Source of the DNA: Coriobacteriia bacterium | GTDB taxonomy: Bacteria; Actinomycetota; Coriobacteriia; Anaerosomatales; Anaerosomataceae | Assembly: GCA_034399355.1 (NCBI GenBank) | Contig: JAXMMT010000032.1 | Location: forward strand, 3,593-67,592 | Direction: 5' to 3' | Length of the DNA stretch: 64,000 nucleotides | Shown: one piece after another, positions 1 to 64,000 of the stretch | How the letters are laid out: each line of letters opens with the position of its first letter | How positions within the stretch are numbered: position 1 is the stretch's first letter | Translations under genes and position numbers: made by a program | The notes under the pieces: model-generated | Told to the model about the DNA's origin: nothing | Database searches by the model: none | Seen by the model: only the letters and a program-made list of their open reading frames with translations

Positions 1-1
1 C

Positions 2-184
2 ACAGGAACACTCGTTTTTACGGGGTGGGGTCTTTGGGAATTCCTGAAGGCCGACGACATTCCCGTATTCGTGCGAGTGGCATCGGCAGTTGCTGCTCTG
101 GGGGTGGTGGCGATGATCGCCATTGTGTTGAAAGATCGTCTCACTCAGGAGCGGACTGACGAATTCAAGGGGGTGCAGCAATGA
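2..184 (+). CDS. partial CDS, C-terminal end of a membrane protein (start lies upstream of window)
   Basis: Frame is open from the window edge to TGA 182-184. Contains hydrophobic helix VASAVAALGVVAMIAIVL. Stop overlaps the next ATG (ATGA). Absent from the ORF track because no start lies in the window. Confidence 0.35.
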   Translation, partial: TGTLVFTGWGLWEFLKADDIPVFVRVASAVAALGVVAMIAIVLKDRLTQERTDEFKGVQQ

Positions 185-498
185 TCGTGACGACCGTGGA
201 GCAGATTCACGAGAGGAAGATTTTGAGCACGTTGGGGTTGGCCAAAGGCAGTACGGTCAGAGCGCGACATATTGGCCGAGACATCACCGCATCGTTTCGT
301 GGGCTGGTCGGCGGCGAGATCACTGAATATACGAAGATGATGGCTGAGGCGCGCGAGGAAGCTCTTGCACGCATGATCAAGGATGCGGAATCGATGGGCG
401 CCCATGCCGTGATCGGTATGCGGTTCGGCACGTCGATGGTCATGACTAGCGCCGCAGAGGTAACCGCATACGGGACCGCGGTCACGCTGGAGGGGTAG
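181..498 (+). CDS. YbjQ/UPF0145 family protein
   Basis: 105 aa. Full-length resemblance to the YbjQ family (GLVGGEITEYTKMMAEAREEALARMIKDAESMGAHAVIGMRF). Confidence 0.8.
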   Translation: MIVTTVEQIHERKILSTLGLAKGSTVRARHIGRDITASFRGLVGGEITEYTKMMAEAREEALARMIKDAESMGAHAVIGMRFGTSMVMTSAAEVTAYGTAVTLEG

Positions 499-503
499 GC
501 CGC

Positions 504-2216
504 ATGAGGTGCTTGACGGCTCGGACGCTTTGGATAGCGGTGCTGTGCGTGGTGGTTGTAGCCGTCCCTGTAAGCGGTACCGCAGCTACACGGAGCGTTG
601 TCTGGCCGGATGGAACCGTTCGCGTCTCAATCGATGCCGAGCGGGTCTACGGCGCTACGCGCTTCGACACAGCGGTGGCCGTCGCGCGCGAGAGTCACCC
701 GGGCTGGGCAGACGTGTCGCACGTGATCATCGCCTCCGGTCTCGATCGATCACTTGCAGACCCGCTTGCTGCCGGCGGGCTGTGCTGGGCCTATCAAGCT
801 CCGCTGCTCCTTGTGGCGGACACGAGTGTCCCCGAGGCAACTCGGATAGCGTTGCAGGAGATCATCTCGGCGAACACCACGGTGACGGTCAGCGTCGTCG
901 GCGGTTCGGCTGCCGTTTCGGCGGCGTGTGTCGCGGCGCTCGAGGGAATCGTGGGCGCGGGACAGGTGGAGCAGCCATTTGCTGGTGCCGACAGGTTTGC
1001 GACGGCCTCGATGATCGCGGTCCGCGTGAGCGAAGTCGCGTCGGATAACCCCTCACTGGTCGTTCCAGATATCGCACTGATAGCGAACGGGTCTGACACT
1101 CACTTCGACGCCCTGGCGCTTGCTGCTGTCAGCGCGCGCATAGGCGCCCCCGTGTTGTTCGTGACGCGAGACGCCGTGCCGCTTGCGACTGCGGCGACGT
1201 TGGTGGCACTTGCGCCAGGGGAGATCATAGTCGCCGGCGGGCGAGCTGTTGTCTCGGACGAGACATACGTAGCGCTCGGTGCAACGGAGCGGTGGTTCGG
1301 AGAGAACCGTTACGCGACGGCCGTGGCAGTGGCCGAGAACGCAATCGCCCGTGGCTGGTTCGAACTGGGTTCGTTCGGCGTGGCGGCAAGCGTGCCAGAC
1401 GCGGTGGTCGGGGCGATGCTGTGTGCAAGGGCAGGCATGCCGCTGCTCTACACCATCCGGGATCGGGTCAGTCTCGAGCTTGCGAGTTTCATTGAAGAGC
1501 GGGAGAGCGAGGTGTCCTCGTGTACCGTCTTCGGAGGTGCGTCCGTTGTCTCAGACGATGTTCTGGCGCAGTTGCGAGGGGATCCGGCGCGTCCGGTGAT
1601 GTTGAGTCCACGGCAGGGCGACCTTGTCGCCAAGTATGCTCGAGTGAGCGTCTACGTGGGCGTCAATACCAGCGAGTGCCGGCTGTACGCGGGAGATGCG
1701 TTCGTTACGAGTAGGGCGGTGCCCTCGTATGGGGTTGTGGATTTTGGGAGGGTCTCTATGCCTCCCACCGGAGCGAAGCTGCGTGTCGAAGTCGACAACC
1801 CTGAAGATCATTCTGCGAGTTGCGAGATCACAACGCGGCGTTTGGCATATCCAGCCAGCACGTCCGTCGTCATCGATAAGTCCGATTTCCGCTTGTATTG
1901 GGTGAAGGGTGACGAACTCATCAAGTCGTATCCGATCGCGATAGGTCGCGTGGGAGCGGAGACCCCCGTCGCGACCTGGAAGATACTCGCCAAATACAAC
2001 ACGAATCCGTCAAGTGTGTACGGTCCGCGCAAGATGCGCTTGTTCCGCAAGTATGGGAGCAGCTACGTATATACTGCCTACGCGATTCATGGAACGAATG
2101 AACCCTGGGTGATTGGAACCAAGGCGTCTCACGGGTGCATTCGTATGTACAACAGTGACGTCTTGGATCTTTTCCCACGTGTCCCGCTCGGCACACTCGT
2201 GCAGACTCGCGAGTAG
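504..2216 (+). CDS. secreted cell-wall-binding-repeat protein with C-terminal L,D-transpeptidase (YkuD) domain
   Basis: N-terminal signal/TM segment. Three G-x-[DN]-R-[FY]-x-T-A type cell-wall-binding repeats (GATRFDTAVAVA, GADRFATASMIA, GENRYATAVAVA). C-terminal YkuD catalytic motif HGTNEPWVIGTKASHGCIRM. Confidence 0.8.
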   Translation: MRCLTARTLWIAVLCVVVVAVPVSGTAATRSVVWPDGTVRVSIDAERVYGATRFDTAVAVARESHPGWADVSHVIIASGLDRSLADPLAAGGLCWAYQAPLLLVADTSVPEATRIALQEIISANTTVTVSVVGGSAAVSAACVAALEGIVGAGQVEQPFAGADRFATASMIAVRVSEVASDNPSLVVPDIALIANGSDTHFDALALAAVSARIGAPVLFVTRDAVPLATAATLVALAPGEIIVAGGRAVVSDETYVALGATERWFGENRYATAVAVAENAIARGWFELGSFGVAASVPDAVVGAMLCARAGMPLLYTIRDRVSLELASFIEERESEVSSCTVFGGASVVSDDVLAQLRGDPARPVMLSPRQGDLVAKYARVSVYVGVNTSECRLYAGDAFVTSRAVPSYGVVDFGRVSMPPTGAKLRVEVDNPEDHSASCEITTRRLAYPASTSVVIDKSDFRLYWVKGDELIKSYPIAIGRVGAETPVATWKILAKYNTNPSSVYGPRKMRLFRKYGSSYVYTAYAIHGTNEPWVIGTKASHGCIRMYNSDVLDLFPRVPLGTLVQTRE

Positions 2217-2217
2217 G

Positions 2218-3138
2218 TCAGACGGTTTCACCGGCTTTAAAGCTCGCGGCAGTATCACTTTCCACGACGAATGTAGCGGCACGAGGCAGGACGCGTGCCG
2301 ATACCGGAGTGAAGCGAGCGAGGGCATCTCCGTCAGCCTGGAGCGGCAACGCTGGGTCGGCGAGTACTCGTATGTTGCGGGCGGTGTGGATCTCGAGTGC
2401 GGGTCGAGCGGGGTGATGCCCCATACGGTCGAGCAGTGCCGCCCAGACGGCCGGGATGAGCCCCGCCACACTCTTAGTCTTCACGACGACGACCTCGAAG
2501 AGGCCGTCGCGCGCGTCACTGTTGTGTGTCACGGAGAGGTCGAACTGTATCCGGGCGAGGTTGACGAATAGCACTGCGATGCCCTGGGTCTTGACCACGT
2601 CTCCATCCAACTCGAGTCTGAAGTCGGCCACGGTGGGCTGAAGGTTCTGTATGGCGCCGATGATGTAGGCACCCTCACCAATCACCGGCTTCAGCTCGCG
2701 GGCGCCCTCCATTACATCGGCGTCGAAGCCGGCACCGGCGATTATCGCGAAGCCGGAGCGTTGTTCCTCGGCAGTGCCCTCAGCAGTGACGAGTTCCCCA
2801 AGGTCGATGTCGAGAGGGACCCCGTTCAGCGTGAGCGCGGCAAGTTCGTGAGCTTCCAGCGGCAACTTCAGGTTGCGGGCGAGGAGGTTGGCTGTTCCGG
2901 CGGGATACGCGACTATCGGGATTCCGGTTCCGCGCAGCGCGTAGGCGATGGACGAGACGGTTCCGTCACCACCGACAGCGACGACGCGGTCATAGCGGTC
3001 GGCGTCCCGCACAAGATGGGCGAGGTCGGCGTCCTCGTTGAGGAAGCGCAGCGTGACTTCGGCGCCGGCCTCTCCGAGGTCCCGGACGAAATCATTCAGG
3101 CCGGGGTCCCCCCAGCCTGAATGCATGTTCGCGACCAT
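2218..3138 (-). CDS. diacylglycerol kinase family lipid kinase (YegS/DagK-like)
   Basis: Motifs VVAVGGDGTVSSIAYAL and PAGTANLLARNL. Start trimmed to the internal ATG at 3138, because the 369-aa ORF would overlap the divergent rnd gene. Confidence 0.8.
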   Translation of the reverse strand: MVANMHSGWGDPGLNDFVRDLGEAGAEVTLRFLNEDADLAHLVRDADRYDRVVAVGGDGTVSSIAYALRGTGIPIVAYPAGTANLLARNLKLPLEAHELAALTLNGVPLDIDLGELVTAEGTAEEQRSGFAIIAGAGFDADVMEGARELKPVIGEGAYIIGAIQNLQPTVADFRLELDGDVVKTQGIAVLFVNLARIQFDLSVTHNSDARDGLFEVVVVKTKSVAGLIPAVWAALLDRMGHHPARPALEIHTARNIRVLADPALPLQADGDALARFTPVSARVLPRAATFVVESDTAASFKAGETV

Positions 3139-3214
3139 GAGGATGTTCAACGTCGCCCCCGTTGTCGTGTATGTCGAAGCCTGGCGAGCTTTGGGATACA
3201 CTCGGTTATCGACA

Positions 3215-4399
3215 ATGATACGGCATGAGTGGTGCGGGCGAGAGGCCGGGTGTTCTGTGTACATCACCGATTCACAGGGTCTGGCATCGTTCGTCGAGGC
3301 CCTCGGCGACTCCGATGTTATCGCCATCGATACAGAGTTTATGCGCGAGAAGACCTACTACGCGCGCCTGTGTCTGATACAGGTTGGCACTGCCGACATA
3401 GCGGCGGCTATCGACCCGTTCACCATCCCTGACTTGAGTCCCCTCTGGCGCGTGCTCGAGCGTTCCGACATTACCAAGGTCTTCCATGCGGGAGGTCAGG
3501 ACGTAGAGATCCTCTACCGCGAGATGGGAAGGACACCGGCTCCCGCGTTCGACACGCAGGTAGCAGCGACTTTGACGGGACATCCGTCCCAAGTCGGGTA
3601 CGGACAGCTTGTACGCTCGGTGCTTGGCATCGAGATGGACAAGGGCGATATGTACACGGACTGGGCCGCCCGCCCCCTTAAAGAGACGCAGCTCGAGTAC
3701 GCGCTCAATGATGTGCGTTTTCTACCTGAGATCTACAGGCGTCTCCGAGACCAGCTTGTCGCGGACGGCAGACTTGCATGGCTTGCCGAGGACTTCGAAC
3801 GTATAGCCGACCCCGCTACGTACGATGTCGTGCCCGAGGAGCAGTGGCGGCGGGTCAAGCGGGCGTCGTCGCTGGACCACACCGGACTCGCAGTGCTGCG
3901 CAGCGTGGCCGCATGGCGTGAGCGGGAAGCCCAGAAGCGAGACCTCCCCAGGCGGTGGGTGCTCGGAGATGAGAGCCTGGTTGAGGTGGCCCGTCGGGCG
4001 CCTGTCGACAGCGCAAGCCTCAGTGCGATTCGCGGTATCAGCGACCAGGCAGTGGGACGCTTCAGCGAGGGAATCATCGCGGCTGTGCATCAGGGGCTTG
4101 CCGTGCCCGAGCATGAGCGCCCGCGTCTGCCAAAGCGGCGTCGACCCGGTAAGGGCGCAGCGCAGCTCGCCGACCTGATGAGCGTGCTCGTTCGAGTGCG
4201 CGCTCGCGATCACGGTGTCGCGCCGACCCTGCTGGCGACCCGCGACAATCTTGAGAGCCTGGCCGACGGCGAGCGGGACGATAATCCGCTGCTGACCGGG
4301 TGGCGTCATGCGCTGGTGGGGGCGGAGCTGGAGGCGCTCATCCGTGGCGAAATCTCACTGCGTGTCTCCGACGGCGAGGTAGTGATCGAGCGGCGCTGA
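3215..4399 (+). CDS. rnd: ribonuclease D
   Basis: DEDD exonuclease motifs IAIDTEFMRE, HAGGQDVEIL and YALNDVRFL, with an HRDC-like C-terminal half. Start set at ATG 3215 (GTG 3257 is an alternative); the upstream part of the ORF is not RNase D-like. Confidence 0.8.
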   Translation: MIRHEWCGREAGCSVYITDSQGLASFVEALGDSDVIAIDTEFMREKTYYARLCLIQVGTADIAAAIDPFTIPDLSPLWRVLERSDITKVFHAGGQDVEILYREMGRTPAPAFDTQVAATLTGHPSQVGYGQLVRSVLGIEMDKGDMYTDWAARPLKETQLEYALNDVRFLPEIYRRLRDQLVADGRLAWLAEDFERIADPATYDVVPEEQWRRVKRASSLDHTGLAVLRSVAAWREREAQKRDLPRRWVLGDESLVEVARRAPVDSASLSAIRGISDQAVGRFSEGIIAAVHQGLAVPEHERPRLPKRRRPGKGAAQLADLMSVLVRVRARDHGVAPTLLATRDNLESLADGERDDNPLLTGWRHALVGAELEALIRGEISLRVSDGEVVIERR

Positions 4400-4454
4400 A
4401 GGCCCGTGCCAGTGAGAACCACTGAAGTCGACGTTGTGAAGCCGAGGAGGGACC

Positions 4455-5795
4455 GTGACCGCAGAGAATCGTGCGCTGAGCGTCTCTGACGCCATGCGTC
4501 TGGCCAAAGGTGCGCTTGAGGATATTCAAGTGCGTGTATTGGGCGAGGTCTCCGAGTGTACGGTCAAACCCGGCTACAAGGCCGTGTACTTCACCATCAG
4601 CGATGAGTATGCGGTCCTTCCGTGCTTGATGTGGCGTGACGCGTATACCGCGAGTGGCCTGGACCTGCGCCCAGGAATGCTTGTCGAGGTGGGTGGCATG
4701 TTCACGGCCTATGCCCCGAAAGGCAGGATGCAATTCCAGGTTCGGAGCATGGCGCCGGCCGGCGAAGGCGTCTTGCGGCTGCAAGTGGCCGCGCTTGCGC
4801 GCAGGCTCGAAGAGGCGGGATTGATGTCTCTTGAGCGCAAGCGGCCGCTGCCGGAGTTTCCTTCGCGCATCGGGCTTGTGACGTCGCCCCGTGGGAAAGC
4901 GGTCCATGACGTCATTCGCACCCTTCGCCGCAGGTATCCGGTCGCCGAGCTGGTGATTGCGGGTGTTCGGGTGGAGGGTGAGGCGGCGGTGCAGTCGATT
5001 GCCGAAGGGCTGCGCTTGATGAGCGCTACGCCCGGCATGGACGTCGTCATCCTGTGCAGGGGTGGTGGGAGCTACGAGGACCTCATGCCGTTCAACGCAG
5101 AAGAGGTGGCCTGCGCGATCGTCGCCTGCGCGGTACCCGTGGTCACGGGCATCGGGCACGAACCCGATACGACCATCGCTGACATGGTCGCCGATGTGCG
5201 GGCATCGACCCCCACTGCTGCGGCAGAGGCTGTCGCCCCATCCGTCGAGGAGCTCGCGCAGCGTCTCGAAGGGAAGGCGCGGCTGCTCGGCCGTGTGCTT
5301 CACCACACGGTGCGCAGCTACGAGCACCGGCTGCGGCTGCTGCAGGACCGTCCGGTCCTGCGTGACCCGGTATGCACTCTGGGCGCGCGAATGCAGGCCG
5401 TCGACCTGGCAGCTGGGGCTCTCGGTCGCGCATTGCCTGCGAGACTCTCACGAGACCGGGAGGCGGTTGCGCGTGCTTCCAAGGAATTGTTGCGTGTTGC
5501 GCCGCGCCTCTCGGAGCGGCATGCGGATCGTGTCGGCCATACTGGTGCGCGACTTGCGGACGCAGGGTCACGCATGCTCGAACGTACGCAGCGCGACGTG
5601 GAGAGATATGCAGCGAGGCTGGATGACCTGTCGCCACTTGCGATACTCAGGCGTGGATACGCGGTATGCTATGACGAGTCCGGTAGTGTGGTCGTGCGCT
5701 CGGTGGGGGATGTGAGCGTCGGAGATCGCGTTGCTGTTCGTCTTGCCGAAGGCTCACTCGGCTGCGTCGTGGACAGTGTGAGATCGGAGATCTAG
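4455..5795 (+). CDS. xseA: exodeoxyribonuclease VII large subunit
   Basis: 446 aa with an OB-fold N-terminus. Family motifs GLVTSPRGKAVHDV, RGGGSYEDL and GIGHEPDTT. Followed directly by xseB. Confidence 0.9.
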   Translation: MTAENRALSVSDAMRLAKGALEDIQVRVLGEVSECTVKPGYKAVYFTISDEYAVLPCLMWRDAYTASGLDLRPGMLVEVGGMFTAYAPKGRMQFQVRSMAPAGEGVLRLQVAALARRLEEAGLMSLERKRPLPEFPSRIGLVTSPRGKAVHDVIRTLRRRYPVAELVIAGVRVEGEAAVQSIAEGLRLMSATPGMDVVILCRGGGSYEDLMPFNAEEVACAIVACAVPVVTGIGHEPDTTIADMVADVRASTPTAAAEAVAPSVEELAQRLEGKARLLGRVLHHTVRSYEHRLRLLQDRPVLRDPVCTLGARMQAVDLAAGALGRALPARLSRDREAVARASKELLRVAPRLSERHADRVGHTGARLADAGSRMLERTQRDVERYAARLDDLSPLAILRRGYAVCYDESGSVVVRSVGDVSVGDRVAVRLAEGSLGCVVDSVRSEI

Positions 5796-6032
5796 ATGGA
5801 CGCCATGAACACATCGGCTGAAGAGCTGGCGTTCGGTGCGGCACTGGCTGAACTCGAGCAAATCGTGAAGGCGCTTGAGGGCGGACAGCTTGAGCTGGAG
5901 GAGAGTCTTGCCCGCTACGAGCGCGGGGTCTCTTTGCTGCGTGCCTGTAAGACGAAACTCGCAGATGCGGAGCAGCGCGTGACGATGCTCGTGGGCGAAC
6001 TCGAGGAAGAGGAAACGACTGACGAGCAGTGA
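5796..6032 (+). CDS. xseB: exodeoxyribonuclease VII small subunit
   Basis: 78 aa, abutting the xseA stop. FGAALAELEQIVKALEGGQLELEESL is typical of XseB. Confidence 0.85.
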   Translation: MDAMNTSAEELAFGAALAELEQIVKALEGGQLELEESLARYERGVSLLRACKTKLADAEQRVTMLVGELEEEETTDEQ

Positions 6033-6072
6033 CTCGTCGCGTGTGGATCGGGCCTACTCAGGAGGGAGTACC

Positions 6073-6429
6073 ATGTCGGACTGCATTTTCTGCATGGTGG
6101 CAAAGGGCGAAATCCCATCGAGGATCGTCTACGAGGACGACTCCGTCCTCGCATTCGATGACATTGCGCCTCAAGGACCCGTGCACACGCTCATCATTCC
6201 AAAGACGCACTATGCGAACCTCAGTGACAATGTGCCGGCGGAGCTTCTCGGCAAGCTGTTCGGTGTCGTCGGTCAGGTGGCCGAGATGAAGGGCATCGAC
6301 CGCTCCGGATACCGCGTCATCGTGAACTCGGGTCCTGATGCTTCCCAGACCGTGCACCATCTTCACATCCACGTGATTGGCGGGAAGCCCATGTCGCACG
6401 GCATGGTGAACTTCGCCGAGAACTCCTGA
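6073..6429 (+). CDS. HIT (histidine triad) family protein
   Basis: N-terminal CIFC and histidine triad HHLHIHVIGG. ATG 6073 is preceded by GGAGGG at 6061-6066. Confidence 0.85.
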   Translation: MSDCIFCMVAKGEIPSRIVYEDDSVLAFDDIAPQGPVHTLIIPKTHYANLSDNVPAELLGKLFGVVGQVAEMKGIDRSGYRVIVNSGPDASQTVHHLHIHVIGGKPMSHGMVNFAENS

Positions 6430-6445
6430 CATGAGCGGAGGCACC

Positions 6446-7300
6446 ATGAAAGAAGTCGTTATCGTCACGGACAGCACCGCTGATCTCACTCCTGAGATTT
6501 GTGCGGAGTACGATATCGCGGTGGTGAATCTCGGCTTCACCATTGGGGACAAGTCATACCTCAACGATGACTTGACCCAGGAGGAGTTCTTCGCCGAGAT
6601 GGCGAAGTCGCGTGAACTCCCTAAGACGTCCCAGCCGTCCGTCGGAGCCTTCGTCGAGATGTACCGTCAGCAGTTGGAGCGAGCCCAGACGATCGTATCC
6701 GTGCACATCTCGAACAAGCTCTCGGGCACCATCGAGTCCGCGCAAGAAGCCGCCCGGCAGTTTGGGGAACGCGTTCATGTGGTCGACACGCTGAACCTGA
6801 GCTGGGGTGAGGGAATACAGGTGCTTGAAGCGGCGAGAGAGGTCGCACGTGGTGCGAGCTGGCAGGACGTCGTCAAGACGGTCGAGAATGCTCGTGAGCG
6901 CGTGCAGATGATCGTTGGCATCGACTCGCTGGAGAATCTTGCGAAGGGCGGCAGGATCGGCAAAGTCTCACAGTTCCTTGGCGGTATCCTCCGCCTGCGC
7001 ATTCTGTTCACCGTGAACAAGGAGGGCTCCTTCGAGCCGGTTGCGCGTATCCGCGGAGCGAATGCCGCCCTCGACGAGACGATGAAGTGGGTCGCCGCGA
7101 AGATGGGTGGCCGCCGTCGTGGCCGCTTTGCGGTGATGCACGCGATGTCCCCGGACAAAGCAGAGTGGCTCCGCGAGCGCATCGCGTCAACGTACGATGT
7201 CGTGGAGATGCACGTCGTCAAAGCGGGGCCCGTGATAAGCACACACACCGGCACCGGGTGGGGAGTGGCGCTGCTGCCTGCCGAGAGCCACGACGCCTGA
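6446..7300 (+). CDS. DegV family fatty-acid-binding protein
   Basis: N-terminus MKEVVIVTDSTADL is typical of DegV. ATG 6446 has GGAGG 5 nt upstream; ATG 6431 is an alternative start. Confidence 0.85.
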   Translation: MKEVVIVTDSTADLTPEICAEYDIAVVNLGFTIGDKSYLNDDLTQEEFFAEMAKSRELPKTSQPSVGAFVEMYRQQLERAQTIVSVHISNKLSGTIESAQEAARQFGERVHVVDTLNLSWGEGIQVLEAAREVARGASWQDVVKTVENARERVQMIVGIDSLENLAKGGRIGKVSQFLGGILRLRILFTVNKEGSFEPVARIRGANAALDETMKWVAAKMGGRRRGRFAVMHAMSPDKAEWLRERIASTYDVVEMHVVKAGPVISTHTGTGWGVALLPAESHDA

Positions 7301-7366
7301 GGGAGTGACCGCCAGGTTCGGACCCGGGGAAGAGAATGTCGTGGTGCCGGGAGTAACCCCAAACGC

Positions 7367-7400
7367 GGAACGGTTCCGGTCTTCAGACCGGAACCGTTCT
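7367..7400 (+). terminator. intrinsic terminator after degV
   Basis: 14-15 bp perfect stem GGAACGGTTCCGGTC / GACCGGAACCGTTC with loop TTCA, followed by a T-containing tail. Confidence 0.6.
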
Positions 7401-7750
7401 ATTCCTTCCCTGGTTACCCCTGAGTCTCTGTGGTCTTAAGCGGCTCTTGTGAGCCACTTCATCGCGATGCCGGTCGGCGATGAACCTACACCTGGTGCGA
7501 GACGGATTCCCCGTAGCGCGCCATCGTCAGGGAAGGGAATCTGCGTTCATTTGAAACGCTAACGCATGGGAAGAACATATGCAACAGTTGTTACAATGCT
7601 GCTTCGTGGCAGTACCGTCCTGGCGGTACCGCCCACCGAGAAATCGCAGCCGCCGACCTGAACTGACCACGGGCAAAGCCTGTCGCGACGGTAGGATGGG
7701 TGCGGAGGACACTATGTTCTCCACTTTTGCCCAATGGCGCATCCGGATGC

Positions 7751-7775
7751 CCACGGGCCGGCCGTGGTCGTTTTT
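7751..7775 (+). promoter_or_regulatory. terminator-like hairpin plus T5 run inside the acs leader (possible attenuator)
   Basis: CCACGG-GCCGG-CCGTGG stem-loop followed by TCGTTTTT. It ends about 20 nt before the acs RBS GAGGAGG. Confidence 0.35.
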
Positions 7776-7795
7776 CTAGATGAGGAGGCGAGAGT

Positions 7796-9784
7796 ATGAC
7801 GGATTCGAACGCCATCGAATCGCTGTCCCAGGAGTATCGCGTTATTCAGCCGCCCGCGTGGGTCACTGAGCGTGCGCACCTCCAGAGCATGGAGGAGTAC
7901 GAGGAACTCTACAAGCGGTCGATCGAAGACCCCGAGGGGTTCTGGGCCGACATGGCTGAAGAGATGCTCCACTGGCACAAGAAGTGGGACAAGGTCCTGG
8001 ATTATGACTTCCATGAGCCGCGTGTCGAGTGGTTCAAAGGCGGTCAGCTGAATGTGACCTACAACTGCATCGACCGTCACCTCAACGGGTGGCGGCGCAA
8101 CAAAGCGGCGATCATCTGGGAATCCGATGAGGGTCGCACGAAGATGTACACATATCAGTCGCTCTACTATAAGGTGTGCAAACTCGCCAACGTGCTCAAG
8201 AAGCACGGCATCAAAAAGGGCGATCGCGTCGCCATTTACCTGCCGATGATCCCCGAGCTTGCAATCTCCATGCTCGCCTGTGCCCGCATCGGCGCGATCC
8301 ACTCGATCGTCTTCGCCGGGTTCAGCGCCGCGGCGCTGAGGGATCGCATACAGGACTGTGGCGCGTGCATGTTGATCACAGCAGACGAGGGAATCCGCGG
8401 TGGTCGTGTCGTTCCGCTGAAGGCCGAGGCGGACGTAGCGCTCTATGAGTGCCCGACCGTCGAGTCCGTTATCGTCGTCTCGCGCGCACGTACCCGGGTC
8501 GACATGGAGCCGGGTCGAGACTTCTGGTACCACGAGGAGGTCCGCGCTGCCGACATCGACCGTCACTGTGACATCGAGTGGATGGATGCCGAGGACCCAC
8601 TGTTCATCCTCTATACGTCGGGTTCGACCGGCAAGCCGAAAGGCGTGCTGCACACGACGGCCGGCTATCTGCTGTACACGGCCGCGACGTTCCGGTATGT
8701 CTTCGACTATCACGACGAGGACGTCTTTTGGTGCACGGCTGACATCGGCTGGGTCACCGGTCACAGCTACATCGTCTATGGTCCCCTCGCGGTAGGTGCC
8801 ACGTCGCTGATGTTCGAGGGCGTGCCCACATACCCGGATCCGGGTCGCTTCTGGGAGGTCGTCGAGAAGCACGGCGTCAACCAGTTCTACACCGCGCCGA
8901 CCGCCATTCGTGCCCTGATGAAGTCAGGTGAGGAGTGGCCTGCCAAGTACGACCTGTCCACCCTTCGCGTGCTCGGCACCGTGGGCGAGCCCATAAATCC
9001 TGAAGCGTGGATGTGGTACTACAAGCACATCGGACACGAAAATGTCCCCATCGTCGATACCTACTGGCAGACGGAGACGGGCGGGCACATCATCACGAAT
9101 TTCCCCGGCGCCACGCCCATGAAGCCAGGTTCTGCGACACGCCCGTTCTTCGGTATTAAACTCGCGATTGTGAATGAGGACGGTTCGCCCACACCTGTCG
9201 GCTTCGGCGGCCGTCTGTGTATCACGAAACCGTGGCCAGGCATGCTGCGCGGCACGTGGGGCGACCCTGAGAACAAGCTGATCAAAGAGGTGTATTTCTC
9301 GCAGTTCCCCGGCAAGTACTTCACCGGTGACGGTGCGCGGATGGACGAGGACGGCTACTACTGGCTGCTTGGCCGCTTGGACGACGTCATCAACGTGTCG
9401 GGGCACCGTATGGGCACGGCCGAGGTTGAAAGCGCGCTCGTGAGCCACGAAAGTGTCGCTGAGGCCGCGGTCGTTGGCTACCCGCATGACATCAAGGGTG
9501 AGGGTATCTACGCATACGTCATCCTGAGGCAGGGCTTCGAGGCGAGCAGTAATCTGCAGAAGGTGCTCTCTGGTCACGTACGCGAGGAGATCGGTCCAAT
9601 TGCGAAGCCAGATCTCATCCACTTCGTGCCCGAGCTGCCCAAGACCCGTTCTGGCAAGATCATGCGCCGTATCCTGCGCAAGATCGCGGGAGGGGAGCGT
9701 GACATGGAGGCATTGGGCGATATCTCGACACTTGCTGATCCCTCGATCGTGCAAAAGATCCTGGAGACTGCGCCGGACGCGTAA
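7796..9784 (+). CDS. acs: acetyl-CoA synthetase
   Basis: 662 aa. AMP-binding motif [12 protein letters not shown], and the Acs C-terminal motif [15 protein letters not shown] with the acetylatable Lys. Confidence 0.95.
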
Positions 9785-9804
9785 TCACGCCAGTTGTTTC
9801 ATCG

Positions 9805-9834
9805 GAGGGCGGTGGCCGAGCGGTCGCCGCCCTC
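9805..9834. terminator. hairpin between convergent acs and IMPase genes
   Basis: GAGGGCGG ... CCGCCCTC stem with additional inner pairs. Lies in the 58-bp convergent gap. Confidence 0.5.
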
Positions 9835-9842
9835 TGTGCGTT

Positions 9843-10652
9843 CTAGCGCTTCCTGACCCTCTGTATGAGGTAGAGAAGCTCGGCGTGCAGTTCGGGGTTG
9901 CTGGCGACCACGTGTTGCGTCTCAGGTGTCCAGGCACCCCCGTCGTGATCGGTGATGACTGCTCCGGCCTCACGTAGCGCCACGACACCAGCAGCAGTGT
10001 CCCAGGGCTGCAGGCCAAACTCCCAGAAAGCGTCGGCGCGACCGGTCGCGACGTGACAGCAATCGATAGCTGCGGAACCGTCCCGACGGATACCGTGCAC
10101 CGTGCGCATGACTTCTGAGAAAATTGGCAGCTGCTGCATGAGCAGATTCTCCCGGTCGTAGGGAAAGCCCGTGATGATGAGCGCCTCGGCGATGGTGGGC
10201 GTGGGTGTGCACATTACCCTCACGCCGTCGAGCGTGACGCCGCTGCCGGCGGATGCTGCGATGAGCTCATCGGCCGGCACGTTGTATACGACACCGGCAA
10301 CGGGCTCTCCGGCGCGCAGCAGCGCGACGCTGACTGAATAGCAGGGGAAGCCGTGCACGAAAGATGTCGTGCCGTCGAGTGGGTCGATCACCCATACCTC
10401 GGGGTCGTAGAGAGAGCCTTGCATGATACCGGCGAGGTCGTAGACTTCGGGCTCCTCCACGACAAAACGTGCGCCTTCCAATCGTTCTGCGATGGCCGTG
10501 CAAACAGCGACCCCTGAAGCGATGTCCGCCTCGGTGACCATGTCCAGCCGGTTACTTTTGGTGCGAACCCGGCCTAGATCGCCGACCCGAGCGGCAAGCA
10601 CTGCTCCGCCCGCACGTGCGGCTTCGATTGCACATTCGAGCTGCTGTTTCAC
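9843..10652 (-). CDS. inositol monophosphatase family protein (SuhB-like)
   Basis: Motifs MVTEADIASG, WVIDPLDGTTSF and WDTAAG. Confidence 0.85.
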   Translation of the reverse strand: MKQQLECAIEAARAGGAVLAARVGDLGRVRTKSNRLDMVTEADIASGVAVCTAIAERLEGARFVVEEPEVYDLAGIMQGSLYDPEVWVIDPLDGTTSFVHGFPCYSVSVALLRAGEPVAGVVYNVPADELIAASAGSGVTLDGVRVMCTPTPTIAEALIITGFPYDRENLLMQQLPIFSEVMRTVHGIRRDGSAAIDCCHVATGRADAFWEFGLQPWDTAAGVVALREAGAVITDHDGGAWTPETQHVVASNPELHAELLYLIQRVRKR

Positions 10653-10787
10653 GGCGCTGTCCTCCAGAGTGTTCGGGTATTCTTAGTGTAGCGGTTCGTG
10701 GTCCGGTCAAGAGAGTCCAGGGAGGTACCTGTGGAGTGTCATCGTGGCTCCTTCTCCTCGATGGAGACCTACTCGCTCCTCTACGTG

Positions 10788-10861
10788 TTCACGCGCATGA
10801 TTCACACCGCGCCTTCACGTGTTCTTCACGTGCGCGGAGCAAGATTGAACTGACGGTTCAC
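10788..10861 (+). promoter_or_regulatory. cluster of five TTCAC(G/A) direct repeats upstream of the response regulator gene
   Basis: TTCAC starts at 10788, 10801, 10814, 10825 and 10857 (spacing 13/13/11/32). Two copies read TTCACGTG. Direct repeats at about one helical turn are typical of OmpR/PhoB-family sites. Confidence 0.35.
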
Positions 10862-10871
10862 GGAGTGACGG

Positions 10872-11570
10872 GTGGTGAGACGCGTGCGTCGTGATGTCCT
10901 CGTTGTCGATGACAATGCGAAGATAGTCGAAGTTCTCTCGGCGTATCTGAAAGCCGAGGGTTTCGACGTGCGAACCGCCGAAGACGGCCCTAGTGCGGTG
11001 CGTGCGGTCCAGGAGCGCCGACCAGACATTGCCCTGCTCGACATCATGCTCCCCGATATCGACGGTATCGAACTCACTCGTCGGTTCCAGCGCGACTATG
11101 GGCTGCCGGTGATTCTGGTGACTGCCAAGTCCGACGAAGTCGACCGGCTCATCGGTCTCGAGATCGGGGCGGACGACTACATCTCCAAGCCTTTCAGCCC
11201 GCGTGAGGTGGTCGCGCGTGTCAAAGCGGTGCTACGGCGAATCGAAGGCAGTGCGGCCATCCCCGGCGGCATCATGCGTGTGCGCGACCTTGAGATCGAC
11301 ACAGAGCGTCGGGAGGTGCGTGTGGCGGGCGTGTCTATGGAACTGACCCGCACGGAGTTCGATATCCTCTCGACAATGGCTGCTCATCCCGGACGGGTGT
11401 ACACGCGCCTGCAACTGCTGGAGGCTTCCTCGGGTGATGCGTTCGAGGGCTACGAACGGACGATTGACGCACACGTCAAGAACCTGCGGAAGAAGCTTGG
11501 CGACGATTCGAAGGAACCTCGGTACGTACGCACTGTGTTCGGTGTCGGCTACAAGGTCGATGCCGAATGA
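10872..11570 (+). CDS. OmpR/PhoB-family response regulator
   Basis: Receiver motifs (VLVVDD, LLDIMLPDIDG, SKPF) plus a winged-helix C-terminus (RTIDAHVKNLRKKL, VRTVFGVGYK). GTG start. Confidence 0.9.
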   Translation: MVRRVRRDVLVVDDNAKIVEVLSAYLKAEGFDVRTAEDGPSAVRAVQERRPDIALLDIMLPDIDGIELTRRFQRDYGLPVILVTAKSDEVDRLIGLEIGADDYISKPFSPREVVARVKAVLRRIEGSAAIPGGIMRVRDLEIDTERREVRVAGVSMELTRTEFDILSTMAAHPGRVYTRLQLLEASSGDAFEGYERTIDAHVKNLRKKLGDDSKEPRYVRTVFGVGYKVDAE

Positions 11571-12694
11571 GTGACACGCGAAAGAGGGTTCGCCGCTCGC
11601 TCGTTTGGGTCACGTTCGCGTCCATCGTGGCGGTTGCGCTGGGCTCGATTCTGACGACCGGCCTGATTGCACGTGCGGCACTCTCGTCGGCGTTCACCAG
11701 CTACGTTGAGGGCCTCGAAGGCACTCCAATGAGTCCTGGCAGGGGCATGGGTCGCATGATGCTCGGCAGTGCCGAGCAGGCGTTTTTGAACGCGACAGAC
11801 CAGGGAATCATGGTTTCCGCCCTGATCGGCGTCGCAATCGCGGCGGTTGCTGCGATCCTACTGGCGCGTTTTCTCGCCCGGCCGGTGCGTCGGCTCACGG
11901 CGGGCGCACAAGCGTTGGCGGCGGGTAATCTCGAGCACCGGGTGACGCCGGAAGGCCCCGGTGAGCTGCAGGACCTTGCGGTGGCGTTCAATGAAATGGC
12001 CGGCACGCTCGAGGAGGGCGAGGGCCTACGCAGACGCCTGGTAAGTGACGTCGCTCACGAACTCCGTAATCCCATCGCAGCGCTGCGGGCGCAGGCTGAA
12101 GGCGTTGCCGAGGGCGTGTTGCCCCTGGACGATGCGCGGTTGGCTTCGATCGTCGACGACGTTGCACACTTGTCGCATCTCGTAGACGACCTCCAGGAGC
12201 TCTCGGTGGCGGAGGCTGGACGCTTACGCTATGACATCGCCACGCTCGACGTCTGTGAGCTCGTGCGGCGAGAGGTCGAGCGCGCGGAGGCACTGGTCGC
12301 AGATGGCGTGACGTTGTCGGCCGAGTGTCTCGCTGAACCGCTTCTTGCGCAGGCGGACGAAAGGCGGATCGCGCAGGTGTTGCGGAACCTTCTCGCCAAT
12401 GCGACGAGGCACACGACGTCCGGTGCTATCACGGTTTCCGTCTCGGCAGAGGATGAGCTTGTGCGCGTAGCAGTTGTGGACACCGGCGAGGGTATTCCTG
12501 AGGCGGACGTTCCCTACGTGTTCGAGCGTTTCTACCGCTCGGATGCGGCGAGGGCGGCGGGGACCGGCGGCAGCGGACTTGGACTCGCTATCTCGAGACG
12601 TATCGTGGATGACCATGGGGGACGGGTGTTCGCCGAGCGCAACGAGTATGGCGGCGCCACGGTCGGCTTCGAACTGCCGCGTCTCGGCACTTAG
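11567..12694 (+). CDS. sensor histidine kinase (2 TM, HAMP, HisKA, HATPase_c)
   Basis: H-box HELRNPIAAL, N-box LRNLLANATRHT, G-boxes DTGEGIP and GGSGLGLAI. ATGA overlap with the response regulator stop. Confidence 0.9.
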   Translation: MSDTRKRVRRSLVWVTFASIVAVALGSILTTGLIARAALSSAFTSYVEGLEGTPMSPGRGMGRMMLGSAEQAFLNATDQGIMVSALIGVAIAAVAAILLARFLARPVRRLTAGAQALAAGNLEHRVTPEGPGELQDLAVAFNEMAGTLEEGEGLRRRLVSDVAHELRNPIAALRAQAEGVAEGVLPLDDARLASIVDDVAHLSHLVDDLQELSVAEAGRLRYDIATLDVCELVRREVERAEALVADGVTLSAECLAEPLLAQADERRIAQVLRNLLANATRHTTSGAITVSVSAEDELVRVAVVDTGEGIPEADVPYVFERFYRSDAARAAGTGGSGLGLAISRRIVDDHGGRVFAERNEYGGATVGFELPRLGT

Positions 12695-13263
12695 TGCGTG
12701 CGGCGCTTATCGCGCATCTCTTCGTAGGCCGTCCGCACCGCCTCGAAGAACGGTTCCGCATTGGCGTCGATCACTTCATCAAAGGGGATACCGCGCTCGT
12801 CAAGCAGCGTGAGTGTGGCCGCGACCGCACGGGGCACTGCGGCCTCCACGGGAGCGGATAGCCCAACGGTCAGCTCCTGCGGACTCATGTCCTGCACCTG
12901 GATGCCCACGCACTCCGCGTCCAGCTCGATGCCGATAAGACGGGCGGAATTCAGCACATCCACGAAGCGGACGTCGTGTAGGCCGTGGAAGACCTGGTTG
13001 GGGCTGAAGTCTTCGGGTGACACTCTCACGACGGTGCCTGCCGGCTCGTCTGTTCCGTCGATGGCGTCGATGATGAGCAGGAAGTCCAGTCCTCGGAAGA
13101 GGCTTATCATTCCCAGGCCCATCGTGCCTGCGTCCACGAGTTCGGTTCCCTCGGCGAAGGCGTAGTGCTCGTCCAGTTTCTCAAGGACGCGGACGCCGAC
13201 ACCCTCGTCGAGCATGAGGGGATTGCCGATACCGAGCACGAGTACACGTTCAGGCGCGGACAT
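12691..13263 (-). CDS. hydrogenase maturation endopeptidase (HyaD/HybD family)
   Basis: VLVLGIGNPLMLDEGVG, LLIIDAID and FHGLHD are the metal-ligand motifs of the large-subunit C-terminal protease. Confidence 0.85.
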   Translation of the reverse strand: MSAPERVLVLGIGNPLMLDEGVGVRVLEKLDEHYAFAEGTELVDAGTMGLGMISLFRGLDFLLIIDAIDGTDEPAGTVVRVSPEDFSPNQVFHGLHDVRFVDVLNSARLIGIELDAECVGIQVQDMSPQELTVGLSAPVEAAVPRAVAATLTLLDERGIPFDEVIDANAEPFFEAVRTAYEEMRDKRRTH

Positions 13264-13357
13264 GAGAAGCCTTTCTAATCGCGGATATCCTGGAACAGAA
13301 GCGTAGGGCCTTGAAGGCGATGCTCCAAGACCCTACGTCCTCTGAACCGGGCTACAT

Positions 13358-14005
13358 CTAGTGCTTGCTCCCCGGCAAGGTCTCCTTCCAAAGGAAGATG
13401 ATCTTGCTCGGAGCGAAGTTGTAGATGTTTGCCAGGTAGGCGTGGACCATCGTGAACAGGATGAACACCCACATACCAAAGTAGTGGATGATCCGCATGT
13501 TCATCGGACCGCCGACCAGGGTGGTACCAGCTGCGAGGAAACTTGCGTCCGCGAACGGAGCGTAAATCGCAAAGCCGGTATAGGCCTGGATGAACGTCAG
13601 CGGCACGGTCGCCAGATATGCGATCTTCTGGAGCGAACCATACTTGCCCGAGATGACGCCTTCCTTGCGGAAGAACAGGTAGTACTTGAGCGTCTCAACC
13701 AGCTGATGACGGTTCTCGGCCTGCGGTAGCCAGTTCTTGATGTCGGTGTCGACCTCGCGGGTCCCCAGCTGGTTCGCAGTCTTCACGAAGAAGGCGGCGA
13801 CGATGCGGAAGACGAGGTTGATGAGGATGACATACATCGCGACGAAGTGCATGCCGCGGGCTACACCCATAAACCCGGCAGAGAAGAACGGGAAGTGGAT
13901 GTAGAAGCCCGAGAACGCGAGCATCACCATACAGATCAGGTTGATCCAGTGGGTGATGACGAACACCAGCGGATGTGCCTCACGGTAGTGTGTGTGAGAA
14001 CCCAT
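13358..14005 (-). CDS. Ni/Fe-hydrogenase b-type cytochrome subunit
   Basis: 215 aa with 4 TM segments and His-containing helices (HPLVFVITHWINL). Its start abuts the corrected stop of the large subunit. Confidence 0.8.
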   Translation of the reverse strand: MGSHTHYREAHPLVFVITHWINLICMVMLAFSGFYIHFPFFSAGFMGVARGMHFVAMYVILINLVFRIVAAFFVKTANQLGTREVDTDIKNWLPQAENRHQLVETLKYYLFFRKEGVISGKYGSLQKIAYLATVPLTFIQAYTGFAIYAPFADASFLAAGTTLVGGPMNMRIIHYFGMWVFILFTMVHAYLANIYNFAPSKIIFLWKETLPGSKH

Positions 14006-15682
14006 CTACATCACCCCCATCGGAGACGACATCACAGTGCTCTCCTTGCCGGTCTTTGTGTCCACCACGTGGACAGCACAGCCGATTCAAGGATCGAAGC
14101 TGTGTGCGATGCGAAGCATCTCAAGCGGCCGCTCGACATCGAAGACCGGCGTGCCGACGAGTGCCTCCTCCATCGGGCCGCGGACACCAGCGGCGTCACG
14201 GGGCGCGATGTTCCAGGTGGTCGGTGCGACGACCTGGTAGCCCTTGATCTTGTTGTCCTTGACGTCGATCCAGTGACCAACAGAGCCACGAGGTGCTTCC
14301 CAGAGTCCTGAGCCGGCGCCGTCGAAGGTCTCGCGGGCCTTGAAGAACTCGGAGTCGCCACCCTTGATGCCTCCGACAAGCTCGCCGACCCACATGAGCG
14401 CGAGATCGGCGACGTAGGCTGCCTCAAGGTTGCGAGCGGCGACGCGGCCGAGCAGCGACACCAGGATCTCTGGCTTGCCGCCAACGCCGAGTGCCTCGAG
14501 TGTGAGGTCGATGAGGGCCTTGGGGGTGCGGATCGATCCTGCCGCCGCGTCGGGGACGAGGTTCTTGCCGCCTGCCTCATACACGTAGGCTGCGACCATG
14601 CGTGCAAGGGGTCCGACCTCGGCCGGCTTCTCCTTGCAGCGTGCAGCTTTGCCGTAGGAGTACTTGTCGTTCGTGTCGTACGCCGTGAACGCGACTTTCG
14701 TCTCGCCCTTGGAGGGGTTGAGTCCGTTACCGGAGTCGTACCATGAGTGGTCGACGTACTCGGTGACATCGTCGGGGCCGACTTCTTCGGCCTTGAGACC
14801 GCCGGTTACAAAACCACGGGGCAGGAAGCGGTTGTACGGATCCCGATCTGCAGCTTCGAAAACACCCCAGCTCAGGAAGTTACCACAGCCTCCGCCATAT
14901 CCTGCGGTATCCAGGATGAACGGTGCGATGGCGAGGGTGTCCGGGATGAGCGCAGTGTCGATGAACTCCTTCACTCTGATGAAGTTGAAGAGGATGTCAT
15001 CGAGCTTCTGCTCGGTAGGCACGAATGCTGTGCCGCCCGGAACCGACGTCATCGGGTGCGGGAACTTGCCGCCGATAACAGCCACGATCTCGTTGGCCAC
15101 AGCTTGCATCTCGAGAGCCTCGAGGTAGTGGGCCGTAGCGATGAGGTCGAGCTCCGGCGGAAGTACGTAGCCGGGGTGGTCCCAGTAGTGACCGCCCAAA
15201 AACGACAGCTGGCCGTTCTCGGCGAACGCGGTCAGGCGCTTGGCGATCGCGCCGAAGTCCGCAACACGGGTGCCGGCGGCCTGCGCAAGAGCGTAGGTGT
15301 CGGCGATGTTGGCGGAAAGGGCGTTTATCGGACTCACGTAGTCGAGAGCCGCCAGCGTGTAGAACCACAGGATGTGACTGTGCAGATACTGCGCGGCCTC
15401 AAGTAGGTTGCGGATGATACGGGCGTTGTTCGGGATGGCGATGCCGAGCGCGGCTTCGGTGGAAAGCGAAGACGCGTGGCTGTGCGAGATAGGACAGACA
15501 CCACAGATGCGCTGAGTGACATAGAATGCGTCCTCAGGCTGACGGTCAAGCATGACCGTCTCCATGCCGCGGTAGAGCGTTCCGGAGACCCAGGCGTCTT
15601 TGACGACACCATCCGTGACTTCACACTCGACGCGAAGGTGACCTTCGATTCGGGTGACAGGGTCGATGACTGCGCGTGCCAC
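14006..15682 (-). CDS. [NiFeSe] hydrogenase large subunit (selenocysteine at TGA 14087-14089; true stop TAG 14006-14008)
   Basis: N-terminal Ni-ligand motif RICGVCPISH. The track ORF ends at HSFDP followed by TGA. Read-through gives U-IGCAVH followed by a 20-aa tail and then TAG. A hairpin sits 11 nt after the UGA. Confidence 0.85.
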
Positions 15683-16896
15683 TATTTATCGCCTCCCTTC
15701 TTCGCGAGACGCTTACGGTCGTGCTTCTTCATGTCCTCCATGGGAGGCCCGTCGCCTACACGACCGGCGGCCTTCATGCCAAGACCGTGCGCTACGAGCG
15801 CTGCCGCGGCGACGCCGCCGACGACTGCGCCAACGGTGCCGGGCTGGACGTTGCCGAGCGCATCGCCCATCTGCATGTCGGAGAGCCTCTTGAAGAACGG
15901 AGCGTTGTTGTCGACCCAGTTCAGGCCGCCACAACCGATGCAGGGGCTGCCTGCTTCGACACACCAACTGGTCCGGCGGTTCCACCGCACGATTGGGCAG
16001 TTGGTGAACGTCTGCGGACCCTTGCAGCCCATTTTGTAGAGGCAATAACCCTTGGCCTCTTCAGCGCTGCCGAACTCGGTGACGAACTCACCGTTCTCAA
16101 AGTGGCCGCGGCGCGGGCAGTTGTCGTGAATGCTCTGGCCGAAGATACCCTTCGGCATGAGCAGATCGACATCGCCGTACTTGCGGTCGGTGTAAGAGCG
16201 GGTGATCCACTCGGTCTTCTCCACGAATGCGTTGACGTCGCGGTCGGCGACCAGCAGCAGCTGGACGACCATGGCCACGATCCACTCGGGGTTGACCGGG
16301 CAGCTGGGCAGGTTGACGACAGGGGTCTTGATCTTCTCGTGGTTCAACCACGCCTGGACGCCTGTGGCCTCGGCAGGGTTGGGGTAACCATAGACCCATC
16401 CGCCGTCCACCGCACATGATCCCACTGCGATGATAGCCGCAGCACCTGCAGCGGCCTCAGACAGGATTTCCGTGCCTTTCTTGCCGGCCACGAGCAGGGT
16501 GTTCCCATCCTGGCCGGTCATGACGGAGCCTTCGTAGATGACGATGTAGCCGCCCTTGGCGATCGTCTCTTCTATGTTCTTCTCCGCTTGCTCGCCCGCA
16601 GCAGCCATGATCGTCTCGAAGTAGTTGATCGAAAGGTAGTCGAGAACGATCGTCGCAACGTCGGGGGAGTCCACCTGTGCGATGGACTCGGTACAGCCGG
16701 TGCAAGATCCACCGTTCAGCCATAGAGCGGGCATCAGCTTGGGTGCCCCTTCGAGAGCTGCGGCAATCTGAGGTGCCATCGTTTCGGACAACCCGAGTGC
16801 CGCGGCAACGCTGCCGCAATACTTCAGGAAATCGCGACGGGTAACGCCGCGGACCGCGAGCAGGTCGTGCAGCGCGTTGTGCCCCTCATGCGCCAT
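15682..16896 (-). CDS. [NiFe]-type hydrogenase small subunit, Tat-exported, C-terminal membrane anchor
   Basis: Twin-arginine signal TRRDFLKYCGS, FeS Cys clusters and a C-terminal hydrophobic helix. Start set to ATG 16896, which has AGGAGG 9 nt upstream; the track start GTG 16905 is too close to the RBS. Confidence 0.9.
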   Translation of the reverse strand: MAHEGHNALHDLLAVRGVTRRDFLKYCGSVAAALGLSETMAPQIAAALEGAPKLMPALWLNGGSCTGCTESIAQVDSPDVATIVLDYLSINYFETIMAAAGEQAEKNIEETIAKGGYIVIYEGSVMTGQDGNTLLVAGKKGTEILSEAAAGAAAIIAVGSCAVDGGWVYGYPNPAEATGVQAWLNHEKIKTPVVNLPSCPVNPEWIVAMVVQLLLVADRDVNAFVEKTEWITRSYTDRKYGDVDLLMPKGIFGQSIHDNCPRRGHFENGEFVTEFGSAEEAKGYCLYKMGCKGPQTFTNCPIVRWNRRTSWCVEAGSPCIGCGGLNWVDNNAPFFKRLSDMQMGDALGNVQPGTVGAVVGGVAAAALVAHGLGMKAAGRVGDGPPMEDMKKHDRKRLAKKGGDK

Positions 16897-17374
16897 GCCA
16901 TACACCTCCTTGGTGTCATAACGGTACCTACAGTGCAGGTAAAGACTGTGGTCGCCGGGCCCTATTGCCCGACTATCGAGCGCGCATTCCTCCTTCCTGG
17001 ATCTCGATGTGATTCCTTATCGCCTTGAGCGGGATCATCACGACAGTAGACCGGCTCTGTGTCGCGGGCCCGAGGCTAACGTGGAGAGACGGGCGCGTGG
17101 TGACGCATTCGCGGCCCCGGGAACGGGTGATGACGGCGGGGAAGGAGGCAGGTCGCAGTGTCTGCGACAAATCTTGGGGCAGGCCTGCCCCAAGGGGAGT
17201 TCGAGTGTTGATCGCGCAAGACCCTGTGAGGGAGACGTAAGCAGCAACGCTCTCTCGGTACGCATGACCGGGTCGGTCATCGCGCTCCAGTTCCTCGTCT
17301 GCCAGGGTCGGCCATCGCCGACGTACTTCCACAGCCCTCTCGGCTCCTTATTGTGAACCCGCTAACAGAATGAT

Positions 17375-17437
17375 GTATCAGCACGTGGCCATAGTGTATC
17401 AGCACGTGACCATAGTGTGACAGTACGTGACCATAAA
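17375..17437. repeat. three tandem 21-bp direct repeats with ACGTG core
   Basis: Units are gtatcagcacgtggccatagt, gtatcagcacgtgaccatagt and gtgacagtacgtgaccataaa. Adjacent units are 20/21 and 16/21 identical. Head-to-tail with no spacers. Confidence 0.9.
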
Positions 17438-17565
17438 AACGGGACGCTGTTCGCGTGGAAGAATTCTCGGTCCGACTGCAGCGATCTGCTGTCTTCAAGC
17501 CAGAAGGCGATAGTCAGCAGGAATCGGGGGTCGAACGACTAATCTGTACAGGAGGGTTAGGATGG

Positions 17566-17877
17566 GTGAAAGAACTCGGCGCAGGAGACCTCCTCAGCAC
17601 ACGCGAAGGTGACAGCTTGAGCAACGCAGCGAACGGTCTGGTCATGGATTTGCGAGGGCTGACTCCCGCGATGAGGAGACCGGTCGTGTTTGCCGTGGTC
17701 GACAAGATGCTAGAGACCGACTGTCACGACAGTATCGTCATCATCTGTGATCACGATCCGTCAGGTCTGGGGTATCAGCTCGATCTCAGGCGCGAGACGC
17801 GCGGCTGCTTCGAGTTCGACACGAACCAGCGACTTGACGGCGCCTGGGTGGCGTTGATCCGAAGGCGTATGCTCTAG
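17566..17877 (+). CDS. DUF2249 domain protein
   Basis: C-terminal 75 aa (MDLRGLTPAMRRPVVFAVVDKM...ICDHDPSGLGYQL...GAWVALIRR) matches the DUF2249 pattern. Start is uncertain: GTG 17566 has an AGGAGGG RBS, ATG 17644 would give the minimal domain, and the track start is 17455. Confidence 0.6.
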   Translation: MKELGAGDLLSTREGDSLSNAANGLVMDLRGLTPAMRRPVVFAVVDKMLETDCHDSIVIICDHDPSGLGYQLDLRRETRGCFEFDTNQRLDGAWVALIRRRML

Positions 17878-18239
17878 TCAGTGGCCAGGTGAGGTAGCAG
17901 CTCTGCCAAGTCGAAGAGATCGCCGCGGTAGTCCGCTACGGCAACAGGGTCAGGCCCCACGTAGAACGTCCTCATCCCCGTGTCGGCGGCAGGCATGTCG
18001 AGGAACCGGTCATCGCCGACCATCAGACACTCCGTCGGGTCGGCGCCAACCATCTCCGCGGTTTGTGTGAAGTACTCAGGCAAGGGCTTGCATGCGCGCA
18101 TGGTCTCGTAGCTGGTTACAACGCTCAGACCAAGGTCGTCGAGACCGGCCCAGGCGATGCGGTGTTCCACCGCTGCCTTCGGGAAGATGGGGTTCGTGGC
18201 GACAGCTACGCGCAGTCCGAGAGAGAGGGCGGTCTCCAC
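17874..18239 (-). pseudogene. HAD-superfamily hydrolase lacking the N-terminal motif I region (truncated gene or remnant)
   Basis: Motif II/III/IV region is present (RVAVATNP, KPLPEYF, MVGDD). The frame stays open and HAD-like upstream to a stop at 18345-18347, but has no start codon and no DxDxT motif. Confidence 0.45.
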
Positions 18240-18345
18240 GGCCGATCGGGCACCTGGCTTTGGACCGTAGTCGCAACCGAGTGTCGGGAAGACGTATGCA
18301 CGTACGTACGTCCTGCGAATGATACCCGAGGAAGGTTGCGTGTTT

Positions 18346-18390
18346 CACGAAGGGTGGCGGGTTTCAAACCCGCCACCCTTCGTGTTTACT
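18346..18390 (+). terminator. very strong hairpin plus T-rich tail (plus-strand intrinsic terminator)
   Basis: 18-bp perfect stem CACGAAGGGTGGCGGGTT / AACCCGCCACCCTTCGTG with a 3-nt loop, followed by TTTACTTAAT. Confidence 0.6.
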
Positions 18391-18460
18391 TAATAGTGCG
18401 GCGCCACAGCACGGCGCTGTGGGTCTTGAGCCGGACCTGAAACGCACCGATAAGGAAGCC

Positions 18461-19156
18461 ATGAGCACGTCATCGAGAGCGTACATAGCTGGCAAGCTGC
18501 GATGTTTCACGATGTTTGCCGACCTGACCGAAGGGGATCTGGCCACCCTCGCAGGTCTGATGACCTTCAAGCAGTTCCCGAAGGGCTCGTTCGTCCTTGT
18601 GCAGAATGCGCAAGGGGCAGCCGTGTACTTCCTCGTTGCGGGTCGTGTGAAAGTGTCGGTTACCTCGCCGGTGGGGAAGGAGTTGGCGCTCAACTACCTG
18701 GAGGCCCCGGCGCACTTCGGTGAAATGAGTCTGGTGGACGCGGAGCCCAGGTCTGCGGATGTCATCGCCGTGACAGACATTGAAGCGTTCGCGCTCGATG
18801 CCAGGGACCTATCTACCGCGATACAGTTGCAGCCCGAGCTCGCGTTGACCCTCATTGGCACACTCTCCCGACGCGTGAGGGAGATGATCTCACGTCTGGA
18901 AGGCATGGCGTTCCACGACGCCACTCACCGTATCATGAGGGTGCTTCTGAATGTCGCGACCGCTTCGTACGAGTCAGTAGGTGTGCCGATTGTGGAGGGG
19001 CTGACGCACTACGAGATCGCGACGCTCGCAGGAACGTCGCGTGAGACAGCGAGCCGGGTCATCTCCCAGCTTGGCAGGGACGGGATCGTCGGCACTAAGG
19101 GCCGGAAGATTGTTGTCGACCTGCTCGCGCTTGGTGAGCTGCTTGAGACTGACTAA
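18461..19156 (+). CDS. Crp/Fnr family transcriptional regulator
   Basis: cNMP-binding beta-barrel (FGEMSLVD...RSADV) plus a C-terminal HTH (YEIATLAGTSRETASRVISQL). ATG 18461 has an AAGGAAG RBS. Confidence 0.85.
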   Translation: MSTSSRAYIAGKLRCFTMFADLTEGDLATLAGLMTFKQFPKGSFVLVQNAQGAAVYFLVAGRVKVSVTSPVGKELALNYLEAPAHFGEMSLVDAEPRSADVIAVTDIEAFALDARDLSTAIQLQPELALTLIGTLSRRVREMISRLEGMAFHDATHRIMRVLLNVATASYESVGVPIVEGLTHYEIATLAGTSRETASRVISQLGRDGIVGTKGRKIVVDLLALGELLETD

Positions 19157-19248
19157 CGGTTCGTAGGCCGTTCCAAACGGCTGAAGGTTAGCTCAACGGT
19201 AGGCTCAGAGCGCTGTAAGGGTACCGTTTATCCGAAGTGTCGACTCTC

Positions 19249-19264
19249 TGTGACGTGCGTCACG
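19249..19264. promoter_or_regulatory. CRP/FNR-type palindrome TGTGA-N6-TCAC(G)
   Basis: TGTGACGTGCGTCACG, also a GTGAC-N4-GTCAC perfect inverted repeat. Lies 93 bp after the Crp/Fnr gene and about 70 bp upstream of the 19332 ORF. Confidence 0.4.
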
Positions 19265-19331
19265 CCTCCACGCCAATCCGCGGACGATACCTTTCGTGTG
19301 TGAGTAATCAGCACGGAAAGGGCGGAGTGCG

Positions 19332-19685
19332 ATGAGGCGGGTTGCACGATACTCAACAGTTTCGGTTTTTGTGGTACTAGTACTGCTTTTGTCGGCGAGT
19401 CCGGCTCTTGCGGATGAACCCGTGCTTGTGGACTCTCAGGTCGAGACAGTGAACGGCACGCAGATTGCCACAGACATCATCTCTAAGATCACCGACATCG
19501 AGCTGGGCTCCAGCGGAGTGACTGTGACGCTGGACGTCGATGGCGAGGAGCGCCCCATGAACATCAGTCTCGGCGGAGAGAGCGGCAAGGGTGCAGTGGG
19601 CGGCATGTTCGGACTTGCCACGCTGTCCGGCGTTGCGATCACAGCTGTCAGATTCATCGGCAAGTTCATCAGGATGAGACACTAG
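19332..19685 (+). CDS. hypothetical exported protein with C-terminal membrane anchor
   Basis: Signal peptide ending SPALA-DEP, a Gly-rich C-terminal TM helix and a basic tail (KFIRMRH). No recognisable family. Confidence 0.5.
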   Translation: MRRVARYSTVSVFVVLVLLLSASPALADEPVLVDSQVETVNGTQIATDIISKITDIELGSSGVTVTLDVDGEERPMNISLGGESGKGAVGGMFGLATLSGVAITAVRFIGKFIRMRH

Positions 19686-19755
19686 CTCCCAGCGCATCCG
19701 AGCTCCGGAACGGGAAAGAACTCCTACAGTCCATTTCAGTCGCATGGAGGTTGCG

Positions 19756-19983
19756 ATGAGAGAGTTCACGACTGAGGAGTTGAGGCAATTCGACGGAGCC
19801 GGTGGTAGTCCCGCGTACGTAGCCTTCAAGGGCTTCGTCTACGATGTGACAGAGAGCGCGATGTGGGGCGATGGTGACCACGAGGGCATACACTCGGCCG
19901 GCACGGACTTGACGGAGGCGCACGGTGATGCGCCACACGACGAACACATCCTCGATTTTCCAAGGGTAGGGAAGCTGGCCTAG
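19756..19983 (+). CDS. cytochrome b5-like heme/steroid-binding domain protein
   Basis: FTTEELRQFDG...AYVAFKGFVYDVT...H..G.D pattern. ATG 19756 has GGAGG 5 nt upstream; ATG 19744 is an alternative start. Confidence 0.75.
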   Translation: MREFTTEELRQFDGAGGSPAYVAFKGFVYDVTESAMWGDGDHEGIHSAGTDLTEAHGDAPHDEHILDFPRVGKLA

Positions 19984-21347
19984 TCGGCGTCGAGCACAAG
20001 CACCGTCTCGACGTGGTAGGTCTGCGGGAACAGGTCGACGGGAACCGCCTCCGTCGGCCTGTATCCGTATCCGACTATGCGTGCGGCGTCACGGGCGAGT
20101 GTGGTGGGGTCACAGGAGACGTACACGATTCTTCGTGCACCAGTCGCGGCAAGTGATGCGACGGTGCTCTCGGCGAGACCGCCGCGCGGCGGATCGACGA
20201 CGACGAGGTCGGCCCGACCGAGCGCGGGCAGGACGCGGTCAGCATCGCCGGGCTCTATCTCGGCGAAGATGTCGTTCACCTCGAGGTTGCGGCGGAGGTC
20301 AGCGATGGCGTAGCGTGACGACTCGACGGCGATGACGTTGTCGGCCATCTCGGCGAGTGGAAGCGTGAAGGTGCCGACGCCTGCGAACAGGTCGATGACC
20401 CGGTCGGTGCCATTCGGCGCGAGCGCCTCAGCGACGACGCGCCGGAGCTGACGCGCCGCTGCTGTGTTCACCTGGAAGAAAGACGGCGCCGAGACAAGAT
20501 AGCGGTGGTTGTCCAGCTGCTCCTCCCACATCCCCGGGCCGCCGAGTACTTCGACTTTGGTGACGTTGCGTGCCTTGAGATCACCCTTGAAGAGCACGCG
20601 CGTCACAGTGCGTGCGCCTACCGCGTCTGCGATGATCTTGGCGGCAAGCTGGCGGGGGAAAGGGCCAGGTGCGGTCCAGAGGTCGACCTCCACTTTGCCC
20701 GCGCTGGAGACGCGCAAGGCGACCCGCTCCACAGCCGTGTCGCCGCGTGAGGAGAGGTAGCGCAGGGCGCCGGTGAGAGAGCGTGGGGCGCGCTCGAGTT
20801 TCTTGGGTAGGAGGGGGCAGCGCTCGACCGGGAGGACACGTGCGGAGCCTGCACGCGAGTATCCGAGCGCCAGCCCCTGTGGTGTCGAGGTCGCGGAGAG
20901 TTCGATCTTGTTGCGGTATCCGTATGAGTGCGTGCTTCCGAGTGCCTCACGCACGGGAACCTCAAGCTTGCCGATACGCTCCAACGCGTCGGCGATGGCA
21001 CGGCGCTTCCACTGGAGTTGTGTGCCGTAGTCGACATGCTGCCACTGACAGCCCCCACACTCGCCGAAGTACGTACAGCGTGGCGTCACCCGGTCCTTCG
21101 AAGGTGTGAGGACCTCGTCGATCACGGCCTTGCGGAATCTGCCGTGGTCTTCGGTGATGGTTGCACGCACGATATCACCCGGACATGACCCGTCGACGAA
21201 GACGGTGACGCCGTCCTCGGCCCGTGCTACGCCGGCTCCTCCGTATGCTAGGCTTTCAACTGTGAGGTCCACGCATGCTCCTGTCGGCTGCCATCGGCGA
21301 CCATCATACGTCAGCGAGGCAATGGGTATGCTGTTGAGTGTAGACAT
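19980..21347 (-). CDS. 23S rRNA (uracil-5)-methyltransferase, RlmD/RumA family
   Basis: TRAM domain, 4-Cys cluster (CTYFGECGGCQWQH), SAM motif DLFAGVGTF and catalytic VYVSCDP. Start trimmed to ATG 21347. Confidence 0.85.
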   Translation of the reverse strand: MSTLNSIPIASLTYDGRRWQPTGACVDLTVESLAYGGAGVARAEDGVTVFVDGSCPGDIVRATITEDHGRFRKAVIDEVLTPSKDRVTPRCTYFGECGGCQWQHVDYGTQLQWKRRAIADALERIGKLEVPVREALGSTHSYGYRNKIELSATSTPQGLALGYSRAGSARVLPVERCPLLPKKLERAPRSLTGALRYLSSRGDTAVERVALRVSSAGKVEVDLWTAPGPFPRQLAAKIIADAVGARTVTRVLFKGDLKARNVTKVEVLGGPGMWEEQLDNHRYLVSAPSFFQVNTAAARQLRRVVAEALAPNGTDRVIDLFAGVGTFTLPLAEMADNVIAVESSRYAIADLRRNLEVNDIFAEIEPGDADRVLPALGRADLVVVDPPRGGLAESTVASLAATGARRIVYVSCDPTTLARDAARIVGYGYRPTEAVPVDLFPQTYHVETVLVLDAD

Positions 21348-21439
21348 GCACGTGCCGATAGGTAGGAGAACGTCGATACCCGCGAAGTGGGCCCGCAATC
21401 GTGATCGAGTGTCGTCCGTCGAGGAGGTCATCGAGCGCA

Positions 21440-23014
21440 GTGACAGGAATCAAGGTACTCATCGTTCACGACGAGGCAGCGTACTTCGAGAAGGTTAGCG
21501 CCGCAATCAAGGACGCGCTGCCAGACGCGGAGTTCTACAATGCCATCTCCGGACCGCGGGGGCTTGGCATCGCAAAGCAGCACAGCCCCGACGTCATCAT
21601 CGCGTACGGCGACCTCGTGGGTATGGATGGTTTTGCGTTCACACAGGAGCTGAAGGCGAACCCCGATCTCTCTGGTATCCCCGTGATGATCGTGTCGGCA
21701 GAGCCGAACGACGCGAGTGCTTTGAAGGCGCGCCAGGTAGGCGCAGCTGCCCACATGCCGACGACGGCTGACAGTGCTGTGCTCGTAGAGAAAGTGCTGT
21801 CCATCGTCAACGTGGAGGCTTCAGTCGTGCAGGCGGCCGTCACCGAATCGCCTATTCCGGCCGATGGCGGTGCCTCCAAGCCACCGATGTCGGCGCAGGC
21901 TCCTGCCCCGGCGGCTTCTCCCGCTGCAGCAGCGAAGCGCAACGAAAACGTACACATCGATGAGCTGCTGCGGCTGATGATCGAGCGTGGCGGATCGGAC
22001 CTGCATGTCGCCGTCGGGAGCCCCCCGGGCATCCGTCAGCGGGGTGATCTGCTTCCAATCGAGAACATGCCGGTGCTTACGCCTCGCGACGCGCAGGAGA
22101 TGATCCTAAGCCTGCTTTCCGAGGAGCAACGCCGACGCTTCGAGACCGAACTCGAGCTGGACTTCGCGTACAGCATCCCGGGGTTGTCCCGCTTCCGTGC
22201 CAACGTGTTTCAACAGCGCAATTCGATGGGCGCGGTCTTCCGGGTCATCCCGATCAAGATTCCGACACTCGAGGATCTGCAACTTCCCAAGGTCTGCCGT
22301 CTCCTGGCCGAGCGGCCGCGCGGTCTCGTGCTCGTCACTGGTCCTACTGGATCAGGCAAGTCGACCACGCTTGCGGCGATGATCGACCACATCAACACGA
22401 CGAGACCGCTGCACATCATCACACTCGAAGATCCAATCGAGTTCATGCACAAGAACAAGATGTCCTACGTCAACCAGCGGGAGATCGGCGAGGACACGCA
22501 TTCGTTCACGTCAGCGCTGAAGCGCGTTCTGCGTCAGGACCCCGACGTCATCCTCGTCGGTGAGATGCGTGACCTTGAGACGATCGCAGCAGCGATCACG
22601 GCTGCCGAGACGGGCCACCTGGTTCTCGCGACGCTGCACACCACCGGTGGTCCGGCTACCATCGACCGCATCGTCGACGTCTTCCCGCCACACCAGCAGC
22701 AGCAGGTGCGCATGCAGCTCTCCGGCACGCTCGAAGGTGTTTTGTCTCAGGTCCTGCTGCGCTCGACCGACGGCAAGACACGCGTGATGGCGATGGAGAT
22801 CATGCTCGGCATCCCCGCGATCTGCAACCTCATCCGCGAGGGCAAAACACATCAGATGCCGACGATCATCCAAGGCGGCGCCTCGATGGGTATGCAGACA
22901 CTGGACCAGGATCTGAAAGCCCTGCTGCAGGCGGGGAAGGTCACCTTTGAGGAGGCCATCAGTAAGGCCCAGGATCCGCGTGAACTTGCGCAGATGGTCG
23001 GGCGCAAACTCTAA
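21440..23014 (+). CDS. pilT: receiver-domain / PilT-type retraction ATPase fusion
   Basis: N-terminal CheY-like fold (KVLIVHDE, AYGDLVGMDG) and an Ala/Pro-rich linker. PilT core has Walker A GPTGSGKSTT, ITLEDPIEF, VGEMRD, ATLHT and the PilT signature AICNLIREGKTHQ. GTG 21440 has GAGGAGG upstream. Confidence 0.85.
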   Translation: MTGIKVLIVHDEAAYFEKVSAAIKDALPDAEFYNAISGPRGLGIAKQHSPDVIIAYGDLVGMDGFAFTQELKANPDLSGIPVMIVSAEPNDASALKARQVGAAAHMPTTADSAVLVEKVLSIVNVEASVVQAAVTESPIPADGGASKPPMSAQAPAPAASPAAAAKRNENVHIDELLRLMIERGGSDLHVAVGSPPGIRQRGDLLPIENMPVLTPRDAQEMILSLLSEEQRRRFETELELDFAYSIPGLSRFRANVFQQRNSMGAVFRVIPIKIPTLEDLQLPKVCRLLAERPRGLVLVTGPTGSGKSTTLAAMIDHINTTRPLHIITLEDPIEFMHKNKMSYVNQREIGEDTHSFTSALKRVLRQDPDVILVGEMRDLETIAAAITAAETGHLVLATLHTTGGPATIDRIVDVFPPHQQQQVRMQLSGTLEGVLSQVLLRSTDGKTRVMAMEIMLGIPAICNLIREGKTHQMPTIIQGGASMGMQTLDQDLKALLQAGKVTFEEAISKAQDPRELAQMVGRKL

Positions 23015-23042
23015 GACGACCGCGACATCCGAAAGGGGCGGG

Positions 23043-23462
23043 ATGGACACGGTAAGGGTCAAGTGGAGCGGTGGGCGCCGTTTCGTTGGCCGAGACGAGG
23101 CTGTTCATGATGTCGTCATGGATGCTGCGGTGGCGCACAAGGGCGACGGCAGCGGGGCTCGGCCACTGGAACTCGTTCTGTATGCGTTGGGCGGCTGCAC
23201 AGGGATCGACGTCATCTCGATACTGGAGAAGCAGCGCCAGGAGGTGCGTGATTTCGAGCTGCTGATCACTGCCGAGCAGCGCGAGGAGCAGCCTCGCTAC
23301 TACGAGCGCATCAACATTGAGTACGTGCTCACGGGAGTGGACCTGAAGCCGTCTGCCGTGGAGCGTGCGATCATGCTTTCCGAGGACAAGTACTGCTCGG
23401 TCAAGGGCATGTTCGGCCAAGGCGTCTCCGTGATGACCAGCTATCGAATCATCGATGTCTGA
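23043..23462 (+). CDS. OsmC family peroxiredoxin-like protein
   Basis: RPLELVLYALGGCTGIDV and DKYCSVKGMF contain the two OsmC Cys. Start at ATG 23043. Confidence 0.85.
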   Translation: MDTVRVKWSGGRRFVGRDEAVHDVVMDAAVAHKGDGSGARPLELVLYALGGCTGIDVISILEKQRQEVRDFELLITAEQREEQPRYYERINIEYVLTGVDLKPSAVERAIMLSEDKYCSVKGMFGQGVSVMTSYRIIDV

Positions 23463-24183
23463 GTCTGCAGCGCCCTGTACGGAGGGCGCCGACGCCGTAC
23501 TCATACCGGTCTACAATGAGGCCGCTACGGTCAACGACGTGCTCGACGCGGTGCTGTGCGAGTTCAGTGGGACCGTGATCGTCGTTGACGACGGGTCGAC
23601 CGACGGTACCGGGGACGCACTCAAGGCTCGCGACGACATCGTGCTTCTGGAGCACGGCCACAACGAGGGCTACGGTCGGGCGCTGGCTGACGGCTTCGCG
23701 CTTGCACGCGTGCGCGGCGTACGCCGTCTCGTCACGATGGACTGCGATGGGCAGCACGAGCCGGCCCGTATGCTTGCCCTTCTGAAGGTGCTCGATGAGA
23801 CCGGTGTGGACATCGTGAGCGGCAGTAGGTATCTGCCTGGAAGTCCTGTAGCGGGAATCGCGCCGTCGCAACGGCGCGAAGTGAACGAACGCGTGACGGC
23901 CGTGGTAAATGCGGTTACTGGCTGGGGTATCACCGATGCGTTCTGCGGGTTCAAAGCGTACTGCATGAGCTCGCTTTCGAAGTTGCAGCTCAAGGAACCG
24001 GGTTATGCGATGCCGATGGAGCTGTGGGCACGTGCATACCGAGCCGACTGGCGTGTGATCGAGGTGCCAGTGGAGCGCATATACTTTGACAACGACCGGA
24101 CGTTCGGTGAAGACCTGGATAATCCAGAGAAACGTTTCGGCTACTACATGCGTATCTGGCGCGACGCGCTTCACGGGGAGTGA
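23455..24183 (+). CDS. family 2 glycosyltransferase (polyprenyl-phosphate sugar synthase-like)
   Basis: VLIPVYNEA, VVDDGSTDGT and DCDGQH motifs. Overlaps the osmC stop by 8 nt. Confidence 0.85.
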   Translation: MSESAAPCTEGADAVLIPVYNEAATVNDVLDAVLCEFSGTVIVVDDGSTDGTGDALKARDDIVLLEHGHNEGYGRALADGFALARVRGVRRLVTMDCDGQHEPARMLALLKVLDETGVDIVSGSRYLPGSPVAGIAPSQRREVNERVTAVVNAVTGWGITDAFCGFKAYCMSSLSKLQLKEPGYAMPMELWARAYRADWRVIEVPVERIYFDNDRTFGEDLDNPEKRFGYYMRIWRDALHGE

Positions 24184-24185
24184 AT

Positions 24186-24866
24186 ATGGCTGACATCGTC
24201 TGCATCGGTGCACACCCGGACGACGTGGAGATAGGCATGGGCGGCACCGTCGCCGGGATGACCGCGCAAGGGTTGGACGTGACGATCGTCGACCTCACGG
24301 ACGGCGAGCCCACGCCGCACGGTACTCATGAGCTCCGGATAGCCGAGGCAGCCAGAGCCGCAGGTCTTCTCGGCGCGACCAGAAGGACTCTTACCCAGCC
24401 CAACCGCTACCTGTTCGACACCGTCGAGGCAAGAACCGAGCTTGCCGAGGTGCTGAGGGAACTCAGGCCGCGGGTGCTGTTCGTGCCGTATCCAGAGGAT
24501 GCGCATCCGGATCACATCGCTGCAGCATCCATCGCCCGTGCGGCGCGCTTCTACGCAAAGTTCACGAAGAGCGACATGATGGGTGAACCGCACTACCCGG
24601 CGCGCGTCTACCACTACATGGCCGTGCATATGCGTCTCGTGCGCGAGCCCTCGTTCGTGGTCGACATCTCGCAGACCATGGAGACGAAACTCAGAGCGCT
24701 GGAGTGCTATGAGTCGCAGTTCCAGGCAAACGAGCACAATCGTGGCATCGTTCCGATGCTGGAGGTCGCCGCCCGTATGTGGGGCACCCAGATCGGCGTC
24801 TCTGCGGGCGAACCGTTCTTTGCGCCTGAACCCGTTGGCATCCGTTCAGTTGCTGACCTGGTGTGA
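24186..24866 (+). CDS. PIG-L/LmbE family deacetylase
   Basis: IGAHPDDVEIGMGGT and HPDH motifs. ATG 24186 has a GGGGAG RBS; GTG 24180 would overlap the previous stop. Confidence 0.85.
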   Translation: MADIVCIGAHPDDVEIGMGGTVAGMTAQGLDVTIVDLTDGEPTPHGTHELRIAEAARAAGLLGATRRTLTQPNRYLFDTVEARTELAEVLRELRPRVLFVPYPEDAHPDHIAAASIARAARFYAKFTKSDMMGEPHYPARVYHYMAVHMRLVREPSFVVDISQTMETKLRALECYESQFQANEHNRGIVPMLEVAARMWGTQIGVSAGEPFFAPEPVGIRSVADLV

Positions 24867-26443
24867 CGCGTATGGTGCGCGCCCGGTATGCGATGCCAGC
24901 GGGTCACGGTGAGGTTCTGACGGAGCCTCCCTACGAGCTGTGGGCCGAGCGTGCGGAGACGAACGCATCAGCTGTCCTTGGCTGGAGGTTCACCGTCGGC
25001 GACATGCCAGCTCTCGCGCTACGGCGGTTGGCGCGGCGGGAGAGCATGGCCGAGGCGGGGGCCTATTCGCGGCGGATGGGGATAGAGGGGGCCGCGGCAT
25101 CGATCGAACCGGGACTTCTCGTCGTCACCGGGCATCAACCCGAGCTCTATCATCCCGGAGTATGGGTCAAGAACTTCTTGCTTCAACGCTTCGCTGACGA
25201 AACGGGGGCTGCGGCCCTCGATCTCGTCGTCGATACCGACTCGTTCGAGCGCGTTGAGCTTCGGACCCCCTGCATGCGCCCGGCAATCGGTCGTTGCACA
25301 ACCGTCCTTGCGACTGCAGGTGAGGGGGGATGTTTCGCGTGTTCGCCTGTTCCGTCACGAGCTGAAGCGGAGACATTCTGCGAATCGGGCAGCGAGGCGC
25401 TGTCCACGCTTCCCGCGCCTGCGCTAGAGAGGCACTTTCGTAGCTTCTGCGACGCACTCTACGAAGCGCTTGAGCACGCGGACGACCTCGGCCAGGCACT
25501 CACCGGGGCGCGGCGGCGATTCGAGTCGTCCACGCGCACCGACTATCTCGAACTCGGGGTCTCCCGCCAGGCGCACACCTCGGCGTTCAGACGTTTCGCC
25601 GCCTCGCTCGTTTTGGACGCGGAGCGGTTTGGCGAGGTGTTCAACGCGGAGTTGCACGCGTATCAGATACGGACCGGCGCCCGCTCCAAAGTCCAACCGT
25701 TTCCCGATCTCGACATGGACGAGCGCGCCGTCGAGCTGCCGTTCTGGGTCCTATTTGGTGGACGACGACATTCCGCCCGCGTGACCAAAGGCGTTCAACG
25801 GATGTTGCTCGCGGACGGCGAAGCTGTCTGCACGCTGCCGCCCGACACCGATGGTGTGATGTCGGCCCTCGATGCAGCGGGCGCACTGCTCGTGCCTCGT
25901 GCCGTGACGCTGACGTTGTTCAACCGCATGTTCGTCGCCGATCTGTTCATCCACGGCGTGGGCGGCGGTCGCTACGATCGGGTGACGGACGCGGTGGTGC
26001 GTTCCTACTTCGGTGTTGAGCCGCCGGCGTTCACGGTCGCTTCGATGACGCTGCATCTGCCCCTGGGGGCGCATGTCGTCACCGATGAGGAGATTGCGGC
26101 TTTGGAGCAGCGTCTCCAGCGTCTCAAGCACAACCCGGATCAACTGTTGGACGAGGTCGAGTTCGACGATGCCAAGGAACGTCTCGAGGCGGAGCGTCTG
26201 GTCGCCGAGAAGGGCGCACTCGTGATCGATATCGCCGAGAAGGGCGTTGATAAAAAAGCGACCGGTGGGAGAATCCGTGCGGTCAATGCTCGACTGTTCG
26301 AGATGATGGCGCCCGTGGTGGTCGACACTCAGCAGCGTCTTGAGGCTGCGAAGGAGCAGCGCGAAACGGCGGCGATCCTCTCGGACAGAACATATCCGTA
26401 CTGCCTGTGGAACCCCCTGGAAGTGATGGACAAGGTACGCTGA
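24863..26443 (+). CDS. hypothetical protein, possibly BshC-like (putative cysteine ligase family); function uncertain
   Basis: 526 aa, with GTGA overlap to the deacetylase. N-terminal VVTGHQPELYHPGVWVKN resembles, by eye, the BshC TGQQxGLxxGPxxxxxK motif, and the C-terminus is coiled-coil-rich as in BshC. The confidence value applies to the CDS call only; the BshC assignment is much weaker. Confidence 0.6.
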   Translation: MTRMVRARYAMPAGHGEVLTEPPYELWAERAETNASAVLGWRFTVGDMPALALRRLARRESMAEAGAYSRRMGIEGAAASIEPGLLVVTGHQPELYHPGVWVKNFLLQRFADETGAAALDLVVDTDSFERVELRTPCMRPAIGRCTTVLATAGEGGCFACSPVPSRAEAETFCESGSEALSTLPAPALERHFRSFCDALYEALEHADDLGQALTGARRRFESSTRTDYLELGVSRQAHTSAFRRFAASLVLDAERFGEVFNAELHAYQIRTGARSKVQPFPDLDMDERAVELPFWVLFGGRRHSARVTKGVQRMLLADGEAVCTLPPDTDGVMSALDAAGALLVPRAVTLTLFNRMFVADLFIHGVGGGRYDRVTDAVVRSYFGVEPPAFTVASMTLHLPLGAHVVTDEEIAALEQRLQRLKHNPDQLLDEVEFDDAKERLEAERLVAEKGALVIDIAEKGVDKKATGGRIRAVNARLFEMMAPVVVDTQQRLEAAKEQRETAAILSDRTYPYCLWNPLEVMDKVR

Positions 26444-26520
26444 CGCTGCTGTTGCGCGCGATGATATCATTAGTGAACCCTTACGGGGGAATCGCCAGTA
26501 CGTCGAAAGGATTACATAAA

Positions 26521-26697
26521 ATGGGTAAGCCCGTCGTCGATTCCGATTTGTGCACCGCGTGTGGCATCTGCGTCGATGAGTGTCCGACCAGCGCTCTCGA
26601 TTTGGAGGACATCGCTGTTCTGGCCCGTCCTGATGACTGCACCGAGTGCGGCACCTGTGCCGATGTCTGCCCGAACGAGGCAATCGAGCTCAAGTAG
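26521..26697 (+). CDS. 2x[4Fe-4S] ferredoxin
   Basis: 58 aa with CTACGICVDECP and CTECGTCADVCP. Start at internal ATG 26521 of the 96-aa track ORF. Confidence 0.8.
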   Translation: MGKPVVDSDLCTACGICVDECPTSALDLEDIAVLARPDDCTECGTCADVCPNEAIELK

Positions 26698-26717
26698 CCC
26701 TACGAGCAAGGACGAAG

Positions 26718-26746
26718 ACGAGGCCGGCCCTACGGGCTGGCCTCGT
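26718..26746. terminator. bidirectional hairpin between convergent ferredoxin and plsY
   Basis: 13-bp stem ACGAGGCCGGCCC / GGGCTGGCCTCGT (one G-U pair) with loop TAC, followed by TGCTTGT. Confidence 0.6.
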
Positions 26747-26752
26747 TGCTTG

Positions 26753-27484
26753 TCAGCCGCAGGGTCCCTGGCGGTCGTTGATGTAGAACTTGGGCTCCTT
26801 ACCACGAAGAAGGCCCATGAAGCGTCTGTGGTGCGCAGAGTAGACGAGCAGACCCATTGCCGCCGCGAACAGCCAGTCAGGCGAGCGCAGCACCAGAGCG
26901 GTGACAGGAAGTGTCAGTGAGGCGACGACCTGACCGGCCATCATGTAGCGAGTGATCGCGATGACGGTCAAACCGATGACGACCACCGCCACGAAGTAGC
27001 GCCAGTCGTACGCGAGTAGTGCGCCGGCGCCGGTGGCGAGTCCCTTGCCCGTGCGCACGAAGCGTTTCTTGGCGACTCCGAGCCACAGGGAGTAGTTGTG
27101 GCCGAGCACGGCGCCTGCGACGGCCGCCATTGGTACGTAGTAGACGGCATCTCGCCACCACTCGACGCTGACGGAAGACAGCACGGCGCCCCAGGGACGG
27201 ATGAGTAGGGTCGCGGCTCCTGTCACCACGAGTTTCGCGGCGACTACCGGGCCAAGTCCTTTGATGAAGTCGGCGGCCATCGCGAACACGAACAAGCCCC
27301 ACGAGCCGGTCGCGCGTCGGACATTCATGGCGCCGACATTGCCCGAGCCGTGCGCCGTGATGTCCTCGCCGGTCACGCGCTTCACGATGAAATAGGCGTT
27401 CGGGAACGACCCTACGAGATACGCGATGAGAAGCACGGAAAGCGCGGTGATGACGCTCCCGTTCGCTGTCGATCCGTCGATCAT
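26753..27484 (-). CDS. plsY: glycerol-3-phosphate acyltransferase PlsY
   Basis: LIAYLVGSFPNAYFIVK and HGSGNVGAMNVRR motifs, multi-TM. Start at ATG 27484 (ATGA overlap with the upstream kinase stop); the track N-terminal extension is rejected. Confidence 0.85.
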   Translation of the reverse strand: MIDGSTANGSVITALSVLLIAYLVGSFPNAYFIVKRVTGEDITAHGSGNVGAMNVRRATGSWGLFVFAMAADFIKGLGPVVAAKLVVTGAATLLIRPWGAVLSSVSVEWWRDAVYYVPMAAVAGAVLGHNYSLWLGVAKKRFVRTGKGLATGAGALLAYDWRYFVAVVVIGLTVIAITRYMMAGQVVASLTLPVTALVLRSPDWLFAAAMGLLVYSAHHRRFMGLLRGKEPKFYINDRQGPCG

Positions 27485-28386
27485 TCTGGCCTCGGCACTA
27501 TCACTTCGATGCCACCAGGGATGATCGACACATCGTAGTGGTCGTTGAGTAGCACCTCTCCGTCCACTTGTCCGGCGACCAGGGTGTCGGACCAGAGTTC
27601 GACGCGCGCATAACGCTCCATGTGAACCATCGACATCCATTCATGCTTGCCCGCGACGACGAAGGGTAGGCGCCAGAGCGCCGATGGCAAGGAGATCTTG
27701 TCGATGACACACATGTCCAGCAGGCCGTCGTCATCGACCGCTTTCGGAGTGATGAAGAAGCCGCCACCGTATGTGGGGCCGTTGGTCATGGCGACGATGA
27801 GGACGTCACGCTCCGTCACGGGGCCGTCGTCCAGCTTCATTCGGATGGGGTGCGAGTAGAACTGGCGGAGTAGCACGAACATGAGCGCCCGGAAGTACAA
27901 GGGGAAGCCCGACCAGCCGGTCGTCACCTTGAGCTCCACCGCTTTTGCCGTCACGCGTGCGTCGAGTCCGATTGCGAGTGAGTTGGCGAAGTAAATGCCG
28001 TTGCACAGCCCGACATCGACGCGCTTACGCTCGCCGGAAAGCACTTGTCGGACTGCTGTCGCAAGGTCTTTAGAGATACCCAGCGTCCGGCGCCAGTCGT
28101 TGCCCGAGCCCGTTGGAAAGAGTGACATCGCCGGGCGGTCGGCCTCAGGGCGCGCCATGAGGCCATTGAGGATCTCATGAGCCGTGCCGTCACCGCCGAC
28201 AGCGATGATCGCGTCGAATCCCGTCGCATCTCTTGCGAGTTCAGCGGCGTGGCCCGGTCTCTCGGTGAGCACTGTTTCATGCGGGACCGTGGTCTCCAGG
28301 AGTTTCTCGATCACGGGAATGAGCGGCGCGGTCTCACCGTGACGCGCAGTAGGATTGATGATGACAAGCGTTTTGCCGAATGCCAT
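27481..28386 (-). CDS. diacylglycerol kinase family lipid kinase (second paralog)
   Basis: LVIINPTARHG, IIAVGGDGTAHEILNGL and PTGSGNDW motifs. Start at ATG 28386. Confidence 0.8.
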   Translation of the reverse strand: MAFGKTLVIINPTARHGETAPLIPVIEKLLETTVPHETVLTERPGHAAELARDATGFDAIIAVGGDGTAHEILNGLMARPEADRPAMSLFPTGSGNDWRRTLGISKDLATAVRQVLSGERKRVDVGLCNGIYFANSLAIGLDARVTAKAVELKVTTGWSGFPLYFRALMFVLLRQFYSHPIRMKLDDGPVTERDVLIVAMTNGPTYGGGFFITPKAVDDDGLLDMCVIDKISLPSALWRLPFVVAGKHEWMSMVHMERYARVELWSDTLVAGQVDGEVLLNDHYDVSIIPGGIEVIVPRPE

Positions 28387-28531
28387 GGGGCCTCCTCGAT
28401 CCTGTTGGACCGGCCAGGGTGAAAGCTCCACTGCCCGTGGTGACGCATCGTGACTCCCAGAATAGCCGTCGGCGTTCGGGTTGGAAACAGGTCTGCGCTA
28501 TGCTACTGTTCTCGGGCGACGAGCGCCGCAT

Positions 28532-28607
28532 GCCCTCGTAGCTCAGCGGATAGAGCGTCTGCCTCCGGAGCAGAAGGCCACAGGTTCGAGTCCTGTCGAG
28601 GGCGCCA
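28532..28607 (+). tRNA. tRNA-Arg (anticodon CCG)
   Basis: 76-nt cloverleaf. Acceptor GCCCTCG/CGAGGGC, D-arm GCTC-AGCGGATA-GAGC, anticodon stem TCTGC/GCAGA with loop CTCCGGA, T-arm ACAGG-TTCGAGT-CCTGT, encoded CCA. Confidence 0.9.
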
Positions 28608-28619
28608 TTCCGGATACGG

Positions 28620-28653
28620 CGAAGGCCCGATCACCACGATCGGGCCTTCGTTT
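28620..28653. terminator. hairpin terminator after tRNA-Arg, shared with the convergent EF-G-like gene
   Basis: 13-bp perfect stem CGAAGGCCCGATC / GATCGGGCCTTCG with a 5-nt loop, then TTT. Confidence 0.7.
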
Positions 28654-28672
28654 CGTGCAGGAGACACAGAGC

Positions 28673-30745
28673 CTAATGGCCTCCTGCTCGCTTCTTGTGG
28701 TACTCCTCGATGATCTTTTTCGCGAAGTCGCCGGGAACCTGCTCGTAGCTGTCTATCGAGATCGTGAAACTGCCGGTACCGCTGGTGATCGAGCGCAAGT
28801 GCGGCGAGTAGTGCACGACTTCGGCGTAGGGAACCTGAGCCTTGATCAGCTGTACTCCAGGTCGCGGAGCGTCCATGCCGAGGATGCGACCGCGAATCGA
28901 GGAGATGTCACCCATGACGGAGCCAGCATACTCATCAGGTACGGTGATCTCCAGCGTCGCGATGGGCTCCAGCAGAACCATATCCGCCTTCTCGGCGGCG
29001 GCCCTGAAGCCGATGCGGCCAGCCATCTTGAAGGCCATCTCGCTTGAGTCGACCGCGTGGTAGGAGCCGTCATACACTGCGACCTTCACGTCGACGACCG
29101 GATACCCCGCGAGTACACCATGGGTCATCGTGTCCTGTATGCCCTTGTCGACAGCCGGGATGAACTGGCGCGGAATACGGCCACCAACGATCTCATCGAT
29201 GAACTGGTACGCACCGCCGGGATTCGGTTCGAGACGAAGCCAGCAGTCACCGAACTGACCGCTGCCACCCGTCTGCTTCTTATGACGGCCCTGTGCGGTC
29301 GCTGTCTTGCGAACCGTTTCACGGTAGGGGATGCGAAGGTCTTCGAGTGCAGCCTCGACATGGAAGCGCTCATGCAGGCGCGACAGCACGACGTCGATCG
29401 CTGTGTCACCCATTGCCGAGAGGACAGTCTGGTGCGTCTCCTCATCGCGGCGCAGAACGAGTAGCGGGTCCTCGTCGACGATGCCCTTGAGCACCGTGCC
29501 GAGCTTGTCCTCGTCGGCTTTCGTCTTGGCAATGATTGCGACGGGGTAGAGCGGCTCAGGAACGGGCAGGGGGGTGAATGCCGTGTCTCCAGCCGCGGAC
29601 AACGTGTCGTTGGTGAGGGTGTCGTTCAGCTTGGCGAGGACGCCGATATCGCCGGCTGGTGCAGCGTCGATGCCGACGGTCTCCTTGCCAAGAGCTTTGA
29701 AGACGTGCGCGATGCGCTCCTTCTTGCCTGTGCGCGAGTTGATGAGCTCCGTGTTGGGCTTAAGCGTACCCGCCACGACTTTGACGAACGAAAGGCGGCC
29801 GACGTAAGGGTCGGACATGCTCTTGAAGACGAACAACGTGGTGGGACCGTCGACGCTGACATGTACCTCGCCACCGTCGGTGGTAGGCAGCGGGCCGTGC
29901 GCGGTCGGCTCGGGGAAGAACGAGACGATCTCATCCATGAGGTCGCGGATACCGATAAGTTCAGTCGCCGAGCCGATGAAGACAGGGACGAAGATGCTCT
30001 GGGCGATTGCCAGTCCGAGTAGGCGCTCGAGGTCGTCCTGTGTGAGTTGCTCTCCCTCGAGGTATTTCTCCATGAGCTCGTCGTCTGCCTCGGCCACGAG
30101 CTCGAGTAGTTTCTCGCGCCACTCCTCGGCCGCTTCCATGTAGTCGGCGGGGATGTCGATGACGCTCACTTTGTCTTCCTCACCATGCATGTAGGCTTTC
30201 ATGCGAATGATGTCGATGACGCCCTTGAAGTTCGGTTCTTTGCCGACGGGGATCTGAACGGCGCCGACGCGGTGTCCGAACGCCGCGTCAAGCGCGTTCA
30301 TGGCTGCATCGAAGTCGGCGTGTTCCTTGTCGAGGCGGTTGATGAAGACGGCGCGGGCGATGCCCATCTCGCCGGCGATGTCCCAGAGCCGCGCGGTCTG
30401 CACCTGTGGGCCAGCCACCGCGTCGACCACGAACAAGGCCATCTCGGAGGCTTCCATACCGGCGATAGCATCGCCGATGAAGTCGGCATATCCTGGGGTG
30501 TCGATGACGTTGACCTTGACGTCTTTGTGAATGAATGGAGCGAGTGAGAGGTTCACGGTCATCTTGCGCTTGATCTCCTCGCTGTCATAGTCCAATGAGG
30601 AGTGGCCATCATTGACGCTGCCAAGGCGCTTCGTTTCTCCGGCCATGTAGAGCATCGCCTCGGCAAGGGAAGTCTTCCCCGCGCCCCCATGGCCCACCAA
30701 CACGACGTTTCGGACCTTGTCGGTACTCGGCGCTCCCATGCGCAT
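28673..30745 (-). CDS. elongation factor G family GTPase (stand-alone EF-G paralog)
   Basis: 690 aa. G-domain motifs VGHGGAGKTS, DTPGYADF and NRLD, with EF-G domains II-V alignable by eye. Not located in a str operon context. Confidence 0.85.
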   Translation of the reverse strand: MRMGAPSTDKVRNVVLVGHGGAGKTSLAEAMLYMAGETKRLGSVNDGHSSLDYDSEEIKRKMTVNLSLAPFIHKDVKVNVIDTPGYADFIGDAIAGMEASEMALFVVDAVAGPQVQTARLWDIAGEMGIARAVFINRLDKEHADFDAAMNALDAAFGHRVGAVQIPVGKEPNFKGVIDIIRMKAYMHGEEDKVSVIDIPADYMEAAEEWREKLLELVAEADDELMEKYLEGEQLTQDDLERLLGLAIAQSIFVPVFIGSATELIGIRDLMDEIVSFFPEPTAHGPLPTTDGGEVHVSVDGPTTLFVFKSMSDPYVGRLSFVKVVAGTLKPNTELINSRTGKKERIAHVFKALGKETVGIDAAPAGDIGVLAKLNDTLTNDTLSAAGDTAFTPLPVPEPLYPVAIIAKTKADEDKLGTVLKGIVDEDPLLVLRRDEETHQTVLSAMGDTAIDVVLSRLHERFHVEAALEDLRIPYRETVRKTATAQGRHKKQTGGSGQFGDCWLRLEPNPGGAYQFIDEIVGGRIPRQFIPAVDKGIQDTMTHGVLAGYPVVDVKVAVYDGSYHAVDSSEMAFKMAGRIGFRAAAEKADMVLLEPIATLEITVPDEYAGSVMGDISSIRGRILGMDAPRPGVQLIKAQVPYAEVVHYSPHLRSITSGTGSFTISIDSYEQVPGDFAKKIIEEYHKKRAGGH

Positions 30746-30937
30746 CGCCTCCTGTGGCTTACAAGCTGACGACAGTAAATGACCGCGGTCGCCCTGGTCC
30801 GCCGTCCCGCGGTGGACCGCGCTGAGATCCCACGCGGTCCGAATGACACTACGAACGATTGTGACGCGAATAAACGCAAAGCAAACATAGCATATTGCTT
30901 CGTCGACGCACCGCCCAGGACGCGAGACGGATTCGGG

Positions 30938-30966
30938 TTACTCGGCGGTTGCCGCATTGGTAGAAT
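30938..30966 (+). promoter_or_regulatory. candidate sigma-70-type promoter for the cyclophilin gene
   Basis: TTACTC (30938-30943), 17-bp spacer, TAGAAT (30961-30966). Lies 45 bp before ATG 31011. Confidence 0.35.
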
Positions 30967-31010
30967 AGGTGAGACCATTGGCGGCCAGACAACTCCATGA
31001 GGAGGAGCCG

Positions 31011-31550
31011 ATGCACGTGTCCGAGATCGAACTCACGGGGTCTGAGACTGCCGTGATCACGACGTCAAAGGGAATCATTAGAATGGCGTTCTTCCCCGAT
31101 GTTGCCCCCAATACTGTTGCCTCGTTTGTCGAGTTGACGCGGGACGGCTTCTATGACGGTATCAAGTTCCACAGGGTCGAGCCCAACTTCGTCGTACAGG
31201 GCGGGGACCCGCTCACGAAGGCTTTGAGTTCGGAAGAGGTACGTGAGATCACTGGTCGCCAGAAGGCGCGAGTGCACTCGCCGTCCGATCCCGCACTCGG
31301 TTCGGGAGGTCCCGGATTCACCATTACTGCAGAGTTCAACGATCGCCCGCACCTCGAGGGCACGCTTGCAATGGCACGTTCGCAGCAGGCCGATTCAGCG
31401 GGTTCTCAGTTCTATATCTGTCTTGGCCCGCAACCGTTCCTCGACGGGCAGTACACTGTGTTCGGTGAGGTCACTGATGGCGTGGACGTCGTCCACGCCA
31501 TCGAGGTGGGGGACACGATCGAGTCCGTCGTCATCGAAGAGCGGCAGTAG
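31011..31550 (+). CDS. peptidyl-prolyl cis-trans isomerase, cyclophilin type
   Basis: FHRVEPNFVVQGGDP, GTLAMAR and SQFYICL motifs, with an internal insertion of about 30 aa. Start at ATG 31011 with a GAGGAGG RBS. Confidence 0.85.
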   Translation: MHVSEIELTGSETAVITTSKGIIRMAFFPDVAPNTVASFVELTRDGFYDGIKFHRVEPNFVVQGGDPLTKALSSEEVREITGRQKARVHSPSDPALGSGGPGFTITAEFNDRPHLEGTLAMARSQQADSAGSQFYICLGPQPFLDGQYTVFGEVTDGVDVVHAIEVGDTIESVVIEERQ

Positions 31551-31567
31551 CCGGGATAGGGGACGCT

Positions 31568-32833
31568 TTGGACGACGCAAAGTTCCAGCAGGGCGTAGAG
31601 GCGTACAAGGCCGGCGACTTCAGGGTTGCTGCGCGGGAGTTTCTCGGCGCCACGAATGGCAACGGTGACGGCCCGGCCTATCATCGGGCGGGGAACGCGC
31701 TCATGCGACTGAAGCGCTTCGATGACGCGGTCGCGGCTTACGCGAAAGCTCTCAACGACCAGGAGTATGATCGTCGGTCGTCGGTCCAAGTGAATATCGG
31801 CGCCGCGCTCGTGGCCACAGGGCGTCATGCGGATGCGGTGGACGCATACCGTGCGGCTCTCGACGATCCCGGATATGAGGCGCGCTACAAGGCGCAGCAG
31901 GGTATGGCGGGGGCGCTGTTCGAGATCGGGCGCCTAGAAGATGCGGCGGAGTCATATCGGCAAGCGGCGCTTAGCGACATGAACTCGGATCCTGGCAAGG
32001 CACTCAACAACCTGGGGCTCACATTCATGAAATTGGGGCGCCCGCAGGACGCCGTAGAGGCGTACCGGGCCGCCGTGGAAATGGAACGCTATGTGAGTCG
32101 CGGAAAGGCGTCCGCCAATCTCGGCATGGCTTACGTCGCGCTTGGCATGCACGAGAAGGCAGTTGGTGCGTTCGAGCGAGCGCGGGATGAGCTGGGCTAC
32201 GTTCTTCCCGATGCGGCCGTAGCGGCGTATGAAGCCGGCTTGGAAGCACTCGGAACCCCGGAGATCGTCGAGGGCTGGCGCACCGGGGAGTTGCCGCCGG
32301 TTGACATGGCGCCAAAACGGCATCGTTGCGAAGACTTCGAGGAGCCTGAGAGCGAGTTCTTCACGCGGAGCGAGACCGAGATGAAGATTGTGGATAAAGC
32401 GGCGCGCAAGCATGAGCGCACCGAGCGGCGTGGCGCCCGCAACGTCTGGGTGACCATCGCGATCTGGAGCGTAGTAGCCATCGTGGTCCTCGGTGGCCTC
32501 GCATATGTCTGGCTGAGCGGGCTAGGCTTTCCGACCCAGTCGATGACGGTGGGAGGTTTGCTCGATGCACATAGTGCGGGTGCGAGCGTCTCGGAGTTCT
32601 GGGTCGCTGTTCCCGCCGCAGATGTCGACAAGGAGATGGGCAACCTACCCGTCGACTTCACGTATGACATCGGAGCGATAGAGCGCTCGGCCAAGACCTC
32701 CAGGGTTGAAGTCACAATCATACTTGGGACTGGCGCACCGCTGACGTATCAGGTCCTCATGGTACGGGAGGGCGTCGGCTGGAAGGTGAACGGGATCACG
32801 AACGACTGGCGCTCCACCGGCGGTGGCTTCTAG
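31568..32833 (+). CDS. TPR-repeat protein with one TM helix and an extracytoplasmic C-terminal domain
   Basis: Repeated A-x-x-x-Y-x-x-A-L 34-aa units, and TM segment VWVTIAIWSVVAIVVLGGLAYVWL. TTG start. Confidence 0.65.
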   Translation: MDDAKFQQGVEAYKAGDFRVAAREFLGATNGNGDGPAYHRAGNALMRLKRFDDAVAAYAKALNDQEYDRRSSVQVNIGAALVATGRHADAVDAYRAALDDPGYEARYKAQQGMAGALFEIGRLEDAAESYRQAALSDMNSDPGKALNNLGLTFMKLGRPQDAVEAYRAAVEMERYVSRGKASANLGMAYVALGMHEKAVGAFERARDELGYVLPDAAVAAYEAGLEALGTPEIVEGWRTGELPPVDMAPKRHRCEDFEEPESEFFTRSETEMKIVDKAARKHERTERRGARNVWVTIAIWSVVAIVVLGGLAYVWLSGLGFPTQSMTVGGLLDAHSAGASVSEFWVAVPAADVDKEMGNLPVDFTYDIGAIERSAKTSRVEVTIILGTGAPLTYQVLMVREGVGWKVNGITNDWRSTGGGF

Positions 32834-32923
32834 CAACTGCGGGCAGGGATTGGGTTGCATGCGGCGAGACTTTGCTGCTATATGTCACAAAGTCATCTAG
32901 CCTCCCCATCGTAAGGAGACCGT

Positions 32924-33325
32924 GTGATTCAGCGGACGTACGTGATGATCAAGCCCGACGCCGTCGCGCGTGGCCTCGCTGGTCGCATCATCGCCCGGTT
33001 CGAGGCTGCAGGCCTCACCATCGAGCGCATGGAGCACGGCATAGTGACCCCCGAGCAGGCCGCGGCCAACTACGCGGAGCATGAGGGCAAGCCGTTTTAC
33101 GCCGGACTCGTGGAGTACATCACCTCCGGTCCCGTTGTGAAGGTGGTTCTATCTGGACCTTCTGCGGTCCCGGTAGTCCGCAAGCTTATGGGCGCGACCA
33201 ATCCCGCTGAGGCTGCCCCCGGCACCATTCGCGGTGACTACGGTCTGACGCTTGACGCGAACATCGTTCACGGTTCGGACTCGCCCGAGAGCGCCGAGCG
33301 GGAGATCACTATCTTCTTCAGCTAG
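32924..33325 (+). CDS. ndk: nucleoside-diphosphate kinase
   Basis: RTYVMIKPDAV, GATNPAEAAPGTIRGDY and the active-site NIVHGSD. Confidence 0.9.
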   Translation: MIQRTYVMIKPDAVARGLAGRIIARFEAAGLTIERMEHGIVTPEQAAANYAEHEGKPFYAGLVEYITSGPVVKVVLSGPSAVPVVRKLMGATNPAEAAPGTIRGDYGLTLDANIVHGSDSPESAEREITIFFS

Positions 33326-33430
33326 AGCCTGACGGTCTGTCGAGAAAGATGGGCGTTCGTGTCTGCAGGAAGAAGGGTCGCTTCGGCGAACTGCGTCTGA
33401 CTTAACGGGCTGACCTGGTGACAGGGGGTA

Positions 33431-34735
33431 GTGGACTTGGGAAAAGGTGCGTTCAAGGGAGGTACTCACCCGCCTGATCGCAAAGCGGCGACTGCGGGCA
33501 TGCCGGTCGTATGGGTGCCGGTGCCTGGGCGGCTGGTGCTACCGATGAGCCAGCATTTGGGCGCACCGTGCGCGCCGACGGTCGAGGTAGGACAGCGCGT
33601 TATGCGCGGCGAGGTAGTAGGGTCGGTGGACGCGTTCGTTAGCGCGCCGGTGCACAGTCCCGTCAGTGGAGAGGTCACTACAATCGGCTCCTGTCTCACC
33701 GCGGGTGGGACGCGTGTGACCGCGGTTACGATCGTGCCCGATCCCGAGCAGGACCTCGAGTCCTTCTTGCCGGTCACAGCCGATGATGCGCGTGCGCTCG
33801 TGCGAGCGGCAGGAATCGTCGGCATGGGTGGCGCTACGTTCCCTTCCACGGTGAAACTGACACCGCCCGCAGACACACCTGTCGCCACCGTGATTCTGAA
33901 CGGCTGCGAATGTGAACCTTTCCTGACCTGCGACCATCGGCTGATGCTAGAGATCCCCGAACGGGTGGTGGATGGTGCGCGCAAGATCGCCGAGATCGTT
34001 GGCGCGTCGCGTGCCATCATCTGTGTGGAAGACAACAAGCCGGATGCCGCGGAGGCCCTTCGCGGCGTTGCGGGAGAGGGTGTTGAGGTCCGAGCCCTGC
34101 CGACTCGCTATCCGCAGGGCGCCGAGAAGCAGCTCATCTGGGCGATGCTTCGCAAAGAAGTGCCTCACGGCAAACTGCCCGCCGTGACAGGCGCGCTTGT
34201 CCACAACGTCGCCACGGCAGCGGCTATCGCTGACGCCATCGACCATGGCAAGCCCCTGATGGAGCGCATTGTGACCGTCACGGGAGCTGTGGCGCGGCCC
34301 GGCAACTACCGCGTTCTGCTCGGCACGCTCGTATCAGACCTGCTGGAGTATGCCGGTGGAACCGTTGGGGAAGTCGGGCGGGTGATCGCGGGCGGACCGA
34401 TGACGGGACCCGCGCTCGCATCGCTTGATGTGCCGGTAGCCAAGGGTACCTCGGGAATCGTCGTCCTCGCGGCGGATGAGGCTGCCCCGCTGGTCGAAGA
34501 CGACCAGCCATGCATCCGCTGCGGCAGGTGCCCTGAAGCGTGTCCGATGTTTCTGCAGCCGTACACGATTGCGAACTACGCGGCGCGTGGTGACTGGAAT
34601 AGCGCGGACCGCTTCAGCCCGATCGACTGCATCGAGTGCGGGTGCTGTTCCTACGTGTGTCCCACGAATCGGCCGCTTGTCCAGCTGATTCGTCTGGCGA
34701 AAGCCGCTGCGATGGTGAGAGGGGTGAAGCCGTGA
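33431..34735 (+). CDS. rnfC: Rnf electron transport complex subunit C
   Basis: GMGGATFP NADH/FMN region and two 4Fe-4S motifs, CIRCGRCPEACP and CIECGCCSYVCP. Confidence 0.9.
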   Translation: MDLGKGAFKGGTHPPDRKAATAGMPVVWVPVPGRLVLPMSQHLGAPCAPTVEVGQRVMRGEVVGSVDAFVSAPVHSPVSGEVTTIGSCLTAGGTRVTAVTIVPDPEQDLESFLPVTADDARALVRAAGIVGMGGATFPSTVKLTPPADTPVATVILNGCECEPFLTCDHRLMLEIPERVVDGARKIAEIVGASRAIICVEDNKPDAAEALRGVAGEGVEVRALPTRYPQGAEKQLIWAMLRKEVPHGKLPAVTGALVHNVATAAAIADAIDHGKPLMERIVTVTGAVARPGNYRVLLGTLVSDLLEYAGGTVGEVGRVIAGGPMTGPALASLDVPVAKGTSGIVVLAADEAAPLVEDDQPCIRCGRCPEACPMFLQPYTIANYAARGDWNSADRFSPIDCIECGCCSYVCPTNRPLVQLIRLAKAAAMVRGVKP

Positions 34736-35739
34736 GTTCAGAGACGACACTGGAGCGTCGGGCGGTTGTCGCCCCATCGCCACACATCTCATCCACTGCT
34801 ACGTGCAGTGGAATCATGCTGTGGGTCGTAGTCGCGCTTGTGCCTGCCGCAGTGTGGGCGTGCATCAGCATGGGCGCTCCGGCGATTCGCATGTTTGCGC
34901 TGTCGATCGGTTCTGCACTCGGTACTGAGGCCGCATGGAACGCCATCGCGAGGAAGCCCCAGACACTCAAGGACGGCAGTGCGCTGGTGACCGGCGTCTT
35001 GCTCGCGATGAGCATGCCGCCGATGACGCCCTGGTGGATCACGGTCGCGGCAGGATTCATCGCTATCGCCCTGGCCAAGATGATCTTCGGTGGTCTCGGC
35101 TTCAACTTGTTCAACCCGGCTCTTGTGGGTCGCGCGTTCGTTCTCGTGTCGTGGGCTGGTGTGATGGCCTCGGCTCCGGGCCGGGGGTGGTTCAAGACGC
35201 TTGATATTGCGGCTACCGATGGGTACGACGCTATCACCGGCGCGACGCGACTCGCCGTCGCGGCCGCCGATCGGGCAGCCAGCGGAGCGTACGGATTCGA
35301 CCTTGCTTCCCACTATCAGCCGCTGCTTTGGCGCAACCTCGAAGGGTCGCTCGGCGAGGTCTCCGCGGCACTGCTGATTCTCGGCGGCCTCATACTGCTC
35401 GCCAAGGGCATCATCGACTGGCGCATCCCGGTGGGCTATATCGGATCGATGGGTCTTCTGTCCTGGGCGTTCGGCTCCGACCCGATCTTCAACGTACTTG
35501 CCGGCGGCGTGCTTCTCGGTGCCTTCTTCATGGCCACCGACTACGTGTCGTCTCCCATGACGAGGAACGGGCGTCTGGTGTACGGTGTCGGCTGTGGCGT
35601 GCTCAACGCGGTCGGCCGCTTCTACGGTTCAATGCCGGAGGCGACGACGTTCGCGATCCTGTTCATGAATGGTCTTGCGCCGCTGATCGACCGCATGTTC
35701 AGACCACGAGTCTTCGGGTGGGTGAAGCGCAATGGCTAA
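34732..35739 (+). CDS. rnfD: Rnf complex subunit D
   Basis: NqrB/RnfD-type polytopic membrane protein. GTG 34732 overlaps the rnfC stop (GTGA); the track N-terminal extension is rejected. Confidence 0.9.
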   Translation: MSSETTLERRAVVAPSPHISSTATCSGIMLWVVVALVPAAVWACISMGAPAIRMFALSIGSALGTEAAWNAIARKPQTLKDGSALVTGVLLAMSMPPMTPWWITVAAGFIAIALAKMIFGGLGFNLFNPALVGRAFVLVSWAGVMASAPGRGWFKTLDIAATDGYDAITGATRLAVAAADRAASGAYGFDLASHYQPLLWRNLEGSLGEVSAALLILGGLILLAKGIIDWRIPVGYIGSMGLLSWAFGSDPIFNVLAGGVLLGAFFMATDYVSSPMTRNGRLVYGVGCGVLNAVGRFYGSMPEATTFAILFMNGLAPLIDRMFRPRVFGWVKRNG

Positions 35740-36316
35740 GTCGCTCAGGCTTGTCATCGCCGTGGTCGTGACGTGCGTCGTTGCCGCAAGTGGTCTTGCT
35801 ATCACCTACGGAGTGACCAAGGACCGTATTGCCGAACAACAGCGTTTGGCCGAGGAGAAGTCGCTCAAGGCTGTGCTTCCTGACGCCGCCGAGTTCGTGG
35901 ATGCGGGTCCTGAGGTTCTGGAAGCCGCACGCGTCGCTGCAGGCGATGTGGACTGCTCCGCTGTCTATCGCGCCGAGTCCGCTGATGGCACGCTCGTCGG
36001 CTGGGGACTGCGGGTCGCAGGACGCGGCTACGGCGGCCCCATCCAGCTGGTTTTGGGATTGGATAGCACCGGTAAAGTCACAGGTGTCACTATCCTGACG
36101 ATGAACGAGACGCCGGGCCTCGGCACCAAGGTACAGAGCGAGGAGTGGTTCCTCGAGCAGTTTGAGGAGTTGCCGCTGGGCTTTGTCGCTGCTGATGTGA
36201 AGAAACTGGACTCTATCAGTGGTTCTACGAAGTCGTCGCGGGGTGTACGAAACGGCGTCGAGGCGGGCGGTCGCATCTATGCGGACGTCCTGTCCGGACT
36301 TGCAGGGGGTGAGTGA
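35732..36316 (+). CDS. rnfG: Rnf complex subunit G (FMN-binding)
   Basis: N-terminal TM helix and FMN_bind motif ISGSTKSSRGV. Confidence 0.85.
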   Translation: MAKSLRLVIAVVVTCVVAASGLAITYGVTKDRIAEQQRLAEEKSLKAVLPDAAEFVDAGPEVLEAARVAAGDVDCSAVYRAESADGTLVGWGLRVAGRGYGGPIQLVLGLDSTGKVTGVTILTMNETPGLGTKVQSEEWFLEQFEELPLGFVAADVKKLDSISGSTKSSRGVRNGVEAGGRIYADVLSGLAGGE

Positions 36317-36951
36317 CGGTGAGCGAGTGGATCAAGACATTCAAGCAGGGTCTCTCCATCGAGAACCCGCTCACGGTGCTTATGATCGGCCTGTGCGCCA
36401 CTTTGGCCGTGTCTACGCAGGTACAGGGTGCCCTGTTCATGGGACTGGCGGTCATCTTCGTATTGACGATGAGCAACGTCATCATCAGCGCATTCCGCAA
36501 GGTGATTCCCAACGAGGTGCGCATCCCGATCTTCATTGTCGTGATCGCTTCTTTCGTAACGATCGTCGACTTGACGATGAAGGCCTTCATGCCGGGGGTC
36601 TACCAGTTCCTCGGAATCTGGATTCCTCTCATTGTCGTGAACTGCGTGATCCTCGGTCGGGCTGAGGCGTTTGCGTACCACAACAAGGTAGGGTTGGCCG
36701 TCGCGGATGGTCTGGGGATGGGCATCGGCTATTGGTTTGTCATTCTGGTACTCGCCTTCATCCGGGAGCTGCTCGGCACTGGCAAGGTCGTCATGTTCGG
36801 CGCCACGCTTCTCGGACTGCCATCGGGATATGCACCTCCCGGGTTGGTGCTGCTGTTCCCCGGCGCGTTCTTCATCTTTGGCTTCATGATTGCGATCACC
36901 CGCGCGCTCAGTGAACGCCTCGCTAAGCGCAGGAAGGCGGTGTCGTTATGA
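36313..36951 (+). CDS. rnfE: Rnf complex subunit E
   Basis: RnfE/NqrD family membrane protein (NPLTVLMIGLC, LIVVNCVILGRAEAFA). Confidence 0.9.
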   Translation: MTVSEWIKTFKQGLSIENPLTVLMIGLCATLAVSTQVQGALFMGLAVIFVLTMSNVIISAFRKVIPNEVRIPIFIVVIASFVTIVDLTMKAFMPGVYQFLGIWIPLIVVNCVILGRAEAFAYHNKVGLAVADGLGMGIGYWFVILVLAFIRELLGTGKVVMFGATLLGLPSGYAPPGLVLLFPGAFFIFGFMIAITRALSERLAKRRKAVSL

Positions 36952-37574
36952 GCACGGTGGGCCAGCTCGCGCTGCTCTTCATTGGAGCCGCTCTCATCAA
37001 CAACATCCTGCTGACAAGGTTCATCGGCCTGTGCCCGTTCTTCGGTGTGTCAGGCAACTTCGAGACATCGCTCGGGATGAGCCTCGCTGTCGTGTTCGTC
37101 ATGACCCTGGCCTCGACAGCGACGTGGGTCGTCTGGACGTTCGCATTGGAGCCTCTCGGCGTGGGGGAGTTTCTCTACATCCCCGCATTCATTCTCATCA
37201 TCGCGTCGCTCGTGCAGTTCGTTGAGATGTACATGCGGAAGGCAAGTCCTGTGCTGTATCGAGCAATGGGAATCTATCTGCCGCTGATCACGACCAACTG
37301 TGCCGTGCTGGCCACAGCCACCGAGGCTGCGAAGCCCGGCTTCTTCAAGATGAACATCGATCTGGGTGCATCGCTTGGTCTAGGGGAAGCGCTCATCTAC
37401 ACGCTAGGAGTGTCTATCGGGTTCGGATTCGCGCTCCTCACATTCACTGCGCTTCGGGAGCGGCTCGAAATCGCACCCGTTCCGCGCGTCATGAAGGGTA
37501 ACCCGATGGCGTTCATCACGGCTGGACTACTCTCGCTCGCCTATGTCGGTATCGCCGGCTGGTTCGGGCTGTAA
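36948..37574 (+). CDS. rnfA: Rnf complex subunit A
   Basis: RnfA/NqrE family (NNILLTRFIGLCPFFGVS, LITTNCAVL). Confidence 0.9.
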   Translation: MSTVGQLALLFIGAALINNILLTRFIGLCPFFGVSGNFETSLGMSLAVVFVMTLASTATWVVWTFALEPLGVGEFLYIPAFILIIASLVQFVEMYMRKASPVLYRAMGIYLPLITTNCAVLATATEAAKPGFFKMNIDLGASLGLGEALIYTLGVSIGFGFALLTFTALRERLEIAPVPRVMKGNPMAFITAGLLSLAYVGIAGWFGL

Positions 37575-37583
37575 GGGGGAACT

Positions 37584-38474
37584 GTGGATCTGATGCTCGT
37601 ACTCAAGGCCGTCGTTGCGCTCAGTGTGCTTGGGCTCGTCACGTCCGCGGTTCTGTCCACGGCAGCCCGCAGATTCCATATCGACGTCGATCCTCGGGTG
37701 GAGGCTATCGCCGCGATCCTGCCGGGCTCCAACTGCGGTGCATGCGGCAATCCGTCGTGTTTTGTCGTAGCCGAGGGAATCGTCGCGGGCACGCTGTCAA
37801 CGAACGCGTGCGTAGCGGGCGGCCAGAGTTGTGCTGATGAGATTGCCGTGCTGATGGGCGCCGAGGCGTCCATCGTGGCGTCCGTCGTGTCGGTGCGCGG
37901 CTGCGGAGGCGGCACGAACGCCGAGCGCGCGTATGAGTACGGCGGAGTGCGTTCCTGCGTCGCCGTCACCCGTCTGGCGGGCGGATCGATTGTGTGCAGT
38001 GCGGGCTGTTTCGGTTATGGGGACTGCATGCGGGCGTGTCCGTTTGATGCCATCGTGATGGATGAACGCGGTCTGCCGACGATTGATCTCGATACATGTA
38101 CCGGATGCGGCATCTGCGTTCGTGAGTGTCCCCGTGGCGGAATCGGACTGCTTTCCCTCGTGACCGAGAATGCGCCCGTTGTTGTGCGATGCAACGCGCA
38201 CGACAAGGTGAAAGGGCGCAAGGCTGCGTGCTCAGCATGCTGCATAGCATGCAAGAAGTGCGAACGCTCCTGTCCCTCGGATGCCATCCATGTCGTCGAT
38301 ATGCTCGCGGTGATCGACTACGATAAGTGCACAGGCTGCGGTACGTGTGTTTCCGTCTGCCCGCAGAACTGTATCGACGTGCATGGTCGCTCCTCTGCCG
38401 TTCCGTCCGCAGCAGCGGACGGCAAAGGCAAAAACGCCCCCGGCTTCCACGCCGAGGGCACGGCGGCGGAGTAG
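37584..38474 (+). CDS. rnfB: Rnf complex subunit B with polyferredoxin extension
   Basis: N-terminal TM helix, CGACGNPSC cluster and several CxxCxxCxxxCP motifs. Confidence 0.85.
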   Translation: MDLMLVLKAVVALSVLGLVTSAVLSTAARRFHIDVDPRVEAIAAILPGSNCGACGNPSCFVVAEGIVAGTLSTNACVAGGQSCADEIAVLMGAEASIVASVVSVRGCGGGTNAERAYEYGGVRSCVAVTRLAGGSIVCSAGCFGYGDCMRACPFDAIVMDERGLPTIDLDTCTGCGICVRECPRGGIGLLSLVTENAPVVVRCNAHDKVKGRKAACSACCIACKKCERSCPSDAIHVVDMLAVIDYDKCTGCGTCVSVCPQNCIDVHGRSSAVPSAAADGKGKNAPGFHAEGTAAE

Positions 38475-38483
38475 CTGATCAGG

Positions 38484-38846
38484 ATGACTCGAAGCGACCG
38501 CATACTGGCGCTCGTGATCGGTGTACTGGCCGTGGTGGCTATTCCTTTGATTGCTGCTGCGTCGGTTCAGGGTGGCGATAGTGTAGTAGTGACAGGTCCT
38601 GGTGGACGAACGGTCCTCGAACTCGGAGTCGATAGGACCGTGGTCGTTGACGGGCTGTGCGGCGGCGTTGTTGTCCAGGTGTCTCAAGGTTCTGTGCGCG
38701 TGACGGACTCTACGTGTCCGGACAGAGTGTGCGTGCACAGCGCTGCCGTCGACTCTCACGGTGGTGTCATCGCCTGCGTGCCCAACGGCGTGACGGTCGT
38801 TGTCTGTGGCGATGGAGAGCGAGGTCTCGATGCGGTCGTCCGCTGA
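38484..38846 (+). CDS. NusG domain II-containing (DUF1312) membrane-anchored protein
   Basis: N-terminal TM helix, then DSTCPDRVCVHSAAV...GGVIACVPNGVTVVV, characteristic of the NusG_II family. Confidence 0.65.
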   Translation: MTRSDRILALVIGVLAVVAIPLIAAASVQGGDSVVVTGPGGRTVLELGVDRTVVVDGLCGGVVVQVSQGSVRVTDSTCPDRVCVHSAAVDSHGGVIACVPNGVTVVVCGDGERGLDAVVR

Positions 38847-39378
38847 GGTATCGCCGCGCCTGCGCACCGTGTCTACGGTCGCTTCCCGGCGTGTGGCCCT
38901 CGGGGGCATGCTTCTGGTGTGCGCGGTCGCGCTTGGACTTATCGAATCCTGGTTGCTGGCCTGGTCCCCTGTGCCGTGGCTTCGGCTGGGCCTCGCAAAC
39001 ATTGCCGTGGTAGTGGCGCTCTCGTGCATCGGTCCCCGCTCTGCGTTCACGGTGAGTCTTTTGCGCGTGGCACTCGTGGGTGTAGCTGCGGGCACGCTGT
39101 TCGGGCCGGGTACGCTACTTGCGGTGTCTGGCGCGGTGTGTGCTTTCGGAGCGATGGTAGCTGTGCGGGCTGCAGGGCCGCGCTTCTCGGTAGTCGGTTG
39201 GTCGATTGCCGGCGCATCAGCCCACGTCGTCGGTCAGTTCGTTGCAGCAGCGGTTGTCACCGGCTCGCCTGCGCTCCTCTCTCTCGTTCCCCTGTCGGTT
39301 CTTGCGAGCCTCTTCCTCGGCGTCGCGACCGGGCTTATTGCCCGGCCCCTCATCTCCCGCGTGATGTCCGCGGCCTGA
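38830..39378 (+). CDS. Gx transporter family protein (heptaprenyl diphosphate synthase component I-like)
   Basis: Multi-TM, with LIESWLL...PWLRLGLANIAVVVAL typical of this family. Start ATG 38830 overlaps the preceding gene. Confidence 0.6.
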   Translation: MRSSAEVSPRLRTVSTVASRRVALGGMLLVCAVALGLIESWLLAWSPVPWLRLGLANIAVVVALSCIGPRSAFTVSLLRVALVGVAAGTLFGPGTLLAVSGAVCAFGAMVAVRAAGPRFSVVGWSIAGASAHVVGQFVAAAVVTGSPALLSLVPLSVLASLFLGVATGLIARPLISRVMSAA

Positions 39379-39394
39379 GAAGAGAAGGGGGCGC

Positions 39395-40060
39395 TTGATG
39401 GCGCCACGACTGCTAGGAAGATCGATCGACGCTCGGACACTCGTGCTTGAGGGGCGCGCCGATTCCGTCGCTGACGCCGCTTTGATCTCGGTCGTGCTCG
39501 GTTGTTCCGAGGAAGAGGTCGTGCGAGACATCCTCGTAGAGTATCCGATGCCGGACGCGCTCTGGCGGGTCTCGGCGGAGGACTTGACGTCACGTCACGG
39601 TGTTGGTCCCGCAGCAGCAGCTCGTCTCTTGGCTTCGTTGGAGATGGGCCGCCGGTGGGCTTCGTGGCCGGGTAGCAAACGTCCTGTGATCGCTACTCCC
39701 GAGGACGTGGTGCGCATCTGTGGCCCGCAGTTCAGAGGACTCGATCGTGAGCACTTCTGGGCGTTGGCTCTTAACACGAAGAACCAGCTGGTGCGTATCG
39801 TGGAGGTCTCAATAGGCAGTCTGAACGCGTCGATCGTCCATCCGCGTGAGCTGTACAAGGAGGCAATCCGCCTGTCGGCGGCCTCGATCGTTGTCGTGCA
39901 CAACCACCCGAGTGGGGACCCCACACCGTCGAGTGCTGATCTGCAGCTGACGCGCAGGCTCATCAAGGCGGGTGATGTGATAGGTATCGAGCTTCTCGAC
40001 CACGTGATTATCGGAGACGGTGGCGCGCACGCCAGCATTCGAGATCTCGGTCTTATGTAG
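39395..40060 (+). CDS. radC: RadC-family JAB/MPN domain protein
   Basis: JAMM motif HNHPSGDPTPSSADLQLT and an N-terminal HhH-like region. Confidence 0.85.
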   Translation: MMAPRLLGRSIDARTLVLEGRADSVADAALISVVLGCSEEEVVRDILVEYPMPDALWRVSAEDLTSRHGVGPAAAARLLASLEMGRRWASWPGSKRPVIATPEDVVRICGPQFRGLDREHFWALALNTKNQLVRIVEVSIGSLNASIVHPRELYKEAIRLSAASIVVVHNHPSGDPTPSSADLQLTRRLIKAGDVIGIELLDHVIIGDGGAHASIRDLGLM

Positions 40061-40261
40061 GCAAACACATACAACGACCTGCGGTGTTGTTATACTGGTC
40101 GCGAGCTTCGACCGGACGATGCGGGGTGCTGTGCTAGACTTGCCACGATGTGCGGACGCGACCGCGCGGCAGCGGACGGTTGCCGCGCGTTCTTTTGCTT
40201 ACCCAGTAAGATGGGCCGAGCGCTTGCGACGACGGTGTCGCGGCGTCGAAAGGAGAGCGAC

Positions 40262-41302
40262 TTGTCGCTTGTAGATATGTTCTTCAACTCCTGGGGCGGC
40301 GATATGGCCGTTGACCTCGGCACGGCGAACACGCTCGTGTCAGTTCGTGGTCGCGGCATTGTGCTGATCGAGCCGTCAGTCGTTGCCGTAGAGAAGGATA
40401 CGAAGCGGGTGCTCGCGGTGGGCATCGACGCAAAGCGCATGCTCGGTCGGACGCCCGGGTCCATTGTCGCCATTCGGCCGCTCAAAGACGGCGTCATCGC
40501 CGACTTCGAGGTGACCGAAGCGATGCTACGGTACTTCATCAACAAGATGCGCGTGAAGCGCTTCCCGTGGCAGCCCAAGCCGCGTGTGGTCGTGTGCGTC
40601 CCGTCCGGCGTGACCGAGGTCGAGAAGCGCGCCGTGTTTGAGGCGACCATGCAGGCAGGCGCTCGCAGCGCCTACCTGATCGAGGAACCGATGGCCGCGG
40701 CGATCGGCGCCGGTCTGCCTATCCAGGAGCCTACTGGCAATATGGTCGTCGACATCGGTGGCGGTACGACAGAAGTGGCCGTCATCTCGCTTGGCGGCAT
40801 TGTCGTGGCACAGTCCATCCGCATCGGCGGCGACGAGTTCGACGAAGCGATCATCGCGCACATCAAGAAGGAGTACAACGTCCTGATCGGTGAACGTACC
40901 GCCGAGGAGATCAAGATTGAGATCGGGTCAGCGTTCCCACTGGCCGATGAACTTGATGCCGAAGTTCGCGGACGAGACCTCTTGACGGGTTTGCCCCGCA
41001 CGATACAGCTCTCCTCCGAGGAGATCCGTACGGCGGTTGAGGAGCCCACCGCTGCTATTGTCGCCGCAATCAAGGGCACACTCGAGAAGACGCCGCCAGA
41101 GTTGGCCGGTGACATTATGGAGTACGGAATCGTTCTGACCGGCGGCGGCGCGCTTCTGAAGGCCATTGATGATCGCTTGCGCTATGAGACCGGAATGCCC
41201 GTGCACGTTTCGGAGAACGCACTTATCAACGTCGTGCTCGGTTCGGCCATGGCCCTGGAGGAGATCGACGTCCTCAAGAAGGTCCTCACGGTCTCGCGGT
41301 AG
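40262..41302 (+). CDS. mreB: rod shape-determining protein MreB
   Basis: Actin-fold motifs [22 protein letters not shown] and [11 protein letters not shown] 40262 has AAGGAGAG just upstream; ATG 40277 is an alternative. The track 5' extension is rejected. Confidence 0.9.
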
Positions 41303-41319
41303 ACTGGGAGGCGGATGCC

Positions 41320-42183
41320 ATGAAGGTCACTCTGCAGGACTCGAAACGCGGCAACCCCGTGTTGCTTATCGCGCTGATCGTGGCGTCGCTTGTCCTGGTG
41401 ACCGTGTACTTCCGCGAGGGAGACAGTGGCATCGTTCACAAGATGCGGAGCGGGGTGCTCGAAGTCGTCGCTCCGCTCGAGAAAGTCGGCGATGCGATCG
41501 CATCGCCGTTCGAAGCGATGGGCGGATGGTTCTCGAATCTCGCCGTCTCGCGCGAAGACCTCGATGCGCTGCGCGCTCAGAACGATGAGCTGCGCGCGCG
41601 TTTGGCCGAGCTCGAGGAGGCGCGCCAGGAGAACGAGCGTTTGCGACAGCTCGTCGAGTTTGCCGAGGAGCGCAAGTTCACCAAACTCGGGGCGCGAGTC
41701 ATCGGTCGACCGACAAGCTCGTGGGACGGCGTCATCACCATCGACCGCGGTTCGGTCGACGGTGTCGAGGCGGGTATGTCCGTGCTTGCGCCGCAGGGGC
41801 TTCTCGGCCAGGTGTTCGAGGTATCGAGTCATGCGGCCAAGGTACGGCTCATTACTGATCAGCGCAGCGGCGTTGCGGCGATGGTGCAATCCACACGTGT
41901 GACCGGTGTCGTGAAGGGCTCTATCGATGGCGGGCTGACGCTCGATTTCGTCTCCACCGAAGAGGCGCCGGTCGCCGGCGATGTGATCATCACCTCCGGC
42001 TTGGGCGGCGTGTACCCGAAGGGGCTTGTGGTAGGCGATGTCGTCTCGGTTGAAGAGCGCCGAGGTGCGCTGTTCCCGCGTATCAAGCTGGTATCGCGAG
42101 TCGTGGTTGGACAGCTCGAGGAAGTGCTGATTCTAGTAGGTGTGGTCGTTGAGGCCGACGCGAAAGGCGGAGATGGCGAGTGA
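41320..42183 (+). CDS. mreC: rod shape-determining protein MreC
   Basis: N-terminal TM helix, coiled coil (LRAQNDELRARLAELEEARQENERLRQL) and beta-barrel domains (VITSGLGGVYPKGLVVG). Confidence 0.85.
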   Translation: MKVTLQDSKRGNPVLLIALIVASLVLVTVYFREGDSGIVHKMRSGVLEVVAPLEKVGDAIASPFEAMGGWFSNLAVSREDLDALRAQNDELRARLAELEEARQENERLRQLVEFAEERKFTKLGARVIGRPTSSWDGVITIDRGSVDGVEAGMSVLAPQGLLGQVFEVSSHAAKVRLITDQRSGVAAMVQSTRVTGVVKGSIDGGLTLDFVSTEEAPVAGDVIITSGLGGVYPKGLVVGDVVSVEERRGALFPRIKLVSRVVVGQLEEVLILVGVVVEADAKGGDGE

Positions 42184-42692
42184 ACCGTTTCTGGGTGACA
42201 GCCGGCGCAATCCTCGCTGCGATCATCGCGCAGGTCGCGTTCGCGCCACACGTCGCGCTGCTCGGAGTGGTTCCCTGCTTCCCGGTGCTGGTCGTCATCA
42301 CGCTCGCAGTCGTGGAGGGCCCTGAAGTGGGCGCCGTCTCCGGCTTCGCCGGGGGGTTGGCACTCGATCTTCTCGGAACTTCCCCGGTCGGCGTGTGGGC
42401 GCTCGTTCTTGTCGTGGTCGGCTACCTTGCCGGTCTTCTGCAGGAGAACATCTTCGCTGAGGGATGGCTGATGCCGGTCACCGTGGCCATCGTTGCCGGG
42501 ATACTCGCCGAGCTGTCGTACCTGGTTGTGCTGCAGGTGCTCGGGTCCGGTCCTGCGTTCTGGCAGTCCGTGTGGACCGTGGTGTTGCCACGCGCCGTGT
42601 ATAATACCGTGCTGGCTCTGCTGTTGTACCCCTGGTTGGCGCGCTTCTTGCGTTCCGACCGGTCAATGAAGTCGTTCCGTCGGTTCGCATGA
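42180..42692 (+). CDS. mreD: rod shape-determining protein MreD
   Basis: 170-aa polytopic membrane protein, overlapping the mreC stop and in the conserved position. Confidence 0.7.
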   Translation: MNRFWVTAGAILAAIIAQVAFAPHVALLGVVPCFPVLVVITLAVVEGPEVGAVSGFAGGLALDLLGTSPVGVWALVLVVVGYLAGLLQENIFAEGWLMPVTVAIVAGILAELSYLVVLQVLGSGPAFWQSVWTVVLPRAVYNTVLALLLYPWLARFLRSDRSMKSFRRFA

Positions 42693-42747
42693 TCCGCTGG
42701 TCAGTGTGCGGCGTTCGTGGCGGGTTTGCCTCCGGGAGTTGCTCTCT

Positions 42748-44670
42748 ATGAGTACGTACCGTCAGGAACTCAAGTCGCGTTTCGCGGCACTTGGCATCGT
42801 TGTCATCGTCGTACTGGCTGCGCTGCTCGTACGCCTGTGGACCATGCAGGTATTGCAGGGCGAGTCCTATGCAGCGCAGGCCGAGAACAACCGCGTGCGC
42901 GAAATATCGCTGGACGCGCCGCGCGGCTGTATCTACGACCGCAATGGTGTGCCGCTGGTGGTCAACCGTGCCGCTCTCGCGGTGAGTATCGACCCATCCG
43001 AGGACAGCGTGCGGCTTCTGCTGATTCGCTTGCAGAATTCCGACAGTAGCGATGACCCCACAAAGCGGGAGATCGAGGAGCGCTTTGGTGCGCTCGGCGA
43101 TCTTGTCGGCATGACGGCTTCCGAGGTGTGGGAGAAGGTCTCGGATACCCGCGTTGAAGCACTGCGTCCGAGGGTCGTAGCGGTCGATGTGTCCATCGAG
43201 GTTGTCTCTCAACTTGCCGAGCGACAGACGGATTTCCCCGCTGTACAGGTCGATGAGGTTGCTCTGCGGGAGTACCCGCAGGGTGATCTTGCGGCACATC
43301 TGCTCGGCTACACCGGCGAGATCTCGGAGGAGGAGTTCGCTGGCAGCGACGCGAGTGCCGGTTACGAGCTCGGCGACATCGTGGGGAAGACGGGTGTCGA
43401 GGCGCAGTACGAGAACGTCTTGCAGGGCGACAAAGGCTGGCGCCGCATTGAAGTGAACGCATCCGGCAAGGCGCAGCGGGTCGTGAGCGAGCAGCAGCCT
43501 ATTCCCGGGCGAGACGTCAGACTCACCATCGATATCGAGGTCCAGCGTGTGGCCAGGGAGGCGCTCTCTGACGCGTTCGCCGAGGCGCATCGTCAGGGCT
43601 TCCCAAGCGCGAAGGCCGGTGCTGCGGTCGTCTTGGACCTTCAGACCGGGGAGGTTATCGCCATGACGAGCGCTCCCATATATGACCCGTCGATCTTCCT
43701 CGGACCAATTTCGAACGCGGTGTGGCAGAAGCTGACGGATGAGGCGAGTGAATACCCGATCAACAACAGGGCCATCATGTCGGCGTATCCGCCAGCATCG
43801 ACGTTCAAGGTCATCACGGGTCTGGCGGGCCTCGAATATGGGGTGACCTACGAGAACAAGATGTACACGTGCCGGGGTAAGTGGACAGAGATGGGCGAGC
43901 AGTGGCCGAAGTGGTGTTGGAACCACTCTGGTCATGGGACGATCTCGTTTCGCACAGGCATCGAGAAGTCCTGCGACACCGTCTTCTACGAGATCGGTTA
44001 CGAGTTCTACAAGCGCAAGCAGGAGGAGTTGCAGGCGATGGCCCGCAGCTTCGGTTTGGGAGCGAAGCTCGGCATAGACCTTCCTGGCGAGGTCGGGGGC
44101 CGCATTCCTGATGCCGCGTGGAAGGAAGAGTTCAATGCGAACTACCCGGAGTACCAGATGTGGCTCCCGGGGGACACGGTCAACATGGCCATCGGTCAGG
44201 GAGACCTGCTCATGTCGCCCCTGCAGTTGGCCGCCGTCTACGGTGGGATTGGCAACGGCGGCAAGGTCATGACCCCGCACGTGCTGCTGGAGGTGCTACC
44301 GGGGGTGGGCGAGGATGCGAAGCCCTACGAGCCGACGGTCGCGGCAACCGCCGACGTGAGTGATGCGAGTCTCGCTGTCATGAAGCGCGCGCTGGTCGAT
44401 GTGATCACCGAAGGTACGGGTCAAGGTTCGTTCCGCGGCTTCGGGGAGACAGTCGCGGGCAAGACGGGTACCGCTGAGGTGGCTGGCAAGGACGACTATG
44501 CGTGGTTTGCGGCGTTCGCTCCGGCCGGACAGCCTCGGTACGCTGTTGCTGTCGTGATCGAGCAGGGTGGACATGGCGGGTCGGTCGCAGGCCCCGCCGC
44601 GCGACAGATACTCGCGCAGCTCTTCGGCCTAAAGGTCGAGCAGGTCCACACGACTGACGAGTCGAGGTAG
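42748..44670 (+). CDS. mrdA: penicillin-binding protein 2 (elongasome transpeptidase)
   Basis: PBP dimerisation domain plus transpeptidase motifs STFK, SGHG(SxN-like) and KTGTA. Start at ATG 42748. Confidence 0.85.
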   Translation: MSTYRQELKSRFAALGIVVIVVLAALLVRLWTMQVLQGESYAAQAENNRVREISLDAPRGCIYDRNGVPLVVNRAALAVSIDPSEDSVRLLLIRLQNSDSSDDPTKREIEERFGALGDLVGMTASEVWEKVSDTRVEALRPRVVAVDVSIEVVSQLAERQTDFPAVQVDEVALREYPQGDLAAHLLGYTGEISEEEFAGSDASAGYELGDIVGKTGVEAQYENVLQGDKGWRRIEVNASGKAQRVVSEQQPIPGRDVRLTIDIEVQRVAREALSDAFAEAHRQGFPSAKAGAAVVLDLQTGEVIAMTSAPIYDPSIFLGPISNAVWQKLTDEASEYPINNRAIMSAYPPASTFKVITGLAGLEYGVTYENKMYTCRGKWTEMGEQWPKWCWNHSGHGTISFRTGIEKSCDTVFYEIGYEFYKRKQEELQAMARSFGLGAKLGIDLPGEVGGRIPDAAWKEEFNANYPEYQMWLPGDTVNMAIGQGDLLMSPLQLAAVYGGIGNGGKVMTPHVLLEVLPGVGEDAKPYEPTVAATADVSDASLAVMKRALVDVITEGTGQGSFRGFGETVAGKTGTAEVAGKDDYAWFAAFAPAGQPRYAVAVVIEQGGHGGSVAGPAARQILAQLFGLKVEQVHTTDESR

Positions 44671-44672
44671 CG

Positions 44673-45815
44673 GTGGACAAGACTCCCTACAGGCGCTTTC
44701 GAAACGCCGTTAACCTGCCTCTGGCGGTCGGGACAATCGCGCTGCTCGTGTATGGCACCATCATGGTCGCGTCGGCCACGACCGGCATGGACGGCGGTAT
44801 GCTGCGCAGGCAGCTCATAGGCATCGCGCTCGGCATGGTGCCGCTTGGTGTTGCCTGGCTGCTGGACTACAAGCTCCTGAAACACTGGACGGGCCCTTTG
44901 CTGGTGGCGCTAAGTATCCTCCTGATCAGTCCGCGCATTCCCGGTCTGGGTTATGAGGTTGGTGGCGCCGCATCGTGGCTGCAGGTCTTTGGTGTCCGCC
45001 TCTTCCAGCCTTCGGAGCCGGCAAAGCTCATCTTCATCGCGGTAATCGCAACGGCCGTGGCTGATTTCAAGGGGCATATCGAAAAACCGCGGGACATGCT
45101 GCGCGTGTTCTCGTATGTCGCTCTTGCGCTGGTGCTTATCCTCTTACAGCCCGACCTCGGTACGGGCCTTGTGTTCGTTGCGATCACGGCGGGCATACTG
45201 CTCGTCGGCGGGCTCAGGGCTCGCTGGTTCCTTGTGTTCGGGTTGGCCGCTGCCGTGACGGTTGCCGGCATACTGCTCGCTGACTCGGCGTTGGACACTA
45301 TGGCGGGCAAGGACGTGGCGCTCAAGGACTACCAGAAGGACCGCCTGCTCGTGTTCGTGGACAATACGCGTGATCCGCAGGGAGCCGGGTACAACCTTGC
45401 ACAGTCCAAGATCGCCGTCGGTTCAGGCGGGATCTCCGGCAAGGGTCTGGCCGCGGGCACGCAATCCAACCTGCACTTCCTGCCCGAGCGGCACACTGAC
45501 TTCATCTTTGCGGTGCTCGGGGAGGAACTCGGCTTCATGGGCGCAGTGATTCTTCTCGGCCTGTACCTTGCGCTGCTGATTAGCGCGCTCGCAATCTCGA
45601 CATCTTCACGCGACCTGTACGGTGCGCTGATATGTGCGGGTATCATCAGTATGTGGGCGTTCCAGATACTGGAGAACATCGGCATGACCATCGGTATGAT
45701 GCCGATCACTGGCATCCCGCTGCCGTTCATGAGCTTCGGCAGCTCGGCCATGGTCACAAACCTTGGTGCCGTGGGGATGCTCTTGTCAGTCTGGTCGCGT
45801 CGGTACGGGACCTGA
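44673..45815 (+). CDS. rodA: SEDS-family peptidoglycan polymerase RodA
   Basis: FtsW/RodA/SpoVE family (QPSEPAKL, TDFIFAVLGEELGF, ITGIPLPFMSFGSS). Follows mrdA. Confidence 0.85.
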   Translation: MDKTPYRRFRNAVNLPLAVGTIALLVYGTIMVASATTGMDGGMLRRQLIGIALGMVPLGVAWLLDYKLLKHWTGPLLVALSILLISPRIPGLGYEVGGAASWLQVFGVRLFQPSEPAKLIFIAVIATAVADFKGHIEKPRDMLRVFSYVALALVLILLQPDLGTGLVFVAITAGILLVGGLRARWFLVFGLAAAVTVAGILLADSALDTMAGKDVALKDYQKDRLLVFVDNTRDPQGAGYNLAQSKIAVGSGGISGKGLAAGTQSNLHFLPERHTDFIFAVLGEELGFMGAVILLGLYLALLISALAISTSSRDLYGALICAGIISMWAFQILENIGMTIGMMPITGIPLPFMSFGSSAMVTNLGAVGMLLSVWSRRYGT

Positions 45816-45844
45816 TACGCCTGCCGAAGAGGAGATGATACGAC

Positions 45845-46810
45845 ATGGCGACACTGCCGGTTGACCTAAGAGACCTGCTGAAAGCTGGCAAACGACTGAG
45901 CCAGGACCGGGACCTGCCGGTTCGCATCGCGGTGCTTATCGAGTTGGATGCGACGGATGAACTCATCGACGAGCTTCGCACGCAGTTGCGCCCGCGCACG
46001 AGTGGCGCCGCACTGCAGATCGAGGTCATCGAGCCCGGGAAGATGGTGCAGTTGGTCACCGACACTGACGCGGTGGTGTTCGTTTCCGGCAGCGGCACTG
46101 CCGGGCTTACGGAGGCGATCGGCGTTCCCCGCCGGGCCGGCGTTGCCGCTGTGGTCGTGGGTCTGGGCGATGAGGCGCACGGCGACCGGCTGGCGGACCT
46201 GCTGCTGCAGCCCCTTGCGGATCTCATCGTGAAGTCGGACGTCGCGGAGGCCGTGGAAGGCCTGGGTGCCTGGCTTGCTGAGAAACTCCCGTCGAAGCGC
46301 CTCGCGCTGGCGCACAACTTCCCGTTCATGCGTCGAGCGGTGGCCGGAGAGGCCGTCAAGACGACCGCATGGCAAAACGGCCTCATCGGGGCGGTTGCCA
46401 TTATCCCAGGCGCCGACATGCCGCTCATGACGGCGAACCAGGCCAAGATGCTGCTGCAGATCGCAGCGGCCTACGGCGAGACGCTCGGTGCCGACCGCAT
46501 CAAGGAGCTCGCGGTGATAGTTGGAGGAGGTTTCACCTTCCGCGCGATCACCCGGCAGCTGCTCACCGTGGTGCCCGTCATGGGTTGGGCGGTCAAAGCC
46601 GGCGTTGGCTTCGGTGGAACCATCACGATGGGGAGAGCTGCCATCGCGTACTTCGAAGAGGGCGCTGATCTAGTGCAGGTAGCTGCGAAGCTGAAGGCCG
46701 GAACCGCAGCGCGTTTTCCGAGGGTACGCCACGCGGAGCTGAGCGCTGCGACCGCGGTGCAGCCCGAGCTACCGCTTACCATCCCGAGCGTGGAGACTGC
46801 CGTTGAGTGA
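45845..46810 (+). CDS. DUF697 domain-containing protein
   Basis: The C-terminal half (IIPGADMPLMTANQAKMLLQIAAAYG...GWAVKAGVGFGGT) matches the DUF697 pattern. The N-terminal half is not recognisable. Confidence 0.55.
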   Translation: MATLPVDLRDLLKAGKRLSQDRDLPVRIAVLIELDATDELIDELRTQLRPRTSGAALQIEVIEPGKMVQLVTDTDAVVFVSGSGTAGLTEAIGVPRRAGVAAVVVGLGDEAHGDRLADLLLQPLADLIVKSDVAEAVEGLGAWLAEKLPSKRLALAHNFPFMRRAVAGEAVKTTAWQNGLIGAVAIIPGADMPLMTANQAKMLLQIAAAYGETLGADRIKELAVIVGGGFTFRAITRQLLTVVPVMGWAVKAGVGFGGTITMGRAAIAYFEEGADLVQVAAKLKAGTAARFPRVRHAELSAATAVQPELPLTIPSVETAVE

Positions 46811-48644
46811 TCTGTGGCCGCGAATCGAGCCGCTCCTCGCTGCGGTCGAGCGTCCCTCGCGCTATGTCGACCGCGAATGGGGGGCGCTGCACCTGGCGAA
46901 TCCTGACTATCGCGTCGCCCTCGTGTATCCCGACGCGTACGAGCTAGGTATGGCCAACCAGGCGCTTGGCATACTCTACGAGCGTCTTGCAGCGATTCCC
47001 GGCGTCGCTCCGGAGCGTGCGTTCGTGCCGTGGAAAGACATGGCCGCGCAGCTTCGAGATCACGGAGTGCCGCTATTCACCCTGGAGTCGTGTACGCCTC
47101 TGGCCGAGGTGGATCTTCTCGGCATCACACTGCCCTACGAGCTCACGTATTCAAACATCTTAGAGACGCTCGACTTGGGTGGTATACCACTACGTTCCGC
47201 GGACCGGTCCGAACGCGACCCGCTTGTGATAGGTGGCGGTCCGTGCGCGTTCAATCCCGAGCCGGTCGCGCCGTTTTTCGATGCGATCCTCATCGGCGAC
47301 GGTGAGGAGGCGGTTTCAGAGATCGTGGGGGCACACCGCGTGGCGAAGGCGGCAGGTGTTTCTCGGCAGGACACGCTTGCGGCGCTCGCACAGGTGCAGG
47401 GAGTGTACGTCCCGTCGTTCTATGACACGACGACGGGTGTCGCGGTCCCGTGTGACGGTGTGCCTGCGCGCATCACCAAGCGCGTGCTCGCCGATCTTGG
47501 CTCGGTGAGAGCGCCTGTCTGTCCCGTGGTACCGTTCATGGAGGTCGTCCACGACCGGGTGACCGTCGAGGTGCTGCGTGGCTGCTCGCGGGGGTGTCGG
47601 TTCTGTCAGGCGGGGATGGTCTATCGTCCCGTACGGGAGCGTACCGCTGACGTGGTCGTGCGGGATGTGCTGGCCGGGCTGCGTTGTACGGGGCACGAGG
47701 AGGTCTCTTTGACCTCGCTCTCCACGGCCGACCATTCCCAGCTCGAGGACGTCTTGCGCAGACTGTCCCGCCGTCTCGAGGGGTCGGGCGTGTCAATCTC
47801 GCTGCCCTCTCTTCGCGTGGATGCGTTCAGCGTCGAACTGGCGCGGCTTCTGAGCGGTGGACGCAAGGCCGGGCTCACGTTCGCACCCGAGGCGGGCACG
47901 CAGCGGTTACGCGACGTCATCAACAAGAATGTGACCGAGGACCAGTTGTTGGATACGGTGCGGCAAGCCTTCTCGGCAGGGTGGCACCGTATCAAACTCT
48001 ACTTCATGATCGGGCTGCCCACGGAGACGGACAAGGATGTGGCCGGGATCGGGACGCTCGTGAGGAAGGTTCTTGACACCGCACGGGAGTCGGTCGAGCC
48101 CTCGAAGCGCGGGGGGATTCGCATCGGCGTGTCGGTCTCGACGTTTGTGCCGAAGTCCCACACACCCTTCCAATGGGACGCCCAGGTCACGGTCGAGGAG
48201 GTGCGGAGGCGCCAGGACGTGTTGCGTGTCTCGATGCCGCGGCGCGGCATCGACCTCTCATGGCACGACCCGGAGGTCTCGTTCCTTGAGGGAGTGTTCG
48301 CCAGAGGAGGCCGTGAGCTCGCCGACGTGATCGAACACGCCTGGCGCGCCGGCGCGCGCTATGACGCTTGGACCGAGGAGTTCGAACTCGGCAGGTGGCG
48401 CGCCGCCCTGGATGCCTGCGGCGTGGACCCGCTGATGATCGCTTCACGCGAACGGGACATGGAGGAACGACTGCCGTGGAGCCATATCGATGCGGGACTA
48501 TCGACCGCCTACCTGCGCATCGAGAGCGAACGCGCGCGTGAAGGAATCACGACTCCTGACTGCACCTTCGAGGAGTGCACGGGCTGCGGTGTGTGTCCGA
48601 CTCTCGGTGTGGACGTGGTGCTGGGTGGTGAGCGGCGTGAGTGA
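46803..48644 (+). CDS. TIGR03960-type B12-binding-domain radical SAM protein
   Basis: Radical SAM cluster motif GCSRGCRFCQAG, 613 aa. Followed by its usual DUF2344 partner. Confidence 0.8.
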   Translation: MSDLWPRIEPLLAAVERPSRYVDREWGALHLANPDYRVALVYPDAYELGMANQALGILYERLAAIPGVAPERAFVPWKDMAAQLRDHGVPLFTLESCTPLAEVDLLGITLPYELTYSNILETLDLGGIPLRSADRSERDPLVIGGGPCAFNPEPVAPFFDAILIGDGEEAVSEIVGAHRVAKAAGVSRQDTLAALAQVQGVYVPSFYDTTTGVAVPCDGVPARITKRVLADLGSVRAPVCPVVPFMEVVHDRVTVEVLRGCSRGCRFCQAGMVYRPVRERTADVVVRDVLAGLRCTGHEEVSLTSLSTADHSQLEDVLRRLSRRLEGSGVSISLPSLRVDAFSVELARLLSGGRKAGLTFAPEAGTQRLRDVINKNVTEDQLLDTVRQAFSAGWHRIKLYFMIGLPTETDKDVAGIGTLVRKVLDTARESVEPSKRGGIRIGVSVSTFVPKSHTPFQWDAQVTVEEVRRRQDVLRVSMPRRGIDLSWHDPEVSFLEGVFARGGRELADVIEHAWRAGARYDAWTEEFELGRWRAALDACGVDPLMIASRERDMEERLPWSHIDAGLSTAYLRIESERAREGITTPDCTFEECTGCGVCPTLGVDVVLGGERRE

Positions 48645-49320
48645 AGGGTTGTTCAGGGTGCGGATCACCTATCCGAAGGCCGGGAGGCTACGATTCTTGT
48701 CTCACCGTGAGGTAACGACCGCGTGTGAACGCGCTGCACGTCGTGCTGGTTTACCGTATGCTGTGACACAGGGGTTCAACCCAAAGATGAAAGTCGCTTT
48801 CGGGCCGGCGTTGCCGGTGGGTACTGGCAGTACGTGCGAGCGGTTCGACCTGTGGTTGCGGGGATACGTTCCCGCAGACGAAGTACTTTCGCGGTTGCAG
48901 TCGGCGTCTCCACCGGACATCGCACCCTCGGAGGCGTGTTATGTGGGACTACGCGCGCCGTCGCTGACGGCGTCGTTGACGATAGCGATGTATGAGGTCG
49001 TGGTTGAAGGAGGTGGCTCCGCAGGGGACCTGCAAGGTTCTCTCGGCGCAGTGGTCGGGACCGGGGAACTGGTTGTTGAGCACAAGGGCAAGCAGAAGGT
49101 TTTCGAACTCACCAGTACGCTCCCGAAGGAGCCAGCGGTGAGGTCGATAGACGGGAAGACCGTCGTGGAAGTCACGACGCGAATGAGTGAGCGAGGCTCA
49201 CTCCGCCCGGAGGCCCTTGTCATGGCAGCGTTCGAACGGTCCGGGACCGGTGGTTCGGTTCTATCCGTGGTGCGCACGCTTCTGGCCGAGGAAGAAGAGG
49301 TCGTGCGCCAGCTGTTGTGA
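48637..49320 (+). CDS. TIGR03936/DUF2344 radical-SAM-associated protein
   Basis: FRVRITYPKAGRLRFLSHREV...GFNPKMKVAFGPALPVG. GTG 48637 overlaps the upstream stop. Confidence 0.75.
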   Translation: MSEGLFRVRITYPKAGRLRFLSHREVTTACERAARRAGLPYAVTQGFNPKMKVAFGPALPVGTGSTCERFDLWLRGYVPADEVLSRLQSASPPDIAPSEACYVGLRAPSLTASLTIAMYEVVVEGGGSAGDLQGSLGAVVGTGELVVEHKGKQKVFELTSTLPKEPAVRSIDGKTVVEVTTRMSERGSLRPEALVMAAFERSGTGGSVLSVVRTLLAEEEEVVRQLL

Positions 49321-50825
49321 TGGTGGTCGGTGCACAGATGGGCGACATAGCACGCGAGATATTGATCTCGCATGACTCGCACGAGACCCGTGTCGCGTTC
49401 ATTGAAGATCGTCAGCTGGTCGAGCTGTATGTAGAGCGACCGAAGAAGAGCGTGGTCGGCAACGTGTATCTCGGCAAGGTGCGTGACGTGCTGCCGGGAA
49501 TGCAGGCCGCATTCATCGACATCGGACTCGAGAAGAATGCGTTCCTCTACGTCGACGAGGTCGTCGATCCCGAAGACATGAAGGACATTCCGAGGCGGGA
49601 CATCCAGCAGCTGCTCCGTCCGGGGCAGCAGATCATGGTGCAGGTCCTGAAGGACCCGATGGGCACAAAGGGCGCTCGTGTCACCACTGAGGTGACGCTG
49701 CCCGGTCGTTTCATCGTGCTGATGCCGTTCTCGCCTTTCGTCGGGGTTTCGCGCAAGTTGCCCGACGACGAGCGGGACAGGCTTCACGACATCATCGCCC
49801 CGTTCGTGCCGGAGGGTCTCGGCGTCATCGTGCGTACGGCTGCGTCGGGCTCAAGTGAGAAGGAACTCGAGAGTGATATCGAGTTCTTGCTGCGACTCTG
49901 GAAACGGGTGCAGCACCAGTCACGGGGTGGGCTTGCGCCCGAGGTCGTCTACACCGAGATGGATCTGGCGCTGCGCATGGTCCGTGACGCCTTCTCGGAG
50001 AACTACCGCACGCTTATCGTCGATGACAAGCGTGTATTCGAGAAGGTGGTCTCGTTCCTCAAGAAGACCTCTCCCAAGCTGGTCAAGCGTGTCTCGCTCC
50101 ACAAAGATCGGCTGCCGATCTTCGATGAGTACGGTCTTTACCCGCAGATCGAACGGGCCATGAAGCGCGAGGTGCCTCTTTCGAGCGGTGGCTACATCGT
50201 GATCGACAAGACCGAGGCGCTCACAGCGATCGATGTGAACACAGGCCGCTTTGTTGGCAAGAAGAATCTTGAGGACACGATCCTGCGCACCAATCTCGAG
50301 GCGGCCGACGAGGCCGTACGTCAAGTGCGGCTGCGCGACATCGGCGGAATCATCGTCATCGACTTCATCGACATGGAGGAGGCGAAGCATCGCGATGAGG
50401 TCTTCGCCCGCCTCAACAAGTCCCTCGAGCGTGATCGCACCAAGACGCGCGCGATGGAGATCTCGCGTCTCGGTCTTGTCGAGATGACGCGCAAGAACGT
50501 GACCGATGGGCTCTATGGCGTGTTCACGGAGCCCTGCCCGTGCTGCAACGGAGAAGGGAGGGTCTTCTCGGACACCACCCGCCGCATCGCCGTCGAGCGG
50601 CGGATGCGCGAGATCCTGGTGAGCGGGAAGTCCTCGGCGTACCTGTTCGGCGTGGATCCCGACACATACGCGCTCGTCACGGCGGCCGGGAACAACTCGA
50701 CCGCCATGTTGCGCGCCGAGACGGGGAAGCATGTGTCAGTGGTGGCGGTGCCCGAGTGCGAGCCGACCGAGGTCAAAGTGCTGATCGAAGGGCGCGTCGG
50801 CTCCGCCGATACCATCGAGACCTGA
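49317..50825 (+). CDS. Rne/Rng family ribonuclease (RNase G/E catalytic domain)
   Basis: S1 domain (GNVYLGKVRDVLPGMQAAFIDIG), DNase I-like and Zn-link (CPCCNGEG) regions. Confidence 0.85.
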   Translation: MMVVGAQMGDIAREILISHDSHETRVAFIEDRQLVELYVERPKKSVVGNVYLGKVRDVLPGMQAAFIDIGLEKNAFLYVDEVVDPEDMKDIPRRDIQQLLRPGQQIMVQVLKDPMGTKGARVTTEVTLPGRFIVLMPFSPFVGVSRKLPDDERDRLHDIIAPFVPEGLGVIVRTAASGSSEKELESDIEFLLRLWKRVQHQSRGGLAPEVVYTEMDLALRMVRDAFSENYRTLIVDDKRVFEKVVSFLKKTSPKLVKRVSLHKDRLPIFDEYGLYPQIERAMKREVPLSSGGYIVIDKTEALTAIDVNTGRFVGKKNLEDTILRTNLEAADEAVRQVRLRDIGGIIVIDFIDMEEAKHRDEVFARLNKSLERDRTKTRAMEISRLGLVEMTRKNVTDGLYGVFTEPCPCCNGEGRVFSDTTRRIAVERRMREILVSGKSSAYLFGVDPDTYALVTAAGNNSTAMLRAETGKHVSVVAVPECEPTEVKVLIEGRVGSADTIET

Positions 50826-50858
50826 GTGAAGGAGAGCATGGCGACGCCCGGCGGCGTG

Positions 50859-50887
50859 TTGACGCTGGTAGGGGCCTGTGCTAGCAT
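50859..50887 (+). promoter_or_regulatory. candidate promoter of rplU-rpmA
   Basis: TTGACG (50859-50864), 17-bp spacer, TAGCAT (50882-50887). Lies 39 bp before ATG 50926. Confidence 0.5.
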
Positions 50888-50925
50888 TCTGCCTCGCGTG
50901 AATTCCCGAGACTGGAGCGATATTG

Positions 50926-51453
50926 ATGTATGCAGTCGTAGCAACCGGCGGCAAGCAGCTGAAGGTCGAAAAAGACGACCTGGCCGTCATCGAGAAGCTC
51001 GACGTCGCCGTCGGCGATACTGTTGAGCTGCCCGTTCTCCTGTTCTCCGACGGCGAGAGACTCGTTGTGGATCCCGCCGCTCTGACTGGCGCGAGCGTGA
51101 CGGCTACGGTCGTCGAGCACAAGCAGGGCGAGAAGAAGATGGTCTTCAAGTTCAAGAAACGCAAGGGTTACAAGCGCACGAAGGGTCACCGCCAGTGGCT
51201 GACCGTCGTCCAGATCGGTGAGATCTCGACGGGTGGCAAGAAGAAGGCGGCTCCGGCAAAGGCCGAGAAGAAGGCGACTCCGAAGGTGGAGCCCAAGGTC
51301 AAGGCTGTTACGGAGAAGGCTCCGACCGTGGTCGAGGCCGCTGTTGAGTCGCATCAGTGTGCTGCCGTCAAGGCGGATGGCACCCAATGCGCCAACAAGG
51401 CCAAGGAAAGCTCGCAGTATTGCGGCGTGCACGCGAAGAAGTACGAGGGCTAG
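50926..51453 (+). CDS. rplU: 50S ribosomal protein L21 with Lys-rich linker and Cys3His C-terminal extension
   Basis: [14 protein letters not shown]...[13 protein letters not shown]21 core of about 100 aa, followed by about 75 extra residues ending [25 protein letters not shown]. Confidence 0.9.
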
Positions 51454-51512
51454 ACGGGACTGCTCCTCCCGGGGAGCGATGGCACCGTCTGCGGAACGAA
51501 GGTGAACGAGAG

Positions 51513-51767
51513 ATGGCACACAAGAAGGGCCTTGGCTCTACCAGGAACGGCCGCGATTCCAAGGCGAAGCGCCTCGGCGTCAAGCGGTTCGCCGGCCAGA
51601 CCGTGACCGCGGGCTCGATTCTCGTGCGTCAGCGCGGCACACGGTTGAAGCCCGGTGTGAACGTCGGTATTGGCAAGGACGACACGCTGTTCGCCAAGAT
51701 CGCTGGCGTCGTCGACTTCACGCGCGGCAAAGATCGTCGCGTGCATGTTCGACCGCTCGAGGGCTAG
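51513..51767 (+). CDS. rpmA: 50S ribosomal protein L27
   Basis: [24 protein letters not shown]...; 84 aa. Internal ATG of the 136-aa track ORF. Confidence 0.95.
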
Positions 51768-54294
<2,527 letters not shown>

Positions 54295-54320
54295 GCTGAG
54301 ACCGGACGAAGGGACTGTAG

Positions 54321-55574
54321 ATGTCCGAAGTGGTGACGCTTGCGACCCGCGCGCGGGAGGCAGCGAATTCGCTTGCCACGACCTCGACCGACCAGCGCAA
54401 CGGCGCGCTGCTGTCGATGTCGCATGCGCTTGTGGCGAAGCAGGACGAGATCCTCTCGGCGAATGCGCTCGACATGGAGGCCGCACGCGCCAAGGGCACG
54501 CCCGTGCCGCTCCTCGACCGTCTGGAGCTCACTTCCGCCCGCATCAAGGCCATCTCCGAGGCGCTCAAGAGTCTCGCGCTACTGCCCGACCCGATCGGTG
54601 AGGTCGTCTCGGGGTCTCGTCTTACGAATGGCATCTGGCTGCAGCAGGTTCGCGTGCCGATGGGCGTTGTCGCGATAATCTATGAGGCGCGCCCGAACGT
54701 CACGGCCGACGCCGCCGGACTGTGTGTGAAGACGGGCAACGCCGTGATCTTGCGTGGAGGCTCGATGGCCACGAACTCCAACCTCGCCATCACACAAGTG
54801 TTGGCCGATGCCGCCGATGCTGCAGGACTGCATCCGGCGTGCATCCAGTCGGTCGAATCGCCGGATCGTGAGGCTGCCGAAGAGCTCATGGGGCTGCACG
54901 GCATGATCGACGTGCTTATCCCCCGCGGCGGCGCCGGGCTCATCAAGAGCGTGGTGGAGAACGCCAAGGTCCCAGTCATCGAGACGGGTGTCGGGAACTG
55001 CCACGTCTACATCCACGAGAAGGCCGACCCTGCGATGGCCAAGCGCATAGTCGTGAACGCCAAATGCCAGCGCCCCGGCGTCTGCAACGCGATCGAATCG
55101 TTGTTGGTAGACGAAAGCGTATACGAGCACGTGCTGCCGCCGATTCTCAAGGCGCTCGAGGACGAAGGCGTGACCATTATTGCTGACGAGAAGACCCGTG
55201 CACTCGGGGCCGTCATGCACGTCCAGCCGGCGAAAGAGGAGGACTGGGGCACCGAGTACCTCGACCTCAGAATCTCCTGCAAGGTCGTAAGCGGACTGGA
55301 TGAAGCGATCAGCCACATCAACACCTACGGCACGAAACACAGCGAGGCCATCGTGACCGAAGACTACTCGGCTGCGACACGCTTCCTGAATGAAGTGGAT
55401 GCAGCAGTCGTGTACGTGAACGCCTCGACGCGCTTCACTGATGGTGGCGAGTTCGGCCTCGGCGCCGAGATCGGCATCTCCACCCAGAAGCTACACGCGC
55501 GCGGCCCGATGGGGCTCACCGCGCTCACTACAACGAAGTTCATCGCGATGGGGAGCGGTCAGATACGCGAGTGA
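54321..55574 (+). CDS. proA: glutamate-5-semialdehyde dehydrogenase
   Basis: ILRGGS, catalytic-region CNAIESLLV and NASTRFTDG motifs. Confidence 0.9.
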   Translation: MSEVVTLATRAREAANSLATTSTDQRNGALLSMSHALVAKQDEILSANALDMEAARAKGTPVPLLDRLELTSARIKAISEALKSLALLPDPIGEVVSGSRLTNGIWLQQVRVPMGVVAIIYEARPNVTADAAGLCVKTGNAVILRGGSMATNSNLAITQVLADAADAAGLHPACIQSVESPDREAAEELMGLHGMIDVLIPRGGAGLIKSVVENAKVPVIETGVGNCHVYIHEKADPAMAKRIVVNAKCQRPGVCNAIESLLVDESVYEHVLPPILKALEDEGVTIIADEKTRALGAVMHVQPAKEEDWGTEYLDLRISCKVVSGLDEAISHINTYGTKHSEAIVTEDYSAATRFLNEVDAAVVYVNASTRFTDGGEFGLGAEIGISTQKLHARGPMGLTALTTTKFIAMGSGQIRE

Positions 55575-56185
55575 GAAAGAAACTGCGTCTCGGCATAATG
55601 GGCGGGACGTTCGACCCGATCCACTACGGTCACCTCGTCGCCGCCGAGGAAGCGCTGGTTCAGTTCAACCTGGACCGCGTTGTCTTCATGCCTACCGGCG
55701 TACCGGTCCGTAAGACGCACCGGTCGGTCACCGCTGCTGAACACCGCTACTTGATGACGGTCGTCGCCACTGCGAGTAACCCGGACTTCGAAGTCTCACG
55801 CATGGAGGTCGATCGCCCGGGGTTGACCTACACTGTGGACACCGTACTCGCGCTGCGTGCAGAGTATGGTCACTCGGCCGAGCTATACTTCATCACCGGC
55901 GCGGACGCCATATGGGAGATCCTCACATGGAAGGACTCGGAACGCCTCACCGATGTGTGCACGTTCATCGCTGCGACGCGGCCGGGCTACGACCTCTCGC
56001 GTTTCGAGCAAGCCGAAGTCGCCAAGCACATCAACATGGAGTTCATGGAAGTGCCTGCGCTCGCTATCTCGTCCACGGATATTCGCGAGCGGATCGCCAG
56101 TCGACGTCCGGTACGCTACCTCCTGCCGGAGGCTGTCGCGACCTACATCGCGAAGAACGATCTCTATGGGGACGTGAGGTCGTGA
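55571..56185 (+). CDS. nadD: nicotinate-nucleotide adenylyltransferase
   Basis: GIMGGTFDPIHYGHL (HxGH) and ISSTDIRE motifs. Confidence 0.9.
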   Translation: MRKKLRLGIMGGTFDPIHYGHLVAAEEALVQFNLDRVVFMPTGVPVRKTHRSVTAAEHRYLMTVVATASNPDFEVSRMEVDRPGLTYTVDTVLALRAEYGHSAELYFITGADAIWEILTWKDSERLTDVCTFIAATRPGYDLSRFEQAEVAKHINMEFMEVPALAISSTDIRERIASRRPVRYLLPEAVATYIAKNDLYGDVRS

Positions 56186-56762
56186 TGGCGAGCCGGTATA
56201 AGAGCGCTGTGGAAGCGGTGTCTGTGCGGCTCGAGCAGGGGAGCGTGCAACACTCCCTGCGTGTCGCTGATACCGCCGGGTGGTTAGCAGGACTCTACGG
56301 TGATGCTGTTGAGGACGCCCGGATCGCCGGGGCATTGCACGACTGGTGCAGAGATGTACCCGGCCCGAGCTGGTGCGTCTTGCCGGCGAAGTGGGTGTGC
56401 CTGTCACTGCCGTGGACTGCGAGGTCCCGTACCTGCTGCACGGTCCGGTTGCGGCCGCTTTGCTGGCCGCGGAGTTCCCGTGGCTCTCGCAAGAGGTGCT
56501 CGATGCCGTGGCGGCGCACACGTGTGGGGCGGCTCGTATCGATGCGCTCGGGATGATCGTCTACATCGCCGATACCATCGAATCGGGTCGAACGCACGAC
56601 GGAGTCGACGAGCTGCGCCGGGCGGCCGGCGAGGTGTCACTTGATGAGCTGTTCCTGCGGACGTACGCGGCCTCTCTGAAGCACCTGGTCGAGGGTCGGC
56701 GACTGATTCATCCGACGACCGTGGAGACCTGGAACGCGCTTGTAGCAGGTGAACGCCTATGA
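56185..56762 (+). pseudogene. yqeK: HD-domain phosphohydrolase YqeK, apparently disrupted by a 1-nt frameshift near 56350-56364
   Basis: The N-terminal part (MASRYK...HSLRVADTA...GALHDWCRD) is in the frame of ORF 55912..56556. The C-terminal part (RPELVRLAGEVG...YIADTIESGR...) is in the frame of ORF 56346..56762. The join lies at CCCGGCCCG. Confidence 0.6.
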
Positions 56763-57952
56763 GTAGGCGAACCAGAGATCGGAGCGTCTCCGAAGAGCCC
56801 AAGACCGTGGCCGGAAACTCGGCTGACTATCCGCGGCGCCGCACCTCTACCGAGAGCTCGGATACTACCGCCGGGTACCGGATCTCGAAGCGTTCCTCCC
56901 GTTCGGGGAAGAAAGCGCGACGTGCTGCCCGCACCGAGCAACGCAGGGTCGAAGTCAGGGAGAAGGCGAGCAGAACCAGTCGGAGTCTTGCGGTGGTGGT
57001 CAAGCGTTCGGGCATCGTGCTCGCCGCAACAGTAGCGGTTCTGCTGGCGCTCGTGTTGATCGCTACAGGGATCAATAGCCTCGCTCGTTACATCGCCAAG
57101 CGGCAGGCGGTCGCTGAGAGCTCGCCGGAGGCATTGCGCGAGAAGGCGAAGGAAAACCTGCTGATTATCGGTGTCAACGGCAAGCAAGGCGCGGACTTCC
57201 TGGCCGTGCGCCTCGATGAGAAAGGCGGCCAGATCTTCGGCATCGCCATCCCGGACGGAGCCTTCATGGAGGTACCGGGTCAAGGGTTTGAGCGGATTGG
57301 CGACAGTTACGGCGCCGGTCCCGAGGTGTCCCTTGCCGCGATTTCCAACTACCTGTCGGTGCCGTTCGAGAAGTACATCGTTGTGGACAAAGACACGTAC
57401 CAGGAGGCGCTCACCAGTCAATCGCTCGCCGGCGTCATGGAGCGAGTCGTGGCGACCGACCTCGAGAACGCTGAGCGGGAGAGCATTGCGTCGTTCATGG
57501 GGGACGTTTCCAGCGAGAACGTGGCGCTGGTGCCCTTGCCGGTCAAACCCATCAGTCTCGGCGACCAGACCTTCTTCGAACCACAGCGGCAGGAAGTGGC
57601 CGAGCTCCTGCTCTCTTGGTGGGGTATCAAGCTCGGTGCTGAGGAGAACGTCGTGCGCGTGATCGTCTACAACGGCGCCGGCATTCCCGGAATCGCCGGT
57701 GAGGCCGCACAGGAGCTGATCAGAAACGGCATGCGCGTGGTCGACACGAAGAACGCCGACCGTTTCGACTATGATGAGTCGCTCATCGTCGTGCAGGACG
57801 GCGTGCTGGAGAACGGGCAGCGCGTCAGAGATGTTCTTGGCGTTGGAACGATCGTCGACCAGCCATCTGATCAAGACGTGGCAGATGTCATCGTCATCAT
57901 TGGAGCAGACTATGTACCGTCCTTGGTGGACGGTACGCCGACTGGAGGGTGA
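56759..57952 (+). CDS. LytR/CpsA/Psr-like protein with LytR_C domain
   Basis: Basic N-terminal tail and TM helix. LCP-like core (LLIIGVNG...FLAVRLD...IAIPDGAFMEVPG) and C-terminal LytR_C (VRVIVYNGAGIPGIAGEAA). Confidence 0.65.
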   Translation: MSRRTRDRSVSEEPKTVAGNSADYPRRRTSTESSDTTAGYRISKRSSRSGKKARRAARTEQRRVEVREKASRTSRSLAVVVKRSGIVLAATVAVLLALVLIATGINSLARYIAKRQAVAESSPEALREKAKENLLIIGVNGKQGADFLAVRLDEKGGQIFGIAIPDGAFMEVPGQGFERIGDSYGAGPEVSLAAISNYLSVPFEKYIVVDKDTYQEALTSQSLAGVMERVVATDLENAERESIASFMGDVSSENVALVPLPVKPISLGDQTFFEPQRQEVAELLLSWWGIKLGAEENVVRVIVYNGAGIPGIAGEAAQELIRNGMRVVDTKNADRFDYDESLIVVQDGVLENGQRVRDVLGVGTIVDQPSDQDVADVIVIIGADYVPSLVDGTPTGG

Positions 57953-58320
57953 GCGCGCTGGATCCCAAAGAGTACGCGGTGCTGGCGGCGGAGGCCGCGG
58001 CCGAGAAGAAAGCGACCAACGTCGTTGTCCTGGACGTGGCGTCAACACTTGTCATCACCGAGTACTTCGTGCTCGCAAGCGGCAACAATGATCGACAGGT
58101 CCGCATGATCGCCGAGGAGATCGAGGCGAAACTGAAGGCCGCTGGCCGTCCGGCCATCGGGCGTGAGGGCGAGCGTGAGGGGAAGTGGGTCCTTATCGAC
58201 TTCGCCGACGTTGTCGCGCACGTGTTCCAGCCGGAGGAGCGGGAGTTCTACCGTCTCGAGAAGTTATGGTCTGACGCTCCGCAGGTCGAACTCCCTGCGG
58301 AAATCGCAAACAAGTCGTGA
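57949..58320 (+). CDS. rsfS: ribosome silencing factor RsfS
   Basis: KKATNVVVLDV...ITEYFVLASGNNDRQV...WVLIDFADVVAHVFQPEEREFYRLEKLW. Confidence 0.85.
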   Translation: MSALDPKEYAVLAAEAAAEKKATNVVVLDVASTLVITEYFVLASGNNDRQVRMIAEEIEAKLKAAGRPAIGREGEREGKWVLIDFADVVAHVFQPEEREFYRLEKLWSDAPQVELPAEIANKS

Positions 58321-59252
58321 CGTTGGCGGCCAAGCGCATGTGGGTAACGCTCGCCCTCGTGAGCGTTGCGGCGGTCTGGGGCGGTACGTTCGTGATGGTG
58401 AAAGACGCCGTCTCTCGCTACCCGATCTACGGGTTCCTCGGTCTACGATTCGCTATCGCCGTGGCGGCCTTCATCATCATGTTCCCGGTGTCGCTCAAAC
58501 TGTTCAGGCCGGGGACCGTTCGCGTGGGCGTCCTTGCGGGCCTGATGCTCTGTGTAGGCTACATCTTCCAGACCTGGGGTCTACAGGCTACCTCTGCGTC
58601 CAAGGCCGCCTTCATCACCGGGATGTTCGTCGTGATCACACCGGCGCTGCAGGCGCTTTTGCTGCGCAGGCCTCCGCGTACTGCGACGATTGCCGGCGTG
58701 GTGCTGGCGGTCGTCGGCCTGTGGTTGCTGTCCGGTGGCGGAGCAGGTGGGTGGAACGTTGGTGATACCCGAACGCTGCTGTGCGCGACTGCGTACTCGG
58801 CGCATATGATCGTGCTGGGTGGAGCTGGACGCGAGCACGACTCGAGGTCGCTCACGCTTGTGCAGCTAGCTACGGTCGCCGTCGTGTGTGGTGGGATCGC
58901 GATTGTCGTCGAGCGATCCCCATTGCCGCCTGATGCGGGGGTATGGGTGGCGCTGCTCGTTACGGGCGTGTTCGCCTCGGCGGTGGCCTTTGCGGTGCAG
59001 ACCTACGCGCAACGTATCATCTCGCCAACCAAGACAGCGCTCATCCTCATAATGGAACCCGTGTTCGGCGGCGTGTTCGGCTGGTTAGCCGGAGAAACAC
59101 TCGGGCTGAGCGGTGTCGCCGGCGCTGCCCTCATCCTTGGCGGGATGGTGGTCGCCGAGCTCGTGGGAGCGTCCGCACCGGCCGAGGAACACGTCGTGAT
59201 ACAGACCACACTCGAGGGTCCGGCGGTGCCGATAATCGAGGAGGAGATGTAG
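58317..59252 (+). CDS. DMT superfamily (EamA) transporter
   Basis: 10 predicted TM helices with two EamA-like halves. Confidence 0.8.
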   Translation: MTLAAKRMWVTLALVSVAAVWGGTFVMVKDAVSRYPIYGFLGLRFAIAVAAFIIMFPVSLKLFRPGTVRVGVLAGLMLCVGYIFQTWGLQATSASKAAFITGMFVVITPALQALLLRRPPRTATIAGVVLAVVGLWLLSGGGAGGWNVGDTRTLLCATAYSAHMIVLGGAGREHDSRSLTLVQLATVAVVCGGIAIVVERSPLPPDAGVWVALLVTGVFASAVAFAVQTYAQRIISPTKTALILIMEPVFGGVFGWLAGETLGLSGVAGAALILGGMVVAELVGASAPAEEHVVIQTTLEGPAVPIIEEEM

Positions 59253-59265
59253 CGTCCGGTCGTGC

Positions 59266-59293
59266 TTGACCGTCGCAGGACGCCTGGTATACT
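59266..59293 (+). promoter_or_regulatory. candidate promoter of tRNA-Ala
   Basis: TTGACC (59266-59271), 16-bp spacer, TATACT (59288-59293). Lies about 34 bp before the tRNA 5' end. Confidence 0.55.
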
Positions 59294-59326
59294 GACGCTT
59301 GCGCCTTTCGGGCGCCCAGTACTTGT

Positions 59327-59402
59327 GGGGCCATAGCTCAGCTGGGAGAGCGCATGGCTGGCAGCCATGAGGTCAGGGGTTCGATCCCCCTTGGCTCCAC
59401 CA
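59327..59402 (+). tRNA. tRNA-Ala (anticodon GGC)
   Basis: 76 nt. Acceptor GGGGCCA/TGGCTCC with the G3:U70 Ala identity pair, anticodon stem CATGG/CCATG with loop CTGGCAG, T-arm AGGGG-TTCGATC-CCCCT, encoded CCA. Confidence 0.9.
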
Positions 59403-59423
59403 AAAGACTGTTAACTGAACCCT

Positions 59424-60476
59424 GTGCAAGAAAAGATGCCATTCGGCAGCGAGCGCTACGGTTCAGGTCTGATTTACGAAGAAGCCCATTCGAAAGAGTG
59501 GGCTTCTTCGATTTCTCGGCATCTGCAGCTTCCTTCTGATGGACAGCCGTTCGCACGTCGTACCCGAGAAGCGTGTCGAACGGTGGTGGAAGCCAACGAT
59601 CGCTCGTTCAGCGCCGATCAGTTCGCGAGGCTCAGACAGCGGGTCATCGCCCGCATGGCAACAGCCTTGCGCTATGCCTTTCGCGGGGATGGCGGGGAGG
59701 AGACTGCCTTCTCGGCGAGAGCAGGGCGAGCAGGGAAGCATCTCTATCGCTACGCTCAGCGCACAGTTCTTTGTATCGAGGCGTATGAGGCATGTTCACG
59801 ATGTGAGCAGGCTGCAGAGGGCGATGAGCATCGGGGACTCAGGGTCGTCCCAGCTCGAAGGACAATCTATAGCGACCAATCCCTGTGGATGTTCGTCCAT
59901 TGCATGAAGTATCTCCGAGAGATGAAGGCCGATCCGGCGGCTCGCGAGTACCTGAGGGAGCACGTGTCGATCGACTGGTGGGAGGTGGGGTTTCTCATAC
60001 TCGGCCAGGATGTCGGCGCGCGATTACAACAGACGCTGGCTGAAGATGAGAGTGATAACCCACGCACATTTGTGGGGCTCCTAAGCAAAGACCCCGATGG
60101 TGCGGCCATCAGTGAGGAATGGCTAGCGGTTCTAACCGGGCACTGGCTGGACAGGTTGCGCCACCCGGAAGCGGACGACTTCCCGCTTGGCGTGGACCGA
60201 CTTGGCCTGCTGGAGGATTTCCTGGAATTGTGCGCGGCCTTGCAGCATCTCTTCCCTGAAGAGACGCTTTCGACGCGCGAGGCCTTTTCGGGCTATCACG
60301 GAGCTGTCTTTGGGTTGGCCATTTGGGGACGCGCCGATGAGGGGGTGCAGTTCGCCGAGCAACACCGGAAGGGGGTCAAGCTCGTCAAGGATGCTCTCGA
60401 CAACCCGCCGCAGCGGTATGCCTCTCGCTCTCAAGAGGAGAAGGTCATTTGGGCTAGTAGTAGTCAATGGAGATAG
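59424..60476 (+). CDS. hypothetical protein, no recognisable domain (5' end uncertain)
   Basis: 350-aa track ORF from GTG 59424. Its first about 30 codons contain the tRNA terminator hairpin, so GTG 59583 or ATG 59655 are more plausible starts. Visibly lower G+C than the core genes. Confidence 0.45.
   Translation: MQEKMPFGSERYGSGLIYEEAHSKEWASSISRHLQLPSDGQPFARRTREACRTVVEANDRSFSADQFARLRQRVIARMATALRYAFRGDGGEETAFSARAGRAGKHLYRYAQRTVLCIEAYEACSRCEQAAEGDEHRGLRVVPARRTIYSDQSLWMFVHCMKYLREMKADPAAREYLREHVSIDWWEVGFLILGQDVGARLQQTLAEDESDNPRTFVGLLSKDPDGAAISEEWLAVLTGHWLDRLRHPEADDFPLGVDRLGLLEDFLELCAALQHLFPEETLSTREAFSGYHGAVFGLAIWGRADEGVQFAEQHRKGVKLVKDALDNPPQRYASRSQEEKVIWASSSQWR
59477..59510 (+). terminator. hairpin terminator downstream of tRNA-Ala
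   Basis: 12-bp perfect stem CGAAGAAGCCCA / TGGGCTTCTTCG with a 10-nt loop, then ATTTCTC. Confidence 0.6.
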
Positions 60477-60490
60477 GCGATTATGCAGTT

Positions 60491-60519
60491 TTGGCCGCAT
60501 GCTATCCGTGTGATATTCT
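60491..60519 (+). promoter_or_regulatory. candidate promoter upstream of the micro-ORF/SNF2 unit
   Basis: TTGGCC (60491-60496), 17-bp spacer, TATTCT (60514-60519). Confidence 0.3.
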
Positions 60520-60684
60520 AAATGTAGGTTTCAGCGCCGTCTTCTTACGCGCTATCCATTCCACGTTCACGCAGGTGCAAGGGGGGGACCGCACCATCGT
60601 GTCAGTGGTTGGACGTATCATCGAGGGGGAGCGCTGCGGATCGCCGGGGATCTCATCCCGGACTAAGAAGATGGAGCACGGAAT

Positions 60685-60798
60685 ATGGCGCGTACGAGCA
60701 AGGCGAAGCAGGATAAGACACTTGATCAGAGGCTGCGGGAAGCCGCTGATGAACTGAGGGGCAATCAAGAGCCACTTGGCAGCATGGGGTGTAGATGA
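60685..60798 (+). CDS. 37-aa micro-ORF resembling the N-terminus of N6-adenine DNA methyltransferases (HsdM_N-like), overlapping the SNF2 gene start
   Basis: MARTSKAKQDKTLDQRLREAADELRGNQEPLGSMGCR. GGAG lies 8 nt upstream of the ATG, and the TGA overlaps the SNF2 ATG (ATGA). The L-x-x-x-L-[WR]-x-AAD-x-LRG pattern is as in HsdM N-termini. Below the ORF-track size cutoff. Confidence 0.35.
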   Translation: MARTSKAKQDKTLDQRLREAADELRGNQEPLGSMGCR

Positions 60799-63695
60799 GC
60801 CTCACTGCCTATCAGGCGAAGTATTACGCCCATGAACTTCAGCGTTCCTATGCGAACGACCACGTCGGCAAACTTGCAGGCCTTCTTTTTGACGCTCAGG
60901 TAGAACCGAAGCCGCATCAGATCGATGCGGCTCTGTTTGCATTACAAACCCCGTACCTCCCCGGTATAGTTCTCGCCGACGAGGTGGGCCTCGGTAAGAC
61001 CATCGAGGCAGGCATCGTCATCACTCAGTACTGGGCAGAGCGCAAGCGCCGCATTCTGATCATTACGCCCTCAAGCCTTCGCCAACAGTGGCAACAGGAG
61101 CTGTCTGAGAAGTTCCTGATCCCCAGCCAATTACTTGACCCCAAACTCAAGGATGAACAACTCGCCCGCACTGCCCAGCGTGGTGCTGGCGTGCTGATCT
61201 GCTCCTACGAGTTCGCCCTACGACATGAAGCCAGCCTGCTGCGCCAATGGGACTTAGTCATCTGTGATGAAGCCCACCGCCTGCGCAACTTCTACACTGG
61301 ACGCAACAAGGCTCCAGAGGCCATCAGCCACATCGTCCGTGAAGCTCACAAGACACTACTGCTCACGGCCACCCCATTGCAGAACCGCCTCGAAGAGCTC
61401 TACGGCCTCGTCAGCGTGTTTGACCCCAACTACTTCTATTCGCTAAGTGCTTTCCGTGAGCGCTACGTCAAGACTAAGGGCATCGGCGACAACGACGACC
61501 TGGTCGAACGTGTGGCTGCTATCACCAAGCGTACGTTGCGCAGGGATGCCGACAAGTACATCCACTTCACCAAGCGGCTGCCACTCACTGTGGAGTTCAT
61601 GCCAAGCCCCGAGGAGATCGAACTCTACGAAAGGGTCAACGACTACCTGCAACGCGAAGATCTGTTCGCGTTCTCCAACTCCCAGCGCCACTTGACGACG
61701 CTGATCATCCGCAAACGCCTCGGCTCATCCACCTACGCGGTTTCCAGCACTCTGGCGAAGATCGCCGACCGACTCCAGGCAGAACTTGATGCTGGTGTTC
61801 GCCGTGACAACCGTGGCGGCTTCATCATGGCTGATTTCATGGACGATGAACTGACTGATGAAGTACTCGAGGAACTAGAAGAAGGTAGCGCACCTGCTAT
61901 CAAGGGGACCCAGTTCGGTCCCGGTGCTGGCGAGCATCTGAGCAATGACACTCTCGAAGCCATGCGCGGCGAGGTCGCAGAGCTCCGGAGATACGCTGAG
62001 CTGGCCCGCAGCATCACGGTCAACCAAAAAGCCGTGAAACTCAACGAAGCTCTCGACAAGGGCTTTGAGCGCCTGCGCGAGCTCGGCGCACCAGAGAAGG
62101 CGATCATCTTCACCGACTCCACCAAGACTCAGGAGTACATCGCCCGCTCGCTCAGTGAGGCTGGTCGCAGCGAGGGCTTGGTCCTATTCAACGGTTCCAA
62201 CGGTTCGCCCGAAAGCAACGAGATCTACAAGAATTGGCTGAAAGCCAACAAGGACGGTGACGTCATAACAGGTATTCCGGCAGCCGACCGCCGCAAGGCG
62301 CTCGTGGATTACTTCCGCGACCACGGCACCGTCATGATTGCCACCGAGGCCGCAGCTGAAGGTATCAACTTGCAGTTCTGCTCGATGGTCGTGAACTACG
62401 ACTTGCCGTGGAACCCGCAACGTGTGGAGCAGCGCATCGGACGTGCCCACCGCTACGGCCAGAAGTACGACGTGGTGGTGGTGAACTTCTCAAACAAGGG
62501 CAACGTGGCCGAGGCCCGTATCCTCGAACTGCTGGCCACCAAATTCCGCCTGTTCGAGTCCGTCTTCGGTGCCAGTGATGAAGTGCTCGGTGCCATCGAG
62601 GACGGCTTCGACTTCGAGAAGATCATTAACAAGATCCTCAGCAGCTCTCGCAGTGACGCTGACATCGATCAAGCATTCAAAGCACTCGAGGAGCAGTACG
62701 CCACAGAGATCTCGACCGAGATGGCTGCCGCCAAGGCCAAGGTGTTCGACAACCTTGACCCAAACGTGCAAGACCGCCTGAAGGCTTACGACTCACAATC
62801 TGGCGAGGTACTCAACAAGTTCGAGCGCCTTCTGCTGGCGGTTACCAAGCTCCAGCTCGACCCCTATGCAACGTTCGAGGGCGATGGTCGCCACTTCGTG
62901 CTCAACAAGGCCCCGGTCAAAGATGCCAAGACGGGCCGCTACTACTTCAAGTCTGAGCCACTCGAAAATGCTCACCAATACCGCTTCGACAGTGATCTTG
63001 CTCGCTATGTCGTGGAGTCATCCAAGACCGCTGACACCCCGAGTAAGGAACTAGCCTTCAGCCTCAGCCAGTCGGAGCGTGCCAGCACCGCCGTGAAGGA
63101 ACTCGAAGGCAAGTCCGGCGAGCTGACTGTAAACATCGTTACCTTCTCGATGAAGGCCAAGAACGACGACATCAGCGAGTCCTACATGCTCGCCGGTGGC
63201 CTGACCGAAGACGGCCAGTGGCTCGACCATGAATACGTCGCCGACATTCTCGACCTGAACTGCGTCGATGAAGGCTCAGAAGTCACCATCGATGACTCCA
63301 AGTTCGAAAAGCGCCTGGCGGAGCGTCGTGAGCACTTAGAGAAGGAAGTCCAGGGCCGCAATTCCCGCTACTACGACCAGCAGGAAGAATTGCTCTACCG
63401 CAACCAACAGGATCGCCACGCTGAGTCCGAGGGCAAGATTCGGGAGTTCAAGTTGAAGGAGAAGGAAGCCCGCAAAGCTGCCAAGTGCACCGATGATCCG
63501 ATGGAACAGCTAAAGTTCAAGAAGAAAGCTCGTCGCTGGGCGGAGCGTGCCGAGGAAGAGGACGAAGAGGCACGCGTGGCTCGCAAGAAGATGCGCGAAG
63601 AGGCGGACCACTACCTCGAGTTGATCGAGCAAGCCCTCAAAGGGACTCAAGAGGTCGAACACTTGTTCACCATCCGCTGGAAGGTGGTCGCCTGA
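60795..63695 (+). CDS. SNF2/RapA-like superfamily 2 helicase with about 400-aa C-terminal extension
   Basis: Motif I LADEVGLGKTIEAG, motif II VICDEAHRLRN, motif III LLLTATPLQN, helicase-C motifs ATEAAAEGINLQ and QRIGRAHRYGQK. The C-terminus ends in a K/E-rich predicted coiled coil. Confidence 0.85.
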   Translation: MSLTAYQAKYYAHELQRSYANDHVGKLAGLLFDAQVEPKPHQIDAALFALQTPYLPGIVLADEVGLGKTIEAGIVITQYWAERKRRILIITPSSLRQQWQQELSEKFLIPSQLLDPKLKDEQLARTAQRGAGVLICSYEFALRHEASLLRQWDLVICDEAHRLRNFYTGRNKAPEAISHIVREAHKTLLLTATPLQNRLEELYGLVSVFDPNYFYSLSAFRERYVKTKGIGDNDDLVERVAAITKRTLRRDADKYIHFTKRLPLTVEFMPSPEEIELYERVNDYLQREDLFAFSNSQRHLTTLIIRKRLGSSTYAVSSTLAKIADRLQAELDAGVRRDNRGGFIMADFMDDELTDEVLEELEEGSAPAIKGTQFGPGAGEHLSNDTLEAMRGEVAELRRYAELARSITVNQKAVKLNEALDKGFERLRELGAPEKAIIFTDSTKTQEYIARSLSEAGRSEGLVLFNGSNGSPESNEIYKNWLKANKDGDVITGIPAADRRKALVDYFRDHGTVMIATEAAAEGINLQFCSMVVNYDLPWNPQRVEQRIGRAHRYGQKYDVVVVNFSNKGNVAEARILELLATKFRLFESVFGASDEVLGAIEDGFDFEKIINKILSSSRSDADIDQAFKALEEQYATEISTEMAAAKAKVFDNLDPNVQDRLKAYDSQSGEVLNKFERLLLAVTKLQLDPYATFEGDGRHFVLNKAPVKDAKTGRYYFKSEPLENAHQYRFDSDLARYVVESSKTADTPSKELAFSLSQSERASTAVKELEGKSGELTVNIVTFSMKAKNDDISESYMLAGGLTEDGQWLDHEYVADILDLNCVDEGSEVTIDDSKFEKRLAERREHLEKEVQGRNSRYYDQQEELLYRNQQDRHAESEGKIREFKLKEKEARKAAKCTDDPMEQLKFKKKARRWAERAEEEDEEARVARKKMREEADHYLELIEQALKGTQEVEHLFTIRWKVVA

Positions 63696-63750
63696 TGAAC
63701 GCTCTGTTCGAATATACAATATCTGGTAATATGATAAGAGGAAACATTCA

Positions 63751-64000
63751 ATGAGTAACGACGATTCACAAAACATCTACGAAACCCCAAGCACTACACC
63801 GAGCTTCAAGACGGAGCTTGCTGCGCAACTCTCGGAGCTGATTCCTGAGGCAATCGCCGATGGCAAGGTCGACATCGAGAAGCTCAAGGAGCTCCTCGGA
63901 GACGACCTAGGCGACGATCGTGAGCGTTTCGGTCTGTTCTGGCCGGGCAAGAAGCGCGCTCTGCGTGCGGCGCAGGATCCCACCACGGCGACCCTGAAGC
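63751..64000 (+). CDS. type III Mod-like (N4/N6) DNA methyltransferase, 5' partial (runs off window)
   Basis: Hand translation from ATG 63751 (RBS AAGAGG) gives MSNDDSQNIYETPSTTPSFKTELAAQLSELIPEAIADGKVDIEKLKELLGDDLGDDRERFGLFWPGKKRALRAAQDPTTATLK. The KLKxLLG...ER[FY]GLxWPGKxxA...P...TL pattern is the conserved Mod N-terminus. Confidence 0.75.
   Translation, partial: MSNDDSQNIYETPSTTPSFKTELAAQLSELIPEAIADGKVDIEKLKELLGDDLGDDRERFGLFWPGKKRALRAAQDPTTATLK

Follow-up and report, generated by a model that had tools for sequence, protein, structure and literature searches.

Does the large-subunit gene of a hydrogenase operon in a Coriobacteriia bacterium stop at an in-frame TGA, as standard gene calling has it, or is this codon read as selenocysteine (Sec), in which case the product would be a [NiFeSe] enzyme? 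[NiFeSe] hydrogenases are valued for their high H2-production activity and their fast recovery from O2. To our knowledge, few of them have been characterised, and all of these come from sulfate reducers or methanogens. The operon lies in a 64,000-nt stretch of DNA (GCA_034399355.1, JAXMMT010000032.1:3593-67592; hereafter the window), for which the table-11 ORF list gives, on the minus strand, a 531-aa ORF at 14087..15682 and a 215-aa ORF at 13358..14005. Based on the analysis below, the UGA at 14087-14089 is very probably a selenocysteine codon, as the original prediction held, and the large subunit that the gene is predicted to encode is of the [NiFeSe] type and belongs to the Coriobacteria-type lineage. 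This reading is based on what the sequence shows, namely its features and their conservation, covariation in the RNA and the joint occurrence with Sec machinery; Sec insertion, tail cleavage and the physiological role of the enzyme are inferred from these.

The hydrogenase operon and the read-through product

Pfam identifies four genes in a row on the minus strand, coding for the small subunit, the large subunit, cytochrome b and a HycI-family endopeptidase. The small subunit (15682..16905, minus strand; NiFe_hyd_SSU_C and Oxidored_q6) has a Tat signal (RRDFLK) and one transmembrane helix at its C-terminus, and motif comparison places a fourth Cys (W-C) at the position of its medial Fe-S cluster. 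When the TGA is read through, the large-subunit gene occupies 14006..15682 (minus strand) and has 558 codons, the GTG start counted in. Its GTG start overlaps the small-subunit TAG (junction TAGTG), and its own TAG at 14006-14008 is directly followed by the ATG at 14005 of the cytochrome b membrane subunit (13358..14005, minus strand; Ni_hydr_CYTB), so that this junction reads TAGATG (junction sequence GTGATGTAGATGGGT). At 12691..13263 (minus strand), where a HyaD/HybD-type protease had been claimed, Pfam finds a HycI/HyaD-family hydrogenase maturation endopeptidase (PF01750, E 3.5e-21), and both this protease and the small subunit are intact. The Tat motif and the membrane helix of the small subunit, together with cytochrome b, make up the predicted layout of a respiratory H2-uptake enzyme. 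In a six-frame search of the source genome, this was the only large-subunit match.

Re-reading of the minus strand gave the same end of the 531-aa ORF, ...RIAHSFDP followed by TGA at 14087-14089, and translation with TGA as U reproduced the proposed continuation I-G-C-A-V-H-VVDTKTGKESTVMSSPMGVM up to the TAG that precedes the cytochrome b ATG. Within the C-terminal Ni-ligand motif DP(C/U)xxCxxH, the UGA (14087..14089, minus strand) takes the place of the first Cys. This motif is indeed restored by read-through, since DP(U)xxCxxH matches the DPCxxCxxH of solved [NiFe] large subunits column for column. The alignment to these solved subunits, which end in ...DPCI(A/G)C(G/A)VH, is full-length (1YQ9, E 8e-123) and puts U on the first Cys. 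Similarly, PF00374 (NiFeSe_Hases) spans residues 38-538 (E 3e-152) only with the TGA read through. The N-terminal Ni/Fe ligand motif RxCGxC is present in the translation as QRICGVCPISH. The motif His is followed by a C-terminal extension of 20 residues (14009..14068, minus strand), the presumed substrate of the maturation endopeptidase. Both Sec and Cys orthologues retain this tail; the Cys relative P0057, found in the protein search, for instance reads ...SFDPCVACAVHVVEPKTGKACTVLSSPMGVM and has a tail (...CAVHVVEPKTGKACTVLSSPMGVM) like that of the window's read-through.

A SECIS-like hairpin directly after the UGA

A 7-bp hairpin had been noted at 14059-14075, 11 nt past the UGA, where a bacterial SECIS element would be expected. 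These coordinates are exact, and the hairpin is conserved with compensatory changes in relatives. It has the sequence UGUCCAC-GUG-GUGGACA (14059..14075, minus strand) and corresponds to nt 15-31 counted from the U of the UGA, with 11 nt between the UGA and the 7-bp stem. Its 3-nt apical loop lies 18 nt past the UGA and starts with GU, at nt 22-23. In the RNAfold structure this upper hairpin is part of a 37-nt SECIS-like stem-loop (nt 5-41; 14049..14085, minus strand). The lower stem of this structure, UCGG/CCGG, is weakly supported; it is 88% paired in relatives with zero double changes, and is thus conserved but unproven. The MFE is -16.5 kcal/mol (z -2.3) and 6 of 200 shuffles fold as well, so the window's hairpin taken alone is only modestly above chance and its significance comes from the comparative evidence.

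The TGA region was checked against the published consensus for bacterial SECIS elements (bSECIS), which specifies a loop of 3-9 nt, a stem of 4-16 bp, a G in the first two loop positions, a distance of 16-37 nt from the UGA and an MFE of at most -7.5 (PMC13188914). The window's element is within all of these bounds, with its 3-nt loop GUG, 7 bp, G in first place, 18 nt and -16.5 kcal/mol. An Rfam scan of the same region matched zero families; Rfam is without a matching bacterial SECIS model. As in the bSECISearch consensus and in the E. coli fdhF/fdnG type, the stem-loop is inside the coding region, directly 3' of the UGA, and has a small apical loop in which G and then U come first. The window's sequence is, however, unrelated to these, and with 3 nt its loop has the smallest size that the model allows. 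In E. coli fdhF, the loop bases G23 and U24 (numbered from the U of the UGA) are essential.

Relatives of the window's genome have two types of hairpin at this one place. Type 1, GUCCAC-GU(G/U)-GUGGAC, is found in the window's genus and some neighbours and is register-shifted. It is nearly invariant (13 sequences), so that the evidence for covariation is drawn from its sister type. Type 2, (C/G)(G/C)GUUCA-CGUG(A/U)U-UGAAC(C/G)(G/C), has a 7-bp stem with a 6-nt loop and is found in most other lineages. Among 29 distinct type 2 sequences the upper stem is 97% paired, and the covarying pairs are 14-33 (GC 13, CG 10, AU 2) and 15-32 (GC 21, CG 8). The type 2 covariation score was reached by none of 500 shuffles, RNAalifold gave the same stem, and pairing collapsed in a control in which the 3' arm was slid by one to three columns. 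The compensatory changes in type 2 alter amino acids (Ala/Gly with Pro/Arg). Codon usage follows the hairpin as well: in genomes with 60+% GC, the Sec genes invariably have GTT, CAC and GAA, and the Cys orthologues have GTG/GTC, CAT and GAG. The hairpin is missing from the Cys orthologues, such as those of Eggerthellaceae.

Selenocysteine machinery in the genome and its relatives

The source assembly has 1.69 Mb in 48 contigs and is 98.8% complete. The search for sel genes that had been suggested as a check was positive for selD and selA, whereas selB and tRNA-Sec are absent from the 48-contig assembly. selD (362 bits), which has an in-frame TGA of its own in TKAG-U-AAK, precedes selA (300 bits). 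The latter covers model positions 1-218, i.e., the N-terminal half, and runs off the end of contig C43. Searches with TIGR00475, wing-domain models, the Rfam tRNA-Sec model and ARAGORN found neither selB, nor SelB winged-helix domains, nor tRNA-Sec in the source assembly. The genes for tRNA-Cys and tRNA-Gly(GCC) are likewise missing from it, which points to an incomplete assembly. Over its last 708 nt, C43 aligns at 87% with a locus from a genome of the same genus, where the sequence runs on through selA to selB and then tRNA-SeC(tca). Since this locus has both genes at that very spot, we attribute the gap in selB and tRNA-Sec to the contig break.

Two formate dehydrogenase alpha subunits (fdhA) have a TGA in the context that is canonical for it, ...CARL-U-HSS and ...QARI-U-HSA, and their hairpin loops (GGUCU and GGU) start at nt 22, as in the hydrogenase. 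Across the selD and fdhA elements of the source genome, the loop G-U is at nt 22-24. Among 21 genomes (the window's and 20 relatives), selB was above its curated cutoff in 19 and tRNA-Sec was well above cutoff in 16, directly 3' of selB where checked. The sole relative with a Cys large subunit (G027) is without selB and without tRNA-Sec, and is a natural control for the co-occurrence of the Sec trait. A reassignment of TGA throughout the genome can be ruled out, because TGA is the stop of 590 of the 1220 long open frames in the source genome and thus the commonest stop; with TGA as a normal stop, the genetic code is unchanged. A genome-wide scan for a TGA followed by a hairpin returned 399 candidates and was too unspecific, being informative only with long frames on both sides.

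These data bear on the explanation that the UGA is read by a standard tRNA, either a near-cognate Trp or Cys tRNA or a suppressor, with the hairpin promoting read-through, so that the product is an ordinary [NiFe] or a Trp-ligand enzyme. Hairpins can stimulate read-through of stop codons, and the absence of the Sec-specific tRNA and SelB from the assembly would fit. But the genome keeps selD, selA and three other Sec genes, and a UCA-anticodon tRNA other than that for Sec was not seen. Moreover, selB and tRNA-Sec accompany the TGA form in relatives, and the one relative without either carries TGC. The hairpin also has SECIS geometry, with the loop G-U at nt 22-23, as the selD and fdhA loops have theirs at nt 22-24. 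We consider reading by a standard tRNA to be very unlikely.

Conservation of coding past the TGA

The nearest records are from Coriobacteriia MAGs, such as 'Actinobacteria bacterium UBA2279' with 91% identity. In the protein search, 116 of the best 120 database proteins, mostly from Coriobacteriia MAGs, 'end' at ...SFDP with a length of 516-541 residues. In a six-frame search of 201 Coriobacteriia genomes, 139 had a match. Among the matches listed for the window's order, nearly every orthologue has exactly one in-frame TGA, and the orthologues align to query residues 553-558, i.e., beyond the TGA; the exceptions among these listed matches are a partial match and a single genome whose copy has Cys. 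Elsewhere in the 201 genomes, families f20, f24 and f25 have copies without an in-frame TGA, and f22 has no copy.

Whether close orthologues truly end after FDP was checked in the 48 Sec loci fetched, 30 of which belong to the same family and 18 to other families. All 48 keep in-frame coding past the TGA and read DP-TGA-(I/V/M)GC(A/G/Q)VH plus a tail of ~20 residues, which in most same-family loci runs exactly up to the cytochrome b start. Past the TGA, the mean column entropy is lower at the first and second codon positions (0.40 and 0.30) than at the third (0.99), a pattern that is a signature of translation. At the site of the TGA, the orthologues of Eggerthellaceae and Geobacteraceae have TGC or TGT.

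If the TGA were a genuine stop, the product would be a 531-residue protein without the C-terminal Ni ligands, and the gene a pseudogene or a non-catalytic remnant. Translation with table 11 yields just such an ORF, the public gene calls of orthologues all stop there, and the source assembly is without selB and tRNA-Sec. However, the truncated protein would have lost two of the four Ni/Fe-ligating cysteines. The maturation protease and the small subunit are intact, and no second large-subunit match occurs in the genome. Furthermore, in dozens of species the 81 nt past the TGA are in frame, show protein-like substitutions and run exactly up to the start of cytochrome b. A genuine stop is therefore extremely unlikely. 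Finally, a sequencing or assembly error that hides a true TGC or TGT, as might be suspected in a MAG-like draft, has a negligible probability given that the same TGA is present in well over 100 independent assemblies, closed genomes among them, and that the hairpin constrains nearby synonymous codons in TGA genes only.

Enzyme class and phylogeny

With the UGA read as Sec, the claim of a [NiFeSe] hydrogenase stands for the type of active-site chemistry. Membership in the classical group 1a [NiFeSe] clade, on the other hand, was rejected on the tree, the length class and the PDB scores. In alignments with characterised enzymes, the [NiFeSe] chains of the PDB scored 304-322 bits in two stretches and the standard [NiFe] chains 399-414 bits in one stretch. 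Classical [NiFeSe] large subunits have 490-505 residues with tails mostly of 14-18, whereas the Coriobacteriia large subunits, with Sec and with Cys, have ~545-595 residues with tails mostly of 20. One DNA pattern retrieves the classical sulfate-reducer [NiFeSe] genes together with those of Coriobacteriia; the Cys-type Eggerthellaceae genes were retrieved by a further scan. An 80-sequence tree groups the window's enzyme in a 46-row clade (SH-aLRT 100%) together with Cys enzymes from Eggerthella, Slackia, Adlercreutzia and allied genera. The classical [NiFeSe] enzymes form another clade in this tree, and the Cys enzymes of Desulfovibrionaceae and Geobacteraceae stand between the two. Our assignment to group 1i comes from the clade shared with Eggerthellaceae and from the operon content, the HydDB class itself having been published for cultured members of the family.

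A 60-row tree needs three changes between Sec and Cys, and a single change is not sufficient for any of 200 bootstrap trees. As the tree is unrooted, these counts do not distinguish gains from losses, and all three changes could be losses from Sec to Cys. When both Sec groups were forced into one clade, the AU test gave p = 0.066. A single Sec clade is thus disfavoured but not formally rejected, and accordingly we do not claim an independent gain of Sec. The same small data set contains further Sec clades, namely a second Coriobacteriia paralogue and Fidelibacterota. Overall, it is likely that Sec at the Ni ligand extends beyond the classical groups 1a, 3a and 3c of sulfate reducers and methanogens, that in virtually the entire order Anaerosomatales/OPB41 the membrane-bound, cytochrome b-linked 1i uptake hydrogenase is a [NiFeSe] enzyme, and that group 1 has seen three or more exchanges between Sec and Cys.

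The fourth Cys at the medial cluster was considered as a trait linked to Sec. The [NiFe] small subunits of Desulfovibrio and Geobacter have W-P at the W-C position, and in work on D. gigas and D. fructosovorans a Cys in place of this Pro is reported to convert the medial [3Fe-4S] cluster to [4Fe-4S]. A link to Sec was ruled out, because W-C is present both in classical [NiFeSe] enzymes and in the Cys-type enzymes of Eggerthellaceae.

Comparison with known hydrogenases

The periplasmic [NiFeSe] hydrogenases of sulfate reducers, which make up HydDB group 1a (Desulfomicrobium baculatum, 1CC1; Desulfovibrio vulgaris Hildenborough, 2WPN/5JSH), have several features in common with the window's enzyme. 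These include Sec at the first Cys of DP(C/U)xxCxxH within a shared local DP-U-x-G-C-(A/G)-V-H, a coding-region hairpin directly after the UGA, a cleavable C-terminal tail (predicted here) and, in the small subunit, the fourth Cys as W-C versus the W-P of standard [NiFe] enzymes. They differ in that the window's large subunit has ~555 residues compared to 490-505, that the two fall in separate, strongly supported clades, and that the window's operon includes cytochrome b and a small subunit with a C-terminal membrane helix. The host differs as well from the sulfate-reducer hosts, in that dsrA was not found in the source genome.

The group 1i Coriobacteria-type enzymes of Eggerthella, Slackia, Gordonibacter and Adlercreutzia belong to the same 46-row clade as the window's enzyme and share its operon (small subunit, large subunit, cytochrome b, protease), the 20-residue tail and the W-C motif, but the Eggerthellaceae genes have TGC or TGT and are without the SECIS hairpin. 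HydDB describes group 1i as 'Coriobacteria-type (putative)' and has [NiFeSe] variants only in 1a, 3a and 3c (PMC5037454). The archaeal [NiFeSe] enzymes Fru and Vhu of Methanococcus (3a/3c) have Sec at the same Ni-ligand cysteine, as UxxC (PMC13188914). Unlike the window's enzyme, these are cytoplasmic group 3 hydrogenases with the SECIS element in the 3' UTR, and their sequences are far removed from it, the match to group 3 chains being ~100 bits.

Proposed mechanism and biological implications

As the large-subunit mRNA is translated, the stem-loop that directly follows the UGA, with its GU-containing apical loop 18 nt downstream, would recruit SelB-GTP-Sec-tRNA(Sec). Sec would then be inserted, and the ribosome would go on through IGCAVH and the 20-residue tail to the TAG at 14006-14008, before the cytochrome b start. 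As Sec would take the place of the first Cys of the C-terminal DPCxxCxxH, it would become a terminal Ni ligand. After metal insertion, the HycI-type protease encoded downstream would cut the tail off after the His. The product would be an H2-uptake hydrogenase, exported by the Tat pathway, anchored in the membrane and linked to cytochrome b, whose active site is of the [NiFeSe] type.

The GTDB family UBA2279 is the Anaerosomataceae of the order Anaerosomatales (OPB41) (Khomyakova et al. 2022; PMC9686372). Growth on H2 has been reported for Anaerosoma tenue and Parvivirga hydrogeniphila, and both strains are described as encoding a hydrogenase of HydDB group 1i (large subunit, small subunit, cytochrome b) together with a protease (PMC9686372). 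In that paper, which describes the family's first cultured members, the enzyme figures as a regular [NiFe] hydrogenase of group 1i and selenocysteine is not mentioned (PMC9686372). According to a 2026 review, [NiFeSe] hydrogenases are exclusive to sulfate reducers and methanogens (PMC13188914). We found no earlier report of Sec in Coriobacteriia hydrogenases in the literature searched, a scope outside which most subscription journals fall.

The present analysis would add to the range of [NiFeSe] hydrogenases a large lineage of Actinomycetota, in part uncultured and in part recently brought into culture, whose members are neither sulfate reducers nor methanogens. It would also add a different architecture for this type of enzyme, with a membrane anchor, cytochrome b and probably quinone as the acceptor. 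The database records point to a systematic annotation error, in which 116 of the best 120 database proteins are cut at the Sec codon, i.e., filed as shortened [NiFe] enzymes. The Cys relatives in gut Eggerthellaceae constitute a natural comparison of Sec with Cys and would, if our reading is true, provide enzyme pairs within one subgroup. If it is true, H2-driven growth of these subsurface Actinomycetota would be selenium-dependent. The window's genome has one large subunit only, and the prediction is that Anaerosoma and Parvivirga would need selenium for H2-dependent growth.

Other selenoprotein genes and tRNAs in the genome

Three more selenoprotein genes were found in the same genome outside the window, on contigs C6, C36 and C43. 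Two of them, at approximately 9869 of C6 and 31374 of C36 (both + strand), code for formate dehydrogenase alpha subunits with UGA as Sec, one of ~980 aa with the motif CARL-U-HSS and the other a Tat-type protein of ~1100 aa with the motif QARI-U-HSA. The third codes for SelD (C43 at 70760, motif TKAG-U-AAK), and the hairpin loops in all three genes carry G-U at nt 22-24 past the UGA. ARAGORN identified 42 tRNAs across all contigs of this genome, but found no tRNA-Sec, tRNA-Cys or tRNA-Gly(GCC) among them. A genuine tRNA-Sec was likewise not detected in two assemblies of the same genus (G053 and G063), the second of which has a truncated selB. The tRNA-Sec/selB region seems difficult to assemble.

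Hydrogenase subunits across group 1

Additional group 1 large subunits with Sec were seen beyond the classical clade of sulfate reducers (genome contigs G103:C31, G163:C18, G079:C32, G107:C1 and G151:C4; large-subunit loci L157, L176 and L191; L205 and L296). Some genomes of the order Anaerosomatales have a divergent second Sec paralogue (40-49% identity, tail of 15), and the Sec large subunit of a Fidelibacterota MAG is sister to Deferrimicrobium Cys enzymes. Some large subunits nested within the Anaerosomatales-type Sec clade (L114, L120, L184, L189, L191, L208 and L212) belong to records that name their source as 'Aeromicrobium sp.', 'uncultured Eubacteriales' or 'Slackia sp.' in the title, and these taxonomic labels are probably wrong. 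Genome G093 holds, beside its Sec copy, an extra Cys-type (TGC) copy (L072, G093:C22:29030-29487) that still retains a SECIS stem remnant, CGGUUC...GAACCG, which suggests duplication followed by Sec-to-Cys conversion.

The small subunit encoded in the window (15682-16905, minus strand) has a Cys (SWCVEAGSPCIGC) at the position occupied by Pro in standard group 1b enzymes, a trait common to the whole Coriobacteria-type clade, Sec and Cys members alike. This replacement predicts an all-[4Fe-4S] electron relay in the hydrogenase small subunit.

Follow-up and report, generated by a model that had tools for sequence, protein, structure and literature searches.

A tRNA-Ala defence island in a Coriobacteriia bacterium, very probably derived by deletion from an integrative mobilisable element

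The closest described systems

AICEs with serine recombinases integrated in tRNA-Leu are known from Mycobacterium, and the survey in question reported the Coriobacteriia to be devoid of AICEs (Ghinet et al., 2011, PMC3218068). Streptococcal integrative mobilisable elements (IMEs) combine an integration module, a relaxase of the PF13814/MobC class, a coupling protein and short repeats at tRNA 3' ends, their tRNA targets having belonged to tyrosine integrases (Coluzzi et al., 2017, PMC5357655; Guedon et al., 2017, PMC5704250). With regard to cargo, a 'third group' of type III restriction-modification (R-M) systems, found in more than 500 genomes and including Eco86II and BspHIV, possesses an extra helicase-like ATPase gene 5' of mod, and its characterised members make m4C (Murray et al., 2021, PMC8259958). 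The restriction-linked anticodon nucleases RloC and PrrC range from 658 to 897 aa (Davidov and Kaufmann, 2008, PMC2610378).

The locus described here was analysed in a window of 64,000 nt from the genome of a Coriobacteriia bacterium (G000). Considered together with its intact relatives, it resembles AICEs (PMC3218068) in integration at a tRNA 3' end by a predicted large serine recombinase, in its Actinomycetota hosts and in its division into recombinase, transfer and cargo modules. Next to its MobC-type (Replic_Relax) relaxase, the backbone in question seems to encode a T4CP-like coupling ATPase, whereas AICEs are defined by Rep and FtsK/SpoIIIE-Tra; moreover, in contrast to the Mycobacterium AICEs, the target is tRNA-Ala, the hosts include Coriobacteriia, and the G000 copy lacks the whole backbone. 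The integration module, relaxase, coupling protein and short direct repeats of the streptococcal IMEs find counterparts in the family, but here a serine-type recombinase is present, several defence systems make up a large block of cargo, and the G000 copy is a non-autonomous remnant. The IME_Rho_tet family, which was also considered, was set aside: its layout differs, the tRNA target is absent and its cargo is tet(W).

Bounds and composition of the island

An earlier note, made from the window alone, had placed the start of an accessory defence island at the 3' end of tRNA-Ala(GGC), and comparison with related genomes supports that reading. Window positions 59403-64000 hold the first 4.6 kb of a genomic island that measures 15,835 bp (window-equivalent 59408-75242; Table 1), the contig extending 13.6 kb beyond the window. 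In what follows, positions on C3 equal window positions plus 3592, and those on L001 equal window positions minus 57707. At either boundary of the island lies a copy of a 14-nt direct repeat, GCTCCACCAAAAGA, that occurs exactly twice in the 1.69-Mb genome, both copies lying on C3 in the same orientation and 15,835 nt apart; the left copy consists of the final 9 nt of tRNA-Ala and 5 nt of flank. The repeat of the tRNA 3' end for which the earlier note had proposed a search is thus present in this shorter form, while a search with the 25-nt end of the gene, allowing up to three mismatches, found no further copy. To the right of the attR core lies the displaced native terminator of tRNA-Ala, a terminator-like hairpin at L001 17541-17569. 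The gene is preceded by a promoter-like site (TTGACC-16-TATACT with TG, L001 1559-1586), and apart from this promoter a promoter scan returned sites at chance level.

Table 1. Features of the island and its integration site (window coordinates; those beyond 64,000 are window-equivalent)
Feature	Position	Strand	Evidence
tRNA-Ala(GGC), integration target, intact	59327..59402	+	ARAGORN; Rfam RF00005, 65 bits
attL core, left copy of 14-nt direct repeat	59394..59407	+	two-copy 14-mer
3' stub of large-serine-recombinase gene, about 60 island-encoded codons	59404..59592 (about 190 nt)	-	tblastn
Deletion scar, 107-nt filler in place of about 7.2 kb of backbone (L100 288-7506)	59589..59695	.	blastn breakpoints against intact L100, L099
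5'-truncated remnant of rare 420-aa gene, last ~262 codons	59696..60476	+	alignment
Fossil N-terminus of type I hsdM, 37-codon ORF	60685..60798	+	ATGA overlap with SNF2 start
SNF2-family ATPase, 966 aa, extra 5' helicase-like gene of type III R-M cassette	60795..63695	+	Pfam SNF2-rel_dom 1.5e-31, Helicase_C 6e-18
Type III Mod, 625 aa (window holds start only)	63751..65628	+	PADLOC MTase_III 9e-194; Pfam N6_N4_Mtase
Type III Res	65631..68599	+	PADLOC REase_III 2.4e-268; Pfam ResIII, RE_endonuc
RloC-like AAA_13 / PDC-S06 ATPase, 887 aa	68596..71259	+	PADLOC PDC-S06 1e-158; motifs
DUF2130	71283..72581	+	Pfam 1.4e-91; PD-(D/E)XK superfamily
KTSC ORF	72593..72805	+	2.5e-23
HTH protein	72802..73290	-	HTH_38, HTH_23
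AbiEi	73488..74306	+	PADLOC 4.8e-63; Pfam AbiEi_4, AbiEi_1
AbiEii	74303..75118	+	PADLOC 2.9e-54; Pfam AbiEii
attR core, right copy of repeat (beyond window)	75229..75242 (C3 78821-78834; L001 17522-17535)		

The presence/absence comparison suggested in the earlier note gave a clear result, and every refuting condition that the note had set for itself turned out in favour of its reading. In three genomes of the same genus (G001, G002 and G004; the count leaves out G003, in which a contig break falls at the site) the site is empty, tRNA-Ala being followed by the terminator and leuS-comEA-comEC without an insert, and in G002 and G001 the empty-site sequence equals the left half of attL joined to the right half of attR. 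At this locus, insertion at the 3' end of a tRNA gene coincides with a bounding direct repeat of that end, absence from close relatives and atypical composition; of a recombinase gene, G000 retains only the serine-recombinase stub of about 60 codons.

Serine-recombinase sites typically have terminal inverted repeats (PMC12904643). In the present case, 13-nt inverted arms, 21 nt apart, flank the repeat, and the right-end arm of G000 matches the left end of L051 at 12 of 13 positions, a match equalled in 2 of 2000 shuffles. Significance is reached only against better-preserved left ends, those of L051 and L036; the match between the two ends of G000 itself falls short of significance, being reached in 379 of 2000 shuffles, and the motif is absent from the right end of G041, a Coriobacteriaceae MAG. 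The attP sequence is a reconstruction and not an observed site, no right end of an intact element having been recovered. No bounding direct repeat of at least 12 nt was found within the flanks retrieved for related tRNA-adjacent cassettes, and an Rfam search of the left end of the island matched no family.

Base composition changes at the tRNA, as had been claimed. Specifically, GC is 0.622 for window positions 1-59402 and 0.573 for 59403-64000, and on the extended contig the low-GC tract covers about 16 kb at 0.55-0.60 per kb. Among 606 genome windows of 5 kb, those of the island rank 8-14 for low GC and 10-21 for tetranucleotide distance, the latter being the k-mer check that the earlier note had recommended. 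The AT-rich spacers that it named are likewise real (GC 0.33 at 63696-63750 and 0.44 at 60480-60540), and of the 60-nt windows, 58 in the last 4.6 kb have a GC of at most 0.40, versus 7 in the first 59.3 kb. The proposed shift in codon usage, on the other hand, was not found: the GC3 values of SNF2 (0.725), Mod (0.749), Res (0.772) and DUF2130 (0.797) bracket the genome median of 0.736, and SNF2 still prefers AAG, TTC and ATC, with GAA alone modestly raised. The drop in GC arises at the first and second codon positions and in the AT-rich spacers, not at GC3. Since most cargo genes equal the host in GC3, composition alone is no proof of recent arrival.

Recombinase stub, backbone loss and history

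Where the earlier note had looked to the far end of the island for an integrase, the trace of one lies at the near end, directly inside attL, and derives from a serine recombinase instead of a tyrosine integrase. When the intact recombinase of L100 was used as a tblastn query, its residues 575-655 aligned to L001 1885->1634 at 69% identity (E = 2.5e-25), the last 21 residues of the match being antisense of tRNA-Ala; at the DNA level, L001 1603-1881 is 79% identical to L100 21-287. A stem-loop inside the stub (GAAGAAGCCCA...TGGGCTTCTTC) is conserved, with compensatory changes in L051. Six-frame Pfam searches on C3 found neither PF00239 nor PF00589; the stub was missed because it lacks the catalytic domain, and it was detected solely by tblastn with the protein of an intact relative.

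Intact relatives reveal what formerly adjoined this stub. L100 and L099 possess genes with Resolvase, Recombinase and Zn_ribbon_recom domains together with Replic_Relax, T4CP-like and MT-A70 genes, and the intact order runs from the tRNA through the large serine recombinase, the MobC-type (Replic_Relax) relaxase, the T4CP-like coupling ATPase and the MT-A70 methylase to small ORFs, the rare 420-aa gene and exchangeable defence cargo. The serine recombinase, Replic_Relax and T4CP-like ATPase genes are present in L100, L099, L051, L060 and L090, and a backbone of the intact type also lies 5' of SNF2 in L048, L051, L059, L060, L062, L085 and L090. The backbone ATPase gives weak matches to TrwB, T4SS-DNA_transf and DUF87, and its match to FtsK_SpoIIIE has an E of just 0.007. 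RepSA, RepAM and Prim-Pol were not found among the backbone ORFs scanned, and the 7-kb backbone showed no mating-pore genes.

Measured on L100, G000 keeps positions 21-287 and 7507 onward, and G041, which harbours a homologous island at the same locus, keeps 29-358 and 8313 onward, breakpoints that mark independent deletions of the backbone in the two genomes. Horizontal spread is evident as well: island DNA is 81-87% identical between G000 and G041, compared with 66-79% for the flanking core genes, and an SNF2 of 84% identity occurs in a Micrococcales genome. The deletion also bears on the 350-aa 'orphan' protein of the earlier note, residues 1-57 of which are antisense of the recombinase stub. 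Alignment indicates that the first ~160 codons of the 420-aa gene are missing, and the ORF is a chimera spanning the deletion scar: only the last ~262 residues represent a real and rare family, with three non-self homologues among 5.8 billion proteins. Where the element is intact, backbone gives way to cargo at this gene. The micro-ORF likened in the same note to a methylase N-terminus proved to be just that, the fossil start of hsdM. It shares 87% identity over 30 aa with the beginning of full-length HsdM from L099, DNA homology between G000 and L099 ends at L001 3066 (codon 30 of the 37), and the leader is kept as an ORF in L100 and G041.

Taken together, these data make it highly likely that the island arose by deletion from a member of a family of Actinomycetota integrative mobilisable elements, and that it has kept its cargo and a recombinase remnant at the tRNA. 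Firstly, a mobilisable element would have integrated at the 3' end of tRNA-Ala by means of a large serine recombinase, the chemistry of which we infer. Secondly, in a cargo swap preceding the deletion, SNF2-Mod-Res would have replaced a type I R-M system within the first 30 codons of hsdM, leaving the 37-codon micro-ORF. Finally, deletion of about 7.2 kb of backbone would have produced the 190-nt stub, the 107-nt scar and the 5'-truncated 420-aa gene while the cargo was retained. Because the G000 copy is devoid of an integration module (the recombinase), a relaxase and a coupling protein (the coupling ATPase), it is a remnant of an IME and not an IME.

Three other histories were weighed. An already-decayed island may have been acquired by homologous recombination, through the eamA-tRNA and terminator-leuS flanks, after uptake from a related Coriobacteriia species, with no site-specific integration ever occurring in this lineage. 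Such a transfer, which we consider unlikely, would explain why G041 has a homologous island at the same locus and why island DNA is more similar between G000 and G041 than are the flanking core genes, and the presence of comEA and comEC makes natural competence conceivable. However, the deletion breakpoints of G000 and G041 differ on both sides, which argues that neither island derives from the other, and the attR flank of G000 resembles its own genus (92% to G002) and not G041. In any case, only the last step of the history would be altered, the origin still lying in a serine-recombinase element. Less credible again, and by our assessment very improbable, is a tRNA island of the classical tyrosine-integrase type, its integrase either lost from one end or acting in trans from another element. 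Tyrosine integrases usually target tRNA 3' ends, one tyrosine-integrase element occupies the same tRNA-Ala in G005 with a 24-nt repeat, SNF2-Mod-Res lies beside tyrosine recombinases in L053 (tRNA-Arg, integrase), L071, L075, L061 and L038, and G000 encodes three non-Xer tyrosine recombinases elsewhere in its genome; yet attL is directly adjoined on its inner side by the 3' end of a serine recombinase gene, and the closest intact relatives, L100 and L051 (SNF2 95% and 92% identical, respectively), carry a serine and no tyrosine recombinase at exactly the place of the stub. Lastly, a core locus whose low GC merely reflects Lys/Glu/Asp-rich helicases and methylases, a view that the host-like GC3 and the drop at codon positions 1 and 2 would suit, is refuted by the empty sites and contradicted as well by the bounding repeat, the recombinase stub and the spread of the SNF2 cassette across classes at 70-92% identity.

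With regard to the present state of the preferred deletion derivative, PF00239 is absent genome-wide from the 48-contig draft (98.8% complete; unassembled gaps lie outside the search). As no serine recombinase is left in the assembled genome, the island is now probably immobile and fixed in place. A broader proposal is advanced tentatively, our confidence in it falling a little short of even: that the family comprises unnamed, phylum-wide serine-recombinase mobilisable elements at tRNA 3' ends (a class of target that the literature describes as rare for serine recombinases), mainly at tRNA-Ala, which occur in Coriobacteriia (reported to be without such elements), possess a fixed 'cargo dock' (420-aa gene, spacer and hsdM leader) for swapping whole defence cassettes, and have been repeatedly domesticated by their hosts through backbone deletion with retention of the cargo, with two independent cases here.

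Defence cargo and its significance

The cargo retained by the island is predicted from its genes to be a stack of anti-phage functions. The earlier note had correctly named the SNF2 ATPase and the beginning of the type III Mod, and beyond the window the genes that follow Mod encode Res, PDC-S06 and DUF2130, the last with a nuclease fold. [quoted passage not shown] An SF2/SNF2 ATPase without a nuclease motif, as in Eco86II and BspHIV, precedes mod and then res, the ATG of Res lying 2 nt past the Mod stop, and the SNF2->Mod->Res order recurred at about 45 loci here, compared with the more than 500 genomes reported for the group (PMC8259958). Whereas the characterised members make m4C, motif IV of the present Mod is DPPY, typical of N6-adenine enzymes, and an N6-adenine base type is predicted from this motif; in a further difference, the cassette continues into coupled RloC-like and DUF2130 genes.

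Two other assignments of these genes were tried and rejected. DISARM class 1, as a reading of SNF2 and Mod, fails since the NCBIfam DISARM_DrmD_b match reaches 583 bits where the cut-off is 950 and covers only profile positions 22-653 of 868, and neither DrmA nor DrmB (DUF1998) is ever the leading PADLOC match of any island protein. In the case of the Hma system, HmaA matches SNF2 at 1.9e-57, and there is no HmaB or HmaC among the matches listed for Mod or the ATPase.

The RloC-like protein falls within the published size range (PMC2610378) and, by inspection and by comparison with the published description of the motifs, appears to share with RloC an ABC ATPase interrupted by a coiled-coil bearing a CX2C zinc hook, a C-terminal R-x3-E...H and an R-M endonuclease neighbour. 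The PrrC profile matches only its ATPase part (E = 2e-5), the best full-length match being the uncharacterised PADLOC candidate PDC-S06. The gene is translationally coupled and probably encodes a back-up tRNA nuclease. Towards the right end, AbiEi (wHTH antitoxin) precedes AbiEii (nucleotidyltransferase) with an ATGA overlap, the layout of an AbiE type IV toxin-antitoxin system, and this pair may also stabilise the island. In G041, L060 and L062, too, a homologue of the HTH protein occupies the right end.

The island represents a clear, fairly ordinary case of defence-gene acquisition and retention, and leaves current concepts unchanged. For annotation, it demonstrates that a low-GC tract beside a tRNA, although devoid of an integrase, can nevertheless be assigned to a particular mobile element, the clues in this instance being a truncated marker gene and a recombinase stub of 60 codons. 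To the as yet unexplained SNF2-assisted type III systems it adds a predicted N6-adenine-type example coupled to an RloC-like gene. Finally, a single locus would record three steps in the acquisition of defence genes, namely serine-recombinase integration at a tRNA, a swap of cargo, and the independent loss of mobility genes in two lineages.

Bounds and composition of the insertion

The island that begins 3' of tRNA-Ala(GGC) is an insertion, a conclusion that rests upon a pair of repeats and upon empty sites in related genomes. Firstly, the 1.69-Mb genome has just two copies of GCTCCACCAAAAGA, which joins the final 9 nt of the tRNA to 5 nt of flank; these copies (attL and attR) share one orientation and lie 15,835 nt apart. 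Secondly, there is a hairpin terminator 3' of the right copy, and a matching terminator lies directly 3' of the tRNA in the same-genus genomes G002 (92% identity) and G001 (82%), so that their site corresponds to the left half of attL joined to the right half of attR. The earlier note had correctly interpreted the tract as an accessory island starting at this tRNA, and the comparison it proposed finds G001, G002 and G004, also of this genus, without the segment; the direct repeat it envisaged, that of the 25-nt tRNA 3' end, is present as a single copy. The next genes in these three relatives are leuS-comEA-comEC, which in the source genome (G000) lie on the small contigs C15 and C42. A degenerate second attL junction, in which a pseudo-tRNA end runs into the beginning of the left end of the element, matches at 35 of 45 positions. 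Its score of 36 exceeds the best of 500 shuffles (30) and of ~1,500 genomic pieces (26), and it is probably what an older integration left behind.

The lower GC noted 3' of the tRNA is borne out, with values of 0.622 before position 59403 and 0.573 after it in the window (G000:C3:3593-67592). Along the source contig C3, which runs 13.6 kb beyond the window end, 1-kb GC is 0.55-0.60 up to ~C3:79000 and then up to 0.64-0.69. Among 606 genome windows of 5 kb, those of the island rank 8-14 for low GC and 10-21 for tetranucleotide distance, confirming the expected k-mer deviation. The AT-rich spacers are likewise borne out (GC 0.33 and 0.44), and 60-nt windows with GC <= 0.40 are ~100x commoner past the tRNA than before it. 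The claim of AT-type codon usage fails, however: GC3 of the SNF2, Mod, Res and DUF2130 genes (0.725-0.797) spans the genome median (0.736), SNF2 retains a preference for AAG, TTC and ATC, and the GC decrease comes from the first two codon positions and from the spacers. The island as a whole can be explained mechanistically. Elsewhere in the genome there are low-GC, odd-tetranucleotide tracts that deviate more strongly than this island (C32:75-87 kb, C5:110-117 kb, C37:60-75 kb, C18:1-7.5 kb, C12:35-42 kb), that on C37 near a tyrosine recombinase (C37:54081-54641).

Features of the island and of comparison loci (L001, window minus 57707; L025, locus in G005; L026, locus in G041)
Feature	Window or window-equivalent	Contig	Locus	Remarks
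tRNA-Ala(GGC)	59327-59402
Left GCTCCACCAAAAGA copy		C3 62986-62999
ORF 1 after tRNA				350 aa, 'orphan'
ORF 2				37 codons; overlaps SNF2 by ATGA
ORF 3				SNF2 ATPase
ORF 4				type III Mod; motif IV DPPY
ORF 5				type III Res; ATG 2 nt past Mod stop
ORF 6				AAA_13 / PDC-S06 ATPase, 887 aa; overlaps Res stop
ORF 7				DUF2130
ORF 8	72593-72805		L001 14886-15098	KTSC-domain, 70 aa; Pfam 2.5e-23
ORF 9				HTH gene; convergent
ORF 10				AbiEi/AbiEii; pair joined by ATGA overlap
Right GCTCCACCAAAAGA copy		C3 78821-78834
Degenerate attL junction	75407-75450		L001 17700-17743
Probable TPP riboswitch, thiM-thiE-thiC'	75568-77628	C3 79160-81220	L001 17861-19921	right of attR
OLD-family AAA_15 + TOPRIM protein		G041:C8	L026 16330-18423	697 aa
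Different element at same tRNA-Ala		G005:C14:275056-283560	L025 10057-18560	8.4 kb

Putative defence cargo

The KTSC ORF, flanked by the DUF2130 gene and the convergent HTH one, is an unlisted gene. Motif IV of Mod is N6-adenine-like. A reading of the locus as DISARM is rejected, since SNF2 falls under the DrmD cut-off and neither DrmA nor DrmB is present. By inspection of its motifs, the AAA_13 protein appears to fit the published description of RloC, with a putative catalytic triad, and DUF2130 is a member of the PD-(D/E)XK superfamily (PMC3424549). In the sister island of G041, a Coriobacteriaceae MAG, the place 3' of Res is taken by an OLD-family protein instead of the RloC-like one, indicating that ATPase-nuclease genes are swapped at one position beside Res. 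Over 30 aa, the 37-codon micro-ORF shares 87% identity with the N-terminus of a full-length HsdM in L099, a locus with an intact related mobilisable element, and DNA homology between G000 and L099 ends at codon 30; the SNF2 cassette has thus taken the place of a type I R-M system inside the hsdM leader.

Lost mobility genes and the attachment site

A six-frame domain search found no tyrosine or serine recombinase domain on C3, and no serine recombinase domain genome-wide in the draft assembly. In a set of 5.8 billion proteins, non-self homologues of the orphan number only three. Two of these are 419-421 aa, and their contigs, L100 and L099, start with tRNA-Ala(GGC). Past the tRNA, minus-strand genes encode a large serine recombinase (655 aa; Resolvase + Recombinase + Zn_ribbon_recom), Replic_Relax (PF13814, to which the MobC relaxases of IMEs belong; PMC5357655), a T4CP-like ATPase and an MT-A70 methylase, along with small ORFs, followed by the full-length orphan and then defence cargo. 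Homology of G000 DNA to L100 covers 21-287 and resumes at 7507; the ~7.2 kb of backbone in between has thus been deleted, with 107 nt in its place. The last ~60 island-borne recombinase codons persist just inside attL (69% identity, E = 2.5e-25). Because residues 1-57 of the 350-aa orphan are antisense to this stub, the ORF is a chimera across the scar, of which only the last ~262 residues are genuine. In integrated L100 (46-2013, minus strand), L099 and L051, the latter another locus with an intact element, the recombinase ORF reads through attL, its final 21 codons being antisense of the tRNA; these codons are host-derived and would change upon excision.

Joining the right end of G000 to its left end yields 13-nt inverted arms, GTTTGAATAAGAG and CTGTTAACTGAAC (CTCTTACTCAAAC in L051), 21 nt apart and centred within the repeat, in a site reconstructed from joined ends, no intact element with both ends having been recovered. 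The right end matches the L051 left end at 12/13, a score reached in 2/2000 shuffles; its similarity to the diverged left end of G000 itself does not reach significance in the shuffle test. The layout is that reported for serine-recombinase sites (PMC12904643).

Spread of the family and of variation at the tRNA

The order and spacing SNF2->Mod->Res are constant in ~45 loci from many Actinomycetota orders (SNF2 70-92% identity), and 84% identity in a Micrococcales genome shows inter-class transfer. In L048, L051, L059, L060, L062, L085, L090 and L100 the cassette is preceded by the recombinase-relaxase-T4CP-MT-A70 backbone; some others, as in L053, accompany tyrosine recombinases. A co-oriented tRNA occurs <= 2.5 kb upstream of SNF2 in 10/47 loci, where usual tRNA densities give a rough chance expectation of ~2%. 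At the corresponding eamA-tRNA-Ala | leuS locus, G041 also has a homologous island, its DNA 81-87% identical to that of G000 as against 66-79% for flanking core genes. It retains L100 29-358 and 8313 onward; as neither set of breakpoints is derivable from the other, the backbone was lost twice independently. In G012 a more eroded relic survives as recombinase stubs plus a Mod fragment of 102 aa.

At the same tRNA-Ala, G005, of another genus, bears a different element. It encodes an AAA_25 ATPase, a tape-measure-like protein and, adjoining the tRNA, a tyrosine integrase, and it carries a repeat that reproduces 24 nt of the tRNA end exactly; this tRNA is thus an integration hotspot. The thiamine operon, which is GC-rich, forms a second variable module at the locus: it lies between the right repeat and leuS in G000 only, G001, G002 and G004 being without it there, while G038 has a thiamine module between eamA and the tRNA, and thiME is present in only 5/41 relatives. 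Its riboswitch call scores 44 bits, under the Rfam gathering score of 54 (E = 2e-7).

Among known systems, the SNF2-Mod-Res cassette has the gene order of 'third group' type III R-M enzymes, whose extra ATPase is unexplained and dispensable for in-vitro cleavage (PMC8259958); characterised members are m4C, whereas the G000 Mod is N6-adenine-like by motif. Serine-recombinase integration in tRNA genes has been called rare, with examples in the Mycobacterium AICEs at tRNA-Leu, and Coriobacteridae were reported without AICEs (PMC3218068).

Follow-up and report, generated by a model that had tools for sequence, protein, structure and literature searches.

Canonical type III restriction-modification (R-M) enzymes, such as EcoP15I, are built of two subunits, and the classical systems (EcoP15I and EcoP1I, Mod2Res) comprise two genes only. 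RapA is an ATPase that recycles RNA polymerase. RapA-like SNF2 helicases beside adenine methylases recur in class 1 DISARM, ARMADA and type 3 BREX. Class 1 DISARM is encoded in the order DrmD, DrmMI, then DrmA, DrmB and DrmC, and its SNF2 helicase contributes to defence (10.1101/2021.12.28.474362). ARMADA is composed of ArmA (SNF2), ArmB (methylase), ArmC (YprA helicase-nuclease) and ArmD (UvrD); the RapA-like SNF2 helicase beside the adenine methylase is required, and Walker mutants abolish protection (10.1101/2025.09.15.676423). In ietHAS, a DrmD-like SNF2 helicase is added to a two-gene defence (ietAS) and is essential for protection (PMC13069673).

The locus described here lies at the end of the window, the whole 64,000-nucleotide stretch of DNA that was analysed, and combines a SNF2/RapA-like helicase gene with type III mod and res genes. 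Judged from its sequence, it is probably (about 0.7) a three-gene variant of type III R-M consisting of SNF2 helicase, Mod and Res. It resembles classical type III systems in its Mod and Res homologues, their motif set, the mod-then-res order and the abutting of these two genes, but differs in having a 966-aa SNF2 protein as a conserved third member. Like class 1 DISARM, it has an SNF2 motor core, nearest to DrmD_b, followed by an N6-adenine methylase, presumably marking an asymmetric site; unlike DISARM, its effector is a type III Res. ARMADA and the type 3 BREX or BR systems (BrxHII-type SNF2) likewise join a RapA-like SNF2 protein and an adenine methylase to a separate effector, but their effectors are a YprA-type helicase-nuclease, PglZ and a DUF499 ATPase, and their methylases are PglX-like or DUF1156 proteins. 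The ietHAS system offers a parallel in the addition of a helicase to a two-gene defence, although its partner is a protease/ATPase pair and not an R-M system.

Gene content and genomic setting

A public contig, L001, shares 13,206 bases with the window at 100% identity and was the source of the downstream DNA; window coordinates equal L001 coordinates plus 50794. The features of the locus are as follows.

59327..59402, + strand: tRNA-Ala(GGC), by ARAGORN (L001 8533-8608); Rfam tRNA, 65 bits
59889..60476, + strand: ORF between tRNA-Ala and the SNF2 gene, called as 195 aa; longest reading 59424-60476, 350 aa
60685..60798, + strand: 37-codon ORF, MARTSKAKQDKTLDQRLREAADELRGNQEPLGSMGCR, with its stop overlapping the SNF2 start codon (ATGA)
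60795..63695, + strand: SNF2/RapA-like helicase gene, 966 aa, ATG start (ORF, Pfam, PADLOC, NCBIfam, structure)
63696..63750, + strand: SNF2-mod spacer, 55 nt, with a Shine-Dalgarno-like AGAGGA
63751..64000, + strand: first 83 codons of type III mod, starting at ATG 63751; the gene runs past the window end
L001 12957-14834, + strand: full-length mod, 625 aa (PADLOC, PDB, motifs)
L001 14836-17805: res, 989 aa (PADLOC REase_III, 891 bits; Pfam ResIII and RE_endonuc)
L001 17805-20465, 20489-21787 and 21799-22011: AAA_13/PDC-S06, DUF2130 and KTSC genes 3' of res, beyond the window

GC content falls from 0.62-0.65 before the tRNA-Ala gene to 0.55-0.60 downstream of it, and the tRNA gene marks the left edge of a lower-GC island that carries the SNF2/Mod/Res system. 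No repeat of the tRNA-Ala 3' end, of the att type that would delimit the island, was found within L001. The best explanation of the region is that a defence island gained by horizontal transfer begins here, beside tRNA-Ala, with SNF2/Mod/Res as its core. The ORF that follows the tRNA gene had no significant match in Pfam, PADLOC or NCBIfam and was absent from all 151 related loci searched; it is probably island cargo, outside the conserved unit. Downstream of the helicase, L001 carries six genes, encoding Mod, Res, AAA_13, DUF2130, KTSC and a small HTH-like protein, followed by AbiEi. Across 83 loci, AAA_13 was present in 9, DUF2130 in 6 and KTSC in 2, and these three are truly variable neighbours of the unit. 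Scans of the locus for promoters and terminators returned counts at or below shuffled expectation.

The first-pass annotation had begun the module at 60685, which is the ATG of the separate 37-codon ORF; the SNF2 gene itself starts at 60795. By tblastn, the same piece was found 5' of SNF2 in three other loci (L002, L027 and L066), and in L066 it runs on into a canonical HsdM N-terminus. On these matches, the ORF is a remnant of a type I hsdM gene (its 5' end), separate from the helicase, and it may be a source of promoter activity and translational coupling for the operon. The ORF had also been considered as a leader or regulator, a reading dropped in favour of the relic in view of the same matches.

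The type III mod and res genes

The 83 mod codons in the window contain RERFGLFWPGKKRALRAAQDPTTATLK and match PADLOC MTase_III (E 2.7e-14), bearing out the earlier recognition of a type III Mod N-terminus 55 nt after the helicase stop. The intervening spacer (63696..63750) holds no terminator-like hairpin, and in 70 related loci of the same gene order it typically measures ~50-100 nt. The full-length protein matches MTase_III at 644 bits with the full profile covered; its Pfam match is PF01555 (N6_N4_Mtase), and beyond this and the PADLOC MTase_III models no other methylase family was matched. Among solved structures it matches the Mod proteins of H. pylori (5e-89) and EcoP15I (2e-66). DPPY125 precedes FSGSGTT410, the order of motif IV before motif I by which the beta class is defined. 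Homology and the intact motifs place the protein in the EcoP15I Mod family, as an N6-adenine methyltransferase of the beta class.

The Res protein matches EcoP15I Res (PDB 4zcf_C) at 1e-54 and retains GTGKT104, DEPQ226, QTIGRGLR545 and PD923...ETK942; homology and intact motifs assign it as an SF2 ATPase of the EcoP15I type that carries a PD..ExK nuclease at its C-terminus. Its score against the NCBIfam enterobacterial equivalog (312 bits) is below the cut-off of 564, an outcome to be expected of a distant clade. A gap of 1 nt separates mod from res (TGATATG), mod being upstream of res in related loci as well, and res in turn overlaps the AAA_13 gene. The locus thus has a Mod and a Res, with mod immediately before res in the same operon, as type III R-M systems do. 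It is not confined to these two components, however, and because the SNF2 gene is co-conserved as a third, the locus is classed as a variant and not as a plain type III member. The coupling of SNF2 to mod is looser, since these genes stand 50-100 nt apart whereas mod and res abut. The first-pass annotation had set Res and SNF2 against each other as alternatives, stating that classical type III systems use the former and not the latter; this was a false contrast, as the locus holds both.

Linkage of the SNF2 gene to mod and res

The operon linkage of SNF2 to type III genes was found in over a hundred genomes. Among the genome loci collected by SNF2, those with a complete SNF2 homologue and no less than 6.5 kb downstream of it had Mod and Res on the same strand in 50/50 cases. 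Metagenome loci collected from the independent starting point of Res contained SNF2 in 57/61, with one clear exception (L100), in which a Mod-Res pair of this clade lacks SNF2 over the 3.7 kb upstream and 2.6 kb downstream that were scanned, so that Mod/Res can persist without it. At another locus (L032), the gene after SNF2 is a GmrSD-RAMA gene, and 5.6 kb of sequence contain no Mod/Res. The linkage is kept over three Mod/Res subfamilies (PADLOC REase_III models 03647, 03648 and 03654), in the 12 loci with the permuted order Mod-Res-SNF2 (gaps of 22-46 nt), and where unrelated defence genes intervene among the three. IncF plasmids from enterobacteria (Salmonella, Klebsiella and E. coli) carry the unit as well, with the start of SNF2 overlapped by a small HTH gene; on E. 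coli plasmid pEC316_2 (NZ_CP018955.1) the order is HTH-SNF2-MTase-Res. The phage collection yielded a relative on one short unannotated contig and no others. Identities to the reference co-vary between SNF2 and Res (r = 0.85, n = 82); those of Mod, with its variable target-recognition part, showed no co-variation in the same comparison.

Comparative genomics shows the SNF2 gene as a stable third member of the Mod/Res unit, and the gene neighbourhood makes it quite likely that the helicase is functionally part of the restriction system. The proposal of an undescribed SNF2-linked R-M architecture stands in a weaker form than that first put forward: SNF2 is co-conserved with Mod/Res, but an ordinary res gene is present too. 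The outcome named at first pass as contrary to that proposal, an ordinary res gene beside an unrelated SNF2 gene, was found by half, as the res gene is ordinary but co-conservation of the SNF2 gene has hardly any exceptions.

An SNF2 gene that is independent, either defending on its own or hitchhiking in the islands of type III systems and having no functional tie to Mod/Res, is an unlikely alternative explanation. Whether the search starts from SNF2 or from Res, the genes nearly always occur together, and they do so in different phyla, three subfamilies and two gene orders; this argues against independence, as does the co-divergence of SNF2 with Res. Defence genes do cluster without joint function, and several loci place other defence genes between SNF2 and Mod/Res, but the linkage of SNF2 is far above that of the ordinary island neighbours counted above. 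The greater length of the SNF2-mod spacer relative to the mod-res junction, the one Mod-Res pair without SNF2 and the one SNF2 gene without Mod/Res nearby are consistent with independence; unlike HmaA or ZorD, however, the protein has no nuclease or effector domain with which to act as a one-gene defence.

The SNF2 helicase

The 966-aa helicase was correctly described at first pass as having its motifs intact: motifs I (GLGKT65), II (DEAH158), III (TATP191) and VI (QRIGRAHRYGQ546) are all present, and Pfam identifies SNF2-rel_dom (E 1.5e-31) and Helicase_C (E 6e-18). The ATPase core (~aa 30-600) has an insert of low confidence at aa 338-379 and is followed by a family-specific C-terminal region (~aa 620-966) that includes a ~300-aa domain. 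No Pfam domain was found past aa 555, and the protein is without a nuclease domain of its own. The C-terminal region was modelled with a pLDDT of 86.7; the predicted fold consists of two long helices, an alpha/beta domain and a ~110-aa antiparallel coiled-coil hairpin, with the last strand going back into the sheet. A Foldseek search of this model against the PDB returned coiled-coil noise alone (E of at least 0.33, none < 0.3). The domain matched 347 cluster representatives, and in all full-length hits but one it forms the C-terminus of a protein of 940-1190 aa; the remaining protein has 1480 aa. Its invariant columns (F9, I20, F82, L84, Y97, L116, F136 and G156) include no acidic or basic residue, and for this reason the region is considered to be without a conserved catalytic signature.

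RapA is the best match of the motor in both structure (TM ~0.5) and sequence (E 1e-34), but the SNF2 protein lacks the N-terminal RNA-polymerase-binding domains of RapA, carries another C-terminal domain and is set in a defence island. The missing N-terminal domains, together with a C-terminal domain that matches nothing known, speak against the RapA analogy behind the remodelling or recycling role proposed below. An action on transcription like that of RapA, by which the helicase would tune or time the restriction genes or block phage transcription, is very improbable. This reading draws on RapA being the closest solved structure and sequence relative, on the position of SNF2 as first gene of the operon and on the small HTH gene found 5' of it on enterobacterial plasmids, as in controller-regulated restriction systems. 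Yet the alignment begins at query aa 36 and RapA aa 152, leaving ~110-150 N-terminal RapA residues missing, the score against the NCBIfam RapA family is 168 bits where the cut-off is 576, the C-terminal domain is unrelated to that of RapA by Foldseek, and SNF2 co-diverges with Res.

Other SNF2-containing systems were compared component by component with their defining papers, and ARMADA, the BREX-related 'BR' systems and Hma were rejected, as their required partners are missing. The downstream genes of L001 include none of the ARMADA and BREX effectors and methylases (YprA-type ArmC, PglZ, BrxC, DUF499, PglX-like, DUF1156). Descriptions of BrxHII give it a Tudor domain at the N-terminus and a restriction-endonuclease fold that is inactive; because the motor core starts at ~aa 30 there is no room for an N-terminal Tudor domain in the SNF2 protein, and the Foldseek search of its C-terminal model gave no PDB match. 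In Hma (PADLOC) and ZorD-type proteins, the SNF2 core is fused to a nuclease (NOV_C, Mrr-like), whereas the protein described here is without such a fusion and is matched by the PADLOC HmaA and ZorD models in its SNF2 core only.

The idea, raised at first pass, that a class 1 DISARM locus begins here, to which the DrmD name of the top PADLOC match (PDLC02619, 585 bits, covering the core and nothing else), the DISARM_DrmD_b identity of the nearest NCBIfam family and a helicase-methylase order like drmD-drmMI all lend some colour, is refuted by the downstream sequence of L001, where PADLOC and HMM searches over all of the contig except the last 3.9 kb found Mod and a full type III Res 1 nt after mod but, among the six downstream genes, no DrmA, DrmB (DUF1998) or DrmC (PLD), while the methylase is a PF01555/type III Mod and not of the PF13659 family of DrmMI, and the helicase falls under both DrmD cut-offs (DISARM_DrmD_b, 583 bits against 950; DISARM_DrmD, 248 against 610), aligning to the former over aa 30-677 only and having a different C-terminal domain.

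Proposed role of the helicase

Following type III enzymology, Mod2Res would hemimethylate an asymmetric site of the host DNA; on invader DNA, where methylation is lacking, it would switch to sliding with ATP, and cleavage would follow once two inversely oriented sites communicate. The helicase is not needed for this basic chemistry, because canonical type III enzymes run on two subunits. The SNF2 protein would be an ATP-driven dsDNA translocase without a nuclease, working with the Mod/Res complex and not alone, and its C-terminal alpha/beta and coiled-coil domain may be the docking surface. Its likeliest role would be to clear protein obstacles off the DNA, or to remove or recycle stalled or post-cleavage Mod/Res, and either would give higher restriction efficiency or less self-damage. 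Such a remodelling or recycling role specifically is a tentative suggestion, made by analogy to RapA.

A bolder version of the three-gene type III variant is possible, if somewhat doubtful: the loci may form a widespread, distinct type III class in which the RapA-like SNF2 translocase is a true third subunit, docked via its C-terminal domain and altering the enzyme. Such a subunit could, for example, translocate actively and so free cleavage from the need for two head-to-head sites; it could remove proteins that protect phage DNA or counter restriction; or it could recycle an otherwise single-turnover Mod/Res complex. If this is true, the SNF2-methylase pairing of class 1 DISARM, ARMADA and type 3 BREX would reflect a common function, seen here in its simplest setting. 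A full-text literature search, with most subscription journals and REBASE notes outside its scope, found no description of a unit joining SNF2 to type III Mod/Res.

Significance

Annotation tools name this helicase 'DrmD', and false or partial DISARM calls are possible as a result. With its nuclease partner well understood and homologues present on plasmids of E. coli and Klebsiella, SNF2/Mod/Res would offer the simplest setting for work on the role of such helicases. Decades of work have treated type III enzymes as machines of two subunits, and a third gene kept through changes of phylum, gene order and subfamily implies a function not yet studied, which may lie in restriction, self-protection or counter-counter-defence.

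The SNF2 helicase gene and the genes downstream

The following features lie between the left edge of the island and the helicase gene (window coordinates):

59327-59402: tRNA-Ala(GGC), directly before the island
59424-60476: ORF in the tRNA-helicase interval, 195 aa as called and up to 350 aa
60685-60798, forward strand: ORF of 37 codons, its stop overlapping the SNF2 start codon (ATGA)
60795..63695, forward strand: SNF2 helicase, ATG start, 966 aa

The helicase contains the Pfam domains SNF2-rel_dom (E 1.5e-31) and Helicase_C (E 6e-18), and its helicase motifs are intact (GLGKT 65, DEAH 158, TATP 191 and QRIGRAHRYGQ 546), with motif residues invariant among 23 aligned relatives of identity down to 37%. 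In public records the family goes under the name 'SNF2-related protein', and its PADLOC label is 'DrmD'. The ORF and its motifs agree with the first-pass annotation of a 966-aa SNF2 helicase with all motifs intact; the start given there, 60685, is that of the 37-codon ORF, which is distinct from the helicase gene and overlaps its ATG with the stop codon. The helicase stop codon ends at 63695 and the next ATG, preceded by the Shine-Dalgarno-like sequence AGAGGA, lies 55 nt on at 63751. The 83 codons from this ATG to the window end match the PADLOC type III methyltransferase model (E 2.7e-14) and include the string previously quoted as a type III Mod N-terminus 55 bp after the helicase, an identification that therefore holds.

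Downstream DNA was taken from L001, a 31.9-kb contig of the Logan assembly of SRR26726067 found by exact-protein look-up. All 13,206 bases overlapping the window are identical (window coordinate = L001 + 50794), and L001 is treated as the same genome. Its genes beyond the helicase are, in L001 coordinates:

12957-14834: Mod, 625 aa
14836-17805: Res, 989 aa
17805-20465: AAA_13 ATPase, 886 aa, PADLOC candidate PDC-S06 (528 bits)
20489-21787: DUF2130 protein, 432 aa (307 bits)
21799-22011: KTSC protein, 70 aa (Pfam KTSC)
downstream of KTSC, opposite strand: small HTH-like gene
last of these genes: AbiEi-like gene, start only

Mod covers the whole of the type III model (644 bits), resembles Mod subunits of known structure from H. 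pylori (5e-89) and EcoP15I (2e-66), and has its motifs in the order DPPY125, then FSGSGTT410. Res likewise aligns over the full PADLOC REase_III model (891 bits), carries the Pfam domains ResIII and RE_endonuc (nuclease), resembles EcoP15I Res (1e-54), and retains the motifs GTGKT104, DEPQ226, QTIGRGLR545 and PD923...ETK942. At the level of sequence, the pair is established as an adenine methylase and an EcoP15I-type, ATP-dependent nuclease. The mod and res genes are separated by 1 nt. The res, AAA_13, DUF2130 and KTSC genes form a tightly spaced string, with an overlap followed by gaps of 23 and 11 nt; the AAA_13 ATPase has its Walker A motif at 117 and Walker B at 667. AAA_13, DUF2130 and KTSC probably constitute a separate accessory defence module.

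Linkage of the helicase to Mod and Res

When GTDB species, each represented by one genome, were scanned with the helicase, 71 loci were recovered; in 50 of them the homologue was full length and was followed by 6.5 kb or more of DNA. In all 50, type III Mod and Res follow the helicase on the same strand. The hosts are mainly Actinomycetota, with others in Fimbriimonas, Saccharibacteria, Gammaproteobacteria, Betaproteobacteria, Desulfobacteraceae and Planctomycetaceae. Distant full-length homologues (39-43% identity) accompany other Mod/Res subfamilies, their Res proteins matching REase_III models PDLC03648 and PDLC03654, whereas Res of L001 matches PDLC03647. Seeding with Res in metagenomes gave 80 loci (58-93% identity), of which 61 had sufficient flanking sequence; 57 of those 61 contain the helicase. 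Among the remaining four, two contigs of the permuted-order clade stop right after res and one is too short; the single real exception (L100) lacks the helicase within 3.7 kb upstream and 2.6 kb downstream. Identities of helicase and Res to the reference co-vary (r = 0.85, n = 82), whereas Mod identity shows no such co-variation (r = 0.45 and 0.25), the central target-recognition part of Mod having evidently been swapped.

An independent hitchhiker gene is an unlikely explanation for the helicase, since its linkage is near-complete from both seeds; by contrast, AAA_13, DUF2130 and KTSC occur in only 9, 6 and 2 of 83 related loci and are truly variable neighbours. The first-pass annotation had allowed for an SNF2 gene that was not co-conserved with the type III genes, which the 50/50 and 57/61 linked loci contradict. 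Our conclusion is that the helicase belongs to the unit as a conserved component and does not lie beside it by chance.

Gene order, insertions and plasmid copies

The order in the 83 loci is SNF2-Mod-Res in 70 and Mod-Res-SNF2 in 12, where the helicase gene begins 22-46 nt after res; one is a tandem or assembly repeat. The Mod-Res-SNF2 clade lies at about 58-60% identity (L131, L134, L135, L138, L140-L142, L144-L146, L148, L150-L152). The repeat, L022 (373-11701), reads Res, SNF2, Mod, Res, and the edge of the contig holds the 3' end of a Mod gene; its two Res copies are equally similar to the query, and the layout reflects either a cassette duplicated in tandem or a repeat introduced by assembly. 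In Micrococcales bacterium KH10, two SNF2-Mod-Res cassettes that have diverged from each other lie on separate contigs (L013 and L034, 74% and 69% identity to the window helicase).

Defence genes are nested in helicase-Mod/Res or Mod-Res intervals of L032, L045, L046, L053, L057, L059, L070 and L071 (GmrSD_N-RAMA, OLD-like AAA_15-TOPRIM, UvrD, Fic, AIPR/AbiU, RhuM, AAA_21 with DUF4276, and SMC-like ATPases), and at several loci SNF2, Mod and Res stay together despite them. Conjugative IncF plasmids from Salmonella, Klebsiella and E. coli carry full-length homologues too (39-44% identity), arranged as small HTH gene, SNF2, methyltransferase, 'DEAD/DEAH box helicase' (Res). The HTH gene, which overlaps the SNF2 start in Salmonella pR18.1595_113k (L153) and E. 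coli pEC316_2 (L154), is reminiscent of the controller proteins of restriction systems. In pR18.1595_113k, an IS256 and an Abi gene lie between SNF2 and the methylase. Homologues are rare in complete E. coli genomes (2/5,426).

Sequence upstream of the helicase

The 37-codon ORF reads ...TLDQRLREAADELRGNQEP/LGSMGCR, its hsdM-derived part being …LREAADELRGNQEP, followed by unrelated residues. The piece also precedes the helicase in L002, L027 and L066, with the same hsdM junction in L002 and L027. Because the longer L066 relic reads on as a canonical HsdM N-terminus, the ORF is, judged by these alignments, a relic of the truncated 5' end of a type I hsdM gene. This suggests a past recombination of the cassette into an hsdM gene; the cassette may use the promoter of that gene. 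The tRNA-Ala and a drop in GC, from about 0.62-0.65 before it to 0.55-0.60 from there to the end of L001, mark the left island edge; neither an integrase nor a repeat of the tRNA 3' end was found in 22.9 kb of L001. The ORF at 59424-60476 has no Pfam, PADLOC or NCBIfam match and no counterpart in the related loci.

The helicase C-terminal domain

The C-terminal 307 residues define a family with 347 cluster representatives at E <= 1e-3, in which full-length matches form the C-terminus of 940-1190-aa proteins, with one exception (1480 aa). A structure model of aa 620-966 (pLDDT 86.7) has four elements: two long helices, an alpha/beta domain, a coiled-coil hairpin (antiparallel, about 110 residues), and a last strand returning into the sheet. 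Foldseek found no PDB match to this model better than E 0.33 and the invariant columns of the region include no acidic or basic residue, so that no nuclease or other catalytic site is apparent in sequence or model. We suggest that the domain is an interaction module.

Proposed function

As in known type III enzymology, Mod/Res would hemimethylate an asymmetric site; cleavage would follow ATP-triggered sliding between two unmethylated sites in inverse orientation. Because the genes are linked and the helicase lacks an effector domain, the SNF2 protein would be expected to work with Mod/Res, as an accessory dsDNA translocase. It could clear protein obstacles off the DNA, or remove and recycle stalled or spent Mod/Res complexes, much as RapA recycles RNA polymerase; this specific role is proposed tentatively. 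RapA is the closest solved relative (E about 1e-34; Foldseek TM about 0.5 against the full-length model, pLDDT 80), and the SNF2 protein might act at the level of transcription as RapA does, though we consider this quite improbable. The helicase motor starts at about residue 30 and RapA aligns from residue 152, so the N-terminal domains of RapA are absent from the helicase. Precedents indicate that helicases of this kind matter: ArmA Walker mutants abolish ARMADA defence (10.1101/2025.09.15.676423), class 1 DISARM protects less well against one phage once drmD and drmMI are deleted (10.1101/2021.12.28.474362), and the added DrmD-like helicase of ietHAS is essential (PMC13069673).

Comparison with DISARM

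The class 1 DISARM reading of the first-pass annotation can be discarded, and there is next to no chance that this locus is DISARM: of four features in the published definition (10.1101/2021.12.28.474362) none was found, as the helicase scores below the NCBIfam DrmD cut-offs (583 vs 950 bits; 248 vs 610 bits) in alignments limited to the motor core (aa 30-677), the methylase is PF01555 whereas that of class 1 DISARM is PF13659, and neither the DrmA/DrmB pair nor DrmC is matched among L001 genes downstream of the helicase. PADLOC 'DrmD' model PDLC02619 is the best match of the helicase (585 bits), but it scores higher (682 bits) on a 43%-identical Thermomonas homologue that also lies within a type III locus, and the label is thus no evidence of DISARM.

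We classify the locus as a type III restriction-modification system of canonical kind to which a third, conserved gene belongs. In a literature search of incomplete coverage, an SNF2 helicase as conserved partner of type III Mod/Res was undescribed, which is absence of evidence only. The component types are known, as is helicase-methylase pairing as a theme of defence systems; what is striking is how strongly a classical enzyme of two subunits is tied to a third gene, and the SNF2-Mod-Res unit is simple to test.
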